This document shows, one piece after another, positions 1 through 64,000 of a stretch of 64,000 nucleotides of DNA; position 1 is the stretch's first letter; every line of letters begins with the position of its first letter. Under the pieces are notes generated by a model, which was not told the DNA's origin, ran no database searches, and saw only the letters and a program-made list of their open reading frames with translations. This DNA is from Dongia mobilis. Lineage in GTDB: Bacteria; Pseudomonadota; Alphaproteobacteria; Dongiales; Dongiaceae. The translations under genes were made by a program, and so were the position numbers. Location of the stretch: the NCBI GenBank assembly GCA_945906275.1, contig CAMDRA010000001.1, positions 8,504 through 72,503 on the forward strand, in the 5' to 3' direction.

Positions 1-135
1 GCGCAGGCCTTCGAAAGCCTGCGGACTGGTCACTTCATGCACGAGATGGCGATCCACATAGATGAGGCAGGTGCCGTCATCCTGGCGATGCACCAGATGG
101 TTTTCCCAGATCTTGTCGAACAGCGTCTTCGCCAT
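1..135 (-). CDS. leuC: 3-isopropylmalate dehydratase large subunit, 5' end only (gene runs off the left edge)
   Basis: Not in the ORF track because it is open-ended. Hand translation of the minus strand from ATG at 135..133 gives [45 protein letters not shown]. This is the conserved LeuC/aconitase-family N-terminus ([14 protein letters not shown]). Confidence 0.8.
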
Positions 136-300
136 TTTACGTCCTTGGGGCCCCGCCAGCGTCTAGCCTGCGTCAGGGCCGGTATTGCCGAAATCCTTCA
201 CTCATCCTGCGGTCATCCCGCTTGGGACGACCGCAGTGAGAAAGGACGAGGTAGATACTTGGTCCCAGCTGCCGGCAATTTCCACCGGCAGGTGGTGCGA

Positions 301-696
301 TTACTCGCCGGCCTTGTCCGTGGCCTTCTCGGCCTGGACCTGCGCGCGCTCGGTGATGCGCGCGGCCTTGCCGCGGAGGCCGCGGAGGTAATAGAGCTTC
401 GCGCGGCGCACTTCACCGTGACGCACGACCTCGATGCTCACCAGACGCGGCGAGAACAGCGGGAAGACGCGCTCGACGCCTTCGCCATAGGAAATCTTGC
501 GCAGCGTGAAGGAGGAGTTCACGCCGGCATTCTTGCGGCCGATGCAAACGCCCTCGAAAGCCTGAACGCGCTCGCGCTCACCTTCGACAACCTTCACGTT
601 CACCTTTACCGAATCGCCCGGCCGGAAATCCGGCACTTTGCTGGCGTTCTGCAGCTTGGTCAGCTGCGAGGCTTCGAAGTCATGCAACATGGTCAT
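301..696 (-). CDS. rplS: 50S ribosomal protein L19
   Basis: ORF 301..738. Product contains [49 protein letters not shown], typical of L19. Start trimmed to ATG at 696 (MTMLHDFE), which has GAAAGGA about 8 nt upstream. Confidence 0.9.
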
Positions 697-750
697 GGTC
701 TTGGTCCTTTCTTCTTTCAACTGTCGACCGGCTTGCACCTGTCGTTTTCT

Positions 751-1482
751 TCAACGGTCCCCTTGGGTCCCGCGTTTCCGGTAAGCGTCCCACAAATCGG
801 GCCGCCGTAATCTTGTCGCCTCCTCGGCCTGCACTTGACGCCAGGCCTTGATCTTCTCGTGATGCCCGGACATCAGGATCTCGGGCACCGGTCGCTCATT
901 CCATACCGCCGGCCTGGTGTAGTGCGGATACTCCAGCAGGCCGTTCTCGAAACTCTCTTCGTCCAGCGTCGCCTCGGCACCCATCACACCCGGCAGCAGC
1001 CGGACACAGGCATCGATCAAGGCCAGGGCAGCTGGTTCGCCACCCGAGAGCACAAAATCGCCGAGGCTCACCTCGATCAATCCGCGCGCCTCGATCACCC
1101 GTTCGTCCAACCCTTCGTAGCGGCCACAGAGCACAACCACGCCCGGTCCCGCCGCCAGTTCTTCCACCAACCCCTGCCCGAGCAATTGCCCGCGCGGTGT
1201 CAGATAGATCGCCGGCTTGAGCCCATCCGCCGTCGCCGCGGCCAAGGCCGCATCGACCACATCGGGCCGCATCACCATCCCGGCGCCCCCGCCGAAGGGG
1301 GTATCGTCGACGGTCCGATGCTTGTCGCGCGCAAAGTCGCGGATCTGCATCGTCTCCAATCGCCAGATACCCTTCTCCAACGCCTTGCCGGCAAGACTCT
1401 GACCGAGCGGGCCCGGAAACATTTCCGGGAACAGGGTCAGAATGCGCGCCGTCCAAGATTTGGAAGCGTCGGTCACCACCAC
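751..1482 (-). CDS. trmD: tRNA (guanine37-N1)-methyltransferase
   Basis: ORF product has [50 protein letters not shown], the TrmD signature. It sits in the canonical rpsP-rimM-trmD-rplS order. Confidence 0.92.
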
Positions 1483-1487
1483 ATCCG

Positions 1488-2075
1488 TCAGTTCAACGCA
1501 GCATTGGCATCGTCGCCTTCGGGCTCGCCTTCGGGACGGTCAAAGAAACCGTCCGGCAGATCGAGACCGACGCGGCGTGCCGCCACGTCAACCACCGGTA
1601 CCAAAGCGCGGGTGAAGGCGACATCGAAGGCGCCCTTCGGGCCATCCTCAATGCTCAGCACATCGCCAGCGCCGTAATTATCGACCGACACGATGCGACC
1701 AATAGCCGTTTCGTGCTGGTCGACGACATCAAGACCGATCAGGTCCGCGAGGTAGAATTCCTCGTCGCCGGCAATCTGTGGCAGGCGATCGCGCGCCACA
1801 TAAAGCTCGACGCCCTTGAGCGCCTCGGCTGCGTTGCGATCGCCGATTCCAGCGATGCGGGCGATGAGGACGTCTTTCCCGCCAGGACCCTTGGTCGGGC
1901 TGGCCTTGCCGACCAGGGTGAGATCGAACGTCCGGCTCCCCTTGGCATCCGACAAGGCGCCATAGGTCGCGATGGCAGCAGGCATGCCGGCGAAGGATTT
2001 CACCTTCACCTCGCCCTTGATGCCATGCGCACCGATGATCGCACCCATCAGAACCATTGCCGGCTTCTCACCCAC
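1488..2075 (-). CDS. rimM: 16S rRNA processing protein RimM
   Basis: Product contains [18 protein letters not shown]...[10 protein letters not shown], which is RimM-like. It lies between rpsP and trmD. Confidence 0.88.
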
Positions 2076-2091
2076 TTAAGGCCTGCTCAGC

Positions 2092-2463
2092 TCAGGCTTC
2101 GGCGGCCGGGGCTTCAGCAGCCTTGGCGGCAGCTTCGGCATTCGTCTTGGCGCGCTCGACGGCCTTCGCCTTCGGCTTGTCCTGCTTGGTCTGGTCATGG
2201 CGCTTCGGCGCATCCATGAGACCCAGCTTCGCGAAGAAATGCTGCACGCGCTCGGTCGGCAGGGCACCCTTCGAGAGCCAATGCTTGGCGCGCTCGATTT
2301 CGATCAGCACGCGGTTCGGGTCTTCCTTGGTCAGCATCGGGTTGTACGAGCCGATACGTTCCACGAAGCGGCCATCGCGGGCGAAGCGGCTCTCGGCCAC
2401 GACGATGCGATAGAACGGACGCTTCTTGGCGCCACCACGGGCGAGACGGATTTTCAAAGACAT
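2092..2463 (-). CDS. rpsP: 30S ribosomal protein S16
   Basis: [42 protein letters not shown] is a textbook S16 N-terminus. The Ala/Lys-rich C-terminal tail is common in alphaproteobacteria. Confidence 0.93.
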
Positions 2464-2505
2464 GAGGGTAGTTCTCCTTTCAGATTCAAACTGCGTATTC
2501 GATCG

Positions 2506-2910
2506 TTATTCCGGAAAATGGCAGCACGCTTCGATCTTGTTCCCGTCGGGATCAAAGGCGAAGGCGCCGTAGTAATTCGGGTGGTAGTGGGCGCGGATGC
2601 CGGGCGCGCCATTGTCCTTGGCGCCGCCGCGAATGGCCGCGAGATAGAAGGCATCGACCTCGAGGCGCGACTTGGCCTGGAAGGCGAAATGATTGCCGCC
2701 GGCACGGTTGGCCGCAGCGTCGATCCTGTCCGGGACAGCGATCCAGAAGCGCGCCTGCGAACCGGCCTCACCATAGCCATGGGCCACCATGCCCTGACCC
2801 GGGATCTCGACGTCATGGACGCGCACATAGGAAAGCGCCAGGAACACGACGTCGTAGAAATCGCGCGCCTTCTTGAGGTCGGAAACACCGATGGAGACGT
2901 GATCGATCAT
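2506..2910 (-). CDS. VOC (glyoxalase/bleomycin-resistance/dioxygenase) family protein
   Basis: MIDHVSIGVSDLKKARDFYD...HFAFQA..AFAFDPDGNKIE pattern of the VOC fold. ATGA start/stop overlap with the ffh stop at 2907..2910. Confidence 0.75.
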   Translation of the reverse strand: MIDHVSIGVSDLKKARDFYDVVFLALSYVRVHDVEIPGQGMVAHGYGEAGSQARFWIAVPDRIDAAANRAGGNHFAFQAKSRLEVDAFYLAAIRGGAKDNGAPGIRAHYHPNYYGAFAFDPDGNKIEACCHFPE

Positions 2911-4310
2911 CGCATTCCCCCAAAGCCACCGCCGCCGCCACCAAGTCCACCGGCGCCACCCTTCATCAGGGCGGCCATGCCGTGGCGCATCAGACCCTTC
3001 TGGCCCATCTTCGAGACCTGCTTCATCATGCGCGACATTTCCTGATGCTGCTTCAGAAGCTTGTTCACGTCCTGCACCTGGACGCCGGCGCCCTTGGCGA
3101 TGCGGGTCTTGCGCGAGGCCTTGATGATGTCGGGGACGCGGCGTTCCTTGGGCGTCATCGCGAAGATGATGGCGAGCGAGCGCTTGACCACCTTGTCGTC
3201 GACCTTGCCTTCGAGCTGCTTCTGCATCTTGCCGATGCCGGGCAGCATGCCCATGATGCCACCCAGGCCGCCCATCTTCTGCAGCTGCTTCATCTGCTGG
3301 GCGAGATCATTGAGATCGAACTGGCCCTTCTGCATCTTGAGGGCGAGTTTTTCGGCTTCGGCCTGTTCCGTGGCCTCCATCGCCTTTTCGACGAGGGAGA
3401 CGATGTCGCCCATCCCGAGGATGCGGCCGGCGACGCGATCAGCGTGGAAATCTTCGATCTGGTCCAGCTTTTCGCCGGTACCCAGCAGTTTGATGGGCTT
3501 GCCGGTGATGGCGCGCATCGAGATGGCTGCACCACCGCGCGCATCGCCGTCGATGCGGGTCAGCATGATGCCGGTGATGCCGACCTTGTCCTGGAAATGC
3601 TTCGCTGTGTTGACCGCGTCCTGGCCGGTCATCGCATCAGCGACCAGCAGGCTTTCATGGGGCTTCACGGCGTCGCGGATGGCGACGATTTCGGCCATCA
3701 ATTCTTCGTCGATCGCGAGTCGCCCCGCGGTATCGAGCATGACGATGTCATAGCCCTCGAGGCGGCCGGTGTTCATGGCGCGCTTGGCAATCGCCACCGG
3801 CGGCTCACCCGGCACGATGGGCAGCGTCTTGACGCCGGTCTGTTCGCCGAGGATGGCAAGCTGCTGTTGGGCTGCCGGACGGCGCGTGTCCAGCGAGGCC
3901 ATCAGCACCTTCTTGCCCTGTTTCTCGGCAAAGCGGCGTGCGATCTTGGCGGTCGAGGTGGTCTTGCCGGAACCCTGCAGGCCCAGCATCAGGATCGGCA
4001 CCGGCGACGGATGGTTGAGGTCGAGGCCAGCACCTTCGCCTTCCGCCGGCTTCAGCACGTTCACCAGCTCGTCATGGACGATCTTGATGACCATCTGGCC
4101 GGGGCTGACGGATTTGACGACCTTCTCGCCCACGGCTTCGACGCGGACCCGGGTGATGAAATCCTTCACCACCGGCAGAGCGACGTCGGCCTCGAGCAGG
4201 GCCACGCGCACTTCGCGCAGCGCCTCGTCGACGTCAGCCTCGGACAACTGACCGCGCTTGGTCAGTTTCTCGAGTACCCCGCCTAACCGTTCACTCAGCT
4301 TCTCGAACAT
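2907..4310 (-). CDS. ffh: signal recognition particle protein Ffh
   Basis: ORF 2907..4370. Contains MFEKLSERLGGVLEKL.., GLQGSGKTTSTAKIA, DTAGRL and a Met-rich M domain. Start trimmed to ATG at 4310 (MFEKLS). Confidence 0.93.
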   Translation of the reverse strand: MFEKLSERLGGVLEKLTKRGQLSEADVDEALREVRVALLEADVALPVVKDFITRVRVEAVGEKVVKSVSPGQMVIKIVHDELVNVLKPAEGEGAGLDLNHPSPVPILMLGLQGSGKTTSTAKIARRFAEKQGKKVLMASLDTRRPAAQQQLAILGEQTGVKTLPIVPGEPPVAIAKRAMNTGRLEGYDIVMLDTAGRLAIDEELMAEIVAIRDAVKPHESLLVADAMTGQDAVNTAKHFQDKVGITGIMLTRIDGDARGGAAISMRAITGKPIKLLGTGEKLDQIEDFHADRVAGRILGMGDIVSLVEKAMEATEQAEAEKLALKMQKGQFDLNDLAQQMKQLQKMGGLGGIMGMLPGIGKMQKQLEGKVDDKVVKRSLAIIFAMTPKERRVPDIIKASRKTRIAKGAGVQVQDVNKLLKQHQEMSRMMKQVSKMGQKGLMRHGMAALMKGGAGGLGGGGGGFGGMR

Positions 4311-4616
4311 GCACGTTCCGTCAAATTTCCCAATCCGGTCAATGCCTTGAATGTCGGGTCGATGACCCAAAACGCATTCACGCCCGTGTGCGACACTCGC
4401 AGACGGGCGGGGCCCCTCGGGGCCAAAGGCTCTGCCAAACTCGGTAAAGCGGCCGGAAACTAGGCGTTTTGGGGGGGAGAGTCAACGTTTCCAGCGTCGA
4501 GGCTTGTTCGGCGATAGGAGTATTTTCCGAGACATCGTCCCTTGGCATGTTGCTGACATTTTTTGACATACCGCCGCGCTAGAAGGTGCCGGCGACGGCA
4601 ATATGGAGGGCTTCTG

Positions 4617-5480
4617 ATGATCGGGTATTTCACGCGCACGGGTTTGGCCCTTTTGCTGCTGTCATTGTATTTGAGCGCAGATGCACAAGCAGGCGAGGTC
4701 AGGATGATTGCGGGGCAGGTAAGCGAATTGTTTGTCGACGATGGTGGTCCGAAAAGTGGCGGGTCCGGCCTGCCGGTGGTTTTCATCAACTCCGCCTCAG
4801 GTGCTGGCACGCAATGGGCGGCTCAGCTGGAATATCTGCGTCAATCGCGCCGGGCCATTGCCATTGACCTGCGCGGCCACGGCCGATCATCCATGCCGAC
4901 AAATGGCGACTTTGCCATCGCCAGCATGGCCGATGATATCCGCGCCGTCGCCGATCAGTTGAGACTCGACCGGTTTGTCCTGGTCGGGCACAGCATGGGT
5001 GGCTTCGTCGCCATTGCTTATGCGGGTGGGCATCCGGACCGGGTCGCCGGCCTATTCCTGCTCGATCCCGCCTCCGATGGTCGCATGATGCCGGCAGAAC
5101 AGGCGGCCGGCTTGATGGCCGCTTTGCGCTCTGAAGCCTATCAACCGACGATCGAGGGATATTGGGACTCGATCATCGGCTCTCCGCGCAAGGAGGTGCG
5201 CGATCAGCTGATGGCGGATCTGCGTCATACGCCGCGCGAGACGGTGACGGGCACACTCGAAGAACTTCTGAGCTTCGATCCCGTGACACCGCTGCGCCGC
5301 TATGCTGGACCGAAGTGCACACTCATCACGCTGTTCAATGAAACGCCGGCGTCGCTGCAAAACCTCGTTCCCGACCTTCCCAGCGAGAAGATCGACAGCA
5401 CCGGTCACTGGCCGCAGATGGAAATGCCCGATGCGGTCAATGAAAGACTGGGCAGCTTTTTGGCGACACTCGCGATTTGA
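4617..5480 (+). CDS. alpha/beta hydrolase, secreted (signal peptide)
   Basis: ORF 4563..5480. ATG at 4617 is preceded by GGAGGG. N-terminus MIGYFTRTGLALLLLSLYLSADAQA looks like a signal peptide. Nucleophile elbow GHSMGG is present. Confidence 0.75.
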   Translation: MIGYFTRTGLALLLLSLYLSADAQAGEVRMIAGQVSELFVDDGGPKSGGSGLPVVFINSASGAGTQWAAQLEYLRQSRRAIAIDLRGHGRSSMPTNGDFAIASMADDIRAVADQLRLDRFVLVGHSMGGFVAIAYAGGHPDRVAGLFLLDPASDGRMMPAEQAAGLMAALRSEAYQPTIEGYWDSIIGSPRKEVRDQLMADLRHTPRETVTGTLEELLSFDPVTPLRRYAGPKCTLITLFNETPASLQNLVPDLPSEKIDSTGHWPQMEMPDAVNERLGSFLATLAI

Positions 5481-5500
5481 GCCGTTGTCCCTCGACTCCT

Positions 5501-7288
5501 TTACTGATCGCCAATCAGTGTAATCAGCGCCGATTGAAATTGCGTGCTCTGCCGCTCCGCAGTTTCGCATCGCGCATCAATGGTGCGCGTCGAGCAGTCC
5601 GTCATTTCACCGGACTGCCGGTCGATCAGGATCAAGCGTTCGGGCAAGGGACGCATGGCCGAGCCTTCCCGGTGCTGGCAGCGATTTTGCTCACAGTATT
5701 TTCCGTTCGTCAGCAAATCGGTCACGATACCTGGAAGGTGATAGAGCGGGACAGGGCCACGGAGCGGCACGACACCGCGTGCACCGTCGATGATCAGAAG
5801 GGGTACGTCCTGCCGGTGCAATGGGCCACCTGGGTATTCAATGGGTGATTGGGAATCGCGCAGCACCGGGCGATGGTCGCCGAAGGCAACAATCAGGGCG
5901 TCTGGATCCCGGGCACGAACAGCATCGACATATCGGTCAAGTGCCAAGGCGGAATAGTAGACGCTATTGATATAGGCCTGGACGTCTGAAGAGGATGCGT
6001 TCGACGTGACCACGTATGGGCGCCGGCGGGTATCGAGTGGATATGGGAAGTGCCCGAATGCACCAAAGACATAGTTGAAGTATGGTCGCTCAGCATAGGC
6101 GAGATCGCCGATATGGCGCAGATTATCGGAGAGAGTCGCGGTTGCGGATGGCATTTGCGATCCGTCGATATCATCGGTCTTGAGTGAATCTGCAAAATAG
6201 AGATCCGTGAAACCGAGCTTGGGATACACCTTGCCGTAATTATAGACATGTGGATCCGTGATCGTATGCGCTTCGGTCAACCAGCCAAGGCGCGCCAGTT
6301 TGCGCGGCAGGCAATCCAGCTCGCTTGGGTGGACTTGGGGGAAGACGACTGGCGCGCCTTCCATCGTCACCGGCAGCCCGCATAGGGCTTCGAATTCCGC
6401 ATCAGCCGATCGGTTGCCGAACACCGGCGACATGGCCGTCAGCGCACCTTTGTCGCGCCATTCCCGCATCAAACCGCCGAAGGGGTCGACATTGTAGGCC
6501 GACCCTTCAATCGCCGTCGGATCCATGAAGCTTTCCAGCACGATGAAATAGACGTTGCGTCGTTCGGCGTCTTTGAGCGACGTGCCCATGAACCCGAAGT
6601 CGGGGTCGGCGGCCGAACGCAGTCGCGCAGAGATCGCACGTCTGTCGGCATAGACGTAGGCGCTGCGCATGAAGCTTCCCCAGTTCCCATCCAGGACCTG
6701 AAGCGGCAACGAAACGTTGCCAGGCTTCAGCGGTGTCGGGCTGGGTAGCGCCTGCGCGTAGCTCCAGGGCAAGAACAGTTTGGCCGCAATGAGCAGCCAG
6801 AAGGCGGTGGCAGGCGCCCACAGAACAAATCCGACCGCCGATGGGCGCTGCCAGTTCCAACAGAAGAGCAGGCTGCCAAGCGCTATGAGGATCAGACCGC
6901 AGCCGGCCCCGATCCAGCCGTAGAATCCGTAGTGACGCACGAGATCGCCAAGACTGAACAAATCGGCGAAGGTCGCTTGGGCGGTCAAATACTGGTACTT
7001 GGCCATTGCGATCGCTGGCACCGCGAGCAGCGCTATGCCAAGCAGCGGGGCCGCCCCCCATATCTTCCTTTGCACCTGCAGCAGGCAGAGAGAAAAATAG
7101 GCGGTAAAGCCGAACTCCAGAAGGGCGGCGCCGACCCAACGGAACTGGCTGCAACATTGAGCTGCCCAAAATCCGGCGATGGTGCCCTGAACCACGCCTA
7201 GCCCGGCACTGATGCTGAGATCCCACCCGCGCCTGATATCAGCCGCAAGCGCCCCGGGCGCACGCGAACGAGAGACCTCTGCACCCAA
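5501..7288 (-). CDS. LTA-synthase-like membrane sulfatase-family hydrolase/transferase
   Basis: N-terminal multi-TM region, then YFIVLESFMDP...GNRSADAEFEALCGLP...AFGDHRP, the alkaline-phosphatase-superfamily motifs of LTA synthase/phosphoglycerol-transferase-type proteins. The codon at 7288 is TTG, so the exact start is uncertain. Confidence 0.7.
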   Translation of the reverse strand: MGAEVSRSRAPGALAADIRRGWDLSISAGLGVVQGTIAGFWAAQCCSQFRWVGAALLEFGFTAYFSLCLLQVQRKIWGAAPLLGIALLAVPAIAMAKYQYLTAQATFADLFSLGDLVRHYGFYGWIGAGCGLILIALGSLLFCWNWQRPSAVGFVLWAPATAFWLLIAAKLFLPWSYAQALPSPTPLKPGNVSLPLQVLDGNWGSFMRSAYVYADRRAISARLRSAADPDFGFMGTSLKDAERRNVYFIVLESFMDPTAIEGSAYNVDPFGGLMREWRDKGALTAMSPVFGNRSADAEFEALCGLPVTMEGAPVVFPQVHPSELDCLPRKLARLGWLTEAHTITDPHVYNYGKVYPKLGFTDLYFADSLKTDDIDGSQMPSATATLSDNLRHIGDLAYAERPYFNYVFGAFGHFPYPLDTRRRPYVVTSNASSSDVQAYINSVYYSALALDRYVDAVRARDPDALIVAFGDHRPVLRDSQSPIEYPGGPLHRQDVPLLIIDGARGVVPLRGPVPLYHLPGIVTDLLTNGKYCEQNRCQHREGSAMRPLPERLILIDRQSGEMTDCSTRTIDARCETAERQSTQFQSALITLIGDQ

Positions 7289-7317
7289 AATGCGACTTGC
7301 CCCGGCTTTTCAGCCCG

Positions 7318-7412
7318 TGATAGTAACAATAGGACAGAAATCTATCTTTAATTCCTATACTAATAATAGGATAATATTATAATTTATTTGTAATTTTAAA
7401 TTGTGTTGCTGA
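7318..7412. other. extreme AT-rich block (~20% GC by hand count) upstream of the sulfatase-family gene
   Basis: Line 7321..7380 has 13/60 G+C, and 7381..7410 has 5/30. It contains short palindromes (CCTAT-N7-ATAGG, AATATT). It lies between the start of the 5501..7288 gene and the stop of the ABC ATPase gene. Confidence 0.8.
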
Positions 7413-7495
7413 TCGGCCATAAGACGATTGAATGTGCGAGTTCTGCAAAGCTGTTCTTGGCCGGCTGATCTCTTTCGGGGCCGGGTGCGATCGCG

Positions 7496-8245
7496 TCAGG
7501 CCGCCGCTGCCCCTGGCTGCTTCCCCAGAATGATCATCCCCAGCACATCGTCCTTGGTGACGTCCTCGGTCCGCACGGTGCCGACCAGCTTGCCGTTCTT
7601 CATCACCGACAGGCGATCGGAGAGATCGAACACGTCGTGTAGATCGTGGCTGATGAGGAAGATGCCGATGCCCTCCCTTTTGAGCTGCTGGATGAGTTCG
7701 GCCACCATCTTGGTTTCCTGGACGCCCAGGGCCGCGGTCGGTTCGTCCATGATGAGGATGCGGGCGTCGAAATGGACGGCGCGGGCAATCGCCACCGATT
7801 GGCGCTGGCCGCCCGACAGGGCCGAGACCGGTGCGTGGTATTTCTTGAAATTGGGATTTAGCCTGCCGATGACTTTCCTGGCGGCGGCTTCCATCGCCGG
7901 TTCGTCCAGAAGACCCGCGCTCGTGATCTCGCGCCCCAGGAAGAGATTGGCGCAGGCGTCGAGATTGTCGGCCAAGGCGAGGTTCTGATAGATCGTCTCG
8001 ATCCGGTGATCGCGCGCGTCGCGCGAGGATTTGATATCGGCCACCTTGCCGTCGATCAGGATCTCGCCCTTGTCGGCCTGATAGGCGCCGGAGAGAATCT
8101 TGATCAGCGTCGATTTGCCGGCACCGTTATGGCCGAGCAACCCCACGACTTCGCCGGGGTAGAGATCGATCGAGACATCGTCGACGGCGCGGACACCGCC
8201 GAAGCTGATCGAGATGTTGCGCATTTCAACAAGGGGTGTCGCCAT
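7496..8245 (-). CDS. xylG: sugar ABC transporter ATP-binding protein (single ABC domain, xylose-type operon)
   Basis: Walker [10 protein letters not shown], signature LSGGQRQ, Walker [12 protein letters not shown] at 8245 (MATPLVEM) has GGGGGAGAG upstream. Unlike E. coli XylG it has one ABC domain rather than two, so the symbol is tentative. Confidence 0.8.
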
Positions 8246-8259
8246 CTTCTCTCTCCCCC

Positions 8260-9525
8260 TCAACCCGGCCGGCGCTGCTGATAGAGCCGGTCGATATAGA
8301 CCGCCAGCACCAGCACCAACCCGGTGAAGATGTTCTGCAGGCTGGCGTCATAGCCCAGCAAGGACATGCCGCTTTGCAGGGATTGGATGACAACCGCGCC
8401 GAGGATGGCGCCCGATATGGTACCCGCACCACCGGCCAGGGTGCAGCCGCCGATCACCGCGGCGGCGATGACGCGCAGCTCATCCAACTGCCCGATCGAA
8501 TTGCCGGCCGATTGCAGGCGCGCAGACGCCACGATCGCGGAGATGCCGACTAGGGCACCCATGAGGATGAACACCCAGACCGTCATCCGCTTCACATTGA
8601 TGCCGGCGCGCTCGGCGGCTTCGAGATTGCCGCCCATGGCGAAAACATAGCGGCCAAAACGCGTCTTGTTCAGGAGCAGCGAGACGCTGATCGCGAGCGC
8701 CACCAGGATGAGCACGGGAATGGGAATGCCCATGAAGATATGGATGCCGCCTTCGGGAATGTCCCAGCCCTTGATCTCTGCCAGTTTCTGCGCAGCCACC
8801 GCCGGCATTTCATAGGCGTTCATGACGGCGGCAAAACCCAGGGGCAGCGCGCATTGCGCGGCCACGACGGCGATTTCCGCCCAGGCCGGCCTGACCGGAA
8901 AGCCGAAGGAGATGTGCCGGCGGCGGCGGCGATGGGCGGCGAAGGCGATGACGATCGCCGCAAGGATGGCGCAGATCCAGCTTGCCGTTTCGCCGATCGT
9001 GCCATAGACCCCGCCGCCCAGCAGCGTGAAATTTTCGTCGAGCGGCGCCACGGTCTGGCCCTGCGTCACCCACCAGGCGCAACCGCGCCAGATGAGCAGG
9101 CCACCCAGGGTGACGACGAAGGAGGGCACGCCGAGATAGCCGATCATCAGGCCGTTGAGACCACCCAGAGCTGCACCAATGGTAATGCCACACACCACGG
9201 CGATAACCATGATCATCGGATGACCGCCGCCGAGGATCTGCGGCAGCCAGAAGGTCTGCACCACGCCGACGATCATGGCGGTGACGCCCAGCATCGACCC
9301 CACGGAAAGATCAATCTGGCGAATGATGATGATCAGCACCATGCCGATCGCCATGATGGCGACCGAAGCTGTCTGCAGCGACAGATTGTAGAGGTTGCGC
9401 GGCGTGATGAAGCGGCCGTCGGAGAGGAGATGAAAGCCGATCCAGATTCCCACGAGACACAGGATCATGCCGAGCAGGCGCTCGTCGATTTCCAGCCGTG
9501 CGAATATGCCCCTGACAGTGCTCAT
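8260..9525 (-). CDS. xylH: xylose-type sugar ABC transporter permease
   Basis: Aligns by eye with E. coli XylH ([56 protein letters not shown]). The ORF-track start at 9558 is TTG. The first ATG is at 9525; neither has a good SD, so the start is uncertain. Confidence 0.85.
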
Positions 9526-9614
9526 GGCCAACGCTTCTTCGGATTCGGATGTGGTCAAAAAAGAGTACCGTGGTTGCCGCTTTTGGCAACCACGGTCTCG
9601 GATCGCCTGGTGGC

Positions 9615-10688
9615 TTACTTGCAGGCCACGACTTTGGCGGCGTCGGCGCCCTGGCAGGCTTCGTCCTTCGAGATCCAGCCGGCAGTGATCACCACATCAA
9701 GATTGTCCCTGGTGATGGCGACCGGCTTCAGGAAGGTGGCGTTCATCTCGACGCCCTTGGGGCTCTGCCACTTGATGGTGCCCGGCACGTCGGCGAGCTT
9801 GGCGCCCTTGGCAAGATCGAGGGCGATGGTGGCCGCGGCCTTGCCGAGTTCGCGCGAGTCCTTCCAGACGGAGACCGTCTGGGTTCCGAGTGCGATGCGG
9901 TTTAAGGCCGCCTTGTCGCCATCCTGGCCGGAAACCGGGATGCCGGCGAGACCCTGTGCGGTCAGCGCCGCGACGGCGCCGCCGGCGGTGCCGTCATTGG
10001 ACGCCACGACCGCATCGACCTTGTTGTCGGCCGCGGTCAGGATCTGCTCCATGTTGCGCTGGGCCACGGCTGGATCCCAGTTTTCGGTATATTGCTCGCC
10101 GACCACCTTGATGTCGCCGGCGTCGATCGCGGCTTTGAGCACCTCGAGCTGGCCTTCATGCATGAAGTCCGCATTGGGATCGGCCTGGTTGCCCTTGATG
10201 AAGACGTAATTGCCCTTGGGCTGTGCCGCGAACACGCCCGCTGCCTGCAGGCGGCCCACTTCCTTGTTGTCGAAGGTGAGGTAGTAGGCGGCCGGATCCT
10301 CAATGAGGCGGTCATAGCCCACCACCGGAATGCCGGCATTGGTGGCGGCCGTGATGGCCGGGCCGATCGAGGCCGAATCCTGCGCCAGCACGATGAGCGC
10401 ATTGGCGCCGCCGGCAATCAGGCTTTCGATGTCGGAGAGCTGCTTCGACGGATTGCTCTGCGCGTCGGCCGAAATGTATTTGGCACCGGCGGCGTCGAGC
10501 ACAGCCTTGATCGCCGCTTCATCGGTCTTCCAGCGTTCTTCCTGGAAGTTCGACCAACTGACGCCGACGACCAGATCCTGCGCCTGTGCCGGCTGCAGGC
10601 CGAGCACCGAGGCGCCGGTCAGCAACCCAGCGCCAAGTGCCGCCATGGCAACACGCCGTCCCAATGGACGGGCCAGAAAATTCTTCAT
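9615..10688 (-). CDS. xylF: D-xylose-type periplasmic sugar-binding protein
   Basis: ORF 9615..10787. ATG at 10688 is preceded by GGGAGGAG. Signal peptide [68 protein letters not shown] parallels E. coli XylF. Confidence 0.85.
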
Positions 10689-10902
10689 ATCAACTCCTCC
10701 CAGAGTTAAACCTTGTGCGAGGTCCTGTTTGGGCGCGGATGTCGCCGCGCCGTGAATGCCGGGTTTTCCCCGATCTATTATCTTCATCGAACGAAATTAA
10801 TATCGCCTGCCGAACTTCTCTGCGTCAAGGGAATTGTCTATTTCGCACGTGCGAGAGGTTTTTTCGAACGCTTTAGCCTGATGCCAACACGAAATGCCCT
10901 CG

Positions 10903-10923
10903 ATTTCATTCATCATATGAAAT
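10903..10923. promoter_or_regulatory. candidate operator palindrome ATTTCAT-N7-ATGAAAT in the xylF / ROK-regulator divergent region
   Basis: Perfect 7-bp inverted repeat read directly from the sequence. It overlaps a second dyad GAAAT-N9-ATTTC (10891..10909). ACGAAAT recurs at 10791 and 10889. Confidence 0.35.
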
Positions 10924-10976
10924 AAAAAGAGCACTTGCCGCGCGACGGCCTGCTTGGGGAATGGCACTGATACGTG

Positions 10977-12164
10977 ATGGACAAGATCGACCTCGACCAT
11001 AGCCAGCCGCTCAACCGCCACCGCATCCTGCAGGCGGTACGGCTGCATGGCCCCCTGGCGCGGGTCGATCTCGGTGCAATCGTGGCGCTGAGCCCGGCTA
11101 GCGTTTCCAGCATCACAGGCGATCTGATGCGCGACGGCCTCATCCGGGAGGTACCCGGCAAGGATGCCGGCCGCGGCCGCGGCCGCCCCAAGGTGATGAT
11201 CGAGCTTACCCCCACCGCCGCCTGCATGATCGCGGTGAAGCTCTCGATCAACCGCATCGAAGTGACCCTGGGCGATTTTACCGGCGGCATCGGCCCCTTG
11301 CAGGTGCGGGCGCTGAACACGCTGGAATTGACTGATTCCGGCCTGGTCGAGGCCCTGGCCGAGATGATCGAGGCCTGCATCGCGGCGATCCCCTCGGAGT
11401 TCGGCCCGCTCACCGGCATCGGTCTTGCTGTCCAGGGGCTGGTGCACAAGCACGAGACCCTGGTCTGGTCCCCCGCCCTCACAGTCCGCAACGTGAATAT
11501 CGCCGCCCCTCTGGCGCGGCGCTTTCACCTGCCTGTCATCGCCATGAACGATGCCGATTGCATCGCCGTTTCCATTCGCCACCGGCCGGAATTGCAGGCG
11601 GTCGAGAATCTTGCCGTGGTCATGCTGGGTGCCGGCGTCGGCATGGGCCTCATTCTGGGCGGCAAGCTGCATTCGGCGAGTTCCGGCGCGGGTGCCGAGT
11701 TCGGTCACACCAAATACCAGCTCGACGGGCCGCTCTGCCATTGCGGCCGGCGCGGCTGCATCGAAAGCTTCGTCGGCGATTATGCGCTCTATCGCGATGC
11801 GCGCTCCATGCTCGATCTGCCCAACACCGATGCATTGCATCCCTCCGATGATCAGATGCAGGCGCTGGTCGAACTGGCCCGCAGCGGTCATCCGGTCGCC
11901 ACCAGCCTGTTCCAGCAGGCCGGCCGCGCGCTTGGCTATGGTCTTTCCAACCTCATCGCGCTGATCGGCCCCGACCTCGTGCTGATCACGGGCAGCGGCG
12001 TGCGCGGCTATGCCGAGATGGAGGATGAAATGCGCCGCAGCCTGGAAGAGGCGCTGGTGGACACGCTCCTCGAACAGACCGAAATCCGCGCCTATCCCTG
12101 GGACGAGGATCTCACCATCCGCGGCATCGTCCTCCAGGTGCTGGGCGGCGCCAAGGCTGGCTGA
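10977..12164 (+). CDS. ROK family transcriptional regulator (XylR/NagC-like)
   Basis: N-terminal winged-helix region (NRHRILQAVRLHGPLARVDLGAIVALSPASVSSITGDLMRDGLI) followed by a ROK sugar-kinase-like domain with the CHCGRRGCIE zinc motif. It is divergent from the xyl transporter. Confidence 0.85.
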   Translation: MDKIDLDHSQPLNRHRILQAVRLHGPLARVDLGAIVALSPASVSSITGDLMRDGLIREVPGKDAGRGRGRPKVMIELTPTAACMIAVKLSINRIEVTLGDFTGGIGPLQVRALNTLELTDSGLVEALAEMIEACIAAIPSEFGPLTGIGLAVQGLVHKHETLVWSPALTVRNVNIAAPLARRFHLPVIAMNDADCIAVSIRHRPELQAVENLAVVMLGAGVGMGLILGGKLHSASSGAGAEFGHTKYQLDGPLCHCGRRGCIESFVGDYALYRDARSMLDLPNTDALHPSDDQMQALVELARSGHPVATSLFQQAGRALGYGLSNLIALIGPDLVLITGSGVRGYAEMEDEMRRSLEEALVDTLLEQTEIRAYPWDEDLTIRGIVLQVLGGAKAG

Positions 12165-12176
12165 TATCCCGGCAGC

Positions 12177-13733
12177 TCAATGCAGGCGATCTGTCACGTC
12201 GATGAACTGATAGGGATGACTGCGGTCCTTGAACAGGAAACTGCGATCCGGAAGCGGCGGCAAGTCACTACCAAAATAGCGCGCAAAGATTTGGCGGTAG
12301 AGGTTGACCGGCGTTGCCCGGGGGGCCAGCGGCAAGTCTCCGGGCAGAACGCCCTTTACCGCCAGCAGAATGAGCATCTTTTCGTGGAGCTGCTCGGTAC
12401 TGGCGGTTGTCCAGTCGGCATTGCTGGTGTCGAGACCGAGCGAGGCCTCGTCGCCAGCCAGGGCCTCGGGCCATGGACCCTCGTCGGCCTGCACGATCAC
12501 CACCGACGGTCGGTCAGACGCGGCAATCGTGTCCAGCAAGGCGAGAATGCGCTGGTTGGCATAGGTCACCTGAGCCACATAATTTTCGACACGGCTGAGT
12601 GCCCGCGCTTCCGCCAGGGATTTGCAGGTGCCGTCGGCCTTCATGACAAAAGGCGGATGCGGCAACAGGAGATGCGCGAAGACCTGCTTGCGCCCTGAAC
12701 TTTTGTCTTCTCGCGCCAGCCGGTCCAGGCCGTCGAACTGGAATTGCACGCGCCGGCATTGATCGCTGCGGCCATCCCCCGGCATCAAGCCGGTCGCCGC
12801 CGCCACATGACTGAGGAGCGAGCGTTCCAGGGTGAGGCGCAAGAAGTCCGGCATATCGAGATAGTTGACATGGGTATCAGCCAAATCGCTGCGGCGCGTC
12901 GGCTCCCACCACGGACCGAAATGGATCAGGCGATAATCCCGCGCCTTGAGAAAGCGGGCCGCGCGATTGTTGCGGATGCTGCGATAGAGCGGCAGCAGAT
13001 CGTCCTGCATCATTCCGCCCTGAGCGGCAAACACATCGAGAAAATCGAGATTGAGCGTCGACGCCAGAGAGTGCGCCGTGCGCTGGTAGTTGGCGGCTGC
13101 TGCATTGGCCACGGCGAACCCGCGCGATCGCAGGGCAGCCAGGAATGGCTCATTGTCGTAGGCATAGACCTCGCGCAACGTCTCGGCACCGGCATAGCGG
13201 TCGAACACGAAATGCCAGATATCCGGCCCATCCGTGACTTTGTTTGCGCTGGGGATATCCGGAAACAGAGCATTCGGCGCTGGCCTTGACCCCAGCGCAC
13301 CATAGGAAAACTGGACAATCGCCATCGTCGGTACAATCAGGAGCCCGATCAGCAGGCTGTTGACGACGATGTTGGCGAGTCGGTAGTCGCTGCGTGATCG
13401 GCGTGACTGCACGATGAAGTAGACCGTCAATCCAAGCACGGACAGCATCACCAGCCAGCCCAGCACGCCGGCTTCGCCCGGCTTGGCAATTGCGGGCGGC
13501 AGGATGAAGAGAACATAGAGGATTGCTGTGCCGCACATGGCGGCTTTCGGCCAACTGCCCACGACCCACCGCAGCAGCAAAGTCAGTGCCGCAACAAAGC
13601 CCAGCACAACGCCTGCCACCACGCCGATTTCATAGGTTTCCAGCTGCGCGATATTGCCGGCTGCATAGGGAATGAACAGGTTGAGGCCGGCAAGAAATGG
13701 CGCCAGCGGCCAACGCGCAAGGATCTCCCTCAT
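12177..13733 (-). CDS. membrane alkaline-phosphatase-superfamily (sulfatase-like) protein, paralogue A
   Basis: About 5 N-terminal TM segments, then PDIWHFVFDRY..NYQRTAHSLASTLNLDFLD..HLLLPHPPF..VQADEGPWP. By eye about 45% identical to the upstream gene product. ATG at 13733 with ACGGAGAA upstream. Confidence 0.7.
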   Translation of the reverse strand: MREILARWPLAPFLAGLNLFIPYAAGNIAQLETYEIGVVAGVVLGFVAALTLLLRWVVGSWPKAAMCGTAILYVLFILPPAIAKPGEAGVLGWLVMLSVLGLTVYFIVQSRRSRSDYRLANIVVNSLLIGLLIVPTMAIVQFSYGALGSRPAPNALFPDIPSANKVTDGPDIWHFVFDRYAGAETLREVYAYDNEPFLAALRSRGFAVANAAAANYQRTAHSLASTLNLDFLDVFAAQGGMMQDDLLPLYRSIRNNRAARFLKARDYRLIHFGPWWEPTRRSDLADTHVNYLDMPDFLRLTLERSLLSHVAAATGLMPGDGRSDQCRRVQFQFDGLDRLAREDKSSGRKQVFAHLLLPHPPFVMKADGTCKSLAEARALSRVENYVAQVTYANQRILALLDTIAASDRPSVVIVQADEGPWPEALAGDEASLGLDTSNADWTTASTEQLHEKMLILLAVKGVLPGDLPLAPRATPVNLYRQIFARYFGSDLPPLPDRSFLFKDRSHPYQFIDVTDRLH

Positions 13734-13746
13734 GGCGGGTTCTCCG

Positions 13747-15348
13747 TCACCTTGGCAACCGTTCCGTCACATCGACGAAATCATAGATCGATTCATCGCT
13801 GTGATAGATGAAATGGCGATCGGGCAAAGGCTCCAGCGGCAGGTCGAAATAGCGCCTGAAGATCATGCGGAAGACATTGACCGGTGATGCCGGCAGTGGA
13901 TCTTCCGCCGACGCGGTGGATTGCTGATCCTGCGGCAGATGGATCGCCATCAGGATGCCCATCTTGAGATCGAGCTGTTCCGGCGAGAGCGTGGTCCAGT
14001 CGACCATTTCGCTGCTGGCGAAAGTGGCTGGCTTCAGGAGTTTCATGGTCTGCGGCCACGGTCCTTCATCTGCCATGAGCACGATCACGGCCGGTCGTGG
14101 CCCCGCCTGGATGGCATCGATCAGCCTGGTGAACTGCGTGTTGGCGACCTTCACGCTGTCGACATAGGGCGCTGCCGCTGGCCGCGCATTCGCTTCGGCG
14201 CGGTCAAGGCAACGACCCTGCTCATCCACGACAAAGGGTGGGTGGGTGATCAGGAGATGCGCCAGCACATATTTCCGCTCATCGCGCCCGGCCAGCGTGA
14301 CAAGATCGTCAAACTGGCGCTGCAGCCGCTGGCAATGGGCATACCAGCCGTCGATGGCGCCGAACCCGGTGGCATAGGCCAGTTGCCCGGGCACCGTCAC
14401 CGTGAAGAGACGTTGGCCGAATTCGGGCATATCGAACACATTGAAATGTCCATCGGCGTAAGGGTCGCGCCGGGTCGGCTCCCAATGCGAACCCAAGCGG
14501 TAGATCCGGTAGCCGGCCCGGTCGAGGAAACGGCTGACGCGATTGTCCGTCAGGGTCCGATAGAGCGGCCGCCAGTCGCGCCCATCAATTTCGGTGAATT
14601 GGGAGAAGGCATCGAGATAATCGAGATTGAGCGTCGAGGCCATGGAGACGGCCGTGCGCTGGTAATTGGCATGAGCGCCGTCGACAATGGTGAAACCATT
14701 CTCACGCAGGGTTGCCAGAAAGGGGCCGTTGTCGAAGCCGAACTTGCTGCGCAGGATCGCTGCATTGCTGTACCGGTCCGGCACCAGATACCAGATATCC
14801 GGCTGGTTCCGGAGAGACGCCGCGGTGGTTGCGGGCGTCGGCAGATCCGGAAAGATCTCACTTGCCGCAGCAATGGTCGCGCGGCTTTCCGCCGCCCAGT
14901 TGCCGAGCTGCCAGATGTCCGGCAACGGCACGACTAGGACAATGGCATTCAAGGCAAGCGTGAGGCCAGCCGCCCGCGTCGGGCTGCGCCACAGGCGCAG
15001 CAGCACGATCAGCAGCAGCAGGGTGGCGCCGGCAAAGATCGCGACGCTGAGGCTGTTGCTCGGCTCCAGCCAGAACAGAAGGCTGGGTTCATAGAGAAGA
15101 TAGAAAAGAATGGCGCTGGCCGCCACCGCACCGCGACGCCAACTGCCATAGAGCGGACGCAGCAGCAGGACAAGGAGAGGCGCACCCAGGACCAGTGCCA
15201 GCATGACCCACAGCACGCCTGCGATATCCGCTTCGTAGCGATTGCGCGCATAGACGGCGAGGGCGAAGCAGAGCGGCAGGAGCAAGGGGTGAAACGGCAG
15301 TCGCGCGAGTGTGCCGTCGCGGGGGACGGGCTTTCCCGCGACGCTCAC
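13747..15348 (-). CDS. membrane alkaline-phosphatase-superfamily (sulfatase-like) protein, paralogue B
   Basis: Same architecture and motifs (PDIWYLVPDRY..NYQRTAVSMASTLNLDYLD..HLLITHPPF..LMADEGPWP). The GTG start at 15348 overlaps the methyltransferase stop (GTGA). Confidence 0.7.
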   Translation of the reverse strand: MSVAGKPVPRDGTLARLPFHPLLLPLCFALAVYARNRYEADIAGVLWVMLALVLGAPLLVLLLRPLYGSWRRGAVAASAILFYLLYEPSLLFWLEPSNSLSVAIFAGATLLLLIVLLRLWRSPTRAAGLTLALNAIVLVVPLPDIWQLGNWAAESRATIAAASEIFPDLPTPATTAASLRNQPDIWYLVPDRYSNAAILRSKFGFDNGPFLATLRENGFTIVDGAHANYQRTAVSMASTLNLDYLDAFSQFTEIDGRDWRPLYRTLTDNRVSRFLDRAGYRIYRLGSHWEPTRRDPYADGHFNVFDMPEFGQRLFTVTVPGQLAYATGFGAIDGWYAHCQRLQRQFDDLVTLAGRDERKYVLAHLLITHPPFVVDEQGRCLDRAEANARPAAAPYVDSVKVANTQFTRLIDAIQAGPRPAVIVLMADEGPWPQTMKLLKPATFASSEMVDWTTLSPEQLDLKMGILMAIHLPQDQQSTASAEDPLPASPVNVFRMIFRRYFDLPLEPLPDRHFIYHSDESIYDFVDVTERLPR

Positions 15349-16751
15349 CTCATGCCGCCTTCCCGCTCATACCAGATCAGGAGGCGGCCGCCCGGCGAAA
15401 GCGATTCCTCCTGCTGGATGCGGGCACGACGCAAGACAGCGGCGCGAAAGGCTGCTTCGTCGTAATCCGGAAAGATATCTTCGCGGAGAGCCAGCAGGCG
15501 CTGCACCATCGGGTCGCTTTTCGGGACGAATTCGATGACGCCCTGGGGCGCCCGATCGATCAGCCAGGCCACCGCATCGTCCATCGGCACGTTGCGGCCG
15601 ATCACCAGATGATGAAGCAGCGCCAGCGCCAGCAGTCCATCGACGCGCGCGCGCGACGCGAACCCCTTGCGCTCGCTTTGCCCCCAGCCTTGATCGGGGC
15701 TGGGATTGGCGGCATCGAGCCAGAGCGGCAGGAAGGAGAGCCGCTCGCGCTGTGCGCGCGCAAAGGCGAGGTCAAGGGCGCCGAGGTCGAAGTCGAAGCC
15801 GATCACCGTGCCGGCGCCATGGGCCAGGGCCAGCGCCGAATAGTCGCCGGTATTGCAGCCGAGATCGATCAACCTTCCTGGCTTCACGGCCGCCACCATG
15901 CTGCCGACGAAGGCGCGCTTCCGTGCCGCCTCAGCATCGGCATAGCTGGTATTGCCGGCATAGTCGGACCAGACAGTCTGGCCGCCGCCGCGGGTCAACC
16001 CGGAAATGAAGTCGCGCAGCGACACCAGCATGTTGCGCAAGGCCGGCAACGGCAGCTGCGCCTGTTTCAGCTTCGCGTCGGATTTCCGCGCACCACCGAG
16101 AGCTCCGGACTGAAAGCGCGCCTGCAGGAAAACATGGGCGAGAATGGTCCAGGAGAATCTGTGCTTCCAGCGCAGCAGTCTTGCAAGGTCTGCAGTGTCG
16201 ATGCCGTCGATCTGCCCGCGCAGCCAGGCCAGCGGGCTGATGCCGAGCTTGGCTTCAAGCAGCAGCGGATTGAGAAACTGCATGCAGAACTGACGGTGGC
16301 CCGTCCAGATTTCGCCCGGCCGATAGGGCCGCAGCGACAGATGATCAATGAAGACCGGTTCCGGGCCCTGGAACTGAATGTTGTAGGCGCTGGCATCGCT
16401 GAGCGTGAAACCCTTGTCGAGGGCTGCAAGGTGAAGCTCAAGATGGCGCAGGGCTGCGGCGCGGCGCGCCGCGAACCCCCATTCATAGGGATAGGAAATG
16501 AACGGCAAGCGGGGATGTTCAAGCAGGTAGGCCGGTGCGGAACCAGGCAGCTTGACGCTGGCCGGGTCTATGTCACGTGCCTCCAGCAACAGGCCGCGGG
16601 CCGCAAGATCGGCGAGCAGGCCGGACTCGCGCAGGGCGCGATAGCTGCCGGCCGCTGGCGGCATCACCGTGCGGAGAATTCGCCCCTCATGTTCATAAAC
16701 ATGGCCACCAGGATCGCGGAACGATCCGGCGTCACGTACCGCGTCGGTCAC
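15345..16751 (-). CDS. class I SAM-dependent methyltransferase with ~200-aa N-terminal domain
   Basis: ORF 15345..16958. SAM motif LIDLGCNTGDYS..VIGFDFD, and an N-terminal SFRDPGGHVYEHEGRILR domain. Start assigned to GTG at 16751 because it forms a GTGA overlap with the stop of the small upstream ORF. Confidence 0.7.
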   Translation of the reverse strand: MTDAVRDAGSFRDPGGHVYEHEGRILRTVMPPAAGSYRALRESGLLADLAARGLLLEARDIDPASVKLPGSAPAYLLEHPRLPFISYPYEWGFAARRAAALRHLELHLAALDKGFTLSDASAYNIQFQGPEPVFIDHLSLRPYRPGEIWTGHRQFCMQFLNPLLLEAKLGISPLAWLRGQIDGIDTADLARLLRWKHRFSWTILAHVFLQARFQSGALGGARKSDAKLKQAQLPLPALRNMLVSLRDFISGLTRGGGQTVWSDYAGNTSYADAEAARKRAFVGSMVAAVKPGRLIDLGCNTGDYSALALAHGAGTVIGFDFDLGALDLAFARAQRERLSFLPLWLDAANPSPDQGWGQSERKGFASRARVDGLLALALLHHLVIGRNVPMDDAVAWLIDRAPQGVIEFVPKSDPMVQRLLALREDIFPDYDEAAFRAAVLRRARIQQEESLSPGGRLLIWYEREGGMR

Positions 16752-16987
16752 GATCTGCCCTTGTCGCCACCTTCGTCGGCACCATTCTTGCCGTCGCCTT
16801 TGAAGAACTGCTTCAGCTTGTACCAATAGAGCTTGATGACGATGAGTGCGCCGGTGACGGCGCCGATCACCGCCTGCAGGATGATGCTGCCGGTGCCCGG
16901 ATCCAGATAGGCCTGGGCGCTGCTGATACCGAAGCCGAGATAGGCCAGGGCAAGCCAAGGGGCCAGGCCGAATATGCGCTCAATCAT
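16748..16987 (-). CDS. small membrane protein (AYLDPGTGS motif), first gene of the operon
   Basis: ORF 16748..17053 trimmed to ATG at 16987. Sequence MIERIFGLAPWLALAYLGFGISSAQAYLDPGTGSIILQAVIGAVTGALIVIKLYWYKLKQFF has two hydrophobic segments and a basic/acidic tail. Stop is coupled to the next gene. Confidence 0.5.
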   Translation of the reverse strand: MIERIFGLAPWLALAYLGFGISSAQAYLDPGTGSIILQAVIGAVTGALIVIKLYWYKLKQFFKGDGKNGADEGGDKGRS

Positions 16988-17101
16988 CCAGGACCTCTTC
17001 GATGACAAACTGTGGCCGCAACGATAGGCGCATCGCCGCACGCCCGCAACCAACGCAACTTTCGGTAAATGCCGGACGTATCCGATGATGGCCGCCCAAG
17101 C

Positions 17102-17452
17102 TCAGGCTGCGGGCGGCAGCGCCGTTGGTGGCCGGCGCTCAAGCTGCTGGATGTCCGCCTTGGGTTGCGACTGCTGGCGGCGGAGCATGGCGATCTCGTC
17201 GCGCGCTTCCGCCAGAGCCCGGTTGGCGGCGCGCAGATGGTGGCGCGTGGCGCCGGCCGAGAACCAGCTGGCCAAGGCGCCGAAGAAGAAACCGACCACC
17301 GCCGTTGCAAACAGGAGAACCGACAGAATGAGCGGCGGCGTTTCCCAGGGCAGCGGCCACAGGCTCAACACCACTTCCTGCCGGTTCATCAGCACGAACA
17401 GGATCACCAGCAGGGCAAGGGGCAGCGTAACGATCCACAGAATGCGATTCAT
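17102..17452 (-). CDS. lapA: LapA-family (DUF1049) inner-membrane protein
   Basis: MNRILWIVTLPLALLVILFVLMNRQEVVLSLWPL..: two TM segments plus a coiled tail. It is in the conserved position downstream of ihfB. Confidence 0.7.
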   Translation of the reverse strand: MNRILWIVTLPLALLVILFVLMNRQEVVLSLWPLPWETPPLILSVLLFATAVVGFFFGALASWFSAGATRHHLRAANRALAEARDEIAMLRRQQSQPKADIQQLERRPPTALPPAA

Positions 17453-17561
17453 GGGCTTTGCTTCTATCCAACTGCCGCCATGGCGTTTCCGGCCAGCGCC
17501 CACCCGATCCAGTCGGTTACCGGTACCAGGCTATCAATGGCCCGGCTTGGCTAACCGGCCA

Positions 17562-17930
17562 TCAGTTGCTGGTGCCGGGTTCCTTGGCTGGCTGCGCCAC
17601 ACCCGGCTGCGCCGGTTCACTGCCGCTGCTGGCCTTGGGTGCTGGTTCTGCGCGGCTGTTGAGCCGGTCGCGCAATTCCTTGCCGGTCTTGAAGAAGGGC
17701 ACCACTTTCTCGTCCACCGCGACGGTTTCGCCGGTGCGCGGGTTGCGGCCCTTGCGGGCATCTCGCTGCTTCACCGAAAAGGCGCCGAAGCCGCGCAACT
17801 CGACACGGTCAGACCGCGCCAGCGCGTTGGTTATTTCCTCGAAGATGGCCGTGACGATGCGTTCCACATCCCGGTGGTAAAGGTGTGGATTAAGCTCGCC
17901 AATGCGCAGAATCAATTCCGATTTGGTCAT
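17562..17930 (-). CDS. ihfB: integration host factor beta subunit (with Pro/Ala/Ser-rich C-terminal tail)
   Basis: [91 protein letters not shown] is canonical IHF-beta. ATG at 17930. Confidence 0.92.
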
Positions 17931-18197
17931 GTTTTCGGTCCCCATCCGCCCCCGGCCTCTAACGGTCATTTTCCTTGCCCGCCAAGGCCATGGGCGCATC
18001 CCCTGCCCATATTGCGCGCAAGCGTGCCGGGAAAAATCGGCCTCGTCAAGGATAAGCCGCTCATTTCTCTATGTTTTTTGGCGAAAAGGGGCAGTTGGAA
18101 CGACAACTGGCCGGAAAGGTCGCCATTCCCGGCCCGTCGACACCCGTTTTGACACTGTTACAGCGTCAAGCGCGCAACAAAATTACTCAGATCTGAG

Positions 18198-19937
18198 TTA
18201 CTCGTCGTCGCCCTTTTTGGTCTTCTTGGCCTTGTTCAAGGCCGCACCCAGGATGTCACCGAGGCTGGCGCCCGAATCGGACGAACCGAACTCGGCCATC
18301 GCCTGCTTGTCCTCTTCCATCTCGCGCGCCTTGATCGAGAGCGTGAGCTTCCGGGTCTTGGCGTCGTTCTGGGTGACCTTGGCATCGACCTTTTCGCCGA
18401 CGGCGAAGCGGTCGGGACGCTGCTCGCCACGTTCGCGGGCAATGTCGATCTTCTTGATGAAGCCGGAGATGCCGTCGCCGACCGTGACTTCGAGACCACC
18501 ATCGGTGACCGCGGTAACGGTGCAGGTGACAACGTCGCCCTTCTTCAAGGTGCCGGCCGTCTCAGCGTAGTTGTCTTTCTTGAGCTGCTTGATGCCGAGG
18601 CTGATGCGCTCTTTTTCGATGTCGACATCGAGCAGCTTCACCTTGACCATCTGGCCCTTCTTGTAATCCTGGACGGCTTCTTCGCCCGGACGATCCCAAT
18701 CGAGATCCGAGAGGTGGACCATGCCGTCGATCTCGCCGGGGAGGCCAACGAACAGACCGAATTCGGTGATGTTCTTGATCTCGCCTTCGAGTTCGGAACC
18801 GGCCGGATGCTTGTCAATGAAGGACGACCACGGATTGTCCATGCACTGCTTCAAGCCGAGGCTGATGCGGCGCTTCGTGGGATCCACGTCGAGCACCATC
18901 ACTTCGACTTCCTGGCTGGTCGAAACGATCTTGCCCGGATGCACGTTCTTCTTGGTCCAGCTCATTTCGGAGACATGGACCAGGCCTTCGATGCCCGGCT
19001 CGAGTTCGACGAACGCGCCGTAATCGGTGATGTTGGTGACGCGGCCCTTGAGCTTCGCACCCACCGGGTACTTCGCGGCCACGCCTTCCCACGGATCAGC
19101 TTCCAGCTGCTTCATGCCGAGGCTGATGCGCTGGGTTTCCGGGTTGAAGCGCACGACCTGAACATTGACGTTCTGGCCGATGTGCAAGGCTTCGCTCGGG
19201 TGGTTGATGCGGCGCCACGCGATATCCGTGACGTGCAGCAGACCGTCGACACCGCCCAGATCAACGAACGCACCGTAATCGGTGATGTTCTTCACGACGC
19301 CCTGCAGAACCTGGCCTTCCTTGAGGTTGGCCACGAGTTCGCTGCGGGCTTCCGCACGGCTCTCTTCGAGCACGGCGCGACGCGAGACGACGATGTTGCC
19401 GCGCGCACGGTCCATCTTGAGGATCTGGAACGGCTGCGGCGTGCCCATGAGCGGGCCCACATCGCGCACGGGGCGGATGTCGACCTGGCTGCCGGGCAGG
19501 AAGGCGACGGCGCCGGAGAGGTCGACCGTAAAGCCGCCCTTCACGCGACCGAAGATCACACCGGTGACGCGCTGGTTGTCCTTGAACTGCTTTTCGAGGG
19601 CGGTCCACGCTTCTTCGCGCTTCGCCTTCTCGCGGCTCAGCATTGCTTCGCCGTTCTTGTCTTCCATGCGCTCGAGGAACACCTCGACCACATCGCCGAT
19701 CTTGATTTCGGCCTTGCCGGCCGGGCCACCGAATTCACGCAAGGCCACGCGGCCTTCGGACTTCAAGCCAACATCAATGAGGGCAAATTCGCCGTCGATA
19801 CCGACAACGGTGCCGGAGAGCACCGAGCCTTCGAGGCCCTGGGCAAAGCCCAATGATTCTTCGAGCAACGCCGCAAAGCTTTCCTTCGCAGCGGCAACTT
19901 CATGGGTGGCGACACGCGCCGTAGCTGATCTAGCCAT
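18198..19937 (-). CDS. rpsA: 30S ribosomal protein S1
   Basis: Six S1 repeats (e.g. GVVKNITDYGAFVDLGGVDGLLHVTD, GRVTNITDYGAFVELEPGIEGLVHVSE). Lies in the cmk-rpsA-ihfB order. Confidence 0.95.
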   Translation of the reverse strand: MARSATARVATHEVAAAKESFAALLEESLGFAQGLEGSVLSGTVVGIDGEFALIDVGLKSEGRVALREFGGPAGKAEIKIGDVVEVFLERMEDKNGEAMLSREKAKREEAWTALEKQFKDNQRVTGVIFGRVKGGFTVDLSGAVAFLPGSQVDIRPVRDVGPLMGTPQPFQILKMDRARGNIVVSRRAVLEESRAEARSELVANLKEGQVLQGVVKNITDYGAFVDLGGVDGLLHVTDIAWRRINHPSEALHIGQNVNVQVVRFNPETQRISLGMKQLEADPWEGVAAKYPVGAKLKGRVTNITDYGAFVELEPGIEGLVHVSEMSWTKKNVHPGKIVSTSQEVEVMVLDVDPTKRRISLGLKQCMDNPWSSFIDKHPAGSELEGEIKNITEFGLFVGLPGEIDGMVHLSDLDWDRPGEEAVQDYKKGQMVKVKLLDVDIEKERISLGIKQLKKDNYAETAGTLKKGDVVTCTVTAVTDGGLEVTVGDGISGFIKKIDIARERGEQRPDRFAVGEKVDAKVTQNDAKTRKLTLSIKAREMEEDKQAMAEFGSSDSGASLGDILGAALNKAKKTKKGDDE

Positions 19938-20026
19938 TAGAGGTAGTTCCTTTCACAAACATTTTTTCCGGCCAGCCGGTTGTCTCCGGCGGTCTTGGTC
20001 ACGCATTGAAAAATCGAAACCCGCAA

Positions 20027-20695
20027 TCAGCGCTTTAAGCGCTCATCAACGATCGCTTTGGCTTTCGCAAAGACCTGATCGATGTCGAGATCCGAGGTGT
20101 CGAGGTGCACGGCATCTTCGGCCGCTTTCATCGGGGCATCGGCGCGCGCTGTGTCGCGGGCGTCGCGGGCCTCGATATCCTCTAAAACCCGGGCGTATAT
20201 AGCCTTCTCGCCGCGCGCTTGCAACTCCTTGAGGCGCCGGTTGGCGCGGGCTGCGGCGCTGGCCGTCACGAAAATCTTCACCTCGGCATCGGGACAGATC
20301 ACCGTGCCGATGTCGCGGCCGTCAAGAACAGACCCAGAACGAGGGCTTCCATCCCCTGCCGGTTGTGGCTCGGCTGCGAATCGACGCTGCCAATCGAAGA
20401 GAGCGGCCCGGACCCCCGGGATGGCTGCCACCTTGGATGAGGCGTCGCCAGCGGCCGCCGAGCGCAGATCGGGATCCTGGAGCAGGTCCGCCGGCAGGTT
20501 TCTGGCGGCTTCCGTGGCGGCGACCGGGTCGCTCGGGTCCTTGCCCAGGCGCAGGACGCTGAGGCCCACCGCCCGGTAGAGCGATCCCGTATCGAGATAG
20601 GCAAGGTTGAAATGGGCGGCCAACCGCTTGGCAAGGGTCCCCTTGCCAGCCGCTGCCGGTCCATCAAGGGCGATGACGAAGGGTTTGCCGGTCAT
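20027..20695 (-). CDS. cmk: cytidylate kinase
   Basis: [51 protein letters not shown] matches Cmk. Confidence 0.92.
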
Positions 20696-20705
20696 TCCGA
20701 AACAC

Positions 20706-22079
20706 TCACGGCTTCACCGCCGCAATACTGCCGCCCAACCCGTTGATGAGCTCCGCAAAGCCCGGGAAGCTGGTGTCGATCGGACTGCCATCGTCGATGC
20801 TGACCGGCTTCTCGGCCGCCATGCCCAGCACCAGGAACGACATCGCCGGCCGGTGGTCGAGATTGACGGCGATATGGGCGCCGCCCTTGGGGCGTTTGCC
20901 ATTGCCTTTGACGGCGAGCCAGTCCGGGCCTTCCTCGACCGAGACGCCGCAGGCCGCAAGGCCCCGCGCCATGGCGCCGAGGCGGTCGCTCTCTTTGACG
21001 CGCAATTCGCCGAGGCCCAGCATTTTCGTCTCACCCTCGGCGAAGGAAGCTGCCACGGCGAGGATGGGATATTCGTCGATCATCGAAGGTGCGCGCGCGG
21101 CCGGCACCGTGACGCCCTTGAGCATCGAATGCTTGACCTTGAGGTCGCCCACTTTCTCGCCGGCTTCGATCCGCGCATTCAGGATCTCGATCGCGGCACC
21201 CATCTCGAGCAGCGTCTCGATGAGGCCGATGCGGTGCGGGTTGAGGCCGACATTCTCGATGACGATCTCGGAGCCGGGCAGGATCAGCGCCGCCACGATC
21301 GGGAAGGAGGCTGAGCTCGGATCGCCCGGCACGATGATCTTGCGGCCGGTGAGCTCCACCTGGCCGGTGATCGAAGACGCCCGCCCCTCAGGCGTTTCCT
21401 CGACCTTCACGTCGACGCCGAAGCCGCGCAGCATCAGTTCCGTATGATCGCGCGTCGCTTCCGGCTCGATGACCGTGGTGATGCCTGGCGTATTGAGGCC
21501 GGCGAGCAGAATCGCCGACTTCACCTGGGCGCTCGCCACCGGCAGCTTGTAGGTGATGGGCAGCGGCTGCGACGTGCCGATGACCGCCAGCGGCGGGCGG
21601 CCATTGGCTCGCGTGACAAAGCGGGCACCCATCAGCTGCAAGGGATCGGTCACACGCGCCATCGGTCGCGACCGCAGCGACGCATCACCGGTGAAGAAGG
21701 TCGTCATTGGATAGGGTGTGACGAGGCCCATCAGCAGGCGCGTGCCGGTCCCGGCATTACCGAGGTCCAGCACGTCGGCAGCTTCCGCGAGGCCGCCATT
21801 GCCGCGACCTCGTGCACGCCAGATGCCGTCGGCGCCCTTATCGGTTTCGCCGCCCAGCTGGCGCATGGCGCTGGCAGTGCGCAGCACGTCCTCGCCTTCC
21901 AGCAGGCCGTGAATCTCCGTTTCGCCCAGCGCCAAGGCCCCCAGCATGAGCGCGCGGTGCGAGATCGACTTGTCGCCGGGAACCCGCAGCCTGCCGCGCA
22001 ATCCTCCGCCACCGCCAGAGGTCGTGCCAGAGGTCGTGCCCGAGGTGAGGGCGCGGGGTTTCGACTCATGCTTGCTCAT
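20706..22079 (-). CDS. aroA: 3-phosphoshikimate 1-carboxyvinyltransferase (EPSP synthase)
   Basis: ORF 20706..22220 trimmed to ATG at 22079 (MSKHESK). Contains [39 protein letters not shown]. Confidence 0.93.
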
Positions 22080-22377
22080 GCCAGTTCCGGCCTCTCCGAA
22101 AAAACAGGCCCTCTGCAGCAGAAGGGCGCGCGTTTCTCTAGCACAGGCGGGGTGCCCGGCGTAAACCCGGATTCGGCAGAAAGGGCTGATTTCGTGCCTA
22201 TCCCCGTTTCCAGCGGCCATGCGGTAAACACAGCTTTCCGGTGGACATCCAGGCAGAAGTGGAGACTGTCTCCGCCGGCCCTCCCGCGGCCGCTCTCCGG
22301 GGCCCGCTCAGGGCGTTGACAGGCCGCAAGGGCTATGGCAATTGGCACCCCGAGATGGAATTCAGCGGAGAGATCAC

Positions 22378-22710
22378 GTGACCAAGCCGGAATGGGGCAC
22401 CAAGCGCATCTGTGGCAGCTGTGGTGCGCATTTTTACGACATGCGCAAGGCAACGATCGTCTGCCCGAAATGCAAGACGGTCTATGATCCCGACGCGGTC
22501 ATGAAAAGCCGCCGCCGCGTCGCCGAGAAGATGACGCCGGTGAAGGCCGCCGTGATCGACGATCCCGTGGTCGATGTCGAGACCGATGTCGAGGAAGAGG
22601 ATTTGGGCGATGAGGAGGATGTGGTCCTCGAGGACGCCTCCGAACTCGGCGAAGACGATGAAGATATCTCGGAAGCCATCGAGAAAGGCGAAGATGAGGG
22701 CGAACGCTGA
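22378..22710 (+). CDS. TIGR02300 (FYDLN_acid) family zinc-ribbon protein with acidic tail
   Basis: KPEWGTKRICGSCGAHFYDMRKATIVCPKCKTVYDP followed by a D/E-rich tail. GTG at 22378 is the likely start, within ORF 22342..22710. Confidence 0.75.
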   Translation: MTKPEWGTKRICGSCGAHFYDMRKATIVCPKCKTVYDPDAVMKSRRRVAEKMTPVKAAVIDDPVVDVETDVEEEDLGDEEDVVLEDASELGEDDEDISEAIEKGEDEGER

Positions 22711-22870
22711 GCGATCAGCGCCCCACTTGATAGTCGACCTTTGATATCATTGTCCTTTTTTGTGCTTGAATTCCGGGCGTCGGCCACTTAGGTTCCAGCC
22801 CGTTCGATCGCCCACCCAGAGACGGCCCCAAGGAATGATTTGGGCGCCATCCGGCGATCACCCGATCTTC

Positions 22871-22946
22871 GGGCCCATAGCTCAGCTGGGAGAGCGCCAC
22901 AATGGCATTGTGGAGGTCAGCGGTTCGATCCCGCTTGGGTCCACCA
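22871..22946 (+). tRNA. tRNA-Ala (anticodon GGC)
   Basis: 76 nt, GGGCCCATAGCTCAGCTGGGAGAGCGCCACAATGGCATTGTGGAGGTCAGCGGTTCGATCCCGCTTGGGTCCACCA. Cloverleaf folds by hand. G3:U70 Ala identity pair is present. Anticodon loop is AT-GGC-AT and the CCA is encoded. Confidence 0.93.
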
Positions 22947-22951
22947 GACAG

Positions 22952-22988
22952 AAACCCCCGCCACGAGCGATCGTGCGGGGGTTTTGTT
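22952..22988 (+). terminator. hairpin plus T-run after tRNA-Ala; copy 1 of a 37-nt direct repeat
   Basis: AAACCCCCGCCACGAGCGATCGTGCGGGGGTTTTGTTTT. Stem of about 14 bp with one bulged base and a GCGA loop, followed by T-rich sequence. Nearly identical to 24094..24130. Confidence 0.65.
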
Positions 22989-23047
22989 TTGCGATACCAA
23001 CTGGCACATCTAGGATCAGCGAGCAGCGATTAGACAATCGGGGATCC

Positions 23048-24055
23048 ATGTCGAGCGGCTTCATTATTGGCGGCTTTCGCCTACCGGCCAGAGGACATCA
23101 GCACCTCATCGACTTTGCCAGCAGTTTTTGCGCAGGCGACATTGATGTCATGATGTGCACACGGCCGGAGGACGCCATCCCGGGAGAAGTGCGACTGCGC
23201 TGGCTCACCGATTTCTTCGGCGCCAAGGCACGCATCGGCCGTTTTCACAATTCCTTGCCGGAAGACCCTGCGGAAACGCCCGATTTCTGGCAGCTCTGGA
23301 ATCATGCGATCTTGGATTTCCTCGGCGGACGCGCGCCCGATTTCGTGTTTGCATCCGAGAGCTATGGCAGGCGGCTCGCTGCAGATCTCGGCGCCCGGTT
23401 CGTTCCGGTCGATCCGGCGCGCGATTCCGTTCCGATCTCGGCGCGGCGACTCACTGCTGGCGTTTCAGAACATTGGGATATGCTGCTGCCCACGGCGCGG
23501 CCCAGTTTCCTGAAGCGGATTGCCATCATCGGCCCGGAAAGTTGCGGCAAGACGACACTCGCACGGAAGCTCGCCGCCACCTATCGGACGGTCCATGTTC
23601 CGGAATGGGCCCGGACCTATCTTGAAAACGTTGACCCAGCCAAATGCCCCGATCTTGCAGATATCGAGTTGATCGGGGCCGGCCATGCCGCGGCCGAAGA
23701 TGCCCTTGCCAGGCAGGCCAATCGGGCCATCTTCCTGGATACGGATCACATCTGTACGGCCGTCTGGTCGCGCATTGCCCTAGGCGAGGTCCCGGCCTTC
23801 GTCGACATCGAGATCAGGAAACGGCATTACGATCTCCGGCTCCTGCTCAGGGACGACGTCCCGTTTGTGCCAGACATCCTGAGATATGGCGGGAACGATC
23901 GCCAGCTGCGCTTCGACCATTTTGTCAGCGAACTCGAAGCGCGATCCCTGCCCTTTATTGTCGTCGAAGGGGGCTGGCCGGAGCGGAATGCTAGGGCCAT
24001 GGTGGCTGTTGAAGAGATCATGACTCAGCCGCTCGCATACCGCGCAACTGGCTAG
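23048..24055 (+). CDS. NadR-type NMN adenylyltransferase / ribosylnicotinamide kinase-like protein (no HTH domain)
   Basis: ORF 22760..24055 trimmed to ATG at 23048, because the upstream part overlaps the tRNA. GGFRLPARGHQHLI is an HxGH-type nucleotidyltransferase motif. The C-terminal half has P-loop GPESCGKTTLA and a NadR-like kinase region. Confidence 0.65.
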   Translation: MSSGFIIGGFRLPARGHQHLIDFASSFCAGDIDVMMCTRPEDAIPGEVRLRWLTDFFGAKARIGRFHNSLPEDPAETPDFWQLWNHAILDFLGGRAPDFVFASESYGRRLAADLGARFVPVDPARDSVPISARRLTAGVSEHWDMLLPTARPSFLKRIAIIGPESCGKTTLARKLAATYRTVHVPEWARTYLENVDPAKCPDLADIELIGAGHAAAEDALARQANRAIFLDTDHICTAVWSRIALGEVPAFVDIEIRKRHYDLRLLLRDDVPFVPDILRYGGNDRQLRFDHFVSELEARSLPFIVVEGGWPERNARAMVAVEEIMTQPLAYRATG

Positions 24056-24093
24056 GCGTCGGCACCAACTCGGGCGGGCCTTCCTGGCAACAT

Positions 24094-24130
24094 AAACCCC
24101 CGTCACGAGCGATCGTGCGGGGGTTCTGTT
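24094..24130. terminator. copy 2 of the 37-nt hairpin repeat; between the convergent nadR-like gene and the small basic ORF
   Basis: AAACCCCCGTCACGAGCGATCGTGCGGGGGTTCTGTTTG, 34/37 identical to copy 1 by hand alignment. Confidence 0.55.
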
Positions 24131-24163
24131 TGGTGGGAGAGTGGGCGCCGTTCGCGCCCCGCT

Positions 24164-24289
24164 CTACTTCTTCTTGCCGGAATAACCCGAGGAAGCCGGG
24201 TTGGAGGTGGCCGACGCAAAGCCGGTGCCGGCCGGTGCCGACTTCACCTTGTCCTGCTTCGGTTTCTTCTTTTCGCGGTTGCTCTTCAT
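24164..24289 (-). CDS. small Lys-rich basic protein (41 aa)
   Basis: ORF 24164..24358 trimmed to ATG at 24289: MKSNREKKKPKQDKVKSAPAGTGFASATSNPASSGYSGKKK. I recall similar MKSNRE..KKPK mini-proteins in alphaproteobacteria; this is from memory only. Confidence 0.45.
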   Translation of the reverse strand: MKSNREKKKPKQDKVKSAPAGTGFASATSNPASSGYSGKKK

Positions 24290-24504
24290 TTGACCTTTAG
24301 CCACGGCACGTCTCCCTGGTTGAATTCTTCCGATGCGCGGGCTTAAGCAGACGAACACCTGGCCACTGAGGGGTAGCCTCGATTGGCGGGGGCCGACGCG
24401 AGCGCGCCTTCACCATAGCGCAAGAGTGCCGGGCTGTAACCTGGACAATCCGCAGACCTTCAGGCTCCCTGCCCTGACGGGCGGCCGACCGGGGCCGGTC
24501 GACG

Positions 24505-24531
24505 TCAGGCGGCACACTGGACGCCGCCTGA
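24505..24531 (-). terminator. hairpin 10 nt downstream of the MCP stop (no clear U-tract)
   Basis: TCAGGCGGC-N9-GCCGCCTGA, a 9-bp stem read directly. A second short hairpin CGACCGG-GG-CCGGTCG lies at 24486..24502. Confidence 0.35.
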
Positions 24532-24540
24532 GGTGATGGC

Positions 24541-26109
24541 TCAGGACGCGCGCACGCGTTCGACGAAGCGGCTGATCTCGGTGCGCATGACGTCGGCCTG
24601 GCGCGAGAGATCGGATGCGGCGCCAAGCAGGCCTTCTGCAAGACGCCCTGATTCAGTCAGCGCCTCGGACACGCCCGCGATGTTCTGCGAGACATCGCGG
24701 GTGCCATCGGCCGCCTGCTGGATGCTGCGTGAGATTTCGCGGGTGGCGGCCCCCTGCTGTTCCACCGCCGCGGCGATGGTGCTGGCGATCTGGTCGATCT
24801 CGGAGATGGTGTTGGTGATGCCGCGAATGGCCGTCACCGCCTCGCCGGTGGCACCCTGAATGCTGCTGATCTGGCCGGTGATCTCCTCGGTGGCCTGCGC
24901 CGTCTGGTTGGCAAGGTTCTTCACCTCGCTTGCCACCACCGCAAAGCCCTTGCCGGCATCACCGGCGCGCGCCGCCTCGATCGTCGCATTGAGGGCGAGC
25001 AGGTTGGTCTGGTTGGCAATGTCCCGGATGAGATTGGCGACGTCGCCGATCCGCTGGCTGGCCTGCGCCAGTCCGTTGATGGTCTGATCGGTCTGCTTCG
25101 CTTCCGCCACCGCCTTCGAGGCAATGTTTGTCGATTGCGTGACCTGCTGGCTGATCTCGCTGATCGAGGCGCTGAGCTCCTCGGTCGCCGCCGCCACCGA
25201 TTGCACATTGCCGAAGGCCTGTTCCGAGGCACTCGACACAAGGGCTGCCTGGTTAGTGGTCTGGTCGGTGTTGCCGGCCATCGACTGGGCCGAGGATTGC
25301 AGCTCGACCGAGGCGGCGGACACCTGGCCCACCACATGCTGGACCGAGCTTTCGAAATTGTCCGCAAGGTCGAGCATGGTCTGGCGTTTCTCGGCGCGGG
25401 CACGTTCGTCCTGTGCCGCGCGTTCGAGCGCCAATTGATCCATGGCGAGCGCGTTATCCTTGAACACGGCAAGGGCCCGGGCGAGTGCGCCCATCTCGGC
25501 CTTGTTCTCGGTGCCCTCGATGGTGATGCTCTTGTCGCCGTCAGCCAGCCGCATCATGTTGCCGGTGGTGCGCGCCAGCGGCCGCGAGATGCTGCGGGCG
25601 ATCACGAAACTGATGAGCGCCGTCAGCAGCATGATGCCGACGACGATGCCGCCCTGGGTAAGCATCTGCTCCATGAAGATCTTGTTGACGTCATCGACAT
25701 AGATGCCCGAGCCGATGATCCAGCCCCAGGGCGCATAGCCTTTGACATAGGAGATTTTCGGCACCGCCTGCTCGGCACCCGGCTGTGGCCACAGATAGTC
25801 GACGAAGCCAGTACCATAGGCTTTCACCACGTCGACCATCTCGACGAACAAGTGCTTGCCGTTGGGATCGGCCATGACAGCAGCCTTGGCGGCATCTTCG
25901 GTCAGGGTTCCGGCCTTGGCCTTTTCGGCATAATCGGCGATGACGCCATAGGCGACCTCGACCACATGCTGGGTCTTGATCTTGCGGTCCTGCAGCAACG
26001 TGGCACGAATCTCATAGGCTGAGAGGACACCGATTGCGATCATGCCAATGATCGCCGCCAGCACGACAGCCCCTAGTCTGGTGCCAATGCGCAGGTTCTG
26101 AAACCGCAT
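24541..26109 (-). CDS. methyl-accepting chemotaxis protein with periplasmic Cache-like sensor
   Basis: ORF 24541..26142 trimmed to ATG at 26109. TM-sensor-TM-HAMP layout, then the conserved signalling hairpin [32 protein letters not shown]. Confidence 0.9.
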
Positions 26110-26240
26110 GCCCCAACTCCTCAGAGTTAATTCCTGTTCCAAGGCATTCTAATGAGGGAGCACCTAATTCTTGATTAGGTCATTCGGCTGTTTTGTGGGT
26201 CTTTTTTCTCAATCCACCGACACTTACCCGCAAGGCGCGC

Positions 26241-26522
26241 TCACTTTTTCTTCAGCAGAGAGTTCACGGTCGTGGGCGCCATTTTCGGCGTTTCACAACT
26301 GGCGAGATGGCCGACGAAGGCACAGGTGATTTTTGTGCCGTTCGGCAAGGTGCAGGTGGCGCCGGTATCAGCGTGGTACGACATCGTGCCACCCTGCGCC
26401 CCACAATTGGCCTGGAACTGCCCAGGTGTCAGCTCCACCGTCACATTCTTGGCAAAGGCGGTCGACGCCGCGATGGCGGCGAGGCCGGTTATCGTCAGGC
26501 AAGCGAGCAATGTTCTGGTCAT
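26241..26522 (-). CDS. small secreted Cys-containing protein (hypothetical)
   Basis: ORF 26241..26627 trimmed to ATG at 26522, which has GGAGG upstream. Signal peptide MTRTLLACLTITGLAAIAASTAFA. The mature part has 4 Cys. Confidence 0.5.
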   Translation of the reverse strand: MTRTLLACLTITGLAAIAASTAFAKNVTVELTPGQFQANCGAQGGTMSYHADTGATCTLPNGTKITCAFVGHLASCETPKMAPTTVNSLLKKK

Positions 26523-26697
26523 CGAAGCCTCCATTGAGCATGTCCCCATCAGAACGATGGTCGCGTCTGCGGTCGTAAGCAAGTGGGCTTCATGCGGGTT
26601 GTGATGAAGCGCACAGTCGGATGGCATGGTTCACCGGGTTGTGAAAGCGATCCGCGGCCCTTGCCATCCGCCGCCGGGGTGCTAATTGGACCGAGAT

Positions 26698-26745
26698 GGC
26701 AAATGGGACGACCCGTTTGCCCCATGCCTTGCGGGGACGGCCTCG
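26698..26745 (+). promoter_or_regulatory. candidate guanidine-II (mini-ykkC) riboswitch: two hairpins with ACGR tetraloops
   Basis: Hairpin 1: GGCAAATGGG-ACGA-CCCGTTTGCC (26698..26721, 10 bp including one G.U). Hairpin 2: CGGGG-ACGG-CCTCG (26732..26745). There is a 10-nt linker. SD GGGAG lies at 26755 and the sugE ATG at 26766. Confidence 0.6.
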
Positions 26746-26765
26746 GCTTTTATCGGGAGTTGTCC

Positions 26766-27086
26766 ATGTCCTGGATTATTCTTGCCGTCGCCGGTCTTCT
26801 CGAAATCGGCTGGGCTGTCGGCCTCAAATACACCGGAGGTTTCACCCACCCCCTTCCCACTGTGCTGACGGCACTGTCGATGGTGGCCAGCATCGCGCTG
26901 CTGGGGCTTGCCCTGCGGCATTTGCCGCTCGGCACCGCCTATGCGGTGTGGACCGGCATCGGCACGGTCGGCACGGCCATCTTCGGCATGATGGTACTGA
27001 AGGAGCCAGCCGATCCCATGCGGATCATCTGCATCGCCCTCATCGTATTCGGCATCGCTGGGCTGAAGCTGACGGTGAAGTCCTAA
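26766..27086 (+). CDS. sugE: SMR-family guanidinium exporter (SugE/Gdx type)
   Basis: ORF 26583..27086 trimmed to ATG at 26766. MSWIILAVAGLLEIGWAVGLKYTGGF..GTAYAVWTGIGTVGTAIFG is the SugE-subtype SMR sequence, with 4 TM segments over 106 aa. Confidence 0.88.
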   Translation: MSWIILAVAGLLEIGWAVGLKYTGGFTHPLPTVLTALSMVASIALLGLALRHLPLGTAYAVWTGIGTVGTAIFGMMVLKEPADPMRIICIALIVFGIAGLKLTVKS

Positions 27087-27091
27087 GAAAC

Positions 27092-27625
27092 TTAAGGCAC
27101 CAGCAGCAGGGCCGCGTCGCGGTGGCCCTTGAACTCGGCGATCTGCTGCGGGATGCCGCCGCGATACATCTTTGCGCGCTTGTCGGCGCCATGCTTGAGC
27201 AAGGTCTTGATGGCATCGATCGCGCCAGCTTCGGCGGCGTGATGCAGGGGCGTGAATCGGGTCCGGTTCTGCGATTCCAGATTGGCACCGGCGGCCAGCA
27301 GAACGTCGATCACCGCGGACTGGTTGTTGAGAGCCGCGTAATTGAGCGCGCGACGGCCGTTCTTGTTCTCTGAGAAATCGATCCCTTCAATGTCCGCGCC
27401 GGCCGTCAGGGCGGCCTTGACACCCGCCACGTCACCCGTCTCCGCGGCGCGCCACAGATCCTTGGTGGCCTGGCTCGCCGGCTGGTCCGGGATATCGAGA
27501 CGACCGAGACCGGTGTTTGCGCCACCACTCGGTCCGGCGCAGGCCGTGAGCAGCAGCGACCCGGCACCGAGGACACTCACGGACAAGAAGCCAGTCAATA
27601 AGCGGCGTCGTGTATTGCAAATCAT
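27092..27625 (-). CDS. ankyrin-repeat lipoprotein
   Basis: ORF 27092..27706 trimmed to ATG at 27625. Lipobox LLLTAC. Ankyrin repeats (GRRALNYAALNNQSAVIDVLLAAGANLE, TPLHHAAEAGAIDAIKTLLKHGAD). Confidence 0.75.
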   Translation of the reverse strand: MICNTRRRLLTGFLSVSVLGAGSLLLTACAGPSGGANTGLGRLDIPDQPASQATKDLWRAAETGDVAGVKAALTAGADIEGIDFSENKNGRRALNYAALNNQSAVIDVLLAAGANLESQNRTRFTPLHHAAEAGAIDAIKTLLKHGADKRAKMYRGGIPQQIAEFKGHRDAALLLVP

Positions 27626-27866
27626 CTGATTCCCACGAATTTCATGTCCTTGTAATACTTTAGCGCTTGAAACCGCACACGCAAGTGGGTTCCGGTGCAA
27701 GCACACCTTGATTTCTTAACCTAGATTACTATTTCCCCCTCTAAGGTGCCCTGTAGGGCGGAACACCGCCGCAAGCGACGGGTTTGCCAATTGGGACCGG
27801 AGGACGGTGCGCCGCTTGCGGGCGCCGGATGACGAGGGTTCAAGCGCTCGCTCGAAAGGAGGGGCC

Positions 27867-28364
27867 ATGTCACGATTGTCGCTCTTCAATAGCCCGCTCC
27901 TGCTGGGTTTCGACCATTTCGAGCGCACGCTCGACCGCGTCGCGAAGGCGGGTGCCGAAGGCTATCCCCCCTATAACATCGAGCAGGTCAGCGACTATCG
28001 CCTGCGCATCACGCTGGCTGTCGCTGGCTTCGCCATCGAGGATCTCGAGATCCAGCTGGAAGACAATCAGCTCACCATCCGCGGAAAGCAGAAGGACGAT
28101 CCTGCGCGCGTCTTCATCTATCGCGGCATCGCCGCGCGCCAGTTCCAGCGCAGCTTTGTCCTGGCTGAAGGTATCGAGGTGGCGGGCGCCACACTCGACA
28201 ACGGGCTGCTCGCGATCGATCTCGACCGGCCAAGGATCGAAACGCAGATTCGCACCGTACCGATCAAGCGGGCCGGCGCCGACGAAACCGGCGGCCGCAA
28301 GACCGAAGGCCGTGTCGCCATTGACGGCAACCATGCCGCTCAACATGCGCCACGAGAGGAGTGA
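27867..28364 (+). CDS. Hsp20/IbpA-family small heat-shock protein
   Basis: ORF 27807..28364 trimmed to ATG at 27867, which has AAGGAGGGG upstream. Alpha-crystallin core YPPYNIEQVSDYRLRITLAVAGFAIEDLEIQLEDNQLTIRG. Confidence 0.88.
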   Translation: MSRLSLFNSPLLLGFDHFERTLDRVAKAGAEGYPPYNIEQVSDYRLRITLAVAGFAIEDLEIQLEDNQLTIRGKQKDDPARVFIYRGIAARQFQRSFVLAEGIEVAGATLDNGLLAIDLDRPRIETQIRTVPIKRAGADETGGRKTEGRVAIDGNHAAQHAPREE

Positions 28365-28368
28365 GATC

Positions 28369-28602
28369 ATGACCAAGACCGAAACCAAGACGGATATCGA
28401 ATCGGCCCGCGAGATCACGCGCCAGCAATTGCTGGCACTCGGCCTCAACGATGTGGCCTATGTGCGTGATGTCGATGTCGATGGTGCCACCGCCTTCGGC
28501 ATTTTCGCCGCCAACGGCCAGCAGCTGGCCATCATGCCCGACCGGGAAGCGGCAATCGCCGCCGCCTGGGAAAACGGCCTGGCACCCGTGACCTTGCACT
28601 AA
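28369..28602 (+). CDS. DUF1150 family protein (usual hsp20 partner)
   Basis: In-frame ATG at 28369 within ORF 27784..28602. MTKTETK...NDVAYVRDVDVDGATAFGIFAANGQQLAIMPDREAAIAAAWENGLAPVTLH resembles DUF1150 proteins that follow hsp20 in Rhizobiales (from memory). Confidence 0.7.
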   Translation: MTKTETKTDIESAREITRQQLLALGLNDVAYVRDVDVDGATAFGIFAANGQQLAIMPDREAAIAAAWENGLAPVTLH

Positions 28603-28607
28603 CGACA

Positions 28608-28631
28608 AACGCCCCGATATTGCGGGGCGTT
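28608..28631. terminator. bidirectional hairpin between the convergent DUF1150 gene and ptsN
   Basis: AACGCCCCG-ATATTG-CGGGGCGTT, a 9-bp GC-rich stem read directly from the sequence. Confidence 0.55.
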
Positions 28632-28660
28632 GTCAGAGAGTGGCTGGATCGGCGGGATGG

Positions 28661-29128
28661 CTACGCGGCGTGCGAATGCGCCCCGTCCGTCAACAGCGCA
28701 TAGATCGCATCAGCCTGGTCGGTGCCGCGCAGCTTTTCGCAGATCGTCCGGTCGCGCAGCAAGCGCGAGACCAGCGCCAGAGCCTTGAGATGATCCGCAC
28801 CGGCACCTTCCGGCGCCAGCAGCAGAAAAATGAGATCGACCGGCTGTTCGTCGATCGCATCGAAATCGATCGGCGTTTCAAGCCGGCCGAACAGGCCGAA
28901 CATCTTCTTGGCCTCGGGCAACTTGCCATGTGGAATGGCGATGCCGTTGCCAACACCCGTGGTGCCGAGGCGCTCCCGCTCCAGCAACACATCGAAAATG
29001 GCGCGCTCTTGCAGGCCGGAAAGTTCGGCCGCGCGTCGCGCCATGTCCTGCAAAGCCTGTTTCTTGTTGCTGGCTTTCAATCGCGCCAAAACATTCGCCG
29101 GATTTGAGAGCAGATCTTCGATTTCCAT
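28661..29128 (-). CDS. ptsN: PTS IIA-like nitrogen regulatory protein (EIIA-Ntr)
   Basis: LLERERLGTTGVGNGIAIPHGKL motif with the phospho-His. Lies in the rpoN-hpf-ptsN order. Confidence 0.92.
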   Translation of the reverse strand: MEIEDLLSNPANVLARLKASNKKQALQDMARRAAELSGLQERAIFDVLLERERLGTTGVGNGIAIPHGKLPEAKKMFGLFGRLETPIDFDAIDEQPVDLIFLLLAPEGAGADHLKALALVSRLLRDRTICEKLRGTDQADAIYALLTDGAHSHAA

Positions 29129-29185
29129 TTTTGCCTCTTACACGCCGCCCGGGCGGAAACCCGGGGGCGTCGGAAAGAAACGCGA

Positions 29186-29782
29186 CTATTGGCGCGTACC
29201 GGCTTCGAGGCCGGGATCGACCCAGCCGATATTGCCGTCATTGCGTCGGTAGACCATGTTGAGCCCACCATGGGCTCGATTGAGAAACATCATGGCCTGT
29301 TGATTGGCGAGATCGAGGCGCATGACCGCCTCACCCACCGTGAGCGTTGGAATGGTGGTCTGCATCTCTGCGACCACTACGGGATGCGCTTCCCAGTTGC
29401 CATGAGCGACCTCGGACTCCTCGCCCTCGTCGGCCTCGGCCGCCAGCACGGTATATTGCGAAACACGGCGGTCTTCCGTCTCGGCGCGATGATGATCGCG
29501 CAGGCGTCGCTTGTATCGGCGCAGGCGCTTGGCCAGCGTTTCGGCAGCCATGTCATAGGCGGAATTCGCCTGGTCGGCTTCGCCTTCCGATTGCAGCAGG
29601 ATGCCGCGCCCGACATGGACGGAGATCTGCGCAGTAAAGAGATTCGCCTGCTTCGACATCGTGACGTTGGCTTCGATCGGATTCGAGAAATACTTCCCGA
29701 AGATATGATCGAGGCTTTCGGAGGCGCGCGTCTTCAACGCATCGCCAACATCGATGTTCTTACCTTTGACGGTCAGGTTCAT
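29186..29782 (-). CDS. hpf: ribosome hibernation promoting factor (long form)
   Basis: MNLTVKGKNIDVGDALKTRA.. (S30AE N-domain) plus the C-terminal dimerisation domain (MTVGEAVMRLDL..FLN...NMVYRRNDGNIGWV). Directly downstream of rpoN. Confidence 0.9.
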   Translation of the reverse strand: MNLTVKGKNIDVGDALKTRASESLDHIFGKYFSNPIEANVTMSKQANLFTAQISVHVGRGILLQSEGEADQANSAYDMAAETLAKRLRRYKRRLRDHHRAETEDRRVSQYTVLAAEADEGEESEVAHGNWEAHPVVVAEMQTTIPTLTVGEAVMRLDLANQQAMMFLNRAHGGLNMVYRRNDGNIGWVDPGLEAGTRQ

Positions 29783-30159
29783 GGGCGTGTTCCTGCAAAC
29801 GTGGTGCGACGATCGGGACTTATCTCGGGCGTCGAACCCATCGACACTTCAGTCGGTCATTTCAGCGCCCGCGTCACCAGACGCGCGCACAATGCCAACC
29901 AACGGAAATCCTGGACCCGGGGACCGAGGACCCTCCCTCAGAAGCGTCACGCCGCCGGTCTCCATGGAGAATCCGGCGGCGCGGCCGGGACCATAGCGAC
30001 CTTCTTGGCGATGTCAACGCCCCAACGGCTGGGGTCAAGGATCGGCAGTCAGAGCCTTATCCTTCTGGCGTTAACACCTCCTATACACTGCTGGGCGTTA
30101 AGGAATCGCTGCGAGGAAATCACGATCCAGGACCCCCTTAAAGAATGATGTGGCCCCTC

Positions 30160-31752
30160 TCAGGCAGAACGCAAGGCTTTCTCGCGGCGGCGCTGCACCG
30201 ACGAAGAAATTCTCAATGATTCTCGATACTTGGCAACAGTACGGCGAGCAATATCAACACCCTGTCCCTGCAGGATGGTGACCAGCCGGTCATCGGACAG
30301 GATGTCGGCCGCCCCTTCCGCGTCGATCAGTTCCTTGATTCGCTGGCGCACGGCCTCAGCCGAATGCGCGGCCTGCCCGTCAGACCCCTGGATGGCCGCC
30401 GTGAAGAAGTATCTGAGCTCGAACACACCGCGCTGTGTCGCCATGAATTTGTTGGTGGTGACGCGGCTCACCGTGCTCTCATGCATGCCGATGGCATCGG
30501 CGATATCGCGCCGGATGAGCGGCTTCAGATGCTGCACGCCGTGCAGGAAAAACGCCTCCTGCTGCCGCACGATTTCGGTGGCGACCTTGAGGATCGTGGT
30601 GGCGCGCTGGTGGAGCGTCTTCACCAGCCAATTGGCAGTGGCCAGCCGTTCGTTGAGATAATCCTTCTCGGCCTTGCTGTGCGTCTTCGGCAGGATCCGC
30701 GCATGGTATTGCTGATTGACCAGCAGGCGCGGCAATTGCTCGGCGTTGAGTTCGATCGACCAGGATCCATCCTGGCGCCGCCAGACCATGATGTCAGGCA
30801 CCACGGCTTGGACGTCCGCCTGTTCGAAACTGGCGCCGGGCTTTGGATTCAAGGCGCGGATCTCGCTCACCATGTCGGCAAGATCTTCGGCGTCGATCCC
30901 GCACAGCTTCATCAACTGGTGACGGTCGTGCCTGGCGAGAAGCTCGAGATTGTCGAGCAGCGCCTGCATCGCCGGATCGAGGCGGTTGCGTTCCTTCAAC
31001 TGCAGCGCCAGGCATTCCGCAAGGTTGCGCGCAAACACGCCGCAAGGATCGAATTGCTGCACGCGGGCCAGCACCGCTTCGACCTGCGCCAGACTGCAGC
31101 CCAGCCGATCCGCCAGCTGCGCCAGATCGCCCGTGACATAGCCGGCGTCATCGACGAGATCAATCAGCTGCAGGCCGATCATGCGTTCCGTGGGATCCTG
31201 GATATCGAGATAGAGCTGGCGCTCCAGATGTTCGCGCAGCGTCTCCGGCTTGCTCAGCGTCTGCTCGAGGCCGAATTCGGAATCGGAGAAATCACTGCGG
31301 CCGCCGCCGGAGCCGGTGCCGGACCAATTGTCCGCAAAGCCGGATTCCTGGCTGACCGCACCTTCGCCCACGGCACGCTCGGCGCGGGTGTCCTCGGCGG
31401 TGTTGTAGAGATTGTCATAGTCGGTATCGAGCGGCGAGCGGCGGTCATCGCCCAGGGTTTCGGTCTGGACATATTCGCTGCTGTCCATGACGCGGTCAGG
31501 TGCCGGGGCCGGGGTGGGATCGCTGGTCATCGCCTCGAGACTGGCGAGGCGCCCGCTTTCCTCGCCGCCTTCGCCGGTCATGGCGCGCTCGTCCTCGCCG
31601 CGTTCGAGCAGCGGGTTCTGTTCGAGCTCCTGCTCGACATAGGCCGCGAGCTCCTGATTGGAAAGCTCAAGGAGCTTGATCGCCTGCTGAAGCTGCGGCG
31701 TCATCACCAGGCTCTGGGCCTGGCGCAAATCCATGCGCTGCGTTATCGCCAT
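30160..31752 (-). CDS. rpoN: RNA polymerase sigma-54 factor
   Basis: ORF 30160..31905 trimmed to ATG at 31752 (MAITQRMDLRQAQSLVMTPQLQQAIKLLELSN). RpoN box ARRTVAKYRESLRI at the C-terminus. Confidence 0.95.
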   Translation of the reverse strand: MAITQRMDLRQAQSLVMTPQLQQAIKLLELSNQELAAYVEQELEQNPLLERGEDERAMTGEGGEESGRLASLEAMTSDPTPAPAPDRVMDSSEYVQTETLGDDRRSPLDTDYDNLYNTAEDTRAERAVGEGAVSQESGFADNWSGTGSGGGRSDFSDSEFGLEQTLSKPETLREHLERQLYLDIQDPTERMIGLQLIDLVDDAGYVTGDLAQLADRLGCSLAQVEAVLARVQQFDPCGVFARNLAECLALQLKERNRLDPAMQALLDNLELLARHDRHQLMKLCGIDAEDLADMVSEIRALNPKPGASFEQADVQAVVPDIMVWRRQDGSWSIELNAEQLPRLLVNQQYHARILPKTHSKAEKDYLNERLATANWLVKTLHQRATTILKVATEIVRQQEAFFLHGVQHLKPLIRRDIADAIGMHESTVSRVTTNKFMATQRGVFELRYFFTAAIQGSDGQAAHSAEAVRQRIKELIDAEGAADILSDDRLVTILQGQGVDIARRTVAKYRESLRISSSVQRRREKALRSA

Positions 31753-31765
31753 AACAACAAGCGTA

Positions 31766-32626
31766 CTACAGGGAGAATCTTTCTCCAAGGTAAACGCGGC
31801 GGACATTCGGGTCCGACACGATGTCGGCGGGGCTGCCTTCGCGCAGGACCTCGCCTTCGTGCAGGATGTACGCCCGATCGACGATTTCCAGCGTATCGCG
31901 GACATTGTGATCGGTGATCAGCACGCCGATGCCGCGATCCTTCAGGTGCGAAATGATGTCGCGGATGTCGTTGACGGCGATCGGATCGATACCGGCCAGC
32001 GGCTCATCGAGCAGGATATAGCTGGGCCGGGTCGCCAGGGCCCGGGCGATTTCCACCCGGCGGCGCTCGCCGCCCGACAGGGCCATCGCCGGCACCTTGC
32101 GAAGATGGGCGATGGAAAAATCGCCCAGCAACCCATCGAGCCGGGCCGTTCGCGAGGCGGCGTCTCTGTCGACCACCTCAAGCACGGCCATGATATTGTC
32201 TTCGACCGACATGCCGCGAAAGATCGAGGCTTCCTGGGGCAGATAGCCGATGCCGCCGCGGGCGCGCTCGAACATCGGCTGGTCGGTCACTTCTTTGCCG
32301 TCGAGATAGATGGCACCGGCATCGGCCTTGATGAGGCCGGTGATGATATAGAAGCAGGTGGTCTTGCCGGCGCCGTTGGGACCGAGCAGGCCGACCGCCT
32401 CGCCGCGCTGGACACCGATCGACACATCGCGCAGCACTGGCTTCTTCTTGTACTGCTTGCCCAGATGATAGGCACACAGGCCCTCGACCCCGGATGGATC
32501 GACCGCGACGCCATTGACCTCGAACGATGCCTGGCCGTTCACTCTGCCTTCTTTCGCGCGCGCATCGGCGTCAACCACCGGTGGCTGATCTTCCGCCTGC
32601 TGGGCATTATCGGCGCCGTCAATCAT
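31766..32626 (-). CDS. lptB: LPS export ABC transporter ATP-binding protein
   Basis: GLLGPNGAGKTT, LSGGERRRVEIARAL, ILLDEPLAGIDP. ATGA overlap with the lptA stop supports the long N-terminus (about 45 extra residues). Confidence 0.9.
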   Translation of the reverse strand: MIDGADNAQQAEDQPPVVDADARAKEGRVNGQASFEVNGVAVDPSGVEGLCAYHLGKQYKKKPVLRDVSIGVQRGEAVGLLGPNGAGKTTCFYIITGLIKADAGAIYLDGKEVTDQPMFERARGGIGYLPQEASIFRGMSVEDNIMAVLEVVDRDAASRTARLDGLLGDFSIAHLRKVPAMALSGGERRRVEIARALATRPSYILLDEPLAGIDPIAVNDIRDIISHLKDRGIGVLITDHNVRDTLEIVDRAYILHEGEVLREGSPADIVSDPNVRRVYLGERFSL

Positions 32627-33531
32627 TGTGTCGTGTTGCCTGAAGAATTGTTGCTGGTCGATTTCGGCTTGATCAGCGTGTGGACACGGTTCGAGGCGCC
32701 ACCACCCAGGATGCGGCTGATCTTGCGCTTGTTGTCGATCTCGGCGCGCTGGCCCGAATATTCGTTGCCGCCGTCGATGATGCGCACATCGCCCGTCATC
32801 AAGGCGATGTCGGTGTCCGGGTTGAAGGCAAAATGCTTCGAATAGATGGTCTGCGTGCCGTTGATGACCTTGACCTTGCCGTCGGCCTCGATCTGGCTGA
32901 GCTTGCTTTTGCCTTCAGCATCGTCGGCAAAATAGAGCGTTGCCACATCGCCGTTGATGCGCGTGTCCTCGCGCACCACCACGGCATTGCCGCGCGCGGT
33001 GATCGCGTTGCGCCCGGTCCAGTATTCGATACGGTCGCGCGCCGTCACGGTATCGCTCTCGCTGACGATCTTGAGATTGCCGCCGGTCAGCAGCAGCAGT
33101 TTTTCCGTGGCGCTGTACTCGCCATGCTCGCCATAGCCCACGGAACTGCCCGAGGTCACCTTGACATTGCCGGTGGCGACGATGCGGTCGAAGGAGCCCT
33201 CGTCACCGCTGGTATAGAACACCAGCGTGTCGGCGGCGATCGATGAATCACCCTGCTTGGCCACCGCATTGCCGCGCGCGGTATAGGTCTTTTCCTTGCT
33301 GCGCCACTCGATGCCCTGGTCGGCGCCCAGTTCGAAGGGCTGCGTCTCGTCACCGAAATCCATGCCCGAGCCGCCGCTGGCACCCGCATCAACCGCGACC
33401 GCATCCGGCGTCGCCTCTTGCGCCACGCCAGGCCATGCTGCCAGCACGAGCGGCAGCACGATGGCGCTCGCCCAAAGCCAGTTCTTCCTGCGCCAGGCGG
33501 TCGCCGCCACGGAGATTGCAAGCCCCCTCAT
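32623..33531 (-). CDS. lptA: LPS transport periplasmic protein LptA (OstA-like)
   Basis: Signal peptide, then repeated beta-jellyroll OstA-type segments (..ARGNAV..). Lies between lptC and lptB. ATGA overlap with the lptC stop. Confidence 0.8.
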   Translation of the reverse strand: MRGLAISVAATAWRRKNWLWASAIVLPLVLAAWPGVAQEATPDAVAVDAGASGGSGMDFGDETQPFELGADQGIEWRSKEKTYTARGNAVAKQGDSSIAADTLVFYTSGDEGSFDRIVATGNVKVTSGSSVGYGEHGEYSATEKLLLLTGGNLKIVSESDTVTARDRIEYWTGRNAITARGNAVVVREDTRINGDVATLYFADDAEGKSKLSQIEADGKVKVINGTQTIYSKHFAFNPDTDIALMTGDVRIIDGGNEYSGQRAEIDNKRKISRILGGGASNRVHTLIKPKSTSNNSSGNTTQ

Positions 33532-34208
33532 TCACCAATCCCCTTTTGCTTGGGCAGGATCTTGAGATGCGACCGGCCCTTGAACAGAACGGTCGCACCA
33601 TCATCGAGCATTTCGAAACCTTCCGCCGACAGTTCGCGCCGGTCGTCGCTGACGATGACCGGCGCCGTGCCCGAGGCGGTGTTGGCCTGCAGGTCCATCG
33701 CCGCCTGCTCGGTCGTGAAGGTCAGGCCGTTATCATGGTAGACCGTGACGGCACCGGTAAGGTCCACGCGGTCGAGCTTGCGGTCGTAAAGACCATGTTC
33801 GGCCGTGATTGCGATCCAGGTGATCTCGGACAGTTCGATTTCGGCCTGCGGCTCTTCAAGGTCGATGAGATCCTTGTTGCCCTTGGTCTCGGCGGCCGAG
33901 AGGGCCGTCACCGAGAAGGGCCTCTCTGACTTGCTCATGCCTTCGAAAGCGATGCCGCTCACCTTCATGCCGGCATCAAGCTTGGGCATGTCGTCGACCA
34001 CGGGGATGGTCACGACCGTGTCGGATTGCCTGTCATAGGAACTGTAGGTGAGATAGCCGATGATGCCGATGGCCAGGACCGGCAGGCTGATCTTGAGCCA
34101 CAGCAGCCGGTCGCGCTTGCGGTTGAAGATGGCGCGCGGGCCGGATATGGCCGGTCCCGCCAGATCTTTCGGCGCCCGCAGCTTGTCGATGAAATCGCGC
34201 ATCGCCAT
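33528..34208 (-). CDS. lptC: LPS export system protein LptC
   Basis: Single N-terminal TM segment (LLWLKISLPVLAIGIIGYLTY) plus a periplasmic beta domain. Position is between kdsD and lptA. ATG at 34208 is preferred over the TTG at 34241. Confidence 0.7.
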   Translation of the reverse strand: MAMRDFIDKLRAPKDLAGPAISGPRAIFNRKRDRLLWLKISLPVLAIGIIGYLTYSSYDRQSDTVVTIPVVDDMPKLDAGMKVSGIAFEGMSKSERPFSVTALSAAETKGNKDLIDLEEPQAEIELSEITWIAITAEHGLYDRKLDRVDLTGAVTVYHDNGLTFTTEQAAMDLQANTASGTAPVIVSDDRRELSAEGFEMLDDGATVLFKGRSHLKILPKQKGIGE

Positions 34209-34216
34209 GATTGTGC

Positions 34217-35197
34217 CTATGCCACCCCGGCGCGCAGGCAATCATGCAGGCGGATGATGCCCACCGGCTTGTCGCCATCGACCACGAACAATGTGGTAAT
34301 CTGCCTTTCGTTCATGATGCGCACGGCTTCGGCGGCAAGCACCGTAGCGGTAACGGTGAGGGGCTTTGCCGTCATCACGGCTTCGACCGCCTGGCCAAGG
34401 AGATCGGCCCCCATGTGGCGCCGCAGATCGCCGTCGGTGACGATGCCGACCAGCGCTCCCTGCGCGTCGATGGCGCCGACGCAGCCGAACGTCTTGCTCG
34501 ACATTTCGATGAGTGCCTGCGACATCGGCGCCGCCTTGTCGATCAACGGCACTTCGCCGCCGCGATGCATGAGGTCGGCCACCCGCAGCAGACGCTGCCC
34601 CAGCTTGCCGCCCGGATGCAGTTGATGGAAGTCCTCGACCGAAAAACCCTTGCGCTCGAGGAGGCCCAGCGCCAGCGCATCGCCCAGGGCCAGCATCATC
34701 GTCGTGGAGGAAGTGGGGGCAAGACCCAGCGCGCCTGCTTCGCCGGTCGGCGGCAGGGCCAGGGTGACATCAGCGGCGTTGCCAAGCGTACTCTTGCCGC
34801 GACTGGTGATGCCGATCAGCGGGATACGCCAACGGCGGGAATAAGCGATGAGGTCATTGAGTTCCGCGGTCTCACCCGAATTCGAGAGCGCCAGCACCGC
34901 ATCGGCGGACGTGATCATGCCCATGTCGCCGTGGCTGGCTTCCGCCGGATGGACGAACTGGGCCGGCGTGCCGGTCGAGGCCATGGTGGCCGCGATCTTG
35001 CGGGCGATATGGCCGGACTTGCCCATGCCGGTGACGATGACGCGCCCGGTTGCACCGTGCAGCAGATCGAGCGCGCGGTCGACCAGCAGGCGCCCATCGG
35101 CTGCCTCGAAGGTCGCAAAGAGCTGCGCCAGCGCGTCGGCTTCCTCATGGAGGACGGAAAGGGCAGCCTTCAGCCCCTGTGCGGAACGATCCGCCAT
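34217..35197 (-). CDS. kdsD: arabinose-5-phosphate isomerase (KpsF/GutQ family; SIS + 2 CBS)
   Basis: GRVIVTGMGKSGHIARKIAATMASTGTPAQFVHPAEASHGDMGM plus CBS pairs. ATG at 35197 (GGAG upstream) gives an E. coli-like distance to the GMGKSGH motif. Alternative upstream ATG at 35305. Confidence 0.88.
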   Translation of the reverse strand: MADRSAQGLKAALSVLHEEADALAQLFATFEAADGRLLVDRALDLLHGATGRVIVTGMGKSGHIARKIAATMASTGTPAQFVHPAEASHGDMGMITSADAVLALSNSGETAELNDLIAYSRRWRIPLIGITSRGKSTLGNAADVTLALPPTGEAGALGLAPTSSTTMMLALGDALALGLLERKGFSVEDFHQLHPGGKLGQRLLRVADLMHRGGEVPLIDKAAPMSQALIEMSSKTFGCVGAIDAQGALVGIVTDGDLRRHMGADLLGQAVEAVMTAKPLTVTATVLAAEAVRIMNERQITTLFVVDGDKPVGIIRLHDCLRAGVA

Positions 35198-35530
35198 GGC
35201 ATGGTCTCCGGCGACGGACCCGCCATCGGGCCGCGCCGGGGCGACGCCGGACGGGTTGGCCCCGCGCAACGCATCCCCAGACTTCGTGGCGTTCGCTTGG
35301 CTCATTCTCCGCACCGAGGCAAATCCCAGAAGGGCAAAACCCAGAGGGTCAAATTTCAATAAAATCGATGGCTGGCGTAAAACTACCGCCAATCCCGGGG
35401 CGAATCCACCAGGAGCGCGCGCCCACCCCTAACTAGGGTCAGCCAGCAGCGCTGTCAAGGAAAATCCCCTATATGGGACAATGGCTTAGCTGTTGGGCGG
35501 GCGAAGCGGTGCGTGGTGGCGCGGCACACC

Positions 35531-36154
35531 TCAATGGGCAAAGATATCCGGCTCGTCATAGCCCAGCAGGTCGACGCGCGCACGGGCGGGCAGGAAGTCG
35601 AAACAGGCGCGCGCCAGCTCCGTCCGACCTTCCCGGGCGAGGAGCTCGTCGAACTTCTCCTTCAGGCGGTGGAGATGGAGGACGTCGGAGGCGGCATATT
35701 TCAGCTGCTCTTCGGTCAGCTGCGGCGCGCCCCAATCGGAACTCTGCTGCTGTTTCGAAATCTCGACGCCGAGCAATTCCTTGCAAAGGTCCTTGAGACC
35801 GTGCCGGTCGGTGAAGGTCCGGGTCATCTTGGCGGCGATCTTGGTGCAATAGACCGGGCGGCAATCAATACCGAGATAGTGCCACAGCACCCCAAGGTCG
35901 AAGCGCGCAAAATGGAACAGTTTGAGCACCGCCGGATCTTCCAGCAGCGCCTGCAGGCGCGGCGCGCGGTGCGGCTTGTCCGGGCGGCAGAGCGGGATCT
36001 GGACCAGATGGCAGATGCCGTTGCCGGACGACAACTGCACCAGGCAGAGCCGGTCGCGATGGGCATTGAGGCCCATGGTTTCGGTGTCGATGGCGACGGA
36101 GGCGCCGAAATCGAGGCCTTCCGGCAAATCGCCCTGATGGAGATGGATGCTCAT
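35531..36154 (-). CDS. rnd: short-form ribonuclease D (DEDD 3'-5' exonuclease domain only)
   Basis: ORF 35531..36472 trimmed to ATG at 36154, which has GGAGGCG upstream. VAIDTETMGL..LFHFARFDL..YAASDVLHLHRL are the ExoI-III motifs. Confidence 0.8.
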   Translation of the reverse strand: MSIHLHQGDLPEGLDFGASVAIDTETMGLNAHRDRLCLVQLSSGNGICHLVQIPLCRPDKPHRAPRLQALLEDPAVLKLFHFARFDLGVLWHYLGIDCRPVYCTKIAAKMTRTFTDRHGLKDLCKELLGVEISKQQQSSDWGAPQLTEEQLKYAASDVLHLHRLKEKFDELLAREGRTELARACFDFLPARARVDLLGYDEPDIFAH

Positions 36155-36275
36155 ATCGCCTCCCAACCTGATGATCCTTGGGCCCTTACGGGGCCAAGGC
36201 TTCGGCTGCTCCCGCCGATGGTAGGGGGCTGCAAACCCCGCGGGGAGAGAAGCCCCCCAACATGAAGCTGGAGAA

Positions 36276-36360
36276 TGGTGCCCAGGAGAAGACTCGAACT
36301 TCCACGGGTTGCCCCACAGATACCTGAAACCTGCGCGTCTACCAATTCCGCCACCTGGGC
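36276..36360 (-). tRNA. tRNA-Leu (anticodon CAG)
   Basis: The reverse complement reads GCCCAGGTGGCGGAATTGGTAGACGCGCAGGTTTCAGGTATCTGTGGGGCAACCCGTGGAAGTTCGAGTCTTCTCCTGGGCACCA (85 nt). It has a long variable arm, anticodon loop TT-CAG-GT, and an encoded CCA. Confidence 0.92.
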
Positions 36361-36579
36361 AGGGGGCCGAAAGCCCGCGCATTCTCGTCAGGCGCGACTG
36401 AATGTCAACCCTGATTTGGGACTTTTTCCAAGTATTTACGATCACCGGCGAGATGCGTGAATACATTGCCAAATCGGCCCTGATATCCGTATTTTAAGGC
36501 ACCTTTCCGGTCACCCATTTCGGCATGCCATGTCTGATTGGGGCCGGTTCCGGCAGATCACGACGTGAATGAGGATGAG

Positions 36580-37524
36580 ATGATGGCTCGCGGCTTGGTG
36601 ACCGTGTTCGGCGGTTCGGGCTTTATCGGACGCTATGTGGTGCAGCGCCTGGCGCGCGCCGGCTGGCAGGTGCGGGTGGCAGTGCGCCGCCCGGACGAGG
36701 CGCTGTTCCTCAAAACCGCCGGCGATGTCGGCCAGGTAACGCCGGTCGCCGCCAACATCCGCGACGACCGCTCCGTGGCGGCGGCTGTCGCCGGAGCCGA
36801 TGCCGTCGTCAATCTCGTGGGCATCCTCTACCAGTCCGGCCGGCAGAAATTCGATGCCGTCCAGGCCAAGGGTGCCGCCCGCGTCGCCGCTGCCGCCAAG
36901 GCCGCCGGCGCCACCCGTTTCGTCCAGATCTCGGCGATCGGCGCCGATCCAAGCTCCGACTCGCTCTATGCCCGCTCGAAGGCCGAGGGCGAACAGGCCG
37001 TGAAGCTCACCTTCCCCGGCGCCACCATCCTGCGCCCCTCGATCGTGTTCGGGCCGGAGGATGATTTCTTCAACCGCTTCGCCCGCATGGCCATGCTGTC
37101 ACCGGCACTGCCGCTGATCGGCGGCGGCCAGACAAAATTCCAGCCGGTCTATGTGGCCGACGTGGCAGCCGCGGTGGAACGGGTGCTCGAGGATGCCGGC
37201 ACAAGCGGCAAGACTTATGAACTCGGCGGCGCCCGCACCTATGCCTTCCGCGATCTCCTTTCCCTGATGCTGAAGGAGATCGGCCGCTGCCGCCTGCTGG
37301 TGCCACTGCCTTTCCCGCTCGCCATGTTGAAGGCGAGCTTCCTGCAGCTGTTGCCGATGCCGCTCCTCACCGTCGACCAGGTCCGGCTGCTGAAGAAAGA
37401 CAATGTCGTCTCGGCGGGCGCCCTGGGCTTCAAGGATCTCGGCCTCACGCCAACCGCGCTCGAAGCGGTGCTGCCAACCTATCTCGATAAATACCGCCCG
37501 CTCGGCTACTACAACCGGGCCTGA
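36580..37524 (+). CDS. complex I NDUFA9-like NAD(P)-binding epimerase/dehydratase family protein
   Basis: ORF 36538..37524 with ATG at 36580. Rossmann motif VFGGSGFIGRYVVQRLARAG..V.VAVRRP. Overall pattern is that of alphaproteobacterial NDUFA9 homologues. Confidence 0.75.
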   Translation: MMARGLVTVFGGSGFIGRYVVQRLARAGWQVRVAVRRPDEALFLKTAGDVGQVTPVAANIRDDRSVAAAVAGADAVVNLVGILYQSGRQKFDAVQAKGAARVAAAAKAAGATRFVQISAIGADPSSDSLYARSKAEGEQAVKLTFPGATILRPSIVFGPEDDFFNRFARMAMLSPALPLIGGGQTKFQPVYVADVAAAVERVLEDAGTSGKTYELGGARTYAFRDLLSLMLKEIGRCRLLVPLPFPLAMLKASFLQLLPMPLLTVDQVRLLKKDNVVSAGALGFKDLGLTPTALEAVLPTYLDKYRPLGYYNRA

Positions 37525-37550
37525 TCCAAGGCACGCAAGGGAGGCTTCGC

Positions 37551-38285
37551 ATGCGGTTCCTGGTGTTCCAGCACATTGCCTGCGAGCATCCCGGCATCTT
37601 CCGCGATTTCTTCAAGGCGGACGGCATCGCTTACGACGCCATTGAACTCGACGCAGGCGAGGCCATCCCCTCGCTCGACGGCTATGACGCGCTCTGGGTC
37701 ATGGGTGGCCCGATGGATGTGTGGGAAGAAGACCAGCATCCCTGGCTGATCCCTGAAAAGGCCGCCATCCGCGAAGCCGTCCTCGATCGGCGAATGCCCT
37801 ATATGGGCCTCTGCCTCGGTCATCAATTGCTGGGTTCGGCCTTGGGCGTCGAGGTCGGCAAGATGGCAGCACCCGAGGTTGGCCTGCTCGATGTCGATCT
37901 CACCGCGGCGGGCGTGTCAGATCCGTTGATGGCGGGATTGCCGCCGCGGCAGAAAGCATTGCAATGGCACGGCGCCGAAGTGAAGTCCCTGCCCAAGGAT
38001 GCGGTGCTGCTCGCCTCTTCGCCGCTCTGTCCCATCCAGGCGATGCGCGTCGGCCCCCACGCCTATGGCCTCCAATATCATGTCGAACTCACCAGCCGCA
38101 CCGTGCCCGAATGGGGCGAGGTGCCGGCCTATGCCTGCGCCCTCGATGACTCGCTTGGCAACGGCGCCCTGCCGCGCCTGCGCGACGATGCAGCAAGGCT
38201 GATGCCGGAATTCAACCGCACGGCAAAAGGCCTCTACGATAATTGGGTGGGCCTCATTCGCGGCGTGGCGCGCGCTGCACAATAG
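37551..38285 (+). CDS. type 1 glutamine amidotransferase-like protein
   Basis: MRFLVFQHIACEHPGIF...GLCLGHQLL (nucleophile Cys elbow) ...YGLQYHVE (His). Confidence 0.8.
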   Translation: MRFLVFQHIACEHPGIFRDFFKADGIAYDAIELDAGEAIPSLDGYDALWVMGGPMDVWEEDQHPWLIPEKAAIREAVLDRRMPYMGLCLGHQLLGSALGVEVGKMAAPEVGLLDVDLTAAGVSDPLMAGLPPRQKALQWHGAEVKSLPKDAVLLASSPLCPIQAMRVGPHAYGLQYHVELTSRTVPEWGEVPAYACALDDSLGNGALPRLRDDAARLMPEFNRTAKGLYDNWVGLIRGVARAAQ

Positions 38286-38655
38286 CTCCAGTTCGGCCGC
38301 CGCCCAATCGCGGGGATCCGGTCGCGGGACCCGCGGAAACCACGTTTGTCAGCAGAAGTTCGGACCTGTCAGCTTCGACAACATGTCTGTTGTCGCCGGT
38401 GGACCGGCGCCCCATGAACCACCACATCCAAAGCCCCCAAAGCGGGCCACCAAGAAATACCCAGATTGCCGACGTCATCACTGCATCCCCAAACGTCGGC
38501 GGCTGTCCTTCATAAATCTTCCAAAGCAATGACAGCAGTGCGGTCCCCGTGCCCCAACCAAGAATTCCTGGACCGACGATCCAGGCAACCTTTCCGAAGT
38601 GCGGAATTTCTCGCTGCCAAGCGCGCGCTGCAGATTGTTCTTCCATCGATCTCAC
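38254..38655 (-). CDS. hypothetical membrane protein (weak call)
   Basis: Two clear hydrophobic segments (VAWIVGPGILGWGTGTALLSLLW, AIWVFLGGPLWGLWMWWFM) and somewhat lower local GC. The C-terminal third looks non-genic and overlaps the GATase 3' end by 32 nt. Confidence 0.35.
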   Translation of the reverse strand: MRSMEEQSAARAWQREIPHFGKVAWIVGPGILGWGTGTALLSLLWKIYEGQPPTFGDAVMTSAIWVFLGGPLWGLWMWWFMGRRSTGDNRHVVEADRSELLLTNVVSAGPATGSPRLGGGRTGAIVQRAPRRE

Positions 38656-38856
38656 CGAAACAGAATTCCCTGCGGAGCAATCTCTTCGGTCGCATCATGT
38701 CGTGAACATCTATTTCGAGCAATACCAATCGGACGCCGCCACCGGACCTTGGGGATCCGGCTGCGACGCCCGAGGCAGCCGCCCTGGCACAGGGGACGGC
38801 CGGCCGGAATCGGCTGCCGGATCGTCTGTCGCGGTCGCCCTGCTTTTGGTTCGAAA

Positions 38857-40101
38857 CTATTTCTGGGCAGCCTGCCGGCGCCAGATCGCCCTGATCAACA
38901 GCAAGGCGAGAGCTGTCAGCAGGAAGGGCGCCAGGATGATGCGGCCCTGATGCAAGGGGATCATCGCCCAGGGCAGAATCCACGCAAAGATCAGCAAGAG
39001 CCTGCGCAACGGTCCCGACCCGGCACCCAGAATTTCCGGATCGCGCCAGCACCACAGGATCACCGGCGCCACGATGACGAGATCGTAATTGTGGATGTAG
39101 GGTGTCGCCAGCACGCTCACCAGCAGCAGCAGCGCAAGGCGCGCGCGATCGTGGCTGAGCGGCTGCGGTGTGTTGCGGCCCGGGCTGATGCGGCTGGGCC
39201 AGAAGAGCCACAGCCACAATCCCACCAACACCAGCGAGATCGCCGACTGGATGGCGAAGGCCGCCTGCGTCGGCACGTGCAGCAATTGCAGCGCACTCGC
39301 CCAGTTCGGCCGCATGACACTGGCCGCCGGCAACTCGCCCGACATCATCACCGCGCGCATGGCGGGCGTGGTCACGTCGATGAAACCCTGCCAGGGCGAC
39401 CAGCCGAGCAACAGCACGGTGAGGGTGATGAGCGCGACCGTCATGATGGCTGCCACCGCGATGATGGCGAAGTTCCGCCGCAGCAGCAGCACGATCGGGA
39501 TAAGCAGGCCGAATTGCGGCTTGACGGTGAGGAGTGCCGCCGACACGCCGGCCACGATCGGCTGCCGGCCGATAAAGCCCAGCGCTCCCATCAGCAGGCC
39601 GGCGGTGAGCGCGCCGGTCTGTCCGACGACGATGTTCATGGCGAGGGCGGGCGAGGTTGCGAGCAGCAGCAACTCAGGACCGCGAAAGCCGATGGAACGC
39701 GCGCCCCACAGGAAAATGAGCGTCGTGATCACGCACCAGATGATATAGGCCGGTACATAGCCCAGCCCACCCAGCGGCATGATCAGCGGCAGGAGATGCG
39801 GCGGATACGACCACATATGGCCTGGAAAGCCGGCGCCGAACTGGCTTTGCAGCAAGGCGTCATAGGCGGCGAAGTCAAACAGGGCCGATACATCGCCGCC
39901 AAGGGCCAGGCGCGCGCCGGTCCAGGTGTTGACGAAATCGAGGCCGATGACATGGCCGCGAAAGCCGAGATCGCCGGTGACGGCGGCATGCACCCACTGC
40001 GCTACGACCGCGAGCATGACCATGACATTGGCGAAGATGAGGGGACCGGTTCCGGTCCGGCCCGTGGGCGGCGACGGAGAATGATCCGCCGTCAGAGACA
40101 T
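38857..40101 (-). CDS. DUF2029 / GT87-like polytopic membrane glycosyltransferase-type protein
   Basis: ORF 38857..40293 trimmed to ATG at 40101. More than 8 TM segments. The N-terminal FVNTWTGARLAL..FDFAAYDALL..WSYPPHLLPLIMPLG pattern recalls DUF2029 proteins (from memory). Confidence 0.6.
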   Translation of the reverse strand: MSLTADHSPSPPTGRTGTGPLIFANVMVMLAVVAQWVHAAVTGDLGFRGHVIGLDFVNTWTGARLALGGDVSALFDFAAYDALLQSQFGAGFPGHMWSYPPHLLPLIMPLGGLGYVPAYIIWCVITTLIFLWGARSIGFRGPELLLLATSPALAMNIVVGQTGALTAGLLMGALGFIGRQPIVAGVSAALLTVKPQFGLLIPIVLLLRRNFAIIAVAAIMTVALITLTVLLLGWSPWQGFIDVTTPAMRAVMMSGELPAASVMRPNWASALQLLHVPTQAAFAIQSAISLVLVGLWLWLFWPSRISPGRNTPQPLSHDRARLALLLLVSVLATPYIHNYDLVIVAPVILWCWRDPEILGAGSGPLRRLLLIFAWILPWAMIPLHQGRIILAPFLLTALALLLIRAIWRRQAAQK

Positions 40102-40910
40102 TCGCCCGACCAGCCGGCATAGATGCCGTAGAGCAGCACGCAGCCGAGAATGATGCGGTAGATCACGAACGGCGCGAAGCTCGCGCGGCGCAGCCAGTAC
40201 ATCATGAAGGCGATGGCGAGGAACCCGGTGACGGCGGAGAAGGCCACCATCATCAGCGCGCGTTCCACATCGGCATAGTCGCCCGACTGCCACAGCTGGA
40301 TGCTTTTCCAGATGCCGGCCGCGGCGATGGTCGGGATCGACAGCAGGAACGAGAAGCGCGCCGCCTCCTGCCGCTCATAGCCGAGCAGGCGCGCCATGGT
40401 CATGGTGATGCCGGAGCGGCTGGTGCCGGGAATGAAAGCCAGGCACTGGAAGAAGCCGATGGCCAGCGCCGAGCCAGCGGTCATGTGCTCGATGCGCCGC
40501 ACCGTAAGCCCCATGCGGTCGGCGACATAAAGCAGAATGCCGAAGCCGATGAGGGTTCCAGCGATGATGCGGTAATCGCGCAGCGCGTCACCCGCCCAGC
40601 GGTCCAGCATGAAGCCGATGGCGAGCGCCGGCACCGAGGCCACCAGCAGCAGCCAGATCAGCCGCGCGCGGTTGTCGCGTTTGCCCTGCGCGATCTTCAC
40701 CAGGCCGCCCGTCATGTTGGCGACGTCGCGCCAGAAATAGACCAGCACGGCAAGCAGCGTCCCGACATGGGCCGCCACGTCCAGGGTCAGGCCCTGGTCC
40801 GTCCAGCAGAACAGTTTCGGCACCAGGATGAGGTGGCCGGAGGAGGAAACGGGCAGGAATTCAGTGATGCCTTGCACCACCGCCAGGACCAGGATGTCGA
40901 TATTGGGCAC
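40092..40910 (-). CDS. uppP: undecaprenyl-diphosphate phosphatase
   Basis: VVQGITEFLPVSSSGHLIL ... PGTSRSGITM are the conserved BacA/UppP motifs. Confidence 0.93.
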   Translation of the reverse strand: MPNIDILVLAVVQGITEFLPVSSSGHLILVPKLFCWTDQGLTLDVAAHVGTLLAVLVYFWRDVANMTGGLVKIAQGKRDNRARLIWLLLVASVPALAIGFMLDRWAGDALRDYRIIAGTLIGFGILLYVADRMGLTVRRIEHMTAGSALAIGFFQCLAFIPGTSRSGITMTMARLLGYERQEAARFSFLLSIPTIAAAGIWKSIQLWQSGDYADVERALMMVAFSAVTGFLAIAFMMYWLRRASFAPFVIYRIILGCVLLYGIYAGWSGECL

Positions 40911-41042
40911 GCTACAGCAATCCCCACCGGGCGGGCATCTGGGCGGTCAACCGCCCCACGCGCCGCTTTGCTTGCAAGAGTATCAGCAGAATCAGTGTGT
41001 TGGCTTATAGCACGTGACCGGAATCCTGCCGATTTGATAATT

Positions 41043-41059
41043 AGTACCGATTTGGTACT
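41043..41059. promoter_or_regulatory. perfect dyad AGTACC-N5-GGTACT in the uppP / gltD divergent region
   Basis: Read directly from the sequence. Geometry resembles NtrC-type (TGCACC-N5-GGTGCA) or other dimeric regulator sites. About 200 nt upstream of the gltD ATG. Confidence 0.3.
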
Positions 41060-41254
41060 GTATTTCACCCTGAGAGCCCCAAAATTACCCCGGCGACCCA
41101 GTATCTGACCTGGCGGACAGAAAATAAGTCAGTATCAGTGTCCTGATTTCTCATTTCCTGATTGATCTGACAAATCAGCCTGATATTGTTTTCAGCCCGG
41201 CCCCTGAGAAAGCCGGGGCGAAGCCTGACGAAAGAGCCAAAGCGAGGGAATGCC

Positions 41255-42697
41255 ATGGCGGAGAAGCTGCTAAAATTCGTGTCGATCAACCGGTCGATGC
41301 CCGATAAGCGCTCCGCCGGTGATCGCCGCGATGATTTCGGCGAGATCTATGCCGATTTCGCCGCCAAATCCGCCCAGGTCCAGGCCAGCCGCTGCTCGCA
41401 ATGCGGCGTCCCCTTCTGCCAGGTGCATTGCCCGCTCAACAACAACATCCCCGACTGGCTGAAGCTCACCGCCGAGGGCCGCCTCGAGGAAGCCTAAGAG
41501 ATCTCGGCCGCCACCAACACTTTCCCCGAGATCTGCGGCCGCATCTGCCCGCAGGACCGGTTGTGCGAAGGGAACTGCGTCATCGAGCAATCCGGCCACG
41601 GCACCGTCACCATCGGCGCCATCGAACGCCATGTTACCGACACCGCCTTCGCGAAAGGCTGGGTCCAGCCGGTCAAACCCGCCCGCGAACTGGCGCAGAC
41701 GGTCGGCATCATCGGCGCCGGGCCCGCGGGTCTGTCTGCGGCCGAGGCGCTGCGCCGCAAGGGCTACCAGGTCACCATCTATGACCGGTATGACCGGGTG
41801 GGCGGCCTCCTCATCTACGGCATTCCCAACTTCAAGCTCGACAAGCAGGTGGTGGCGCGGCGCGAACAGCTGCTCCGCCAATCCGGCATCAAGTTCGAAC
41901 TGAATGTCGAGATCGGCCGCGACATCAGCCTCGATGATTTGCGCCAGCGTCATGACGCCGTCCTGATCGCGACCGGCGTCTACAAGGCGCGCGACCTCGC
42001 CGCCCCCGGCTCGGGATCGACGGGCATCGTGCCGGCCCTGCGATATCTCACCGCCGCCAACCGCGACGGCCTCGGCGACAAGGTCATCGAGATCGCCAAC
42101 GGCGAACTCAACGCCAAGGGCAAGAATATCGTCGTCATCGGCGGCGGCGACACCGCCATGGATTGCGTGCGCACCGCCATCCGCCAGGGCGCCAAATCGG
42201 TGAAGTGCCTCTATCGCCGCGACCGCGCCAACATGCCGGGCTCGCAGCGCGAGGTTGCCAATGCCGAGGAAGAAGTCGTCGAGTTCATCTGGCAATCCTC
42301 GCCCTCGGCCTTCCTCGACGACGATAACGGCCATGTGCGCGCCGTGCGTGCCGAGCGCATCCATCTTGGCATGGTCGATGCAACCGGCCGCCAGACACCG
42401 CGCATCATCGAAGACTCCGCCTTCGATCTCCCGGCCGACATCGTCATCAAGGCGCTGGGCTTCGAGCCTGAGGACCTGCCGCAGCGCCTGAAGGCGCCGG
42501 CCTTGTCGATCACCAAGGCCAGTACCGTTCGGGTCAACTGGCGCAACCTCACCACCACCATCCCCGGCGTGTTCGCGGCGGGCGACATCGTGCGCGGTGC
42601 CTCGCTGGTGGTCTGGGCGATCCGCGACGGCCGCGATGCCGCCGCCGGCATCGACGTCTATCTCAAGGAAAACACGCGCAAAGCCGCGGCGGAATAA
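41255..42697 (+). pseudogene. gltD: glutamate synthase (NADPH) small subunit, reading frame broken by one in-frame TAA at 41495..41497
   Basis: ORFs 41186..41497 and 41561..42697 are in the same frame. Translation across the stop reads ..[44 protein letters not shown].., one continuous conserved GltD segment. Total length is 481 codons including the two stop codons (internal TAA and terminator). Confidence 0.85.
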
Positions 42698-42708
42698 GGA
42701 ATCGGATC

Positions 42709-47241
<4,533 letters not shown>

Positions 47242-47264
47242 AGACGAGCGACCGCTACGGCGAC

Positions 47265-47717
47265 GTGCCCATTCGGTGCCGCGCCGTGGCGGCCGCCATC
47301 ATTGCCGGGCAGGGCGAGGCGGCGCGCATTCTCGCCTTGCGCCGCGCCGGCGACGTGGCCGGCGGTGCCTGGGGATTGGTCACGGGCAGCATCGAGCCCG
47401 GTGAAACCGCAATCGCCGCCATCCGGCGCGAAATCGCCGAGGAGACCGGCATCAAGGTGCTGGACCTGTTCACCACGGGCCTTACCGAGACCTTCTATTT
47501 CGGTCCAGATAATGTACTTGAGCTGATGCCCATCTTTGTGTCCCTTGTGCCGGCGTCGGTCACGGTGACGCTCGATCATGGCAGCGATCAGTTCCGCTGG
47601 TGCAGCCGTGCCGAGGCTTCGGAACTGTTCAGCTTCGCCGGCCAGCGCCGGGCCGTGGCCGATATCTGGCATGATTTCGTCGATCAGGCCCCGGCCCCGT
47701 TCAGGAGACTTCTCTGA
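47265..47717 (+). CDS. NUDIX hydrolase
   Basis: Nudix box GSIEPGETAIAAIRREIAEETGI. GTG start at 47265. The stop overlaps the next start (TGATG). Confidence 0.8.
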   Translation: MPIRCRAVAAAIIAGQGEAARILALRRAGDVAGGAWGLVTGSIEPGETAIAAIRREIAEETGIKVLDLFTTGLTETFYFGPDNVLELMPIFVSLVPASVTVTLDHGSDQFRWCSRAEASELFSFAGQRRAVADIWHDFVDQAPAPFRRLL

Positions 47718-48268
47718 TGCACCCCGTCTTGATTGTGCCGGGCCTCGGCAATTCCGGCCCGCAGCATTGGCAGCGTCTGTGGCAGGCGGAACTGGGGCCG
47801 CGGGCGCGCGCGGTCGAACAGGCCGATTGGGACCGGCCCGATTTTGCCGATTGGATCGCGCGCCTTGATGCCGCGATAGCGACCAGCCCCGAGCCGCCGG
47901 TGCTGGTGGCGCACAGCCTCTCCTGCGCCCTGGTGGCGCATTGGTCGGTCCAACAGAACCATGCAATCGCCGGCGCCATGCTGGTGGCGCCGGCCGATGT
48001 CGATTCGGACGCGCACACGCCGCCGGAAACGCGCGCCTTCCGGCCGATGCCCATGGCAACCTTGCCCTTCCACAGCATCGTCATCGCCAGCAGCGACGAC
48101 CCCTATGTCGACCGCAACCGGGCAGCGGCCTTCGCCACAGCCTGGGGCAGCCGCTTCGTCGATATCGGCGCCGCCGGACATATCAACACGGGATCAGGCT
48201 TCGGCGCCTGGCCGCTCGGCCGCCTGCTGCTCGACGAACTCTGCGCCGCTAGCGCGGCGTCAGGCTGA
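47717..48268 (+). CDS. RBBP9/YdeN-family alpha/beta serine hydrolase
   Basis: MHPVLIVPGLGNSGPQHWQ..WQ....VLVAHSLSCALV... is the typical YdeN-like pattern. 183 aa. Confidence 0.7.
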   Translation: MHPVLIVPGLGNSGPQHWQRLWQAELGPRARAVEQADWDRPDFADWIARLDAAIATSPEPPVLVAHSLSCALVAHWSVQQNHAIAGAMLVAPADVDSDAHTPPETRAFRPMPMATLPFHSIVIASSDDPYVDRNRAAAFATAWGSRFVDIGAAGHINTGSGFGAWPLGRLLLDELCAASAASG

Positions 48269-48758
48269 GCATTGGCCCGCGCGGCGTAAGACCTGCGAGC
48301 CGCGCCGCTTCGTCGAGCGCTACCGCATGGGCGATGCGCCATCGTCTGTCGGCATGGCGCAGCGTGTAGCTGCAGGAAAAGCCCGTGACCTCCATGCCGC
48401 GCGCATTGCCGAGTGACCAGCGCACCACTGCCCGTGCAAAATCAGGGCTGAGTGTTTTCAGCTTCAGATCCACGATGCTGGCCGAGACCAGCCCGCGTTG
48501 CCGGTAGCCGGCAAAGAGCCGCGCCATGGCCGCGCGCAACTCACCGCGTGCCGTGAAGCTCGCATTGCCGCCCTGCGTCGAGATGAGGCAGGGCAGGTCA
48601 TAGAAGCCGGCGACCGCCTCGGCATCAAAATCGAAACTGGCGGCATCATAGGATTTGAACAGGCATTGGAGATCCGCTGTCGGATCGGGTGATCGCGGCG
48701 GCTGCGGCGCAGCGGCACGCGCCGTTGCGTACCCGGAAGAACTGGTTTCGACATACAT
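48249..48758 (-). CDS. hypothetical protein, possibly NTF2/SnoaL-like fold
   Basis: ORF 48249..48773 (codon at 48773 is TTG) trimmed to ATG at 48758, which has GAGG upstream. There are no diagnostic motifs; the fold guess rests on length and pattern only. Confidence 0.4.
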   Translation of the reverse strand: MYVETSSSGYATARAAAPQPPRSPDPTADLQCLFKSYDAASFDFDAEAVAGFYDLPCLISTQGGNASFTARGELRAAMARLFAGYRQRGLVSASIVDLKLKTLSPDFARAVVRWSLGNARGMEVTGFSCSYTLRHADRRWRIAHAVALDEAARLAGLTPRGPMLSLTPR

Positions 48759-49058
48759 GGTCTGCAACCTCAAGGCTCTCGGAACGCCGCCGGCGCAGCT
48801 TGGGCGCGGGACATGGGGCGTTCCGGAATGTCTCTGCTGGGCGCCCAGTTGATCGGAAGGCGGTTGATCGGAAACAGTGAGATGACCGATTTAGAACCCT
48901 GGGCGCGCGATCGGGCCCGGCCTGAACGGATCAGGCCGGGTTGATAACTCGCGGCGCATGCGCGCGATGAAAGCGTCGAGACATGGAAAGACTTTAACAA
49001 AGCCACGGATTACGTCAAGTTGCTGGCACGCGCCCCCTCAGCAAGCAGCAACAGACCC

Positions 49059-49622
49059 ATGATACCCCTCGTTCCTTTTCACTTCGTGCGCCATGGCGAG
49101 ACCGATTGGAACAAAACCGGCCGCATGCAGGGAAGACGGGATATCGCCTTGAACGCGACCGGCGAGGCCCAGGCCGAAAAGTTGCGGCCACATATCGGCG
49201 GCCATGGCTTCCGCACAATCGCCGCCTCGCCCCTGTCGCGCGCTCGCCGCACGGCCGAGATTCTCAACCGCGACCAGAAATTGCCGCTGCATCTGTTCGA
49301 TGAGTTGCAGGAATTCGATGTCGGTCCCTATGAGGGGACCGAGGCGCGCGACTGGTTCCTGGAATGGCGCCTCGGACGACCTGTGGCCGGCGTCGAGAGC
49401 TTTGCCGATTTCACGACCCGCGTCCGCAGCGCCATGCAGCAGGTGCTGGCACTGCCAGGGCCGGTGCTGGTCGTCGCCCATGGCGGTGTCGTCTGGGCGC
49501 TCGAACATCTGATGGGCCTGCCGGTCGAAACCGATCTCCCCAACACCATTCTGGCCCATTTCAGGCCGACACCCGATACAGCACCGCGCTGGCGGATCGA
49601 TGTGCTGGAGACACAGGCATGA
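49059..49622 (+). CDS. histidine phosphatase family protein (PGM/CobC-like)
   Basis: ORF 49020..49622 with ATG at 49059. Catalytic FVRHGETDWN motif, later LVVAHGGV. Confidence 0.8.
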   Translation: MIPLVPFHFVRHGETDWNKTGRMQGRRDIALNATGEAQAEKLRPHIGGHGFRTIAASPLSRARRTAEILNRDQKLPLHLFDELQEFDVGPYEGTEARDWFLEWRLGRPVAGVESFADFTTRVRSAMQQVLALPGPVLVVAHGGVVWALEHLMGLPVETDLPNTILAHFRPTPDTAPRWRIDVLETQA

Positions 49623-50281
49623 TCGATCCGGAACTCCTCATCCGCTTTCCGCAATTGAGCAAGCTTGATGCCGCGGCGGCACAGCGTCTCGCGGAACATG
49701 CGCGCCCCATTGCTGCACCCGCCGGCACCATCCTGGCGCGGCCGGGTGAGGCGCTGCCGCATTTCGTCCTCCTCACCAAAGGCATCGTCAAGGTGCGGGG
49801 CCTCAGCGAGGGCGGCCGCGAAATCGTGCTCTACCGGGTGGCTGCGGGGGAAACCTGCGTCCTTTCTTCCGCCGCCTTGCTGGGTCACCTGTCGCTCGGC
49901 GCCGAGCTGGTTGCGGAAACGGATATCGCCGGCTTCGCCCTCCCCGATTCCGTTTTCCAGGAACTGATGGCAACAGCGCCCGCCTTTCGCCAGCTGGTCT
50001 TCGCCACCTTCGGCGCCCGCCTCCACGAGATCGTGGCCCTCCTTGAGGATGTCGCCTTCCGCCGCATCGATACGCGCCTTGCCGCCTATCTGCTGGCGCA
50101 GGGTTCCGCGCGGCCGCTCAGCGTCACCCATCAGGAGATTGCCGCAGAGCTCGGCACGGCCCGTGAAGTCGTCAGCCGGCAGTTGAAGGAATTTGAACGC
50201 CGCGCCTGGGTCAAGCTCACCCGCGGCCAGATCGAGATCGCCGACCGGGACGCCTTGTCGCAGCTCGGCGCCGCCGATTGA
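49619..50281 (+). CDS. Crp/Fnr family transcriptional regulator
   Basis: ATG at 49619 forms an ATGA overlap with the preceding stop. cNMP-binding-like N-domain and C-terminal HTH (THQEIAAELGTAREVVSRQLKEFERRAWV). Confidence 0.82.
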   Translation: MIDPELLIRFPQLSKLDAAAAQRLAEHARPIAAPAGTILARPGEALPHFVLLTKGIVKVRGLSEGGREIVLYRVAAGETCVLSSAALLGHLSLGAELVAETDIAGFALPDSVFQELMATAPAFRQLVFATFGARLHEIVALLEDVAFRRIDTRLAAYLLAQGSARPLSVTHQEIAAELGTAREVVSRQLKEFERRAWVKLTRGQIEIADRDALSQLGAAD

Positions 50282-50369
50282 TGGTGGGGTCGGTGACGAA
50301 ATCACTGACCCCTGCCTCCGATCGGCCTAGTCTTGCACCATAACAACCAGCGGAAATGGAGATATCGTC

Positions 50370-50561
50370 ATGGGCAAGAATATCGGAACGCTCGACCGGG
50401 CCATGCGCCTGATCGTCGGCATCGTGCTGATCGCACTGGTCTTTGTCGGCCCGCAGACGCCATGGGGCTGGATCGGCATCGTGCCGCTCGCCACGGCCCT
50501 CATCGGATTCTGCCCGGCCTACCGCCTCATTGGCCTCAATACGTGTGGCTTGCGCAAATAG
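50370..50561 (+). CDS. DUF2892 (YgaP-like) small membrane protein
   Basis: MGKNIGTLDRAMRLIVGIVLIALVF.....GWIGIVPLATALIGFCPAYRLIGLNTC is the characteristic DUF2892 pattern. Confidence 0.8.
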   Translation: MGKNIGTLDRAMRLIVGIVLIALVFVGPQTPWGWIGIVPLATALIGFCPAYRLIGLNTCGLRK

Positions 50562-50603
50562 GACTGTTTCGCCGATGTCCCGGGGCGATTGAGCCGCCTT
50601 GGG

Positions 50604-50663
50604 CCAGGGAACACCAGGGGGAACACCAGGGGGAACACCAGGGGGAATATCGGGGGAGGAACA
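50604..50663. repeat. 12-bp tandem repeat CCAGGGGGAACA, about 4.5 units, intergenic
   Basis: Units at 50604 (shortened), 50614, 50626 and 50638, plus a degenerate one at 50650. Read directly. It lies between DUF2892 and the pentapeptide-repeat gene. Confidence 0.85.
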
Positions 50664-50731
50664 TCGGGCTTGTGAGGTCGGGTCCGGAACGGCACGATGG
50701 GCGGCATCGAGTCGTTGTTACTGGTCCGGTG

Positions 50732-51778
50732 ATGGATCCCCAGGCGCCCAAGGTTCTCAAGAAGCTGACCCTCAATGCCGGTGCCCTGCGCCGGCTGGCC
50801 GAGGTGCATCGCAACTGGCGTCTCGGCCGGGTCAATGGCCAGCGCCTGATGCTCAGCGAATGCAACCTCGCCAAGCTCGACCTCAGCCTGATGGATTTCA
50901 CCGACGGCTATCTGGTGCGGTGCAATCTGGAACGGACCAATCTGCGCGGCACCATCTTCCGCGGCGCTGTCCTCACCGGCTCGATCTTCGATGAAGCGGA
51001 CCTCACCGGCGCCAATTTCGAGCGCGCCGACATGCGCGGCGCCGTCTTCCACGGCACGGACATGACGCGCACGGCGTTGGCCGCCGCCGATTTGCGGCAG
51101 GATTTCAGCCAGCGGACGGGCGGGGCCGGGACCCAATGGGACGAGGCGCCGGCCTGCCGTTTCCGCGGCGCCAAGCTGGCCCAGACCATCTTCAAGGACG
51201 CAAAGCTGGTGAGCGTCGACTTTTCCGGCTCCTACATGCTGGAGACCGATTTTTCCGGCGCGGATATGCACCGCACCAGTTTCGCCGCCGCCGAGATGCA
51301 GGCGATCCGCCTCACCCATGCTGAGCTGGAGGATGCCGATTTCAGCCATGCCTCGGTCGACCAGATGACTCGCGACCAGGTCCGCGCCGCGCAATTGCCG
51401 GTGGGATCGGCGCCGCGCCTGTCGCCGGGTGAAGTGAAGGAACGATTGGGCCTACACGCGCGCTGGGTCGACACTCTGGGCCAGGCCGGACAGCGCCTGG
51501 AATTGGAAGGCTTCGATCTCTCCGGTCTCGATCTTTCGCGCACCAACCTTGCCGCGGCAAGGTTGGTCTGCTGCCGCCTCACCCGCACCAACCTGCGCCG
51601 CGCCTGGCTGCTTGCAACCGATCTGCAGGGCGCCAATATGTCGGAAGCGGATTTGAGCGGTGCCGATCTCCGCGGCGCCGATCTGCGCGAGGCGCATCAG
51701 CGCGGGCTCACCGCCGACGAAGCAAAGACCGGCGAGATTCCGGGAATCGGCATGAAGACGCGCGGCTTCCGGAGCTGA
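50732..51778 (+). CDS. pentapeptide-repeat protein
   Basis: ORF 50333..51778 trimmed to ATG at 50732. Long runs of A(D/N)LxG pentapeptides (ADLTGANFERADMRGAVFHGTDMTRT.., ADLSGADLRGADLREA). Confidence 0.8.
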   Translation: MDPQAPKVLKKLTLNAGALRRLAEVHRNWRLGRVNGQRLMLSECNLAKLDLSLMDFTDGYLVRCNLERTNLRGTIFRGAVLTGSIFDEADLTGANFERADMRGAVFHGTDMTRTALAAADLRQDFSQRTGGAGTQWDEAPACRFRGAKLAQTIFKDAKLVSVDFSGSYMLETDFSGADMHRTSFAAAEMQAIRLTHAELEDADFSHASVDQMTRDQVRAAQLPVGSAPRLSPGEVKERLGLHARWVDTLGQAGQRLELEGFDLSGLDLSRTNLAAARLVCCRLTRTNLRRAWLLATDLQGANMSEADLSGADLRGADLREAHQRGLTADEAKTGEIPGIGMKTRGFRS

Positions 51779-51781
51779 CCG

Positions 51782-52987
51782 GTGCCCCCATCCGATACCC
51801 CCGGGTCCGATCTTTATGACTGGCTGGCCGAGGCCGGTCTCAGCAACAAGCCGCTCAAAGAAGTGCTGGAAGGTTTCTGCGCGCAGATCAATGATTCCGG
51901 GATCGACCTGTCGCGCGCGCTCATCGCCACCGCCGCACTCGACCCGTCGATCCGCGCGCAATCGCTGACCTGGGAGCGGGAGGGCGGCACGCAGCATGCG
52001 AATTTTCCGCACGGCGAATCGAGCATCGCCTGGCGCGATGGGCCGCTCGCCATGATGATCCGCACCGGCACCGGCATGTTGCGCCGGCATCTGGACCAGC
52101 CCCTGGCAGCCGATGATTTCCTGCTCTTCTCCGAATTGAAAGATCAGGGCCTCACCGATTGGGTGGCCTTTGCCCATTGGTTTCATTGGGACGCCGAGCA
52201 TATCGAAGGCGGCGGCATGGGCATGGTGAGTTCCTGGGCAACGCGCAATCCGGAAGGCTTCTCCGAGGCGCAGATGGCATACCTGCGGCCGCGCGTGCGC
52301 GCCCTCGCCGCCACGGTCAAATCGCTCGTTGTCGTCGAGAGCGCCTGCGACGTGCTCTCCGCCTATGTCGGCGAGGATGCCGGCCACCGCGTCATGCGCG
52401 GCGCCATCACGCGCGGCAGCGTCGACAATGTCCGCGCCGTCCTCATGTTCGCCGACCTCCGCGGCTTCACCCGCTACAGCGCCGAGCAGCCGATCGACGA
52501 GACGCTGGCCACCCTCAATGACAGTTTCGATTGCGTGGGCGAGGCGATCGCCGCGCAAGGCGGCCAGATCCTCAAATTCATGGGCGATGGCGTGCTGGCG
52601 ATCTTCCTGCTGGATCAGGACCAGCCCGACGAGACCGTCGCCCACAAGGCGATCACCGCCGCCATCGAGGCGCAACGCCTGCTCACCGCCGCCGCCTTGC
52701 CCCTCGCCCTCGACATCGCCCTCCATGTCGGCACCGTCAATTACGGCAATATCGGCACGTCCCGGCGTCTTGACTTCACCGTAATCGGCCAGGCCGTCAA
52801 CGAAGTGGCACGCATGGAATCGCTCTGTGGTGCGCTGGGTGAATCGATTCTGGTGTCGGGCGATCTCGCCGCGCTGCTGCCGCAGAATGCAGAACGCCTG
52901 AGGCCGTTGGGGCCTCAGGCGTTGCGTGGTCTTGCGAACCGGATGAACGTCTACGCGATCAGCGCCGCTCCACCATCAGCTTCTTGA
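51782..52987 (+). CDS. class III adenylate/guanylate cyclase with uncharacterised N-terminal domain
   Basis: [14 protein letters not shown]...[11 protein letters not shown]...[32 protein letters not shown] is the CYTH-unrelated class III catalytic core. GTG start at 51782. Confidence 0.85.
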
Positions 52988-53735
52988 TCTCGCCGATGGC
53001 TTTGGCGGGGTTCAGGCCCTTGGGGCAGGTTTTGGTGCAGTTCATGATCGTGTGGCAGCGATAGAGGCGGAACGGATCTTCGAGATTGTCCAGCCGCTCG
53101 CCGGTCGCCTCGTCGCGGGAATCGGCGATGAAGCGATAGGCCTGCAGCAGGATAGCCGGACCCAGATACCGATCGCCATTCCACCAATAGCTGGGGCAGG
53201 AGGTCGAGCAGGAGAAGCACAGGATGCATTCCCACAACCCGTCGAGCTTGGCGCGCTCCGCCGGCGATTGCAGGCGCTCGCGGGTCCCTGGGGGCGTGTC
53301 CGATTTCAGCCAGGGCTCGATCGTCTCATACTGCGCGAAGATATGGTTGAGGTCGGGCACCAGATCCTTCACCACCGGCATGTGCGGCAGCGGATAGATC
53401 TTCACATCGCCCTTCACTTCCGAGGTGAACTTGGTGCAGGCCAGCGTGTTGGTGCCGTCGATGTTCATGGCGCACGACCCGCAGACACCTTCACGGCAGG
53501 AACGGCGGAAGGTCAGCGTCGAATCGATCTCGTTCTTGATCTTGATGATCGCGTCCAAAATCATCGGGCCGCAGGCATCCATGTCGACTTCATATGAATC
53601 GATGCGCGGATTGGCGCCGGTATCCGGATCCCAGCGATAGATCTGGAATGTCTTGATGTTCTTCGTCCCCGCCGGCGCCTTCCAGAGCTTGCCGGTTGTG
53701 GGTTTCGAATTCGCTGGCAGTGTCAACTCGGCCAT
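52959..53735 (-). CDS. sdhB: succinate dehydrogenase iron-sulfur subunit
   Basis: [31 protein letters not shown] and [17 protein letters not shown] Cys clusters. Confidence 0.95.
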
Positions 53736-53745
53736 GATGCGGTCC

Positions 53746-55581
53746 TTAGTACACGCGGGCTTTGGGCGGGAAGACCTGGACGTCGTTGGTCAAGGTCGTC
53801 ATGTGCACCGGGCGGGAGTCGAGACGGACCTTGCCGTCTTCGCCCAGCCACGAAATGCTGTGCTTCATCCATTTTTCGTCGTTGCGGTCCGGGAAATCCT
53901 CGCGCGCATGGGCGCCGCGGCTTTCCTCGCGGTTGGTGGCGGATTCGATCGAGACCTTCGCCTGGTACATGAGATTGTCGAGCTCCAGCGTCTCGGCAAG
54001 ATCGCTGTTCCAGATCAGGGATCGGTCCTCGACCTTCACCCGGTCGCGCTGGTTCCAGACATCGTTGATCTTGGCGACACCTTCCGAGAGCGTCTTGCCC
54101 GTGCGATAGACCGCGCAATCGTTCTGCATGATCTTCTGCATGTCGAGGCGCAGCTTCGAGGTCGGAATATCGCCCTTGGCATTGCGCAATTTGTCGAGGC
54201 GCGCGATCGCCATGTCGCCGGCATTCTTCGGCAGGTTGCGATGGGCCTCGCCCGGCTTCACGATCTCCGCGGCCCGGATCGCGGCCGAGCGGCCGAAGAC
54301 AACGAGATCGAGCAGCGAATTGGAGCCCAACCGATTGGCGCCGTGAACCGAGACGCAGGCTGCCTCGCCGATCGCCATCAGGCCGGGGACGACACTGTCC
54401 GGATTGCCGTCTTTCTTGGTGACGACCTCGGTCCGGAAATTGGTGGGCACACCGCCCATGTTGTAATGGCAGGTCGGCAGCACCGGGATGGGTTCGCGCG
54501 TCACGTCGACGCCGGCAAAGATGCGCGCCGTTTCCGAAATGCCCGGCAGGCGTTCATGAATGATCTTCGGGTCGAGATGCTCGATATGAAGATGGATATG
54601 GTCCTTGTTGGGACCGACACCACGGCCGTCGCGGATTTCCATCGTCATCGCGCGGGAGACGACATCGCGCGAGGCCAGATCCTTCGCCGACGGCGCATAG
54701 CGTTCCATGAAACGCTCGCCTTCGGAATTGGTCAGATACCCACCTTCGCCGCGCACACCTTCGGTGATGAGGCAGCCGGCGCCATAGATGCCGGTCGGGT
54801 GGAACTGGATGAATTCCATGTCCTGCAGCGGCAAACCGGCGCGCAGCGCCATCGCGTTGCCGTCGCCGGTGCAGGTATGGGCGGATGTGGCCGAGAAGAA
54901 CACGCGGCCATAACCGCCGGTCGCCAGGACAACGAGCTTGGCGTGGAAGCGATGCATCTTACCGTCGTCCAAATTCCAGGCAACGACGCCGACGCAGGCG
55001 CCGTCATCATCCATGATGAGGTCGAGGGCGAAATATTCGACGAAGAATTCGGCGCGGTGCTTCAGCGCCTGCTGATAGAGCGTGTGGAGGATCGCATGAC
55101 CCGTGCGGTCGGCGGCGGCACAGGTACGCTGCGCGATGCCCTTGCCGTATTCCGTGGTCATGCCGCCGAAGGGGCGCTGATAGATCTTGCCTTCTTCGGT
55201 GCGGCTGAAGGGCACGCCGTAATGCTCCAGCTCGACGATGGCGGGGACGGCCTCGCGCACCATATATTCGATCGCATCCTGGTCGCCCAGCCAGTCCGAC
55301 CCCTTGATGGTGTCGTACATGTGCCAGCGCCAATCGTCCGGACCCATATTGCCCAGCGACGCCGAGATGCCGCCCTGTGCTGCCACGGTATGGGAGCGGG
55401 TCGGATAGACCTTGGAGATGCAGGCCGTCTTCAGGCCCTTTTCCGCCATGCCGAAGGCGGCACGGAGGCCGGCACCACCGGCGCCCACCACGACCACGTC
55501 ATAGACATGGTCGACGAAGGGATAGGCGTTCCCCGTGATGTGCGGTGCGGTGCCGGTCTGGGTATTTGCTGTATCAGCCAT
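53746..55581 (-). CDS. sdhA: succinate dehydrogenase flavoprotein subunit
   Basis: [24 protein letters not shown] (FAD-linking His), [18 protein letters not shown]. Confidence 0.95.
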
Positions 55582-55608
55582 GATGCTTCACTTCTTGATA
55601 TGTACGGC

Positions 55609-56004
55609 TCAGCCGGCGAAGGCGATCACCAGCAGCGAGACGATCGCCGCGACGACCAGCGCCACGCCGCCCATCGGCAGCAGAATAAGCAGGATGAGTT
55701 TGGTCGGCTGGCCATGGATGTAATCCTCGACCACCACCTGCAGGCCCAGCACCGCGTGATAGACGGTGATGAGGATGGTGAGTCCGAGCGCCCCCAGGGT
55801 GAACGGGCCGGAAAGCCAGGCGCTGACCACCGCGTAATCGGCGCCCGCATTGCAGACCAGCGACGCCACCAGCCACAGGCTCAAGGGAATGAGCGCCAGC
55901 GCCGACATGCGCTGCGCCCACCAATGATGGACACCTTCATGGGCCGAACCCAGGCCCCGCGCGCGGCCGAGGCGGGAGCGCAGCGAATTCTCAGGACCGC
56001 TCAT
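55609..56004 (-). CDS. sdhD: succinate dehydrogenase membrane anchor subunit
   Basis: In-frame ATG at 56004 within ORF 55609..56571. GVHHWWAQRMSALALIPL.. with 3 TM segments and haem His. Overlaps the sdhC stop by 1 nt (TGATG). Confidence 0.85.
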   Translation of the reverse strand: MSGPENSLRSRLGRARGLGSAHEGVHHWWAQRMSALALIPLSLWLVASLVCNAGADYAVVSAWLSGPFTLGALGLTILITVYHAVLGLQVVVEDYIHGQPTKLILLILLPMGGVALVVAAIVSLLVIAFAG

Positions 56005-56423
56005 CAGAACGCCCCCATCTGGAAATAGCCGATGACCCAGGCGGCGATGGTGAGCACCGCCGTGCCGATCAGCACCGCATAGCCAGATCTGTAGGCAGCG
56101 GGCAGCTCGAAGCCGAAGCCCGCATCCCAGGCCAGATGCCGGATGCCGTTGAGGAGATGATAGAAGAACGCGACCGACCAGCCGAGCAGCAGCAGGCGCC
56201 CGATGAGGCTGCCGTTGAAGTCCTGCAGCCGGTCGAAGGTCTCGGCCCCGCCCGCCACGGCCAGCAGCCAGCACAGCAGGTAAAGAACGCCCGCCGAGAG
56301 CGCGATGCCGGAGAAGCGGTGCAGGATCGAGGTGATCGAGGTGAGCTGCGGCTTGTAGACCTGCAGATGCGGTGAGAGCGGTCTTGGATGGGGCTTCACC
56401 CCGTTCGACAGGCTTTCGGCCAT
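56004..56423 (-). CDS. sdhC: succinate dehydrogenase cytochrome b556 subunit
   Basis: ORF 56004..56462 trimmed to ATG at 56423. RPLSPHLQVYKPQLTSITSILHRFSGIAL is the SdhC signature. Confidence 0.9.
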   Translation of the reverse strand: MAESLSNGVKPHPRPLSPHLQVYKPQLTSITSILHRFSGIALSAGVLYLLCWLLAVAGGAETFDRLQDFNGSLIGRLLLLGWSVAFFYHLLNGIRHLAWDAGFGFELPAAYRSGYAVLIGTAVLTIAAWVIGYFQMGAF

Positions 56424-56662
56424 GATATTTCCCGTCCGATGCCCTGCGCCGCCCCTTGGCAAGACCCTGAGCTGGGCCCTTTGGGTGGTGGCGACGCAAG
56501 CTGGTTTGCCTCAGGAATCCAACGCCATCCCGGACCGGATCCCCTGGGTCTTGAACCTTGATACGGTCCAAATGCTTCCGCGGTGCAGCAGAAGGCGTGA
56601 TCTTGATACTTAATTGTTACCGCACCGTCAACGAACACACGCCGATAGCGACATTTAAGCGC

Positions 56663-57739
56663 CTAGCCGCGCCGTTTCATCAACACCGTATAGTCGAGGT
56701 CCAGCACGACGCAATCTGGATATTTTCCTGTCGCACCGGGGCTATTTGACTCGGCACCTGGGAAACCGGCGCAGGGCTGGTCCTTGGTGGCGATGGTGCG
56801 CAGGCGCAGCGCCCCCACATCGGGCCGCCCCGGCAGCTCGATCTTCTCGACCACCTCCGACCAGGCGTAGATCGTGTCGCCGGCAAAGCTCGGGTTCACG
56901 TGGCGCCCGCCATTGATGGCGGCGATCCGGAACGCATTGGCAAGCCCGTTGAACGACAAGGCGCGGGCCAGGCTGATGATATGCCCGCCATAGATGAGGC
57001 GCCGGCCGAACCGCCCCTGCCCCTCGGTATGCTGGTTGAAATGCACCTTGGCATTGTTCTGGTAGAGCCGCGTCGCGGTCATGTGGTCCGACTCTTCCAG
57101 CGTCATGCCGTCGACATGATCGATCCGCTCACCCGCCACATAATCGTCCCAGAGAAAGGGTGAGCCCGCGAGCTCGTCATCATAGGCGGCGAGATCCAGT
57201 TCCCCCGGCACCTCGATATCGGCGATATCGAGCACCGGCGGCAGATCCGGCACGGAAGGTTCCGGCGCCGGCGCCAGGCGATCGCGTTTCCGCACCATCA
57301 CCCAGCGCACATAATCCAGCACGATCTCGCCCGCCTGGTTGCGGCCCACGGAATGCACATAGACGATGCCGGTCTCGTGGTTCGAGTTTTCCTTGAGCCC
57401 GATCACCTTCGACTGCGCGATGATCGTGTCGCCGGCATAAAGCGGCACGCCGAAGCGCCCGACCGCGTAGCCGAGATTGGCGACGGCATTGAGCGAAATA
57501 TCGGCGACCGTGCGCCCGAAGATGAGATGGAAGGCCAGCATGTCGTCGATCGGCGCCGAGGGCAGGCCCAGGCTCTGCGCAAAACTGTCCGACGAATGCA
57601 GCGCAAAGCGCGATCCGGTAAGCCCGATATAGAGGGCCACATCCCCCTCGCTCACCGTGCGCGGAATGGCATGGAGGATATCCTGCCCGAGCCTGAAATC
57701 CTCAAAGAAGTTGCCTGGGTTGGTTTTCGGTGTGGTCAC
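56663..57739 (-). CDS. mch: double MaoC-domain dehydratase, mesaconyl-CoA hydratase-like
   Basis: ORF 56663..57790 with GTG at 57739 (VTTPKTNPGNFFEDFRLGQ..). As I recall it, the N-terminus closely parallels Rhodobacter-type Mch. The MaoC assignment is firm; the specific function is tentative. Confidence 0.65.
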   Translation of the reverse strand: MTTPKTNPGNFFEDFRLGQDILHAIPRTVSEGDVALYIGLTGSRFALHSSDSFAQSLGLPSAPIDDMLAFHLIFGRTVADISLNAVANLGYAVGRFGVPLYAGDTIIAQSKVIGLKENSNHETGIVYVHSVGRNQAGEIVLDYVRWVMVRKRDRLAPAPEPSVPDLPPVLDIADIEVPGELDLAAYDDELAGSPFLWDDYVAGERIDHVDGMTLEESDHMTATRLYQNNAKVHFNQHTEGQGRFGRRLIYGGHIISLARALSFNGLANAFRIAAINGGRHVNPSFAGDTIYAWSEVVEKIELPGRPDVGALRLRTIATKDQPCAGFPGAESNSPGATGKYPDCVVLDLDYTVLMKRRG

Positions 57740-57828
57740 GCGGCGGCCTCGTATATGCTGGTCTCTGGTCAGGCTCACAGCATATCGCATAGGCTGTTGC
57801 AGCAGGCAAATTTACGTAAGGCAGCATC

Positions 57829-58590
57829 ATGACCCGAACCATCCTCATCACCGGCGCTAGCCGCGGCATCGGGCGCGCAGTCGCCATCCAGTGCGGCAGG
57901 CGCGGCTGGTCGGTCGGCGTCAATTATGCCGGCAATGAGCAGGCGGCCATGGCGACCGTGACCGCAATCGAGGCGGCTGGCGGCAAGGCCATCGCCATCC
58001 AGGGCGATGTCGCGGTTGAGTCCGACGTCATCCGCATGTTCGATGCGACCGAAAAGGCCTTCGGCCCGATCACCGGTGTCGTCAACAATGCCGGCATCGT
58101 GGCGCCGGGCATGAAACTCGTCGACATGACTGCCGAGCGCTTTGCCCGCATGTTCGCCGTCAATGTCACCGGCGCCTATCTGGTGGCGCGCGAAACGGCG
58201 CGGCGGATGGGCACCGATCGCGGTGGCCCCCATGGTCCAAATCTGGGCGGCAGCCTCGTCAACCTTTCCTCGGCGGCGGCACGCCTCGGTTCGCCCAATG
58301 AATATGTCGATTATGCGGGCTCCAAAGGTGCCATCGACACGATGACCATCGGCCTCTCCAAGGAGTTGGCCCCCGTGGGCATCCGCGTCAACGCGATCCG
58401 CCCCGGCCTCATCGACACCGAGATCCACGCCAGCGGCGGCGAACCCGGCCGCGCCTTTCGCCTGGCCTCTATGGTCCCCCTCGCCCGCCCCGGCACGGCG
58501 GATGAGGTGGCGAACGCCATCCTCTTCCTGCTCTCCGACGAGTCTGCCTACATCACCGGGGCCCTGCTTGATGTGAGCGGCGGGCGGTAA
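57829..58590 (+). CDS. SDR family oxidoreductase
   Basis: TGASRGIGRAVA cofactor motif, NNAG, and YAGSKGA catalytic Tyr/Lys. Confidence 0.88.
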   Translation: MTRTILITGASRGIGRAVAIQCGRRGWSVGVNYAGNEQAAMATVTAIEAAGGKAIAIQGDVAVESDVIRMFDATEKAFGPITGVVNNAGIVAPGMKLVDMTAERFARMFAVNVTGAYLVARETARRMGTDRGGPHGPNLGGSLVNLSSAAARLGSPNEYVDYAGSKGAIDTMTIGLSKELAPVGIRVNAIRPGLIDTEIHASGGEPGRAFRLASMVPLARPGTADEVANAILFLLSDESAYITGALLDVSGGR

Positions 58591-58694
58591 GACCCCGACT
58601 GTATCCAGACATGATCGGCGTTGCGTGGGGTTCGGCGATTGCCTAGGCTCGGCGCCTGTGATTTTCGTCAAATATCGGCCCAGAACCAGCAACC

Positions 58695-59540
58695 ATGCCC
58701 ATTCTCTCCATCCAGTCCGAGGTCGTTTACGGCCATGTCGGCCACCAGGCCTCGCGTTTCATCCTGGAGCGCATGGGCCATCCGGTCTGGGCGGCGCCCA
58801 CGGTGCTGTTCTCCAACCATCTCGCCCACAAGACGGTGACGGGGCGCGTGCTGCCGGCCGCCGAGGTACGCGAGCTCATCGACGGTGTCCGGAAGCTGGG
58901 CGTGCTCGGCAAAGCGAATGCGATCCTCACCGGCTATCTGGGGGCCGCCGAGACGGCCGCTTTGGTGGCCGAGGTGGTGGCCGAGGTGAAGGCGCTCAAT
59001 CCGCATGCCCTCTATATCTTCGATCCCGTCATCGGCGACCAGGGCGCCATGTATGTGAAGCCGGAGCTGGCGCTGGCCTTGTCCTCGATCCTGGTCCCCA
59101 TCGCCGACGTGCTCTCGCCCAATGTCTATGAGCTGGGACATCTCACCGGGCTGGAGGTTCATTCGCGCGCACAGGCGGTGGATGCACTCCATGCCCTGGC
59201 GAAACGCACGCCGGCCCGCGCCATCATCGGCACCGGCATCCCCGATCCCGATCACCCCGACGAACTCGCCGTGCTGGCCCTGGCGCGCAGCGGCAAGTGG
59301 GACCCCGGCACCATCTCGATGGCGGTAACCCGCCGCCACCCGATCTTTGCGTCGGGCACGGGCGACGCCTTCGCCGCCCTCTTCACCGCCCGCTACCTCC
59401 GCGACCAGAATCTGAAAAGCGCCATCGCGGCGGCCGTCGCCGGCATGAGCCACATCGTCGCCGAAACCGCCGCCACCGGCTCCGATGAACTGAAGATCAT
59501 CGAGACCCAGGACAAGTGGGTGGCGGCGCTCGGGGCGTGA
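58695..59540 (+). CDS. pdxY: pyridoxal kinase
   Basis: ILSIQSEVVYGHVGHQAS.F.L..MG..V...PTV.FSNH, DPVIGD, GTGDAFAALF are ribokinase-fold PdxY/PdxK motifs. Confidence 0.88.
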   Translation: MPILSIQSEVVYGHVGHQASRFILERMGHPVWAAPTVLFSNHLAHKTVTGRVLPAAEVRELIDGVRKLGVLGKANAILTGYLGAAETAALVAEVVAEVKALNPHALYIFDPVIGDQGAMYVKPELALALSSILVPIADVLSPNVYELGHLTGLEVHSRAQAVDALHALAKRTPARAIIGTGIPDPDHPDELAVLALARSGKWDPGTISMAVTRRHPIFASGTGDAFAALFTARYLRDQNLKSAIAAAVAGMSHIVAETAATGSDELKIIETQDKWVAALGA

Positions 59541-59627
59541 CTGAACAACCCTAAATCATTGATATGAAGTTTTTTTCAGGGATTTTCATCGCGCAACCTC
59601 AGTTAGAACAAATAATGAACATTTCTC

Positions 59628-59656
59628 TTGCGTACGCAATAGACGTTTGGTAATTT
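59628..59656 (+). promoter_or_regulatory. candidate sigma70-type promoter for the orphan module (TTGCGT-N17-TAATTT)
   Basis: -35 at 59628..59633, a 17-nt spacer, and -10 at 59651..59656. It lies in the AT-rich spacer after pdxY, followed by GGAGGAG and the ATG at 59684. Confidence 0.3.
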
Positions 59657-59683
59657 ACGTACTCCCTTTGGAGGAGTGAAACC

Positions 59684-61840
59684 ATGCGTCCACCCGTGAA
59701 GAAGCCCCTCGACAGCCATCTCACCGACGCGCCCCAGGTTGAATCCCGGCGCGAGGGCCTCGCCGAAAAGCGGAAGCTCGCCCAGCATCTCCACGACCAG
59801 GGCATCAATCCGCTGCGCTGGACCGACGCCCATCCGGCGCCGCAATCCGATCAGGCGACATTTCGAACGACCGGCCGGAAGCCAAAGGACAACCAGTTCG
59901 AGGTCGGCGGCAAGCTCTACGATTGGTCGCCGGCCGTGACCGCAACGCCGCAACAAGCGAAGGCCATTGCTGACGCTTACATCGCTGAACGATCGGGCAA
60001 AGACGGCGGCGCTACGTCGACGCTCAAGATCGAGGATCTGGTCGACATTGGGGAGGTTCCGCTCAAGCATCCGTTCGGCACACCGCACCATGAACGTCCT
60101 GCCAATGATATGAGCCTTGCCGAAGAACGAACCGCCCTCATCCGCCACTATGCGCAAGCCGGCGTCGATCCTGATAAGGCGCATCTCGGCGATCCGGTGG
60201 ATGTAAAGGGACAGGAGCGGATGAAAGCCCAAATCGAGAAAACACCTCCGGGCGACAAGTCGGAGATCAGCGGCCTGCCCCTCTTCTATCAGGGCTTCGA
60301 CGATGGCTGGATCTACCGGCCCAACGCATCGACTCAGGAAAGCGAGGAGGTGCAGAGGATTCGGCTTGCGCAAGCCAGCGCAGAGAACGCCAATGACAAC
60401 GATCCTGAATTGGTCGAGCGCGTTGTGCAGCATTATCTGGATCGCGATTCGCGATCGGGAGCCGCATCACCCCTTCCGTCGGGCGCAGCGACACCGTCTG
60501 ATGATGATCTTGATGCTGTAGCGATGAACCGCCTGCGTAACGCCACGGCGCAGATGCCGCAGTTGATCGCCATCGTCAGAAAAACACAGGCCGGCGAGGA
60601 TCTATCCGACGAGGAAGAAGCGCAGCTGGCCGATATCAAGGAGCGCTTCGCCCAAGGTGGCATCGTGTTCGCGCCGCTCGAAGCCAATCCCGACTATATG
60701 GAGGATGTGCTCAAGGCAATGCGGCTGGAACTCAACTGGGGTCCAGCTTCGGAGATGGCCGTGCCCTTCCATGTCGCTGTCGACAATCTCAATGTCGAGG
60801 TCTCACAAGGCTTACTCGGCGGCACGATCGCCGCCGCGCGCGTCGCAAGGGGAATGCCGCTGGACCGGATGAAAGCCATTGGCCAGCTGGTGCTCGACGC
60901 GCGCCTGAATCTGCCCGCAAAGGCCCTGCTCACCGCTCTCAACACCGATCGCGCCCTAGATGGTCCGCTAGAGATGCCGGATATTTTTGAGGGCTCTGAA
61001 GACGACGCGCAGAATTCTTCTGTATCAGAAGCGCTTCCAACCGACGCAAACATGGTGGGCGCAGAACTCACCGACAGCGCAACTCCCTCAACGGCTTCGG
61101 CAATGCTGTCTTCATCTCAAGTTCTGAACAGGCTCAGCAGCGACGATGTCGCCGATATCAGCCGCATATTTGTCAGCAAGCCTTCGACGTTCAATCGAAC
61201 GCAAGCGGTTAGCATGCCTGCGGACAAGAAAGCAGACTTGCTCACCTCCGGCATGATTGATGAAATCGAGCTCTTTGGTCTGCCAATCTACCTGGCTGAC
61301 CCGCGTGGTAACGAGCAAACCCAAGATCGCATCGACAAACTCAAAACAATGGTACGCAATAAGCTCGTCGAGTGCGGTATGGAAGAGAGTTTTGAATGGG
61401 GTGGGAGGATAGAAGATGAAATTTCCAAGAGAGCGAAAGAGCGCTTCGTTCCTCCAGGAGAAAAAAGGATTCAGGGGGCGAGTCGAGCCGATTTGAGTTT
61501 CAGGATCAGCTGGTTAGGAAAGACCTATATCATCGACATCAACACGGTCGACGTTCTCAAAAACGGCTCAATGACCAAGGCCGAGCGGGTAGCTGCTGAG
61601 GGATTGAGATTAAATCGTCTCATCCGGTTGAGCATAAATGAAACTTTGCCCGAAGACAGCAAACTCGACGAATTTGAAGGGAAAATTGGCACTGTTCCCA
61701 AGGGCAAAGACATGACTGACGAAGAATGGGAAGCTGCAGCGAAGGAATGGGTCGATAGCTTTCTGGACTGTGACGGACCTCTCGAAGCCGATGTCTATCT
61801 TGATCCGGAGTCAAAGCATCCCTGGCCGGGCAAGGAGTAA
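59684..61840 (+). CDS. 718-aa acidic hypothetical protein (no family recognised; no signal peptide or TM segment)
   Basis: Single long ORF with a strong SD (GGAGGAG, 6 nt spacing). Product is D/E/S-rich. GC falls from about 60% to about 45% in the last ~200 codons (hand counts). The stop lies 5 nt before the next ATG. Confidence 0.75.
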   Translation: MRPPVKKPLDSHLTDAPQVESRREGLAEKRKLAQHLHDQGINPLRWTDAHPAPQSDQATFRTTGRKPKDNQFEVGGKLYDWSPAVTATPQQAKAIADAYIAERSGKDGGATSTLKIEDLVDIGEVPLKHPFGTPHHERPANDMSLAEERTALIRHYAQAGVDPDKAHLGDPVDVKGQERMKAQIEKTPPGDKSEISGLPLFYQGFDDGWIYRPNASTQESEEVQRIRLAQASAENANDNDPELVERVVQHYLDRDSRSGAASPLPSGAATPSDDDLDAVAMNRLRNATAQMPQLIAIVRKTQAGEDLSDEEEAQLADIKERFAQGGIVFAPLEANPDYMEDVLKAMRLELNWGPASEMAVPFHVAVDNLNVEVSQGLLGGTIAAARVARGMPLDRMKAIGQLVLDARLNLPAKALLTALNTDRALDGPLEMPDIFEGSEDDAQNSSVSEALPTDANMVGAELTDSATPSTASAMLSSSQVLNRLSSDDVADISRIFVSKPSTFNRTQAVSMPADKKADLLTSGMIDEIELFGLPIYLADPRGNEQTQDRIDKLKTMVRNKLVECGMEESFEWGGRIEDEISKRAKERFVPPGEKRIQGASRADLSFRISWLGKTYIIDINTVDVLKNGSMTKAERVAAEGLRLNRLIRLSINETLPEDSKLDEFEGKIGTVPKGKDMTDEEWEAAAKEWVDSFLDCDGPLEADVYLDPESKHPWPGKE

Positions 61841-61845
61841 CGAGT

Positions 61846-62781
61846 ATGGCTATTTCAGTAGGCGACTTGGAAAATCATGCCTGGCAACGGCAGCGGGTGG
61901 CCGCTGACATTGCATCGGAACCAACCTTCATCGGCGATCACGCATACTTGCAAAGCGCCTATTTGAACTGGGCAGATCTCGATCGGATCGCGAAGGCCAT
62001 ACTTGAGCAGTTTCCGGAAGCCGTTTTCTTCCCTGCCTGTTACAACAATCGAAATCCCAAGTATGCGCCGCCGTCGACAGCCATTGTGCCGATTTACAAG
62101 AATATAGTCGAATGCGCTTTGGATAAGACCCATATGCGTAGGCGACGCGTAACGATTCGATGGCCCTGGGCTGATGAGTTTGATAGCAGGGAGCCAAATA
62201 TTCTGGCGGGCCGCGTTGCGATAGACACCTCTCTTTCGCGCTGGGCGGCACAGCGCAAGATTGGCAGGGGCGTAAATATCGACATCCGCTTTGACGGATA
62301 CTTGCGTTTTCAAGATATTAGGATACGGAATGGCGAGCCGTATTGGGGAGACCGATCGTTGGCCGATGGCCGCCGCATATCTGAACTTGTGCCTGAAAGC
62401 TGGTGCTTTCGAGAAGGCAGCGAGGCGTCTTTGCAATGCGGTTACCATAAGAGCAGTCCGGACGACATCTACTTCGTCTAGGCGGTCAAACGCATCTGGC
62501 GGCAAAACACGACCGATATCTATGCGCTTCATGATGTCCTGACTGGAGAGCTCTGGGACAATGAGGGGCGGAGCCGCGAGCGGCGATATGGCTTCAACGC
62601 GCTGAAGCATGCCGTTGATGGCACGCGCCGCTACATTTCTATCGGCCCCAACAAGGATTACACTCGCTTCAGCGCCATCGGCCCAAGAAAGGCGCATATC
62701 AAGAAGGTTATGGCTACCATCGACAATCCGCTTGACTTCGAAACACTGCAGACACCGGACAACGAGTTGGACTTCGGGTGA
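61846..62781 (+). pseudogene. hypothetical protein, paralogue of the next ORF, interrupted by in-frame TAG at 62479..62481
   Basis: ORF-track entry 61846..62481 (SD AAGGAG). The same frame stays open for 99 further codons to TGA at 62779..62781. The downstream translation (AVKRIWRQNTTDIYALHDVLTGE..) still aligns with the paralogue (TVSSLINRLTVRTACLYDGITKE..). Confidence 0.65.
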
Positions 62782-62895
62782 CCGGACTAGCCACAAACGC
62801 ACGCGCATGAAAGTCTAAGAGATGCCTGAGGGGAAACCAGGCTCTTCTAGAATTCTCTCAGATACCATTCATCCCTCGGATGGAACGGAAGGAAC

Positions 62896-64000
62896 ATGAC
62901 CCGCATAAATCCCTTCGTGCGCATGAGCTGGATAGAAGACTATCCCTACTTGGTGCAACAGGACGTTGCCACCATTGAGGCCGAATTACGGAAGCTGTAT
63001 CCAACGCTGGTCATGTTTCCTAGATCGTATCATTTCCATGAACTGGGAGATGAGCCACGGAAACCGACGTTCATCGACAATATGGTCGAGAATTTCATGC
63101 CGAAAATTGGTCCGGGAGGCGGGTACTCTTCAGGCAGAGCCATCGCGCTCCGCGTGCCTTGGCCCGAGGACATTGCAACAGGGAACCCGCAACGTCTGAT
63201 CGGGCGGCCACATCGCCGGCCGTTCGATGATTCCAAGGACGCGTTCCGCCGCTTCGGGCGCAATGTCTATTTTGACACCCACACAAGCCATAGCGAAATG
63301 CTTCTCTGCGGCATAACGATCCAGCCGCCGGCGGAGTTGTTTGCCTCTTGCTACGACGTACCGGCAAAGGACATGCCCTCGTTCCGCTATCTTGGCGCCA
63401 TAGACGGCTTCAAGGTTGAAATGCCATACGATACGGAGGACTCGGAGGTTGTCACTTTCGTCAAGACAGTTTCGAGTCTCATCAATCGTCTCACCGTAAG
63501 AACCGCATGCCTTTACGATGGTATTACGAAGGAACCGCTGGCTACTTGTTCGCATCCGCGGATAAGCAAGAACTTCAGCCAGCGCTGTGCTGTCGAGCCA
63601 AACCTCTATCGTGGTTTCTTCGGGATTTATCGCGGGCATCCGGCCTTCTTGGGTCCTACACCGGCGCAGCGCTGGAAATGGCGGCGGGAATTTGGATTGC
63701 CTGCAGAGCCAAAGCCGGCCGCGCTCTCCGTCCCCAAGTTTTTGCCTCATGAAATGCTCAAATGGACACGCGAGAATCTCGTATCGGTGCCGAACGAGTT
63801 TCGTGTCGAGGAGAACAAGCTCGCCAATCGCGCCATGTACGACTACGTCGCAGCGCATACGCCCGGCTTCGTGATGCCGGCAGACCCTGTCATCCCAAGA
63901 ATTCTGGCTGAGACTGATATCTGGAGTGAGGTGCAAAGAAGCGCCCGCGAATCACTCCGCCGATACGCGGATATTGGTGAAGCAGCCTATGTAAGCCCCG
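62896..64000 (+). CDS. hypothetical protein, longer paralogue of 61846..62781; 3' end beyond the window
   Basis: Absent from the ORF track because it has no stop. I translated it codon by codon from ATG at 62896 (SD GGAAGGA): 368 sense codons with no stop up to position 64000. It begins MTRINPFVRMSWIEDYPYLVQQDVATIEAELRKLYPTLVMFPRSYHF.. and shares motifs with the preceding ORF. Confidence 0.7.
   Translation, partial: MTRINPFVRMSWIEDYPYLVQQDVATIEAELRKLYPTLVMFPRSYHFHELGDEPRKPTFIDNMVENFMPKIGPGGGYSSGRAIALRVPWPEDIATGNPQRLIGRPHRRPFDDSKDAFRRFGRNVYFDTHTSHSEMLLCGITIQPPAELFASCYDVPAKDMPSFRYLGAIDGFKVEMPYDTEDSEVVTFVKTVSSLINRLTVRTACLYDGITKEPLATCSHPRISKNFSQRCAVEPNLYRGFFGIYRGHPAFLGPTPAQRWKWRREFGLPAEPKPAALSVPKFLPHEMLKWTRENLVSVPNEFRVEENKLANRAMYDYVAAHTPGFVMPADPVIPRILAETDIWSEVQRSARESLRRYADIGEAAYVSP

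Follow-up and report, generated by a model that had tools for sequence, protein, structure and literature searches.

What kind of genetic element follows pdxY in this Dongia sp. (Rhodospirillales)? In the window, the whole 64,000-nucleotide stretch analyzed, pdxY ends at position 59540, and the initial annotation was right that the sequence changes character directly after this stop. GC content falls there from 0.63-0.67 to 0.49-0.57. Eighteen host genes have GC3 values of 0.80-0.87; the value is 0.69 in the first part of the downstream gene ORF1 (aa 1-466), 0.565 in its remainder (aa 467-718), and 0.61-0.64 in the genes that follow. This low-GC island, an insertion flanked by pdxY and a GNAT gene/asd, contains a gene for a 718-aa acidic protein (ORF1) and three divergent paralogues (alpha, beta, and gamma); all coordinates below refer to the + strand. 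The initial annotation described a three-gene module cut by the window edge. ORF1, ORF2 (alpha), and ORF3 (beta) are present and beta runs past position 64000, but the module has four genes: on the extended contig, gamma (302 aa) is found 5' of the GNAT gene and asd. The position after pdxY is syntenic among relatives, its gene content varies, and its composition is unlike that of host genes, a pattern that does not fit syntenic core genes.

ORF1 (59684..61840; identical cluster P0001) is a candidate modular toxin that this species carries on at least 20 independent contigs. As first described, the protein is acidic (pI 4.83; 122 D+E versus 84 K+R), and no TM or signal-like segment was found in it. 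Its family is small: 5.8 billion proteins yielded 30 clusters, and a set of 1.84 billion yielded 51 representatives. In an alignment of 30 proteins, the N-terminal domain (aa 1-250; 59684..60433) is kept in all members, its columns are nearly invariant, and the motif MRPPxKKR is conserved at the extreme N-terminus; ORF1 itself keeps every family-invariant residue. This candidate trafficking/import module is modeled by AF2 with pLDDT 70-90 (aa 21-260) and has no fold match in PDB or BFVD. A middle region of long helices follows (aa ~271-470; 60494..61093; pLDDT 80-94 for aa 273-400), which is present in types A and B and absent in the lysozyme-like type C of the same alignment. These types refer to the C-termini, of which at least five interchangeable ones occur on the conserved N-terminal domain: A, B1, B2, lytic-transglycosylase-like (C), and Cys-rich (D). 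The fall in GC3 within ORF1 at aa ~467 coincides with the junction with the C-terminal module, and the putative killing/immunity cassette is compositionally foreign.

The comparison of pdxY-downstream regions proposed earlier was carried out on 12 related Dongia loci, and C-terminal type and partner vary together, one to one. The gene directly 3' of the toxin fits the C-terminal type in all 10 informative loci: type A with alpha (4/4), B1 with beta (4/4; immediately adjacent in L002, L003, L012, and L022), B2 with gamma (1/1), and the lysozyme-like type C with a membrane protein (1/1). Identity between partners is correlated with that between C-terminal domains (Spearman 0.82) versus 0.13 for N-terminal domains. 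Additional partner copies further downstream are orphans, and in L002 and L022 the final 18-19 codons of a displaced type-A toxin (84-89% identity) remain 5' of the orphan alpha. All 12 PDB matches of type C are lytic transglycosylases or g-type lysozymes (best E 0.0063, catalytic Glu aligned), and its partner has 3-4 TM segments, which fits the need of a toxin acting in the periplasm. The type-D toxin gene is paired with a gene for a 71-aa protein; the domain has about 8 Cys and its gene adjoins a DsbA gene, pointing to a site of action outside the cytoplasm.

The type-A candidate toxin domain of ORF1 (aa 520-718; 61241..61837; low GC) was examined in a superfamily alignment (A5). D603, E634, and K673 are invariant, and G542, G573, E586, N620, D623, and G628 nearly so, in the motif RGxxxTQ...GG...KERxIP...GSxRxDxxF...(D/E)xN(T/H)xD...T..ER...PK. 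A comparison by hhalign shows type B to be homologous to type A (probability 97.7%, E 1.3e-12). Type A is read as a new alpha/beta domain with invariant Asp/Glu/Lys, possibly similar to PD-(D/E)xK phosphodiesterases; because the AF2 model of this domain is of low confidence, the assignment draws solely on the motif and the order of secondary structures. A precedent is PoNe/PoNi, in which polymorphic PD-(D/E)xK DNase effectors missed by homology searches and carried by varied delivery domains are followed by a dedicated immunity family, DUF1911 (PMC6688995). Membership in that family was rejected: the PoNe motif is Kx3GExnGIDx2YxnYx3ExK (PMC6688995), from which the type-A motif differs, and the partners have no match to DUF1911 or DUF1910. 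In protein P0103, a distant type-A-like domain immediately follows a PT-HINT pretoxin domain, within an array of orphan toxin/immunity pairs. The toxin/immunity layout first proposed is thus supported by the modular C-termini, the consistent pairing, the orphans with toxin remnants, the GC drop at the junction, and the PT-HINT link.

The candidate cognate immunity gene for type A, alpha, starts 5 nt past the ORF1 stop and runs for 211 codons (61846..62481) to an in-frame TAG at 62479-62481. The same frame then stays open for 99 more codons to a TGA at 62779-62781 (62482..62781), a part that would be untranslated without TAG readthrough. Of the two stop-to-start gaps reported earlier, 5 nt stands, but the second is 414 nt after the TAG; the value of 114 nt fits the true frame end alone, and the earlier reading therefore passed through the TAG stop. 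The 3' extension shows homology to beta and, in intact alpha orthologues (307-316 aa), to the C-terminal third. Judged by its homology to the beta model, alpha would lose about four core strands through the truncation. Position 62479 is T here and G in the 99.4%-identical strain L023 (GAG, Glu). The TAG allele is carried by L005-L010, and this nonsense codon is found in every assembly of the lineage, in which ORF1 is intact in its invariant residues.

Beta starts at ATG 62896 (62896..64000 within the window; 393 aa in full) and is an orphan immunity candidate here, being the partner of type-B1 toxins elsewhere; a Y18* allele occurs in three of six assemblies. Its AF2 model (pLDDT 84, pTM 0.78) has no PDB fold match. 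That alpha and beta are divergent paralogues was borne out by BLASTP within the window (E 1e-5) and by a colinear alignment over ~260 residues, in which five sequences share 26 invariant positions. The partners, 300-390 aa in length, have invariant charged residues in common (R, W, D, E, and K), and judged by size and these residues they look more like enzymes than typical immunity proteins. These polar residues, the confident new fold, and the tolerated alpha and beta nonsense alleles would suit a reading without any toxin, in which ORF1 is a non-toxic modular protein (e.g., of the cell envelope or phage-derived) and the paralogues are enzymes or chaperones co-evolving with its C-terminus; the toxicity of ORF1 is, after all, something that we infer. 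We consider this reading very improbable: it offers no account of the fusion to PT-HINT, the lysozyme-like variant of the C-terminus, the orphan arrays and toxin-tip remnants, or the cassette-like low GC, and no homologues were found in plasmid or phage collections.

How the toxin gene may be controlled can be read from the intergenic region between pdxY and ORF1 (59541..59683). The initial annotation described a spacer of ~140 nt, AT-rich, with a sigma70-like promoter and a strong Shine-Dalgarno sequence. The spacer (143 nt) is AT-rich and GGAGGAG (59670..59676) lies 7 nt 5' of the ATG, but the sigma70-like promoter does not reach the 9-of-12 threshold of a consensus scan. A weaker candidate, TTGCGT-N17-TAATTT (-35 and -10; 59628..59656), matches the consensus at 6 of 12 positions. 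It aligns with TTCCAA-N17-TATTAT of relatives, with TA.T.T invariant and the position kept in 11 orthologous spacers; in these, the 5' half cannot be aligned, and the 3' half with the box, promoter-like hexamers, and SD is kept. The box, a new observation here, is GAACAAATAATGAAC (GAAC-N7-GAAC; 59606..59620), a candidate LexA (SOS) box that precedes every toxin gene. Read on the opposite strand, it corresponds to the Caulobacter-type GTTC-N7-GTTC; the alphaproteobacterial LexA box is defined in Table 1 of PMC9578287. Across all 11 pdxY-linked loci the two half-sites never change, in contrast to the 7-nt spacer, which varies. In L015 the box is also located 5' of the type-D toxin, shared with a divergent imuA-imuB-dnaE2 cassette. 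Each of 19 loci of ~20 kb has the pattern a single time, at the toxin promoter; by chance, 1.39 occurrences per 64 kb are expected. That the pattern comprises just 8 bases counts against the reading. This conservation suggests colicin-like SOS induction, and ORF1 transcription is probably repressed by LexA binding to this element and induced by DNA damage.

SOS-induced toxins of alphaproteobacteria include the Caulobacter BapE endonuclease and HigBA, which are under a GTTC-N7-GTTC LexA box and act in the producer. The Dongia candidate likewise has a presumed toxic protein under a LexA-type box, and an intracellular self-targeting or defense module of this kind, with the paralogues as antitoxins or regulators and the variability reflecting a defense-island hotspot, would agree with the conserved box, the variable site between core genes, the lack of a detected export signal, and the type-A-like domains that also occur as stand-alone proteins of 106-233 aa. 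We regard it as improbable, since PADLOC returned no match, the lysozyme-like variant with its membrane partner and the Cys-rich, DsbA-linked variant with its small partner are sensible solely outside the cytoplasm, and in a classical TA pair, losing the antitoxin (here alpha) while keeping the toxin would kill the cell. Moreover, BapE and HigBA are non-polymorphic, without orphan immunity arrays or extracytoplasmic-type variants, whereas the Dongia module has all of these, and the PT-HINT context and orphan arrays with toxin-tip remnants are hallmarks of inter-bacterial toxins.

Polymorphic toxin systems (CDI/CdiA-CT, Rhs/YD, and PT-HINT- and PT-TG-linked), reportedly described by Zhang, Aravind, and colleagues in 2012, share with the Dongia loci a constant N-terminal scaffold that carries polymorphic C-terminal toxins, a cognate immunity gene directly 3', displaced orphan modules with old toxin tips, and the PT-HINT link. 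SOS control is unusual in such systems. In contrast to them, the Dongia module has no detectable catalogued trafficking domain (TPS/FHA, Rhs, PAAR, LXG, MAFB, etc.), toxin domain, or immunity family. Profile and sequence searches of Pfam, NCBIfam, PADLOC, PHROGs, and PDB gave no match for ORF1, ORF2, or ORF3; none could be assigned to a family, as noted at the outset, and no well-characterized enzyme family was hit. If the same toxin/immunity logic holds, ORF1 may instead be cargo of a T6SS, bacteria-killing T4SS, T1SS, or contractile injection system encoded elsewhere, with its N-terminal domain as a new loading marker. MIX/FIX/PAAR-type T6SS effectors also combine conserved N-termini with variable toxic C-termini (PMC6688995), the peptidoglycan-hydrolase variant with its membrane partner resembles amidase/muramidase effectors of T6SS and T4SS, and the conserved MRPPxKKR is as expected of a secretion signal. 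We consider cargo delivery unlikely: none of the 12 loci has a secretion gene in the roughly 10 kb that flank it on each side, no known marker domain was detected, and SOS control is typical of released bacteriocins, not T6SS cargo.

The reading that we prefer, with a probability of roughly 0.65, is a chromosomal, LexA-controlled polymorphic toxin-immunity island encoding a released bacteriocin similar to colicins and S-type pyocins, the protein bacteriocins that act as nucleases, form pores, or target peptidoglycan (e.g., colicin E-group/Im, pyocin S2, pesticin/Pim, and colicin M/Cmi). Common to both are a soluble protein of 500-800 aa without signal peptide, conserved N-terminal and central parts with an exchangeable killing C-terminus, an immunity gene directly 3' that fits the killing domain, orphan immunity genes, a muramidase-type variant with membrane-anchored immunity protein, and a cassette of foreign composition with no secretion system at the locus. 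Colicins are LexA-repressed (PMC9578287) and induced by DNA damage, for which the conserved LexA-type box is the presumptive Dongia counterpart. There are also differences: the ORF1 module has no sequence or fold similarity to colicin/pyocin domains, the immunity candidates have a new fold and 300-390 aa versus ~85 aa in Im proteins, no lysis gene is visible, and the host is an alphaproteobacterium in which release and receptor-mediated uptake are presumed. The acidic toxin domain (pI 4.9) and basic beta (pI 9.1) reverse the charges of classic nuclease colicin/immunity pairs. This reversal, the truncated alpha with intact ORF1, beta Y18*, and the enzyme-like partners count against the bacteriocin explanation.

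Under the bacteriocin explanation, ORF1 would be a modular protein toxin with a lineage-specific N-terminal domain and helical middle presumed to serve trafficking/import, followed by a linker and a C-terminal killing domain that can be exchanged, type A in this case. Alpha would be the cognate immunity gene that neutralizes it; beta and gamma would be orphan immunity genes kept from, or gained against, B1 and B2 toxins of related strains. New killing-domain/immunity cassettes may recombine in where the N-terminal part meets the C-terminal domain, with older immunity genes shifted downstream. DNA damage would lift LexA repression in colicin style. Since no secretion gene is present at the locus, the product would most likely be released to kill kin strains without matching immunity; how it would be exported and imported is conjectural, with no trafficking, secretion, or lysis component recognizable there. 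If this explanation is true, these Dongia strains would possess a strain-variable, bacteriocin-like weapon built from protein families that are absent from all databases searched.

The pdxY gene ends at 59540 and is followed by an AT-rich spacer of 143 nt with the Shine-Dalgarno sequence GGAGGAG (59670-59676), in agreement with the ~140-nt spacer and strong ribosome-binding site described in the initial annotation. Next comes ORF1 (59684-61840), which encodes an acidic protein of 718 aa (pI 4.83) in which no hydrophobic segment was found. The second gene, alpha (ORF2), starts 5 nt past the ORF1 stop and ends after 211 codons at a TAG (62479-62481), beyond which its frame is open for 99 further codons, to a TGA at 62779-62781. 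The third gene, beta (ORF3), starts at an ATG (62896) preceded by GGAAGGA and exits at the window edge; its full-length product has 393 aa. The ORF1 protein is identical to an annotated protein of Dongia sp. (Rhodospirillales) and is encoded in at least 20 independently assembled contigs, and contigs carrying it reach past the window edge and contain ORF1, the 211-aa ORF2, the 393-aa ORF3, and a 302-aa gene. This fourth island gene, gamma, is followed by a convergent GNAT gene and asd. The locus had been described as a module of three genes separated by 5 and 114 nt; three genes do lie in the window and the 5-nt gap holds, but the longer contigs add gamma, and the 114-nt gap is obtained only by counting from 62781 to 62896, the in-frame TAG in alpha having been missed. 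Two long minus-strand ORFs (61855-62808 and 63130-63936) are taken to be shadow ORFs, with conservation confined to the plus-strand frames. The reported shift in composition after pdxY is borne out by GC3, which is 0.80-0.87 in the flanking genes (n = 18) and 0.61-0.64 in the genes downstream of ORF1; within ORF1, it is 0.69 for codons 1-466 and 0.565 for codons 467-718. The onset of the GC drop lies inside ORF1 and coincides with the junction between the N-terminal and C-terminal domains.

Searches with the products of ORF1, alpha, beta, gamma, and a related transmembrane (TM) protein, as single sequences or profiles, gave no matches in Pfam, NCBIfam, PADLOC, PHROGs, or PDB sequences (a weak PHROG match of the TM protein, E 5e-4, is to a family of unknown function). 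The N-terminal 470 aa of ORF1 lacked Pfam and NCBIfam matches, and none of the PADLOC anti-phage models matched the candidate toxin, its three partners, or the TM protein. The AlphaFold2 (AF2) model of ORF1 is confident for aa 21-260 (N-terminal domain) and aa 273-400 (helical middle) and poor at the C-terminus. Foldseek comparisons of this model with PDB and BFVD, and of the beta model with PDB, reached E values of only 0.02-0.3 at best, with TM-scores of ~0.1. The profile and fold searches came out as empty as the initial reading, in which none of the three products could be assigned to a family. A repeated helix pattern in the modeled N-terminal domain was dropped as an internal repeat (BLASTP between the halves, E 12). 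Both families are very small. Among 5.8 billion proteins, the ORF1 family comprises 30 clusters and the paralogous partners 27, and 51 representatives related to ORF1 were found among 1.84 billion; tblastn searches of plasmid and phage collections with ORF1 gave no match. In the papers searched, the family is undescribed and Dongia secretion systems are likewise absent. Systems of this kind are already known; none of the libraries and papers searched describes its three families of proteins, its putative LexA-type control conserved in these Alphaproteobacteria, or the large partners with a new fold.

Comparison among related loci revealed how the island varies. In an alignment of 30 ORF1 homologs, ~240 N-terminal residues are near-invariant, and the C-termini are of types A (the window type), B1 and B2 (both homologous to type A; hhalign probability 97.7%, E 1.3e-12), C (lytic-transglycosylase/g-lysozyme-like, found in relatives and absent from the window), and D (Cys-rich). 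The candidate toxin gene is located between pdxY and GNAT/asd in 11 non-redundant loci, and the type-D gene is located elsewhere. All loci were mapped by tblastn for partner classes; L024, a 2.9x low-coverage contig with odd gene order, was left out as evidence. The immediate downstream gene co-varies with the C-terminal type in 10 of the 10 informative loci: type A is followed by alpha (4/4 loci), type B1 by beta (4/4), type B2 by gamma (1/1), and type C by a membrane protein with 3-4 TM segments (1/1). Type D is followed by a 71-aa protein that adjoins a DsbA gene (1/1). The genes further downstream are additional copies of other partner classes. For type-A loci, the arrangements are truncated alpha, beta, and gamma in the window; alpha, gamma, and TM in L001; alpha, a gamma fragment, and beta in L020; and alpha, beta, and a TM fragment in L021. 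For type-B1 loci, these are beta and gamma in L012; beta, then alpha, gamma, and TM fragments in L002; and beta and alpha in L022. These patterns of C-terminal polymorphism, matched partners, and orphan partners uphold the toxin/immunity layout that had been proposed.

The orphan alpha genes of L002 and L022 follow a type-A toxin remnant, consisting of its final 18-19 codons (84-89% identity); such a remnant is the trace left by displacement of a toxin-tip/immunity cassette. The orphan partners in the window lineage are beta and gamma; a type-B1 toxin-tip remnant was looked for before the window beta and was not found. Over 36 locus pairs, which are non-independent so that the figures are descriptive, partner identity had a Spearman correlation of 0.82 with C-terminal identity versus 0.13 with N-terminal identity, and N- and C-terminal identities were uncorrelated (0.03). 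In L004 (10001-11358 and 11685-11833), the type-C toxin gene is split by a frameshift (158 + 254 aa). Behind it lie a duplicated pdxY 3'-end fragment, with 78-86% identity to codons 232-281, and a GNAT-like gene of 178 aa. This duplication suggests that the pdxY 3' end is where cassettes come in, either by recombination there or by insertion beside it.

The type-C profile matched lytic transglycosylases and g-lysozymes in 12 of 12 PDB hits (MltC, EmtA, and g-lysozymes; best E 0.0063), with the catalytic Glu aligned, and two members had sub-threshold Pfam SLT matches (E 0.002-0.004). In Dongia rigui, this lysozyme-like toxin has the TM protein (169-173 aa; L001 13897-14406 and L011 11266-11787, with fragments in L002 and L021) as its immediate partner; the TM protein is also found as the last, orphan gene in islands with a type-A or type-B1 toxin.

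Type-A-like domains are not restricted to Dongia. An exhaustive profile search found type-A-like domains at the C-termini of PG_binding_1 proteins, behind distant versions of the N-terminal domain, and as short stand-alone proteins. Three proteins with PG_binding_1 ahead of a type-A-like domain (clusters P0090, P0094, and P0099) lack a signal peptide and share an N-terminal DP(F/M)GRL motif. In P0103, a type-A-like domain directly follows a PT-HINT (PF07591) pretoxin domain (profile E 1.1e-7), which is the canonical toxin-domain position in polymorphic toxins. The P0103 locus (L017 9667-12677), from an unrelated organism, has two tandem PT-HINT toxin fragments, the first with the type-A-like domain. 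Behind each fragment lies a small gene without annotation (180 and 143 aa), and the locus represents an orphan toxin/immunity array. The C-terminal domain of the second fragment is likewise unannotated. A profile of 20 type-A-like domains, which also recovers P0103, has invariant Asp603, Glu634, and Lys673 (ORF1 numbering) and the motifs RGxxxTQ, GG, KERxIP, GSxRxDxxF, (D/E)xN(T/H)xD, T..ER, and PK. In the ORF1 model, D603 is at the start of a strand and D618-I-N620 in the next strand (pLDDT <60). The PD-(D/E)xK superfamily has an alpha-beta-beta-beta-alpha-beta core with an acidic residue opening beta2 and (D/E)xK in beta3. At the level of motifs, and on a low-confidence model, the toxin domain is compatible with a PD-(D/E)xK-like phosphodiesterase: the predicted order of elements fits this core, and the strand after the one opened by Asp carries (D/E)xN. 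However, the Lys is replaced by Asn/Gln, and no profile match was found. Membership in the PoNe/PoNi systems was rejected; the PoNe motif Kx3GE...GIDx2Y...Yx3ExK (PMC6688995) is missing from the toxin-domain alignment, and the partners have no Pfam match (DUF1911/DUF1910). In L025 (2-1426), the contig end truncates a distant type-A-like toxin, and a 273-aa gene begins 3 nt after it. A relationship of this gene to alpha and beta, suggested by eye, was not accepted beyond a hint (hhalign probability 3.7%, E 0.011; HMM score 4.5 bits; 3 of 2000 shuffles as good). Its likeness to alpha, beta, and gamma near Y..ED.E..AF..V...T...YD..TG is weak and statistically unsupported.

Alpha, beta, and gamma are paralogs. 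Within the window, alpha and beta match at BLASTP E 1e-5, and a colinear alignment of five partner sequences spans ~260 residues; of its 26 invariant positions, several fall past the alpha TAG, in line with the divergent paralogy first noticed by eye. These partners are unusually large (300-390 aa) and have invariant charged residues. The toxin domain is acidic and beta is basic, opposite to the charge pattern of classic nuclease bacteriocins. Partner size, these charged residues, and the charge pattern sit poorly with the toxin/immunity reading. The AF2 model of beta is confident (pLDDT 84, pTM 0.78).

The alpha TAG is present in all six assemblies of the window lineage. A metagenomic strain that is 99.4% identical (L023) has G instead of the window T at 62479, giving GAG (Glu), which is also found in every intact ortholog; the TAG is real and recent. 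In beta, codon 18 (62947-62949, corresponding to L005 13264-13266) is TAC (Tyr) in the window, L005, L009, and L010 and TAA in L006, L007, and L008, such that a substitution at 62949 creates a nonsense codon in three of the six lineage assemblies and the population carries both intact and nonsense alleles of the orphan beta. For the TAA allele, gene callers give a 326-aa product. In the intact-alpha strain L023, AAG replaces the beta ATG start (L023 ~941, window 62897); this difference is 10 bases from the contig end and may thus be an assembly artifact. ORF1 is intact at all invariant positions despite the alpha truncation in every lineage assembly. An intact ORF1 beside a truncated, presumably cognate immunity gene does not fit the toxin/immunity reading, and neither does the loss of beta in half of the assemblies. 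The truncated product may be sufficient, given that its 211 residues keep the strongest family motifs (RWPW, GR, and RKIGR) and roughly correspond to the first sub-domain of the beta model. Other possibilities are cross-protection by gamma or beta, a toxin that does no harm to its producer, and decay of the locus.

For regulation, the spacer contains GAACAAATAATGAAC (59606-59620), a candidate LexA box of the form GAAC-N7-GAAC, 64 nt before the ORF1 ATG. This is the reverse complement of GTTC-N7-GTTC, the Caulobacter LexA box (PMC9578287, Table 1). By chance, 1.39 matches are expected in 64 kb and two are present, so a single match is uninformative; the second (20326-20340), which falls in an opposite-strand coding region of cytidylate-kinase-like type, is attributed to chance. 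The significance of the box comes instead from its conservation across loci. In 11 aligned pdxY-linked spacers, both GAAC half-sites are invariant, the 7 nt between them are variable, and the 5' half of the intergenic spacer is unalignable. The motif is upstream of all 12 toxin genes examined, and across 19 loci there is essentially one copy in every ~20 kb, located at the toxin promoter. In L015 (2-2968), the type-D gene is divergent from imuA-imuB-dnaE2 (ImuA E 7e-21; error-prone polymerase E 2e-31), and the 123-nt intergenic region that they share has a single GAAC-N7-GAAC. The imuA-imuB-dnaE2 cassette is a classic SOS operon. In L020, a second match (11577-11591), ~130 nt upstream of the orphan beta and between the gamma fragment and beta, may have arisen by chance or be left over from an earlier toxin promoter. 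A sigma70-like promoter had been proposed for the spacer; after the box lies a weak promoter candidate, TTGCGT-N17-TAATTT (59628-59656), which aligns with better hexamers in relatives.

The sequences of these loci are consistent with a polymorphic toxin-immunity island. Swappable killing domains would be attached to a constant N-terminal scaffold, matched immunity genes would lie directly downstream with orphan immunity genes piling up behind, and cassettes would be exchanged by recombination at the scaffold/killing-domain junction. Three observations argue that the proteins act beyond the producer cytoplasm, on other bacteria: the lysozyme-like variant is paired with a membrane protein, the Cys-rich one lies beside dsbA, and there is a PT-HINT relative. 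Based on the putative SOS control and the lack of a nearby secretion gene, a mode similar to that of colicins and S-type pyocins, with release upon DNA damage and uptake by related cells, is more likely than a contact-dependent effector. We assign a probability of about 0.65 to the overall reading of a bacteriocin-like toxin/immunity system under SOS control. The same toxin/immunity logic combined with an unseen secretion machine is unlikely. No secretion genes were found in the locus flanks, and the island has no identified lysis gene. Compared to colicins and S-type pyocins, ORF1 differs in having no sequence or fold match to known domains (Pfam, NCBIfam, and PDB), and its downstream partner of 300-390 aa differs from their small cognate immunity gene.

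Much is known about the polymorphic toxins and colicin-like bacteriocins of Gammaproteobacteria and Firmicutes, and far less about those of Alphaproteobacteria living free in soil and groundwater. It is possible, if doubtful, that these are the first described LexA-controlled, secretion-system-independent colicin-like bacteriocins in Rhodospirillales/Alphaproteobacteria, built from three undescribed families: an import/trafficking domain, a toxin-domain superfamily that is also found behind PT-HINT and PG-binding modules in other phyla, and a 300-390-aa immunity family with a new fold. The invariant charged residues of the immunity family raise the possibility that it may protect enzymatically, by reversing the toxin product, rather than by simple binding. 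If the toxin/immunity reading is right, the toxin-domain superfamily would be new and reach beyond Dongia, and the large immunity family would have a new, confidently predicted fold, with the A-alpha, B1-beta, and B2-gamma pairs providing a system for studying the evolution of specificity. The natural nonsense alleles of alpha and beta would offer a direct test of the need for self-protection. Moreover, the new N-terminal module would encode either export or uptake, and the alphaproteobacterial SOS regulon would be linked to inter-strain warfare.
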